Part shown: in pieces, positions 1 through 9,518 of the stretch
Numbering within the stretch: the stretch's first letter is position 1
Layout: the number at the start of each line of letters is the position of its first letter
From: Paramicrosporidium saccamoebae KSL3
Taxonomy: Eukaryota > Fungi > Cryptomycota
Direction of reading: 5' to 3'
Assembly (NCBI GenBank): GCA_002794465.1
Contig: MTSL01000109.1
Location: 1 to 9,518 of the forward strand
DNA: 9,518 nucleotides
Program-made: the position numbers and the translations under genes
Notes under the pieces: model-generated
What the model was told of the DNA's origin: nothing
What the model saw: only the letters and a program-made list of their open reading frames with translations
Database searches by the model: none

Positions 1-77
1 CGAGAGGTCCAAGATCCTCGAGATAACCGAGAGGTCCAAGATCCTCGAGATAGCCGAGAGGTCCAAGATCCTCGAGA
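1..77 (+). repeat. 27-bp coding tandem repeat, about 2.9 copies (CGAGAGGTCCAAGATCCTCGAGATARC)
   Basis: Units at 1-27 and 28-54 differ at one base; 55-77 matches the first 23 nt exactly. There are no spacers. Confidence 0.95.
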
Positions 78-165
78 GACTCAAATCGCTCAAAATACTC
101 AAAATACTCAAAATACTCAAAACACCCAAGAGGCACCTTTGTCTAAAAGACCGAGGCCAGATTAA
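1..165 (+). CDS. 3' end of an unknown protein, open at the left edge (REVQDPRDN REVQDPRDS REVQDPRETQIAQNTQNTQNTQNTQEAPLSKRPRPD*)
   Basis: Frame +1 is open from base 1 to TAA at 163-165. Both repeat types have 3n periods (27 and 9 nt) that keep this frame. It ends in an NLS-like KRPR. Absent from the ORF track because there is no start codon in the window. Confidence 0.6.
   Translation, partial: REVQDPRDNREVQDPRDSREVQDPRETQIAQNTQNTQNTQNTQEAPLSKRPRPD
79..129 (+). repeat. 9-bp coding tandem repeat (ACTCAAAAT-like; TQN), about 5.5 copies
   Basis: actcaaatc/gctcaaaat/actcaaaat/actcaaaat/actcaaaac/acccaa read directly from the sequence. Confidence 0.9.
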
Positions 166-169
166 TAAA
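164..169 (+). promoter_or_regulatory. Possible polyadenylation signal AATAAA overlapping the stop codon
   Basis: gatTAATAAAa: AATAAA at 164-169 overlaps the TAA. Position only; AT-rich hexamers also occur by chance. Confidence 0.35.
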
Positions 170-278
170 ACTATGCATATCAGCTCTTCGCAGCATCTCG
201 TTTATAAAGTCATTTATGATTAGCTCACGTACAACATCAATATCAAACACACACCCACGCACTCACTCATTCACTTAC

Positions 279-1892
279 TTAGTCGGTCCAGTTTAGGCCA
301 TTGACGGCCAAAAGACCCGTCTTTTCAATCTGCTCCCTTGTTTTGACATGTTTTTCCATCGTTTCATATAGTCGTTGGCGCAGTCCTCGCTTATGATGAT
401 GAAGGATGCAATGCTGGTCGGCCACCTCTTGCCAAGATTTCAGATTCCGGTTCTGGCTGACAAGCGTTTTGATGCGCCGGGTGGACGGAAGGGCATTGTC
501 TTGGTGCGGATAGTCGTCAAAGTCGACTGTATTGCTGAAATCAAGACTTGGGATGGATAGTCCCTTGAACAACGAATCAATAAATTCTTCAGATACATCT
601 TCCAGCTTGGCCGGCATCCAATTTGCACTCTTTTCCTTTCTTACCAGCTTTGCAGACACGCCCTCGCGAAGATCGGCAACCCTTTCCAAAAAGTTCTTGG
701 CCAAAATGTACTCCATCCGTAGACAATCTCGGAATGACATTTCCCGACCGAGACGGAGCATCTTCATCGTGACAAGACTGGCAGTAGGCGACATGGTTAG
801 GATTGTTTTCAGAGTATTCTTGGCCCACTCATCTTCACGATTCTCTAGCTGGCTAATCACTTTCTGCAACGTCGGTGCCGAAAAGTACTGATTAATATCA
901 TCTAGCCTGGTCTGCAAGGAAAAGGGCTGCTCTTCACCAGCAAATTGCTCAATGTACTCTGCCAATGCCTCTGGCGCGACATCCGAATGGGAGAGACTCT
1001 CCACCAAGTCATCCACACGGACCGAGGGTACAAAGTGCGTTGCAATTCCGGCATGACTATAAATCATTAGACACTCTCTTCCGATCAGTACTAGTTGTCA
1101 TAGCCTTTAAGACGATGGCCGGTCAAGGCGAGAAATGTTCCCAGCTCGCCATCAAGTCTGGGCAAAAAGAAGGAGCCTCCCACATCTGGATAGAATCCAA
1201 TCGCCGTCTCAGGCATGGCAAACAGCGTATTCTCAGTGGCAATTCTAAAATGTCCGTGAACAGATATTCCCGCACCTCCACCCACTACCATCAACAGGCA
1301 AAAAGCGAGGTTTACTTGTGATTCCATCCAGAACCGAAATTATTGGCTTTTTGTATGTGCCAAGGAGATGATTTAACCGGTATTCTCGTCGGAAAAACTC
1401 TGCCCTCTGCGTGTCTGGCAATTTGTCATCCAGAACGCCTACAAATCAGCAACCACATGGATCGGGGAGATGATACCGACAACGTCGCCGCCAGCGCAAA
1501 AGGCCTTTGTCTTGGTGTTAGTGTTGTCCGCTTTCAGGATTATCATTCGGCAACTGGGACTGTTCTCCCACACCTAAACCCATTATTAGTGGGGATAAGA
1601 AGCTAACCTGCAGCGCACCGAGAATGGCCTCTACCATTCCAGCATTGAGTGCATGGAGAGCCGCTGGTCTGTTTAATTCGACAATGCGGACGGCTCCTTT
1701 CGAATGAAACTTGACGAATTCACACTATAACTGGTCAAAAATTAAATATTGATACATTCGGTAGAGAGCTGGTCATTTTAGTGGCAAAAGATGGATATGC
1801 CTACAGCTCCAAAAGCCCAACAAGCATACTGCGCTAGAAAAAGAGTATTGTCCAGTAAACTGACGCGCCAAATGTCTCAATCGGAGTAGCAT
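279..1892 (-). CDS. EHD3: Mitochondrial 3-hydroxyisobutyryl-CoA hydrolase (crotonase family, fungal Ehd3/mS47 type), 471 aa; exons 1892-1830, 1800-1756, 1724-1608, 1573-1477, 1438-1316, 1284-1092, 1056-279
   Basis: Removing six GT..TAG introns gives one 1416-nt frame with family motifs [64 protein letters not shown] (catalytic Glu/Asp retained), [19 protein letters not shown] and [13 protein letters not shown]. The N-terminus [21 protein letters not shown] (3 Arg, no acidic residues) resembles a mitochondrial presequence. Exons 1-2 are less certain than exons 3-7. Confidence 0.92.
1057..1091 (-). other. EHD3 intron 6, 35 nt, phase 2 (GTACTG...CTAAT...TTATAG)
   Basis: AAC TA|T CAT restores GYDN-Y-HAGIATH and removes the TAG that ends ORF 1091..1327. 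Confidence 0.93.
1285..1315 (-). other. EHD3 intron 5, 31 nt, phase 1 (GTAAAC...TTGAT.GGTAG)
   Basis: ACA A|TG GGT restores the conserved DGIT-M-GGG motif exactly. Confidence 0.93.
1439..1476 (-). other. EHD3 intron 4, 38 nt, phase 1 (GTATCA...CTGAT.TTGTAG)
   Basis: Restores [15 protein letters not shown]...EFFRREY. Confidence 0.9.
1574..1607 (-). other. EHD3 intron 3, 34 nt, phase 0 (GTTAGC...ACTAAT...TTTAG)
   Basis: CTAAT branch point; joins GALQ to [14 protein letters not shown]. Confidence 0.9.
1725..1755 (-). other. EHD3 intron 2, 31 nt, phase 0 (GTATCA...TTGAC...TTATAG)
   Basis: Removes an in-frame TGA and joins to [20 protein letters not shown]. The CAG 6 nt upstream of the acceptor would give TTA TAG (stop), so TAG is the workable acceptor. 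Confidence 0.75.
1801..1829 (-). other. EHD3 intron 1, 29 nt, phase 0 (GTATGC...CTGTAG)
   Basis: Joins the presequence exon to [15 protein letters not shown] in frame. There is no conserved motif to anchor it. Confidence 0.65.
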
Positions 1893-1972
1893 CAAGATTC
1901 TACGATTAAATAAAATTGGAAAATAATAGAGATTATAATGTGGCGTAGAGGATTGATTATTTAAATATTTGA

Positions 1973-1997
1973 GAACAGTGAATAGTGAATAGTGAAC
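1973..1997. repeat. 7-bp tandem repeat GAAYAGT, 3.5 copies, upstream of EHD3
   Basis: gaacagt gaatagt gaatagt gaac, next to an AT-rich tract (about 1905-1970) that probably forms the EHD3 core promoter. Confidence 0.7.
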
Positions 1998-2119
1998 GGG
2001 TTCCCGCATGACTTGATCCGTGGTATTATCCCCACTACGTAGCAATAATATGGTCGATTCCCATTACCTCTGCTGTCTCGGTCAATCTTCCTAATCAGCC
2101 CTGCTTCATCCCCTTATAG

Positions 2120-3670
2120 TCAGTCAACGTAGGAGGAATCAATCATTATTCTCACTTCACGCAAGGTAAAAATGGTCGAAATTTTAAACGAATCTAAAAG
2201 CTGTCTCATTGCTCCCCGGTTCACTATGAATTGGTTCCAGTCGAGGTTTTCAGCGGCAAGGCCAAACAATGCATCAAGATCGGCCTTTACTGAATAGTAG
2301 ATCATGAAGCATAATGTGGCGACAACCAAATTCAGACCTATTTCGTTGATCGAACTTAGAGACGTCTCGATGAGTGACTTGTATCGAGCAATATTGTCAA
2401 CTTGGCCAAAATACCAGTTTCTAGGCATTCTGGTGATCCTTGACATATCCTGGATAAACGGCACTCCCGAATCAGCATACTGTCTCGAATACACAACACA
2501 AGGTCCAATCGGTCCTTCTTTGCGCCACACATCGAGTCGATGTTGCAACGAGAGTTCTTTGAAGGGCAGAAATATTGCTGGAACCAAACTACAGACACGC
2601 TGTCGTTCCAGCGGGCACTGCTGAAGATAGACACTAATGATAACTCGTCCGGTGGCGGGCGTTAAAAGATCTGGGATCGCCCTGTCTATGATAGTCTTCA
2701 TGCTCTCAATCAACTGCACTTTGTCTTTTGTTGTTTGGTGCAATTTCAACACCAAGCTAGCCAATATCTCCCACAAAGATCTTTCAGCCGCAACCAGCCC
2801 ATCGTTGACAAGCTCAAAAACGCACTCCAACAGTCGCCTTCTGGTCATTGGTTCACTGGGAGTGGGATTGACCAAGGTCAGCCCCCAGGCAAGGTTTGGG
2901 AGAGCAATATCTGCAATATCTACAATATCATCTTGGGGGGTCAGTGCCAATAAAATAACGGTAGCCTTGAAGACACTTTTGGGATCGTCGTCAGGTTCTT
3001 TCAAAAACGAAAACAAACTACTACTTTGTGGAAAGTACTTTAGAAACATTCGATAAAACTCTGGAATCATGTCATCAACGAGCACACCAAAGAGCTTTTC
3101 GGCAAATTCCATCGACATGCCTATTAGTAATGTATCGAGCCACCTCAGGGACTCCATCTTGAAAAGATTTACAGAGATGGATTGCTGAAGCAAGGCAAAA
3201 ATTATCTCCTCTTGGCTACGAGTGTAATTAAATGCCAGCGGCTGTCGCCCATTGCAATAATGACCTCTAAGGGCCAGACAATGAAAACAGGAACATGGCA
3301 TCCTCTCGGCGGCAAAAGGATTTGCTTCATACCAAACTCCTGTGGCAACGGCCATTTCGGCAAGCGGTATATTGTTGAGTAGCTTTTGAAAATTGAACAT
3401 GGTTGGATGGAATTGTGTATACGCGAAAAGCTTGGCAAGCTGAGCGCTTCGCTCCTCATCCTCAACCACACTCGAGTAAGGGCTTTCAAAATCGAATCGC
3501 GGATAAGCTATAAGACCGCTAATGATTGCCGCGGATTCCTGATTAAGGGAGCAAGATGCAAAAAAGGCTTTCAGTGCATTCGAGCTGCAGCGTTCAGCCA
3601 GTAAATGTGCGGTAAAAGAGACGAGAACACAATCTGCCACAGCAAGGCACCACCATATCATTGCTGTCAT
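2120..3670 (-). CDS. Hypothetical protein, about 516 aa, no recognisable family; start codon uncertain
   Basis: Uninterrupted 1.58-kb frame with globular, Leu-rich composition, co-oriented with its neighbours. First ATG is at 3670 (the ORF track uses TTG at 3700). An in-frame TGA lies at 3706-3704. Hydrophobic N-terminus; additional small 5' exons cannot be excluded. Confidence 0.75.
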   Translation of the reverse strand: MTAMIWWCLAVADCVLVSFTAHLLAERCSSNALKAFFASCSLNQESAAIISGLIAYPRFDFESPYSSVVEDEERSAQLAKLFAYTQFHPTMFNFQKLLNNIPLAEMAVATGVWYEANPFAAERMPCSCFHCLALRGHYCNGRQPLAFNYTRSQEEIIFALLQQSISVNLFKMESLRWLDTLLIGMSMEFAEKLFGVLVDDMIPEFYRMFLKYFPQSSSLFSFLKEPDDDPKSVFKATVILLALTPQDDIVDIADIALPNLAWGLTLVNPTPSEPMTRRRLLECVFELVNDGLVAAERSLWEILASLVLKLHQTTKDKVQLIESMKTIIDRAIPDLLTPATGRVIISVYLQQCPLERQRVCSLVPAIFLPFKELSLQHRLDVWRKEGPIGPCVVYSRQYADSGVPFIQDMSRITRMPRNWYFGQVDNIARYKSLIETSLSSINEIGLNLVVATLCFMIYYSVKADLDALFGLAAENLDWNQFIVNRGAMRQLLDSFKISTIFTLREVRIMIDSSYVD

Positions 3671-3948
3671 AATTGTGGCAATAAAATGAATTTGGCACAA
3701 GAATCAGCGCTTTTGCCCTGGTGATTGCGTGATGAGACTATTACCACAATTTCAATATTAATAAGTGACAGGAAACTACCAGCCTATATTGGCGAGTCTA
3801 TCTTTCCACTCCTGTAACCTGAATCTCATTTGCATGTTTGGACAAATACCCAGCTCCCAGTGAAACATTCCACCATTTCACACATGCTCACTCGCCTTTA
3901 CAAAATCGCCTAATATGACATCTTTATGAGCAAAAAAATTATAATTAA

Positions 3949-3996
3949 CCAGCAGACCAGTAGACCAGTAGACTAACAGGCTAGCAGACCGCTAGA
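3949..3996. repeat. Degenerate 8-bp tandem repeat, 6 copies (CCAGYAGA-like), just after the stop of the large gene
   Basis: ccagcaga ccagtaga ccagtaga ctaacagg ctagcaga ccgctaga, adjacent to the AT-rich tract at 3932-3948. Confidence 0.75.
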
Positions 3997-4006
3997 TCGG
4001 CATCGA

Positions 4007-7000
4007 TTATACGCAATCTTCGTCTTCAAGCTCTCCCAAAATCAAATTAATGCGCTCCCGTCGTAAGACTTCGTCGTCGTGGCGAGACCACAGCATTTGG
4101 CTTTTGGAGCGACGCAGCGTGTCAATCCGCTCGGCGGAACGCATTGTCGGTCCAGTGCGGGTCCGTGGACGAGTTTCAAAGATGGTGGAACCCGAGGCGG
4201 AGGCTTCTGAAGCAATCAGAGTGGAACGCGAGATGGAACGGGCAGGCGGCATGCGGATTGTGCTGGCAGTGTGACGACGATTCGGTCGGACCCGACGCTC
4301 ATATGGCATCGGACCAAACCATCCCTTTACATATTTGGGATTGCGGTACAGCTTCCATGCCACAAAGACCATAATAGCCACACCCAAAATACATAGTGCA
4401 ATGATCAGAATGGGCGGTCGGATGGGTCTCTTCACATCAGCCACCATGATGGAGAATTCAGTCAAATGGGAACAGGCACATTGGACATGGCTAGTGTTAT
4501 AGGCCAAAACTCGACATCCTTCTTCACTCCAAGAAGAAGAGGTCTGGTTGAGATAGCGATCGTACCAAACACACTTTGGTCGTCCACCCCGCTCCACGCG
4601 ACGTTGAAATTCACTGGACATTTGCATCAAAAAGGTCAAATGGCGGGTGCGGAACCACGGCGCCAGCACTTGAGATGCATTCCTAAAGGCCAATTCCAGA
4701 ATGTTAGTATCGATGCTAGAATTGCGCATCAGATTGGCGCTGGTAAAGGAACAGCGATATCCAAGACAGGACATGTCCTGAGAGACCATTCCACGGAGAT
4801 CCGGAAGTGTAAAGCCACAGAGTCGAGAAACGCGCGTTATATTCCGAGTGTCGATTAAACCAAACTCGAGGGCCTGTCGTCCACCCTCCCATGAGAATGG
4901 CTCACCATCCCATCCATCATAATCCTCATAGTCGCCAGGAGACGGGGTGTCCTCTTCAGCTGTAAAAACTAACAGAGGCTCGGCATCCTCATCAGCCTGC
5001 ACTAATCTCCTCTTTCTTGCCTTTTTCATAGATGCCATTTCTGTTTTGACCGATGATTGTGTAGCCGTCGATTGATTTGGTTGTCCCGCTGTCTGTCTAG
5101 CCGACTCCCCCGTTGACGGTCCGGCTGACTGCGCAGAGGTCTTATCCCCCCGATTTCCACCGGCACTTGCATCCGCATTGGCAAGATCACAGTACATTGT
5201 GCGCTGTACACAAGTCTCCAAAATATTCTTAATCTCGTGTACTACAAAACTGGCCGAACTACCACCACGGGGATTTTCATAAATAGGACCAAGCAACTTG
5301 AGCAATTTGATGACGTGATGGGGAGCAAAGCATCCATCGGGTCGCGAATTGGACATTCCCTGCGCCAAACGAAGAGTAATACGTAGCAACAGGGGACGCA
5401 AATCAATTGGCAATTTCCCTGGCAGAATGCGCTGCAAATAGTCCAAAAAGTAGGGACCCGTCTCGCTGGCTTCAATATGGGTGGACTGGGTCAACGAATC
5501 AACCACTTGAAGGATACGCGCCAATGTGACATTTCCATTCTTGGCCGTTGTCAAATCTGGCAATTTTTCACCCGGCTCTGATGCCAGCTTGTTGGCCATC
5601 TTGACTCCCTTTGCCTGTCCGGCCAAAACACTCGGCACCACATTGGCAGCGGTGAGGGCGAGGATTTCATAACCAGCGCGCTGATTGCGGGTGCGTTCAA
5701 ATCTTTGGAGTTGGGAAGCCAAAAAGACTTCTTTAGGGACAGTTCCATGCCGGGCGCTGATATTTCGTACCGGTACGGTGGTGATCAAGCCATCGCCATC
5801 TAAAATGTCCACCTCTAGCAGATAATGGCCCACATCAGTGGTAAAGGAGAGATGGGAACTGGGAGTAGGCGGTCCAAGGGGAATGGGATCACCACGAATA
5901 CGCGTCTTGAAGCGATAGCGCAGATTGGGACCAGACCAGCCATGGCAGGCGACAGTAAAACGATTCTCAAAAGCAGTTCCCACTGCGGATGATGTCAATT
6001 CACAATATCCCGCACTCGGCGGCTCTCTCACACGTACTGTGCGATATGCCCAACCGACAATGCCAGTGGTCCCATCCAACACGGCCACACGGAAACAATA
6101 CTCAGTTCCAGGCAATAGTCCTGCGGGTGAAATTTCTTTAAGACTCTTTGGTTCTGCCGTCCATTGTGGTTCACTACTCAGCCCAGTAGTAATTGCATAT
6201 GCTTGACGATTACAGTAGGGCAACGACTCCCAATGGAACGTGTGGTTTCTCATCTGCAACGGATCGCGCGGTTTAGCCACCGCTGCCATCATTTGCAATG
6301 TCCTCTCTTCCGTACTAACAACACTCTTTTGCATTGCAATCTCCACTCGTGGAACTGACGGATCCCGTGCCACTGCCACCACAATGGAATCACTAATCTT
6401 GTATCCAAATTGGCGATGAGTTGCTGTTGCGATAAATTCCATGTCGGTTGCCTTTTCAAAGTCTTTTCCATGAAGCACAAAATTGGTGCCTATAGACTTT
6501 GCAAGTTTTGTAGACTTTGTAGCTTCTGTAGCTTCTGTAGATTCTGTAGTCTTTACACCTTTTCCATCCTCTACACCTACATCTTTTCCACCCCCCAACT
6601 CCGACTCTGAATCCAGATCCAAATCCATAGCCAAACCCATATCAATGGTCCAATCTTCTCCATTCACTTGACAGGGTGACTCTCGATCCATGGATAGACA
6701 TTGCCATTCCACTGAAAATTCTTCCAAAGATGCTCCCACAGTTCTTACCCGTATTTGCGTGTCATCTTCATAGCCCACCAATCGACTACCGCCAATAATT
6801 TCCAATCGAACATTACTCGGTAGCACCGTCAAGGCGTGGGTGAACAGATAGGTGGAACTTTGGGCAGGATTCTTGTCCATCTTTACAGGCTCATCTTTAG
6901 TCTCCTCGTCGTATCCTTCCTCCATATAGTCCATCGCGTCCACCGAAACTACTACCCGCACCCCTAACACATAGTCACCAGGCTCTAATGAATTGGCTGC

Positions 7001-9518
7001 AAAGACGACAGCAGGACGGTTGGCACCACGGATGCGCACCCGAGTGGGACCAGAAAGGATACTCCACGCCATGGTTGCATTGTATGATCTATCACACACT
7101 GTGGCAGGTAATAGTGCAGTGAGTTGCACCGCCTCGTCCTGTCGCACTCGCTGCGGCCCTTCAATGGCCACGGCTGGCACGTGCATATTAGGAACGCGTG
7201 ATACTGTGGCGTAGCCCGTACCACCCACTCCAAAGAGATTCCACAGAGTCAGCTGCAGGGTATATGCCGTATATTCGGTCAACAGTCCCGCTGGAATGGA
7301 AAAGGCCAGTTTTCCCGTCTTGATTACATCAATGGCAGCGGCGTGCAAGAACTGGCGCAATGGCGCATCCAAAAAGTGATTATCCACTGCCGTCGAGTTA
7401 AAGTCAAAATGAGCATCGATAAAGGCGCGTCCCACACTTCCAACGGAACGGGACAGATCCACCGAAACAAACTCATCACAGCCCCCCACCACTTCCGGCG
7501 CCTCTACCACAATAGTCGGCGGATCAGCGTCAAAAGGCGGTGCCACTTCAATGGCGCCCGTTACAAACGCGCGGTTCAGCGAGTCGACATTTGATAATGT
7601 CCCATCTCTGAATACGATCAATCGTCCCGGCTGTAGTGCATTCTTTTCGCGTCGCGTGTAACGACTATTTACTTGTAGGCGCATTTCTAGCGGCGACACA
7701 AAGTACAACAGACAATCTTCTGGACGATTTCCCAACAATGCACCATTGGGCACATCGCGGGGCTGCATCACCAAGAAAGTATCACAGCGGAATCTTCGAC
7801 CAACTTCGGCATTCACCGGCCTATCAAAGCGTACAAAGACGTATTCTCCGCCTGCACTATACTCCGCCAACACTGCCAATGGAGCACGTGCCGGTGGGGC
7901 GTCTGTAAACACAATCTTTTGCTCCTCCACCACCTCTCCTTCAAAGAGCTCTGCCCCGTCCACTGCCGCTCCCACCAATCGATTGTTAATCCGCACCGGT
8001 GCTACTTTCACCATGGACGAGTTTTCTTGATTCCACGTGACCGTCGGGGTATAAGTGATGGTGTATGTTGTAGCTTTGGCAAAGCGTCGCAATGTCTGAT
8101 GCTGTGTGGCTGTGCTCCAACAAGTACTACGGGAACTTGAAATGGACGGTCGACTGCGTCTATGAGAACGACAGGGACAAGTATTTCCCGGTGTCATCAA
8201 CGACGTAATAAATGTCTGACTGCTGATGGTATAGGTGCTACTCCTTACCAACGTCGTGGTGACCACCGAGACTACAGTCGAGAAGGGAGTTGTTGTCAGC
8301 GTCGTATCCACTTGGGTGGTCAATGTCGTACTATCTGTTGTTGTAGTGCTGGTCGACGTGGTAGTAGAGGTAGTAGTAGTGGTGGTGGTAGTGGTAGTGG
8401 TGGTATTGGCCAAGGCATAGCGTACCATTAGTCCTTGATCTACATGGTTAGTCTCTCTCATTAAATGTACCCAGATTGAAAAAGGTGGTGCGGGCATAGC
8501 GGATTAGATTCTGCGTCATTCGGGGCAGATAGCTAAACACTTCCAGATATGCTCGCAGATAGCGCACTTGACCCGCCTTCAAATCCGTATACAAACTCAT
8601 TGTTCCCGGATGTTGTCGATACCAATGCAATGGCTGAGCACAGCCCTCCAAGTGATTGTCGCGTGTCACCACCTTGGCCAGGAATTCATAGTCCTCGAAT
8701 CCCACGCCATACTCTTCCGTAAAGCCTCCTGAGTCGATAAAGAATTGTCGATGAACCAACATGTTCGAGTCGCCAAACACATTTTTCAATACTCCATTAT
8801 TGAGTGCCGGTCCCAAGGGAACATAGCGGGCAGTTGCCTTATGCGGTTGAGGCATTGATCGACCACTGAACAATTCATGCCCCGTCGTCACCACATCCGC
8901 TCCAGTAAGTTCTGCCACTCGTGCCATCCATTCCACCTGCTCCGCTTTGGCCACGTCATCATCGTCCATGAACAGGATGTACTTGCCGCGGGCATGTTTT
9001 GCTCCCGTGTTTCGGGCCGCTCCCAAGTAGCGATTTGGCTCCCGTAGCACCTTCCAACCCCGCTCCTGCCACCACGTCCACGATAACTCACTGAGGAATT
9101 TGATGGCCTCTGCGTCTGTACTGCCATCATCCACCAAAACCACTTCAAAGTTACGGAATGTTTGGCGTTCCAGCGATTCAAGCGCCTGTTGCAGCAGCTT
9201 TGGTCGGTTGTAATGCGTCAGCACTACCGAAACCAATGGACTTCCCAATGGATCCGTTTGTATCGGCAGCACAAAGCCTTCCGTTGGACAAGGCGGTAAA
9301 GGACGCGCATGTACATCCGCCAACAGCTGACGCCATTGCGCCTCATATTGACGCACTGCCACTTGTGGGCGTCCCAACAAGACGCCATTGTTCAAGACAT
9401 CCAGCATGCGTTTAGAAAGGGCCACCGTGTCGTTGGAGGAAAAGAGTACATCGCGACGATCCTGAATGTGCACCAATTCCTGGGCACTTTTTAGATTACT
9501 GGCAATCACTGGCACTCC
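4007..9518 (-). CDS. Large multidomain membrane protein, 5'-incomplete, at least 1826 aa: GT4-like tail, GT2 glycosyltransferase, Thr-rich stalk, PKD/REJ-like ectodomain, GPS, single TM, cytoplasmic tail; exons >9518-8471 and 8439-4007
   Basis: ORFs 8448..9515 and 4007..8497 join in frame after removing the 31-nt intron (CTG G|AT CAA gives ...TTFFNL-D-QGLMVRYALANTTT). The downstream ORF alone has no signal-peptide-like start. Each ORF is clearly coding; the fusion rests on the predicted intron. Confidence 0.85.
4355..4411 (-). other. Single transmembrane helix ILIIALCILGVAIMVFVAW
   Basis: 19 uncharged, mostly hydrophobic residues followed by KLYRNPK (positive-inside rule). No other hydrophobic stretch in the remaining 115 aa. 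Confidence 0.88.
4442..4573 (-). other. GPS (GPCR proteolysis site) motif of a GAIN domain; predicted cleavage H-L / T between 4463 and 4462
   Basis: CVWYD....SWSEEGC......SHVQCACSHLTEFSIMV has all four Cys, both Trp and the HL/T triad of the canonical GPS. Confidence 0.92.
5770..7522 (-). other. PKD/REJ-like ectodomain (boundaries approximate)
   Basis: Repeated Ig-like beta segments with W-S/W-Q-C/W-E motifs (GCDEFVSVDLSRS, PAVAIEGP, WSILSG, LEPGDYVLGV, FSVEWQC, LLPGTEYCFRV) and the REJ hallmark EPPSAGYCEL...GTAFENRFTVACHGW...LRYRF...LEVDILDGDG. Confidence 0.75.
6507..6550 (-). repeat. 9-bp coding repeat, 5 copies (TES TEA TEA TKS TK)
   Basis: + strand tttgtagac tttgtagct tctgtagct tctgtagat tctgtagt. 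Confidence 0.85.
8201..8404 (-). repeat. Thr/Ser-rich mucin-like stalk encoded by an (ACC/ACT)n tract
   Basis: 12 consecutive Thr (8369-8404); 48 of 68 residues are Ser or Thr by manual count. Confidence 0.9.
8440..8470 (-). other. Intron, 31 nt, phase 1, GTACATTTAATGAGAGAGACTAACCATGTAG
   Basis: GTA donor, GACTAAC branch point 4 nt before the terminal TAG, same size class and TAG ending as the six EHD3 introns, and it restores the frame. Confidence 0.88.
8601..9239 (-). other. GT2 (GT-A fold) glycosyltransferase domain
   Basis: PLVSVVLTHYNR, FEVVLVDDGSTD, N..LGAARNTG..HARGKYILFMDDDD (DxD at 8955-8966), GGF...GFEDYEF (ED acceptor-base motif) and YRQH. Confidence 0.93.
9306..9518 (-). other. 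C-terminal end of a probable GT-B/GT4-type glycosyltransferase domain
   Basis: GVPVIASNLKSAQELV matches the G-x-P-V-I-A-S/T...E-L-V segment that follows the E-x7-E motif in Glycos_transf_1 (GT4) enzymes, and is followed by helical 'ALSKRMLDVL...W..LL'. The rest lies outside the window. Confidence 0.6.

What the first reader, a model, noticed from the sequence alone, without database searches (positions are those of the whole stretch)
4007..9518. Glycosyltransferase(s) fused to a polycystin/adhesion-GPCR-type self-cleaving ectodomain
Seen: two ORFs that look separate are joined in frame by a 31-nt intron with an ACTAAC branch point. The product is [GT4-like]-[GT2]-[Thr stalk]-[REJ-like]-[GPS]-[TM]-[tail], at least 1826 aa. 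Established: GT2 and GT4 are nucleotide-sugar transferases; REJ plus GPS are hallmarks of polycystin-1/PKDREJ-type surface proteins. I know of no characterised protein that combines them. Inference: an enzyme-tipped surface or secretory-pathway protein that holds glycosyltransferases on a long stalk and can shed them by autoproteolysis. Possible roles are building or remodelling the wall or spore coat, or glycosylating host-interface molecules. Novelty is unverified without a database search.
Basis: partly seen in the sequence, partly recalled or inferred. Interest (0 to 1): 0.9.

Follow-up and report, generated by a model that had tools for sequence, protein, structure and literature searches.

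The report
Glycosyltransferase pair fused to self-cleaving REJ–GAIN ectodomain
A fungus-like microbe encodes one large membrane protein, joined across a real 31-base intron, that couples two sugar-adding enzyme domains to the self-cleaving REJ/GAIN module known from polycystin-1 and adhesion receptors; relatives with this design already sit unnamed in databases, but I found no study of them.

Summary
On the minus strand, ORF 9518..8448 and ORF 8497..4007 are joined by a 31-nt GT–AG intron (8470..8440, phase 1). The product is an 1826-aa open frame, cut at the contig end.

Support for the intron:
- Three relatives read straight through the junction.
- Two others carry an intron at the same codon and phase (37 and 58 nt).
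- The neighbouring gene needs five introns of 31–38 nt.

Domain checks:
- GT2: Pfam E=8e-28, with DxD.
- GPS: E=1e-12, with a canonical HL|T site.
- GAIN fold: the top 11 Foldseek hits are all GAIN domains.
- REJ: Pfam misses it, but a profile of relatives' REJ segments scores 82.7 bits.
- One C-terminal TM.
- GT4: only a 45-aa tail lies in the window. Relatives have the full domain.

The architecture is not unique. It occurs as "hypothetical protein" in chytrids, aphelids, metchnikovellid microsporidia and dictyostelids. Six literature searches found no description.

Full-length fungal-side relatives also have an N-terminal signal anchor, so "shedding" the enzymes is doubtful.

Most likely this is a lumenal two-domain glycan synthase held on a self-cleaving, non-dissociating REJ–GAIN scaffold.

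The parts
8471..9518 (-). Exon 1 as far as the contig goes. It encodes aa 1-349 plus the first base of codon 350. The 5' part of the gene (N-terminal anchor, EGF-like motif, most of GT4) lies beyond the contig end.
   Evidence: The frame is open to position 9518. The window is the whole 9518-bp contig (P0125 row). Relatives show what is missing.
9384..9518 (-). C-terminal tail of the GT4-like (GT-B, Glycos_transf_1) domain, aa 1-45
   Evidence: Pfam PF00534 gives E=0.14 on the 45 residues present. The same stretch in P0002/P0003 lies inside a PF00534/PF13692 hit, and in Cavenderia P0037 PF00534 gives E=3.8e-8.
8499..9239 (-). GT2 (GT-A fold) glycosyltransferase domain, aa 94-340. Motifs: VDDGSTD, DxD (FMDDDD) and GFEDYE.
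   Evidence: PF00535 E=8.2e-28 and PF10111 E=7.7e-16. Best PDB sequence matches are GalT1 5hea (5e-17), chondroitin synthase 2z87 and heparosan synthase 8vh7, with the DxD aligned. NCBIfam gives only generic EPS-type GT2 hits, all below cut-off.
8440..8470 (-). 31-nt spliceosomal intron, phase 1: GTACAT...ACTAAC...TAG
   Evidence: There is an intron at the same codon and phase in L003 (37 nt) and L005 (58 nt). It is absent in P0001, P0124 and P0002. Five similar introns lie in the neighbouring gene.
4007..8439 (-). Exon 2: the rest of codon 350 to the stop codon (4009..4007)
8078..8407 (-). Thr/Ser-rich mucin-like stalk, aa 361-470. It includes a conserved CPC-R-x-basic motif (CPCRSHRRSR).
   Evidence: 39% Thr and 17% Ser. 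The motif is conserved in P0001, P0124, P0002 and P0003.
6461..7930 (-). Array of beta-sandwich (Ig/PKD-like) domains, aa 520-1009. It carries a clade-specific low-complexity insert at aa ~945-1000.
   Evidence: The AF2 model is all-beta, pLDDT 76. The family profile matches the KIAA0319L PKD domain, E=7e-6. An 18-nt tandem repeat lies at 6493-6554.
5771..6460 (-). Recognisable core of the REJ domain, aa 1010-1239
   Evidence: A profile built from the Pfam-defined REJ segments of five relatives outside the query's clade scores 82.7 bits here, against at most 1.7 bits for 200 shuffles. Pfam REJ in relatives: E=1.4e-44 (P0037) and 3.5e-20 (P0022).
4418..5770 (-). GAIN domain, aa 1240-1690: helical subdomain A, a disordered loop at aa ~1436-1530, and beta-sandwich subdomain B
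   Evidence: AF2 pLDDT 75.9, pTM 0.71. The top 11 Foldseek PDB hits are all GAIN domains: BAI3 4dlo E=3.7e-9, then CELSR1, BAI2, latrophilins, CD97, GPR126 and others.
4448..4579 (-). GPS motif, aa 1637-1680. The canonical cleavage tripeptide H1674-L1675|T1676 is at 4468..4460, followed by a TEFSIMV strand.
   Evidence: PF01825 E=1.1e-12, 48.6 bits against a cut-off of 22.5. The profile hits the ADGRL3 GPS at E=3.7e-9. C.C[SN]HLT[ED]F is conserved across the family.
4349..4417 (-). Single transmembrane helix, aa 1691-1713
   Evidence: It is the only Kyte-Doolittle peak above 1.6 in the 1826 aa and is helical in the AF2 model.
4010..4348 (-). Cytosolic tail, aa 1714-1826. It is Arg/Ser-rich and has a conserved W-S/T-R-x-D-E-E..LR.ERI motif.
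   Evidence: The motif is conserved in P0121-P0123 and the third ORF of L001.

Best explanation
Shown:
- Positions 9518..4007 (minus strand) are the 3' 5.5 kb of one spliced gene of an uncultured fungus-like (holomycotan) eukaryote.
- Its product is a large single-chain membrane glycoprotein.
- By comparison with full-length relatives, the domain order is: short cytosolic N-terminus, signal-anchor TM, EGF-like Cys motif, GT4-like GT-B domain, GT2 GT-A domain, Thr/Ser mucin stalk, PKD/Ig-like sandwiches, REJ, GAIN with a canonical HL|T GPS site, one TM, and a ~113-aa basic/Ser-rich cytosolic tail.
- There is no hydrophobic segment between the GT domains and the GAIN domain.

Inferred:
- GAIN/GPS, EGF-like and mucin modules are lumenal or extracellular, so both enzyme domains face the ER/Golgi lumen or the outside.
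- The GT4-GT2 pair works in the secretory pathway, where nucleotide sugars are available. It probably acts as a two-activity glycan synthase or elongase for a wall, coat or matrix glycan or glycoprotein, in the way bifunctional type II Golgi polymerases and bacterial GT2/GT4 polysaccharide enzymes work.
- The GAIN domain cuts the chain between Leu1675 and Thr1676 early in biogenesis. The two fragments stay non-covalently joined through the TEFSIMV strand.
- The REJ-GAIN-TM-tail part acts as scaffold, trafficking tag and possibly force- or phosphorylation-sensitive coupler to the cytoplasm. It is not a device for releasing the enzymes.
For: One gene:
- The splice restores the frame and the exact junction length.
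- The intron position is shared with L003 and L005 and absent in three relatives.
- P0002 is a single uninterrupted 2018-aa ORF with the whole architecture.
- The transcriptome ORFs P0005 and P0249 are complete at 1911 and 1937 aa.

Domains:
- Pfam finds GT2 and GPS.
- REJ is found by the family profile and by Pfam in relatives.
- The GAIN fold is supported by AF2 and Foldseek.

Topology:
- There is only one hydrophobic segment in the 1826 aa.
- Relatives have an N-terminal basic stretch plus a TM, followed by an EGF-like motif.
- There are 14 N-x-S/T sequons.

Catalytic competence of GT2:
- DDG, DxD and ED motifs are kept in the query and in P0001-P0005.

Polysaccharide-type affinity:
- The closest non-eukaryotic relatives are bacterial multi-domain GT2+GT4 'cell wall/O-antigen biosynthesis' proteins at 38-48% identity.
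- PDB neighbours include the two-domain polymerases chondroitin synthase and heparosan synthase.

Cleavage competence:
- C.C.HL|TEF is canonical and conserved in the clade, many chytrids and dictyostelids.
- Non-dissociation after cleavage is the established behaviour of GAIN domains (PMC3321182).
Against: - There is no RNA, protein or enzyme data for this gene or any relative.
- Sugar donor, acceptor and product are unknown. NCBIfam gives no equivalog.
- In the window's own clade the GT4 EX7E motif reads D/E-x7-Q, so that domain may be altered or inactive.
- Several relatives (P0002, P0004, P0005, P0013, P0014) lack HL|T, so cleavage is not essential to the family.
- The N-terminal TM could be a cleaved signal peptide. 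It clearly looks like one in dictyostelids, and in that case shedding becomes possible.
- The N-terminus of this particular gene is off the contig.
Confidence: 0.6

Rival explanations
1. One reading: a surface protein that holds glycosyltransferases on a long stalk outside the cell and releases them by GPS autoproteolysis, to remodel the wall or host-interface glycans.
For: The HL|T site is canonical. There is a long mucin stalk. Dictyostelid members have a cleavable-looking signal peptide, so their N-terminal fragment would have no membrane anchor of its own.
Against: Fungal-side full-length relatives, including the window's own clade (L003, P0002, P0003), start with a cytosolic stretch plus a TM that would keep the N-terminal fragment anchored. 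GAIN cleavage does not dissociate the fragments. Nucleotide-sugar donors are not available outside the cell (general knowledge).
Confidence: 0.15
2. A polycystin-1/suREJ-like sensor. The REJ-GAIN-TM-tail part is the working part and signals through its tail or a partner channel. The GT-like domains bind glycans or mark ligands rather than build a polymer.
For: REJ plus GAIN is the hallmark of PC1/PKDREJ/suREJ receptors. The tail is conserved and rich in basophilic-kinase-type sites. The GT4 EX7E motif is altered in this clade. Some relatives have TIG+REJ+GPS with no detected GT domain (P0258, P0261, P0265).
Against: The GT2 catalytic motifs are fully conserved across distant lineages. There is no PLAT, 11-TM or 7-TM region, only one TM. 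The GT-less relatives may be ORF fragments of intron-containing genes.
Confidence: 0.15
3. Two separate genes, or an assembly or frameshift artefact. On this view the 31 nt are not removed, ORF A ends at 8448, and ORF B starts at an internal ATG.
For: ORF B begins with ATG at 8497. There is no transcript evidence for this contig. Logan contigs can carry frameshifts: L001 has one next to a G8 run.
Against: Unspliced, ORF A ends in 7 residues (GTFNERD*) and ORF B begins with 19 residues (MPAPPFSIWVHLMRETNHV) that match no relative. Spliced, the junction matches relatives residue for residue and in length. An intron sits at the same codon and phase in two other species, with different lengths and sequences. 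The intron has the same size and signals as five others on the contig. A simple indel would leave about 10 extra residues.
Confidence: 0.03

Closest known systems
Unnamed database relatives with the same architecture: Amphiamblys sp. OIR57414.1, Amoeboaphelidium occidentale KAI3659010.1, Chytriomyces hyalinus KAJ3237422.1, Cavenderia fasciculata XP_004359431.1, Dictyostelium purpureum XP_003286850.1
   Same: They share GT4 + GT2 + (stalk/TIG/PKD) + REJ + GPS + a C-terminal TM. Homology runs end to end. HL|T is conserved in many of them.
   Different: Identity is 25-48%. The window's clade is known only from metagenome/SRA contigs (P0001, P0121-P0124, P0002/3). Dictyostelids add TIG domains and use a signal peptide rather than a signal anchor. 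None of these proteins is characterised.
Polycystin-1 / PKDREJ / sea-urchin suREJ proteins
   Same: A REJ module is followed by a GAIN/GPS autoproteolytic domain next to the membrane, with PKD/Ig-like repeats upstream. suREJ1 is likewise single-pass (my own knowledge).
   Different: There is no PLAT domain, no 11-TM or channel-like region, and no LRR or C-type lectin domain. This protein carries two glycosyltransferase domains, which no polycystin-family protein has.
Adhesion GPCRs (latrophilin, BAI, CELSR, GPR126 and others)
   Same: The GAIN fold has both subdomains and a GPS with HL|T and a TxF..M-type last strand. The expected behaviour is cleavage without dissociation.
   Different: There is no 7TM domain, so the strand after the cleavage site cannot act as a tethered agonist in cis. 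A recent survey states that GAIN-7TM linkage arose in holozoans (PMC12716839). This protein shows GAIN in another context in Holomycota and Amoebozoa.
Bacterial multi-domain GT2/GT4 polysaccharide (O-antigen/EPS) glycosyltransferases
   Same: They are the best non-eukaryotic matches to the GT module, at 38-48% identity and E about 1e-80, with the same GT2+GT4 pairing. NCBIfam and PDB neighbours are EPS, teichuronic, chondroitin and heparosan enzymes.
   Different: The bacterial proteins are cytoplasmic, often with TPR domains, and have no REJ/GAIN/TM. Domain order and partners differ.
Bifunctional type II Golgi glycan polymerases such as LARGE1, EXT1/2 and chondroitin synthases (analogy from my own knowledge)
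   Same: An N-terminal signal anchor with two different GT domains in the lumen, building repeating glycans.
   Different: They belong to different GT families and have no C-terminal REJ-GAIN-TM. This is a functional analogy only and was not tested here.

Membership tests
Spliceosomal intron (8470..8440) | GT-AG ends, a branch-point-like YTRAY near the 3' end, and frame restoration | tested here: met
   GTACAT..ACTAAC..TAG; removing it gives one ORF. It has the same form as five introns in the adjacent gene.
Spliceosomal intron (8470..8440) | Position conserved, or cleanly absent, in orthologues | tested here: met
   The same codon and phase are used in L003 (37 nt) and L005 (58 nt). The intron is precisely absent in P0001, P0124 and P0002.
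Spliceosomal intron (8470..8440) | Spliced RNA observed | not testable with these tools
   No reads or transcriptome are available for this contig.
GT2 glycosyltransferases (GT-A) | Pfam PF00535 above the gathering score | tested here: met
   97.9 bits against a cut-off of 23.3.
GT2 glycosyltransferases (GT-A) | Nucleotide- and metal-binding Asp motifs (DDG, DxD) | tested here: met
   VDDGSTD and FMDDDD align to INDGSTD and FVDSDD of 5hea.
GT2 glycosyltransferases (GT-A) | Transferase activity and donor/acceptor specificity | not testable with these tools
   NCBIfam gives no equivalog-level match.
GT4 / Glycos_transf_1 (GT-B) | Pfam PF00534 match | tested here: inconclusive
   Only 45 aa lie in the window, E=0.14. 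Full-length relatives do match: P0037 at 3.8e-8 and P0005 at 1.3e-5.
GT4 / Glycos_transf_1 (GT-B) | EX7E motif | tested here: not met
   The motif lies just upstream of the window. In the window's clade it reads D/E-x7-Q (L003, P0002, P0003). Chytrid P0018 keeps E-x7-E.
GAIN/GPS autoproteolytic domain | GPS motif, Pfam PF01825 above the gathering score, with the conserved Cys/Trp pattern | tested here: met
   48.6 bits against a cut-off of 22.5. The sequence is CVWYD..WSEEGC..C.C.
GAIN/GPS autoproteolytic domain | HL|T/S cleavage tripeptide | tested here: met
   C-A-C-S-H1674-L1675-T1676-EFSIMV.
GAIN/GPS autoproteolytic domain | Full GAIN fold: helical subdomain A plus beta subdomain B | tested here: met
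   AF2 pLDDT 75.9. The top 11 Foldseek PDB hits are all GAIN domains, E down to 3.7e-9, with up to 415 aligned columns.
GAIN/GPS autoproteolytic domain | Actual self-cleavage | not testable with these tools
   This needs protein expression.
REJ domain (PF02010) | Direct Pfam match | tested here: not met
   There is no REJ hit at E<=1 in the query. Hits are weak in its clade.
REJ domain (PF02010) | Homology to Pfam-defined REJ segments of relatives | tested here: met
   82.7 bits over aa 1010-1239, against at most 1.7 bits for shuffles. The family profile covers REJ of P0037, P0258, P0261 and P0265.
REJ domain (PF02010) | Fold match to a solved REJ structure | tested here: inconclusive
   The model is all-beta sandwiches. 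Foldseek returns only generic Ig/FN3/macroglobulin arrays with TM-scores of 0.13-0.25.
Polycystin-1 / PKDREJ family | PLAT domain and an 11-TM, channel-like C-terminal half | tested here: not met
   One hydrophobic segment only, and no PLAT or PKD_channel hit.
Adhesion GPCR | 7TM (7tm_2) domain after GAIN | tested here: not met
   One TM, then a 113-aa tail.

The most novel reading that the evidence does not exclude
The GT4-GT2-REJ-GAIN protein may be an ancient wall or matrix glycan synthase, at least as old as the common ancestor of Amoebozoa and Holomycota. In this reading the self-cleaving GAIN domain and the REJ module act as a mechanochemical coupler. They hold the nascent glycan or enzyme at the membrane and report strain or completion to the cytoplasm through the conserved tail. 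GAIN/REJ would then have served extracellular-glycan assembly before being recruited to GPCRs and polycystins.
Probability: 0.12. Interest if true: 0.85.

Novelty: new variant of a known kind. Interest (0 to 1): 0.6.

Why it matters
GAIN/GPS and REJ modules have been studied almost only as parts of animal adhesion GPCRs and polycystins, where what they sense is still debated. Here the same modules, with an intact cleavage site, are joined to a pair of catalytically plausible glycosyltransferases. The family spans chytrids, aphelids, early microsporidia and social amoebae.

This gives a non-animal, enzyme-linked setting in which to ask what GAIN autoproteolysis is for. It also points to an unstudied candidate enzyme for wall, spore-coat or cyst glycans in early-diverging fungi and their parasitic relatives. 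Some relatives belong to groups in which laboratory genetics is possible (dictyostelids, some chytrids), so the question can be tested.

For this gene itself the gain is smaller. It adds a new, deep-branching clade to a family that is already catalogued but unnamed. It also documents a genome with 31-38-nt introns.

Tried and rejected
- Exact-sequence look-up of the 1496-aa ORF found no contig, so the missing 5' end could not be recovered. The window is the entire contig.
- The word-indexed search with the ectodomain alone returned only 5 hits, because low-complexity words filled the candidate list. The exhaustive profile search was needed.
- The first exhaustive job failed because the profile exceeded 1200 positions. 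It was rerun with trimmed sequences.
- The Foldseek search with the REJ-region model gave only generic beta-sandwich arrays and does not settle REJ identity.
- NCBIfam gave no specific name for the GT2 domain.
- Six literature searches found no description of a GT+REJ+GPS protein. The supplement of Arac 2012, which might identify the Dictyostelium GAIN protein, is not held.
- I considered programmed frameshift or a sequencing indel instead of an intron. I rejected this because of the exact junction length and the shared intron position.
- I considered a cytosolic GT topology. I rejected it because there is no TM between the GT domains and GAIN.
- I considered polycystin or aGPCR membership. 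I rejected it because there is only one TM.
Full report
**1. What is in the sequence**

The gene lies on the minus strand. ORF A runs from the contig edge (9518) to a stop at 8448. ORF B runs from 8497 to 4007 (1496 aa) in another frame, overlapping ORF A by 50 nt. The 31 bases GTACATTTAATGAGAGAGACTAACCATGTAG occupy 8470..8440. Removing them joins the frames in phase 1 (G|AT = Asp350). The result is one open frame of 1826 codons that ends at the stop 4009..4007 and contains TTFFNLDQGLMVR. The window is the complete 9518-bp contig (P0125 row), so the 5' part of the gene is missing. An exact-sequence look-up found no longer copy.

**2. Is the intron real?**

Three independent lines say yes.

- Relatives without a break. 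P0124 (65% identity), P0001 (56%) and P0002 (39%; a single uninterrupted 2018-aa ORF on L002) read straight through the junction. The spliced window sequence FFNLDQGLMVRYALAN has exactly the length of FFEIESGPMLKYALAN in P0124. Unspliced, ORF A would end in GTFNERD* and ORF B would begin MPAPPFSIWVHLMRETNHV. Neither stretch matches any relative.
- Relatives with an intron at the same place. L003 (the locus of P0121, 55% identity) has GTATGTTTAGATGGGGATTAGGCTGCTGATCATGTAG (37 nt) at the same codon and phase. L005 (the locus of P0123, 47% identity) has a 58-nt GTACTC...GACTAATG...CTTAG intron there. In both, the split codon again gives Asp. The three intron sequences are unrelated in sequence and length, yet the flanking coding sequence is conserved. 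L001, L003 and L005 also share a second short intron (59, 40 and 41 nt) at NNG|VLLGRPQ, which the window lacks. This presence/absence pattern is typical of spliceosomal introns.
- The genome uses introns of this kind. The neighbouring gene (1776..279, minus) needs five introns of 31, 34, 38, 31 and 35 nt. All begin GTA/GTT, have a YTRAY element 6-11 nt from the end, and end in TAG. Once they are removed, the 442-aa product matches Pfam ECH_2 over the full model, 1-335/335, E=8.6e-118.

Transcript evidence is lacking for this contig. However, transcriptome-derived relatives encode the whole fusion as complete ORFs (P0005, 1911 aa; P0249, 1937 aa).

**3. Domains**

Residue numbers refer to the spliced protein.

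- **GT2.** Pfam gives aa 97-222, E=8.2e-28. The DDG and DxD motifs align with those of solved GT-A enzymes (GalT1 5hea, chondroitin synthase, heparosan synthase). NCBIfam gives only sub-threshold matches to exopolysaccharide-type GT2s.
- **GT4-like domain.** The first 45 residues are its tail (E=0.14 alone). Relatives carry the whole domain. In the window's clade the EX7E motif, which lies just upstream of the contig end, reads D/E-x7-Q. Activity of that domain is therefore uncertain.
- **Stalk.** aa 361-470 are 56% Thr+Ser.
- **REJ.** Pfam does not report REJ for the query. It does for relatives: Cavenderia P0037 at 1.4e-44 and chytrid P0022 at 3.5e-20. A profile that I built from the Pfam-delimited REJ segments of five relatives outside the query's clade scores 82.7 bits on aa 1010-1239. 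The maximum for 200 shuffles was 1.7 bits.
- **Region upstream of REJ.** It is a chain of beta-sandwiches. The AF2 model has pLDDT 76.4. One sandwich matches the KIAA0319L PKD domain at profile level. Foldseek found only generic Ig/FN3/macroglobulin arrays, so the fold is uninformative for REJ.
- **GAIN/GPS.** aa 1240-1690 fold as a helical subdomain plus a beta subdomain (pLDDT 75.9, pTM 0.71). The best 11 PDB matches are all GAIN domains. The GPS motif scores 48.6 bits. It carries C-x-C-S-H-L|T-E-F-S-I-M-V, that is, the canonical cleavage tripeptide and a last strand resembling the TxFAVLM consensus quoted for adhesion GPCRs.
- **Membrane and tail.** There is one hydrophobic segment, aa 1691-1713. 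It is followed by a conserved Arg/Ser-rich tail.

**4. The family**

The architecture is not unique. A single-sequence search returned more than 30 proteins of 1700-2960 aa that combine PF00534/PF00535 with PF02010 and/or PF01825. They come from:

- many Chytridiomycota;
- Amphiamblys sp., a metchnikovellid microsporidian (OIR57414.1);
- an aphelid, Amoeboaphelidium occidentale (KAI3659010.1);
- dictyostelids: Cavenderia fasciculata XP_004359431.1 and D. purpureum XP_003286850.1, both with added TIG/PKD domains.

A local profile of the ectodomain aligns end to end with these proteins. The exhaustive search of 1.84 billion representatives found 1813 relatives of the ectodomain at E<=1e-3 and 68 at E<=1e-30. 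All sampled names are 'hypothetical protein' or a domain label.

The window's closest relatives (P0001, P0121-P0124, P0002/3) come only from SRA and metagenome assemblies. The neighbouring ECH_2 protein is 42-45% identical to those of early-diverging fungi. The host is therefore an uncultured holomycotan with no close sequenced relative. By GT-gene similarity it sits nearest the metchnikovellids. That placement is an inference.

The GT module is 38-48% identical to bacterial multi-domain GT2/GT4 'cell-wall/O-antigen' enzymes.

**5. Topology and mechanism**

Full-length relatives on the fungal side begin with 20-50 mostly charged residues, then a TM, then an EGF-like Cys motif. This is the layout of a type II signal anchor, as in Golgi glycosyltransferases. 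Dictyostelid members instead have a classical signal peptide.

No hydrophobic segment separates the GT domains from GAIN. The enzymes must therefore be on the lumenal/extracellular side.

Nucleotide sugars are supplied in the ER/Golgi lumen (general knowledge). The most economical model is therefore a two-domain glycan synthase acting in the secretory pathway. It would be tied at its far end to a REJ-GAIN-TM-tail module that cleaves itself but stays assembled (behaviour established for GAIN domains, PMC3321182).

Cleavage-site loss in several relatives (P0002, P0004, P0005, P0013, P0014) shows that cleavage is dispensable in parts of the family.

**6. Comparison with known systems and novelty**

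- It works partly like polycystin-1/suREJ (REJ+GAIN) and partly like adhesion GPCRs (GAIN). It fails the defining membrane-domain tests for both: one TM, no PLAT, no 7TM.
- It is a bona fide GT2 and a bona fide GAIN/GPS protein.
- Six full-text searches found no paper describing a glycosyltransferase fused to REJ/GAIN.
- Arac et al. 2012 reported a GAIN domain in D. discoideum without mentioning such a fusion.
- A 2025 survey states that GAIN-rich N-termini of aGPCRs appear restricted to holozoans.

The window's gene is therefore a new, divergent member of a family that is catalogued but uncharacterised and, as far as I could find, undescribed. Relative to characterised biology, that family is a new variant of the GAIN/REJ surface-protein theme.

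**7. Verdict**

The architecture and the splice are right. The claim to uniqueness is wrong at database level, and the shedding mechanism is doubtful.
- Interest is moderate to high (0.6).

Noticed in passing
window 279..1776 (minus strand): A complete 3-hydroxyisobutyryl-CoA hydrolase-like gene (ECH_2 family) is interrupted by five ultrashort introns: 1755-1725, 1607-1574, 1476-1439, 1315-1285 and 1091-1057 (31-38 nt). The best named relatives are early-diverging fungi at 42-45% identity. A valine-catabolism enzyme of this kind is normally mitochondrial, so the host presumably keeps that metabolism.
   Followed up: yes
window 2123..3703 (minus strand): A 527-codon open frame lies between the two identified genes and has no Pfam match. 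It is probably a gene of unknown function, and its start and any introns were not determined.
   Followed up: partly
window 1..129: Tandem repeats sit at the contig end: a 27-nt unit x2.9 at 1-77 and a 9/18-nt unit at 79-129. They may explain why the assembly stops there.
   Followed up: no
window 6493..6554 (aa ~945-1000 of the protein): An 18-nt imperfect tandem repeat encodes a TESTEATEATKSTK-type acidic low-complexity insert inside the REJ region. The closest relatives lack it, and it is disordered in the model. It splits the REJ match and probably explains why Pfam misses REJ here.
   Followed up: partly
window 8140..8170 (aa ~437-447) and relatives P0001, P0124, P0002, P0003: A conserved CPC-R-x-(K/R)-(K/R)-x-R motif lies in the stalk: CPCRSHRRSR, CRSHRKPR, CRTYKKKR and CRVLNKKR. 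It could be a Kex2/furin-type dibasic processing site that would separate the enzyme half from the REJ-GAIN half. This is an idea only and was not tested.
   Followed up: no
L003 ~6470-6500, P0002 aa ~440-452, just upstream of the window's first codon: The EX7E motif of the GT4-like domain reads D/E-x7-Q in the window's clade but E-x7-E in chytrid P0018. The GT-B domain may be altered or inactive in this clade.
   Followed up: partly
P0005 (EukProt EP00923, TSA GHVN01052902): This complete 1911-aa family member is filed under the gregarine Selenidium pygospionis, but its sequence closely resembles that of Amphiamblys. It probably comes from a metchnikovellid hyperparasite in that transcriptome, not from the gregarine.
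   Followed up: partly
L001 5060..5110: In the 56%-identical relative, the gene changes frame next to a run of eight G's with no intron signals. This is probably an assembly indel in that Logan contig.
   Followed up: partly
P0258, P0261, P0265 (JGI metagenome proteins): These relatives of about 1400 aa have TIG + REJ + GPS and align with the whole ectodomain, but no glycosyltransferase domain was detected. They are either genuine GT-less paralogues or ORF fragments of intron-containing genes.
   Followed up: partly

What the first reader, a model, noticed from the sequence alone, without database searches (positions are those of the whole stretch)
4355..4573. Canonical GPS followed by only one TM helix
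Seen: an intact GPS (C-x-W...W...GC...C-x-C-x-H-L/T-x-F) 16 residues before a single TM, then a hydrophilic tail and stop. Established: GAIN/GPS domains normally precede 7 TM (adhesion GPCRs) or 11 TM with PLAT (polycystin-1 family), and they self-cleave at HL/T(S), leaving non-covalently joined fragments. Inference: here the GPS serves as a release or force-sensitive tether for the ectodomain, with no GPCR or channel module in cis. It may be a minimal or ancestral REJ-GAIN-TM receptor in a fungal-like lineage, where I do not know such proteins as standard components.
Basis: partly seen in the sequence, partly recalled or inferred. Interest (0 to 1): 0.72.

Follow-up and report, generated by a model that had tools for sequence, protein, structure and literature searches.

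The report
Self-cleaving GAIN module on glycosyltransferase protein
The GPS motif followed by one membrane helix is real, but it is the tail end of a much larger, conserved and unstudied protein of early-diverging fungi that joins two sugar-transferring enzyme domains to a polycystin-like stalk and a self-cleaving GAIN domain.

Summary
On the minus strand, window 4355-4573 encodes a canonical GPS (Pfam PF01825, E=8.5e-13; HL|T intact). It is followed by one strong TM helix, a 111-aa tail and a stop. An AlphaFold model of the preceding ~430 aa matches only solved GAIN domains. Seven close orthologues stop at the same conserved C-terminal motif, and most of about 50 more distant REJ-region relatives have one TM after the GPS. 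Extra 7TM or 11TM exons are therefore very unlikely.

The "minimal REJ-GAIN-TM receptor" reading is wrong. The ATG at 8497 is not the start. A 31-nt intron (8440-8470) joins the ORF to an upstream exon that runs off the contig. That exon encodes the end of a GT1/GT4 domain and a complete GT2 domain. Orthologues add an N-terminal hydrophobic anchor and an EGF-like module.

The same TM-EGF-GT4-GT2-REJ-GAIN-TM architecture occurs in chytrids, an aphelid and a metchnikovellid microsporidian. All are annotated "hypothetical", and I found no paper on it. REJ+GPS+1TM itself has precedent in sea urchin SpREJ1/8/9.

Best reading: a secretory-pathway glycosyltransferase whose C-terminal GAIN self-cleaves, leaving two associated fragments. 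Cleavage and function are inferred, not shown.

The parts
8471..9518 (-). Upstream exon, 5'-truncated by the contig end. It encodes the C-terminal end of a GT1/GT4-type domain and a complete GT2 (GT-A) domain with DxD motifs (VDDGSTD, FMDDDD). The GT2 Pfam match is at about nt 9230-8847.
   Evidence: Glycos_transf_2 E=1e-28; Glycos_transf_1 end E=0.003; nearest solved GT2s are GalT1 5hea, chondroitin synthase 2z86 and heparosan synthase 8vh7. The stretch aligns to the GT1 ORF end of L002.
8440..8470 (-). 31-nt spliceosomal intron, GTACAT...CTAAC...TAG. It joins the GT exon to the REJ/GAIN exon in frame.
   Evidence: Splicing gives ...TTFFNL|DQGLMVRYALANTTT, collinear with the uninterrupted ORFs P0004 and P0005 (...FFEIESGPMLKYALANTTT). 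L002 has an intron at the same position (about 58 nt, GTACTC..GCTAAC..CCTAG).
8198..8404 (-). Thr-rich, mucin-like linker (ORF aa 32-100).
   Evidence: translation. Tandem repeats at 8364-8404. The linker is also present in P0002, P0004 and P0005.
5753..7909 (-). Conserved REJ-like ectodomain region (ORF aa 197-915).
   Evidence: Pfam REJ passes its cutoff in orthologues: P0001 at 37 bits and the third ORF of L001 at 33 bits. It gives no hit in the window protein itself. The family profile aligns across the REJ domains of P0028, P0032 and P0046, which score 73-85 bits.
4433..5737 (-). GAIN domain (ORF aa about 921-1355). Helical subdomain A is aa 922-1099, a disordered insert is aa 1116-1181, and beta-sandwich subdomain B is aa 1201-1352.
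   Evidence: AlphaFold model: mean pLDDT 78.2, pTM 0.73. Foldseek top 9 PDB hits are all GAIN domains, E from 2e-9 to 6e-4, probability 1.00, about 400 aligned columns for the five best hits.
4448..4579 (-). GPS motif (ORF aa 1307-1350). The predicted scissile bond L1345|T1346 lies between nt 4463 and 4462.
   Evidence: PF01825, E=8.5e-13. (H, L, T invariant in 25 sequences). (HLT lies between the last two beta strands, pLDDT above 90).
4343..4417 (-). The single transmembrane helix after the GPS (ORF aa 1361-1385).
   Evidence: KD score 3.04, the only strong peak. (helix at model residues 447-471).
4007..4342 (-). 111-aa basic, Ser/Thr-rich cytoplasmic tail and stop codon (4009-4007). Near the end is the conserved motif LWSRHDDEVLRRERINLIL.
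   Evidence: the motif and stop position are conserved in P0001-3, P0006, P0008 and P0014; 0 N-glycosylation sequons and 1 Cys in the tail, against 14 and 25 in the ectodomain.

Best explanation
The finding is the C-terminal GAIN/GPS-TM-tail module of one large gene (window 9518..4007, minus strand, 5' end off the contig). The gene belongs to a conserved, uncharacterised family of early-diverging Holomycota. The family architecture is: short basic N-terminus, hydrophobic anchor or signal, EGF-like module, GT4-type domain, GT2 domain, Thr-rich linker, REJ-like region, GAIN, one TM, conserved cytosolic tail.

Shown:
- the GPS motif;
- a predicted GAIN fold that matches solved GAIN domains;
- the single TM and the genuine stop;
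- the intron and the fusion to the glycosyltransferase exon;
- the family distribution.

Inferred:
(1) Everything between the two hydrophobic segments faces the secretory-pathway lumen or the cell exterior. No TM separates the GT domains from the EGF, mucin, REJ and GAIN modules, and sequons and cysteines are confined to that part.
(2) The GAIN domain self-cleaves at HL|T during maturation, as in polycystin-1 and adhesion GPCRs. This would give a large enzyme-bearing N-terminal fragment and a fragment of about 150 aa (beta-13 strand + TM + tail), held together non-covalently.
(3) With no 7TM or channel in cis, the module works as a cleavable, possibly force- or trafficking-sensitive tether. 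It couples the luminal/extracellular enzyme-stalk to a conserved cytosolic tail with several basophilic (R-x-x-S/T) candidate phosphorylation sites, rather than acting as a receptor in its own right. In this it resembles the single-TM sea-urchin REJ proteins.

The glycan made by the GT pair is unknown. A surface or cyst-wall polysaccharide or glycoprotein is the most economical guess.
For: GPS and GAIN:
- Pfam E=8.5e-13.
- H, L, T and all Cys invariant in 25 sequences of 16-60% identity.
- GAIN fold: AlphaFold pLDDT 78, pTM 0.73, with HLT between the last two strands.
- The nine best Foldseek PDB hits are all GAIN domains: CELSR1, BAI3, BAI2, latrophilin-1/3, GPR110, CD97.

Single TM and real stop:
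- KD scan.
- Same stop after a conserved motif in 7 close orthologues.
- Downstream neighbours differ between loci: an unrelated soluble ORF in the window, a BAR-SH3 gene in L002, an Ank gene in L003.
- Complete transcriptome ORFs P0019 and P0020 end after one TM.
- Most of about 50 REJ-region relatives have one TM after the GPS.

Fusion to the glycosyltransferases:
- GT1-end and GT2 lie in one ORF in the window.
- A 31-nt GT..CTAAC..AG intron restores the frame.
- There is no intron in P0004 and P0005.
- GT1-GT2-REJ/GPS order is the same in L001 and L002.
- Pfam finds the same GT2...GPS architecture (REJ also called in two) in Amphiamblys OIR57414.1, Amoeboaphelidium KAI3659010.1, Chytriomyces KAJ3246689.1 and others.

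Topology:
- N-terminal basic region plus hydrophobic segment plus EGF-like module in family members.
- 14 sequons and 25 Cys in the ectodomain against 0 and 1 in the tail.

Precedent: SpREJ1, 8 and 9 have REJ+GPS+1TM (PMC1934368).
Against: - Autoproteolysis is not shown. Some GAIN domains with a consensus site are not cleaved.
- The metchnikovellid-type members have lost the triad (SYG, HTG, NTG), so cleavage is dispensable in at least part of the family.
- The window protein itself gives no Pfam REJ hit at E<=1. REJ homology rests on orthologues and profile transitivity.
- The N-terminal part (anchor, EGF, most of GT4) is not in the window and is inferred from orthologues at 45-58% identity.
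- In L002 the GT4 EX7E motif reads D-x7-Q by eye, so that domain may not be catalytic.
- TM counts come from hydropathy and AlphaFold, not from a dedicated topology predictor.
- No expression data exist for this contig.
Confidence: 0.6

Rival explanations
1. ORF 4007-8497 is a self-contained, minimal REJ-GAIN-1TM receptor that starts at the ATG at 8497. Its ectodomain is shed at the GPS.
For: The ORF is open from an ATG at 8497. The gene callers behind the public collection also split it there in several relatives: P0001 and P0003 and the L002 gene list. If the N-terminal hydrophobic segment of the full protein is a cleaved signal peptide, the shedding part of this model survives.
Against: - The first ~19 codons after that ATG read the end of the GT exon out of frame plus the intron.
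- There is no signal peptide or hydrophobic segment at that N-terminus.
- P0004 and P0005 carry GT2 and the REJ-like region in one uninterrupted ORF.
- Full-length GT-REJ-GPS proteins are found in at least 8 distant representatives.
Confidence: 0.05
2. Gene-model artefact. Further 3' exons add 6 or 10 TM helices, making it an ordinary adhesion GPCR or polycystin-1-like protein.
For: The genome has introns. Lower-ranked hits of the profile search do have 7TM or multi-TM regions after their GPS.
Against: - The stop falls at the same place after a conserved terminal motif in 7 orthologues.
- Only ~300 nt separate the stop from the next ORF. That ORF is not multipass, and the gene following the orthologue in L002 is a different one, a BAR-SH3 gene.
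- Transcriptome-derived complete ORFs of relatives end after one TM.
- The multi-TM hits match only the GPS portion of the profile.
Confidence: 0.03
3. The GAIN domain is an uncleaved structural stalk. It only spaces and orients the enzyme and REJ region relative to the membrane. The HL|T is retained for folding rather than for catalysis.
For: The metchnikovellid-type family members keep the GAIN and single TM but have lost the H-L-T triad. Uncleaved GAIN domains with near-consensus sites are known, for example the BAI2 and BAI3 crystal structures that are among the best structural matches.
Against: H, L and T are invariant in 25 of 25 sequences outside the metchnikovellid-type group, despite 16-23% overall identity in the distant members. 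That is hard to explain by folding alone. In the family's 50%-identity representatives the motif is C.C.HLT.F almost without exception.
Confidence: 0.25
4. Split adhesion-GPCR system. After cleavage, the exposed beta-13 peptide (TEFSIMV, close to the TxFAVLM tethered-agonist consensus) acts in trans on a separately encoded adhesion-type 7TM receptor. In Holomycota these receptors lack a GAIN domain.
For: The Stachel-like sequence is conserved. Holomycotans are reported to have adhesion-type 7TM domains with short unstructured N-termini, with GAIN and 7TM encoded in different genes outside Holozoa (PMC12716839). Drosophila Cirl 1TM isoforms cooperate with 7TM isoforms (PMC13197933).
Against: The hydrophobic pattern of beta-13 is needed for the GAIN fold itself, so its conservation needs no receptor. 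No partner 7TM gene was sought or found. The window and related loci show no linked 7TM gene.
Confidence: 0.05

Closest known systems
Sea urchin receptor-for-egg-jelly proteins with one TM (SpREJ1, SpREJ8, SpREJ9; PKD1 family)
   Same: A REJ region, then a GPS just upstream of the first and only TM, then a short cytoplasmic tail. There is no PLAT and no channel-like TM bundle (PMC1934368).
   Different: SpREJ1 carries an EGF module and C-type lectin domains at its N-terminus, not glycosyltransferases. It is an animal sperm protein. Direct orthology was not tested. The window protein's REJ similarity is weak: Pfam detects it only in orthologues.
Polycystin-1 (PKD1) and PKD1-like proteins
   Same: The REJ-GAIN/GPS juxtamembrane module with HL|T. 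Cleavage gives non-covalently associated N- and C-terminal fragments.
   Different: Polycystin-1 has 11 TM helices, a PLAT domain after TM1 and a channel-like C-terminal half. Here there is one TM and a 111-aa tail with no PLAT.
Adhesion GPCRs (latrophilin, BAI, CELSR and others)
   Same: The GAIN fold (best structural matches), the GPS motif and a tethered-agonist-like beta-13 sequence, T-x-F-[AS]-[VI]-[LM]-[MV].
   Different: There is no 7TM domain. The N-terminal fragment carries enzymes rather than adhesion modules. GAIN-7TM linkage is reported to be restricted to Holozoa (PMC12716839).
Uncharacterised holomycotan proteins, e.g. OIR57414.1 (Amphiamblys sp. WSBS2006), KAI3659010.1 (Amoeboaphelidium occidentale), KAJ3246689.1 (Chytriomyces hyalinus), KAJ3194189.1 (Irineochytrium annulatum)
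   Same: Same family and the same order of modules: anchor, EGF-like, GT1/GT4, GT2, REJ-like, GPS, 1 TM, short tail.
   Different: They are only distantly related to the window protein (hmmsearch 100-310 bits). Some add TIG domains. The Amphiamblys-type members lack the H-L-T triad. All are annotated only as hypothetical, 'GPS domain-containing' or 'Glycosyltransferase 2-like domain-containing' proteins.
Bifunctional two-domain glycosyltransferases (bacterial chondroitin and heparosan synthases; from memory also Golgi LARGE and EXT)
   Same: Two glycosyltransferase domains in one polypeptide. The GT2 domain's best solved relatives include chondroitin synthase and heparosan synthase.
   Different: The similarity is at generic GT-A level (E 1e-12 to 1e-17 over about 110 residues). 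No specificity can be inferred, and none of those enzymes carries REJ or GAIN modules.

Membership tests
GAIN/GPS domain proteins (Pfam PF01825; Arac et al. 2012) | GPS motif with four Cys, two Trp and H-L-T/S at the cleavage site | tested here: met
   (E=8.5e-13, profile positions 1-44 of 45). (sequence). (invariant C, G, C, C, C, H, L, T, F).
GAIN/GPS domain proteins (Pfam PF01825; Arac et al. 2012) | A domain of about 320 aa with helical subdomain A and beta-sandwich subdomain B; the GPS forms the last five strands | tested here: met
   AlphaFold model: pLDDT 78, pTM 0.73. Foldseek top 9 hits are all GAIN domains, E from 2e-9 to 6e-4, probability 1.00.
GAIN/GPS domain proteins (Pfam PF01825; Arac et al. 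2012) | Autoproteolysis between L and T, with the fragments staying associated | not testable with these tools
   This needs a western blot of a tagged protein and of H/T mutants. Only the residues are shown to be conserved.
Adhesion GPCRs (class B2) | Seven-TM domain directly after the GAIN domain | tested here: not met
   One hydrophobic segment and a 111-aa tail. No 7tm_2 Pfam hit. Orthologues are the same.
Polycystin-1 / PKD1 family | REJ domain upstream of the GPS | tested here: inconclusive
   No PF02010 hit in the window protein at E<=1. Orthologues P0001 (37 bits) and the L001 ORF (33 bits) pass the 25-bit cutoff. The family profile aligns over strong REJ domains of P0028, P0032 and P0046.
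Polycystin-1 / PKD1 family | PLAT domain after TM1 and 11 TM helices with a channel-like end | tested here: not met
Single-TM REJ proteins (SpREJ1/8/9 type) | REJ + GPS + exactly one TM + short tail | tested here: met
   The feature definition is from PMC1934368. This is an architectural match only; orthology was not tested.
Single-TM REJ proteins (SpREJ1/8/9 type) | N-terminal lectin (CRD) or EGF binding modules as the ligand-binding part | tested here: not met
   No lectin_C hit. The N-terminal part carries GT1/GT2 domains. An EGF-like module is present in orthologues only.
Holomycotan anchor-EGF-GT4-GT2-REJ-GAIN-1TM family (uncharacterised) | GT2 domain in the same polypeptide, N-terminal to the REJ-like region | tested here: met
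   (intron restores the frame). (uninterrupted in P0004 and P0005).
Holomycotan anchor-EGF-GT4-GT2-REJ-GAIN-1TM family (uncharacterised) | GT1/GT4 domain, EGF-like module and N-terminal hydrophobic segment | tested here: inconclusive
   Only the last ~45 residues of the GT1 domain lie in the window; the rest is beyond nt 9518. These modules are present in the closest loci L001 and L002 and in distant members.
Holomycotan anchor-EGF-GT4-GT2-REJ-GAIN-1TM family (uncharacterised) | Single TM after the GPS and a tail of about 75-330 aa | tested here: met

The most novel reading that the evidence does not exclude
The family is one half of a split adhesion-GPCR system that predates the holozoan GAIN-7TM fusion. 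After autoproteolysis and dissociation, the exposed TEFSIMV peptide on the 1-TM stub would activate, in trans, a separately encoded adhesion-type 7TM receptor. Holomycotan receptors of this type are reported to lack GAIN domains. A milder version of the idea: GAIN dissociation reports strain on the enzyme's own glycan product or the cell wall to the cytosol through the conserved tail.
Probability: 0.05. Interest if true: 0.9.

Novelty: new variant of a known kind. Interest (0 to 1): 0.55.

Why it matters
GAIN domains are studied almost only as the activation switch of animal adhesion GPCRs and polycystin-1. Here a canonical GAIN with an intact, invariant cleavage site sits on a one-TM protein that carries two glycosyltransferase domains. 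The lineage is one where adhesion-type 7TM receptors are reported to lack GAIN. The family is conserved from chytrids to aphelids and basal microsporidia.

This gives a natural test case for what GAIN autoproteolysis does when there is no receptor or channel in cis. It is also a data point for how the GAIN-7TM fusion arose.

In addition, it flags an unstudied, probably luminal or surface two-domain glycosyltransferase in zoosporic fungi that could bear on cyst or cell-wall glycan synthesis. The proteins are already in public databases as "hypothetical", so the novelty lies in recognising the architecture, not in a new fold.

Tried and rejected
- The first whole-protein homology search returned only 5 hits. 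The 8000-candidate word filter was probably swamped by the Thr-rich stretch. This was solved with a sub-alignment and the exhaustive profile search.
- An exact look-up of the window ORF in the contig index found nothing, so the missing 5' end could not be recovered.
- Taxon identification failed:
  - the SRA and GCA accessions of related contigs are in no searchable paper;
  - the neighbouring HIBCH gene gave only 36-38% hits to insects, plus metagenomic relatives.
  The source is therefore called an uncultured eukaryote, probably opisthosporidian or chytrid-grade, only by the family's named members and by fungal-type intron signals.
- The Pfam REJ model does not hit the window protein itself.
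- A pattern scan for in-frame introns inside 4007-8439 gave four GT..CTRAY..AG matches. Three have lengths that are not multiples of three; the fourth (6037-5815) has a 5' GT that is not a multiple of three from the in-frame stop. All lie inside an uninterrupted ORF that aligns with its orthologues, so all were rejected.
- Literature searches for a described GT-REJ-GPS or fungal REJ/GPS protein found nothing relevant.
- The downstream ORF 2123-3703 was considered as a possible source of extra TM exons. It was rejected because it is not multipass and the downstream neighbour in L002 is a different gene.
- I did not use the second structure job on the REJ-like region, because I do not know of a solved REJ structure to compare it with.
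Full report
**1. The observation**

The feature lies on the minus strand. The longest ORF of the window is 4007..8497(-), 1496 codons.

Pfam's GPS model (PF01825) matches aa 1307-1350 over essentially its whole length, with E=8.5e-13 and 49 bits against a 22.5-bit cutoff. A hydropathy scan finds one strong hydrophobic segment in the entire ORF (aa 1363-1381, KD 3.04). A 111-aa basic, Ser/Thr-rich tail and a stop at 4009-4007 follow. The description is therefore accurate and far beyond chance.

**2. Is it a full GAIN domain?**

I aligned ORF aa 915-1400 with 24 relatives (A4) and predicted the structure. The model has mean pLDDT 78.2 and pTM 0.73. It shows, in order:
- a helical bundle (aa 922-1099);
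- a disordered, low-complexity insert (aa 1116-1181, pLDDT below 50);
- a beta-sandwich (aa 1201-1352), in which H1344-L1345-T1346 sits in the turn between the last two strands;
- a TM helix (aa 1361-1385).

Foldseek against the PDB returns only GAIN domains as its nine significant hits: CELSR1 8vy2 (E=2e-9), BAI3 4dlo, BAI2 8oek, latrophilin 4dlq and 8vti, GPR110 and CD97. All have probability 1.00, and the five best align over about 400 columns, covering both subdomains. A sequence profile of the same alignment hits adhesion-GPCR chains only through the GPS part (ADGRL3 E=1.6e-15).

**3. Is the single TM real?**

- Seven close orthologues from other assemblies (P0001-3, P0006, P0008, P0014; 45-90% identity) have one TM after the GPS. 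They terminate within a few residues of a conserved motif, [LI]W[STD]R.D[DE][DE]..LR.E[RK][IL]..IL.
- The genes downstream differ between loci. In the window it is an unrelated, non-multipass 527-aa ORF. In L002 it is a BAR-SH3 gene, and in L003 an ankyrin gene.
- P0019 and P0020 are complete ORFs from transcriptome assemblies and also end after one TM. This is RNA-level evidence in relatives.
- In an exhaustive profile search (962 hits at E<=1e-3, 34 at E<=1e-30), most of the ~50 representatives that match the REJ-like region and carry a C.C.HLT.F motif have exactly one hydrophobic segment after it, with a 75-330 aa tail. About ten score more than one. Typical 7-TM proteins appear only lower down, matching just the GPS part.

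Extra 3' TM exons are therefore very unlikely.

**4.

The ORF immediately upstream on the same strand (8451..9518, open at the contig end) encodes the last ~45 residues of a GT1/GT4-type domain and a complete GT2 domain (E=1e-28; DxD motifs VDDGSTD and FMDDDD). It overlaps the ATG at 8497 in another frame.

Between them lies GTACATTTAATGAGAGAGACTAACCATGTAG (8470..8440). This is a 31-nt intron with fungal-type 5' GT, CTAAC branch point and 3' AG. Removing it gives ...TTFFNL|DQGLMVRYALANTTTT.... That sequence is collinear with P0004 and P0005, in which GT2, the Thr-rich linker and the REJ-like region form one uninterrupted ORF (...FFEIESGPMLKYALANTTT). L002 has a ~58-nt intron at exactly the same position.

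The first ~19 codons after the ATG at 8497 are therefore spurious. The spliced product visible in the window is 1826 aa and still lacks its N-terminus.

In the closest loci that extend further (L001, L002), the gene starts with a short basic stretch, a 16-23-aa hydrophobic segment, an EGF-like module (weak Teneurin-EGF hits) and the GT4 domain.

**5. The family**

Pfam on distant representatives gives the same module order, though not every module is detected in each protein:

| Representative | Length | Modules found |
|---|---|---|
| P0018 | 1952 aa | GT1, GT2, REJ, GPS |
| P0024 / P0159 | 2292 / 2463 aa | GT2 ... GPS |
| P0032 | 1708 aa | GT2, REJ (GPS-like CLCRHLSDF by pattern) |
| P0040, P0046, P0059 | 2367-2471 aa | EGF-like (P0046, P0059), GT1 (P0040), GT2, TIG (P0059), REJ (P0046), GPS |

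Named members are:
- OIR57414.1, Amphiamblys sp. WSBS2006 (metchnikovellid microsporidian);
- KAI3659010.1, Amoeboaphelidium occidentale (aphelid);
- chytrid proteins from Chytriomyces hyalinus and C. confervae, Irineochytrium annulatum, Physocladia obscura, Phlyctochytrium planicorne, Nowakowskiella sp. and a Lobulomycetales MAG.

All are annotated "hypothetical", "GPS domain-containing" or "Glycosyltransferase 2-like domain-containing".

The strongest named match is Amphiamblys (310 bits), ahead of the aphelid (180 bits) and the chytrids (about 100-127 bits). The neighbouring HIBCH gene is split by several introns, and its only near relatives are metagenomic. I therefore infer an uncultured, mitochondriate early-diverging holomycotan, possibly rozellid or aphelid grade. 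This is inference, not a placement.

**6. REJ**

The window protein itself gets no PF02010 hit. Orthologues P0001 and the L001 ORF pass the curated cutoff (37 and 33 bits). The family profile, which includes the window sequence, aligns end-to-end over regions that carry strong REJ domains in P0028, P0032 and P0046 (73-85 bits). I call aa 197-915 "REJ-like" on that basis.

**7. How it most likely works**

Shown: the architecture above.

Inferred topology: no hydrophobic segment separates the GT domains from the EGF-like, Thr-rich, REJ-like and GAIN modules. All 14 N-x-S/T sequons and 25 of 26 cysteines lie before the TM. The N-terminal segments have positive n-regions. The whole enzyme-stalk portion should therefore face the secretory lumen or exterior, with the C-terminal tail in the cytosol.

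Whether the N-terminal segment is a signal anchor or a cleaved signal peptide cannot be decided here. The first case gives a two-anchor hairpin. The second gives a type I protein.

Inferred chemistry: H-L-T and the disulfide cysteines are invariant in 25 of 25 sequences, down to 16% overall identity. This argues that autoproteolysis is under selection in this clade. The Amphiamblys-type members have lost the triad (SYG, HTG, NTG), just as some animal GAIN domains are non-cleaving.

Inferred role: with no 7TM or channel in cis, the GAIN-TM-tail most plausibly acts as a cleavable tether. It would be a maturation or trafficking checkpoint, or a force-sensitive link. It connects a luminal or surface glycosyltransferase/REJ stalk to a conserved tail that contains several R-x-x-S/T sites, three S-T-[IL] motifs and a terminal acidic patch.

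The GT2 domain is a generic GT-A whose best solved relatives are bacterial polysaccharide enzymes: GalT1, chondroitin synthase and heparosan synthase. NCBIfam hits are all far below their cutoffs. No specificity can be assigned.

**8. Comparison with what is known**

- REJ+GPS+one TM is documented for sea-urchin SpREJ1, 8 and 9, and two TMs for SpREJ2 (PMC1934368). The bare architecture has precedent in animals.
- GAIN domains outside animals were noted in Dictyostelium and Tetrahymena (PMC3321182).
- Drosophila Cirl makes 1TM isoforms that cooperate with the 7TM form (PMC13197933).
- I found no paper describing a GT-REJ-GAIN fusion or fungal REJ/GPS proteins. These searches cover open-access full text only.

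**9. Verdict**

It is right on GPS/GAIN, the single TM, the absence of a GPCR or channel module in cis, and the fungal-like lineage. It is wrong on "minimal", and "release" remains open.

This is a new variant of a known kind: a GAIN/REJ single-pass module, here fused to a two-domain glycosyltransferase and conserved across zoosporic fungi and their parasitic relatives. Interest is moderate. The architecture is unusual and unstudied, and it bears on GAIN evolution. However, the proteins are already in databases, single-TM GPS proteins are known, and function and cleavage remain untested.

Noticed in passing
window 282-1724 (-): A 3-hydroxyisobutyryl-CoA hydrolase-like gene (Pfam ECH_2) is split over at least four exons in different frames. 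This confirms a spliceosomal-intron-bearing eukaryote with mitochondrial-type valine catabolism. Its nearest named homologues are only 36-38% identical (insects); an 88% relative exists in a JGI metagenome.
   Followed up: partly
window 2123-3703 (-): A 527-aa ORF lies between the HIBCH gene and the GAIN gene. It has no Pfam family (only a 12.9-bit FAST_1 match), is mostly soluble and is not syntenic with the orthologous locus L002. Its function is unknown.
   Followed up: partly
window 1-129: Tandem repeats sit at the contig end: a 27-nt unit x2.9 at 98% identity (1-77) and a 9/18-nt unit (79-129). They may be why the assembly stops here.
   Followed up: no
window 6460-6610 (-), ORF aa ~630-680: A window-specific acidic, low-complexity insertion (…DLDLDSESELGGGKDVGVEDGKGVKTTESTEATEATKSTKLAKS…) is absent from all three full orthologues. 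It overlaps an 18-nt tandem repeat at 6493-6554.
   Followed up: partly
window ~4955-5150 (-), ORF aa 1116-1181: A long disordered insert (pLDDT below 50) lies between GAIN subdomains A and B. It varies in length among orthologues, being shortest in P0001 and longest in P0002 and P0003.
   Followed up: partly
P0018 (Amphiamblys OIR57414.1), P0019, P0020: These members keep the GAIN and single TM, but the H-L-T triad is replaced by SYG, HTG or NTG, so they are probably non-cleaving. P0019 and P0020 are filed under gregarine transcriptomes (P0019 under Selenidium pygospionis in EukProt). They may instead derive from metchnikovellid hyperparasites of the gregarines.
   Followed up: partly
window 4010-4342 (-), tail: Three spaced S-T-[IL] motifs (ASTIR, SRSTLI, SGSTIF) are conserved in position across both tail subfamilies (…NTLL / SKSTLT / MASTLY in P0009-P0013). 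There is also a terminal acidic patch. Possible phospho- or sorting motifs.
   Followed up: no
L002 about 8130-8230 (GT1 ORF, …PAIGDISPFFLHQALRAGVPVIAS…): By eye, the GT4 EX7E catalytic motif reads D-x7-Q in this orthologue. If general, the GT4-like domain may be catalytically divergent. The corresponding residues lie just beyond the window's end.
   Followed up: no
L003 (NCBI GCA_020047435.1, JAHZTN010005835.1) and L004 (GCA_020049755.1): A second subfamily (P0009-P0013, P0021) has longer tails of 200-270 aa. It occurs in two highly fragmented NCBI assemblies whose organism I could not identify. These may be contaminant or symbiont contigs in a host genome.
   Followed up: no
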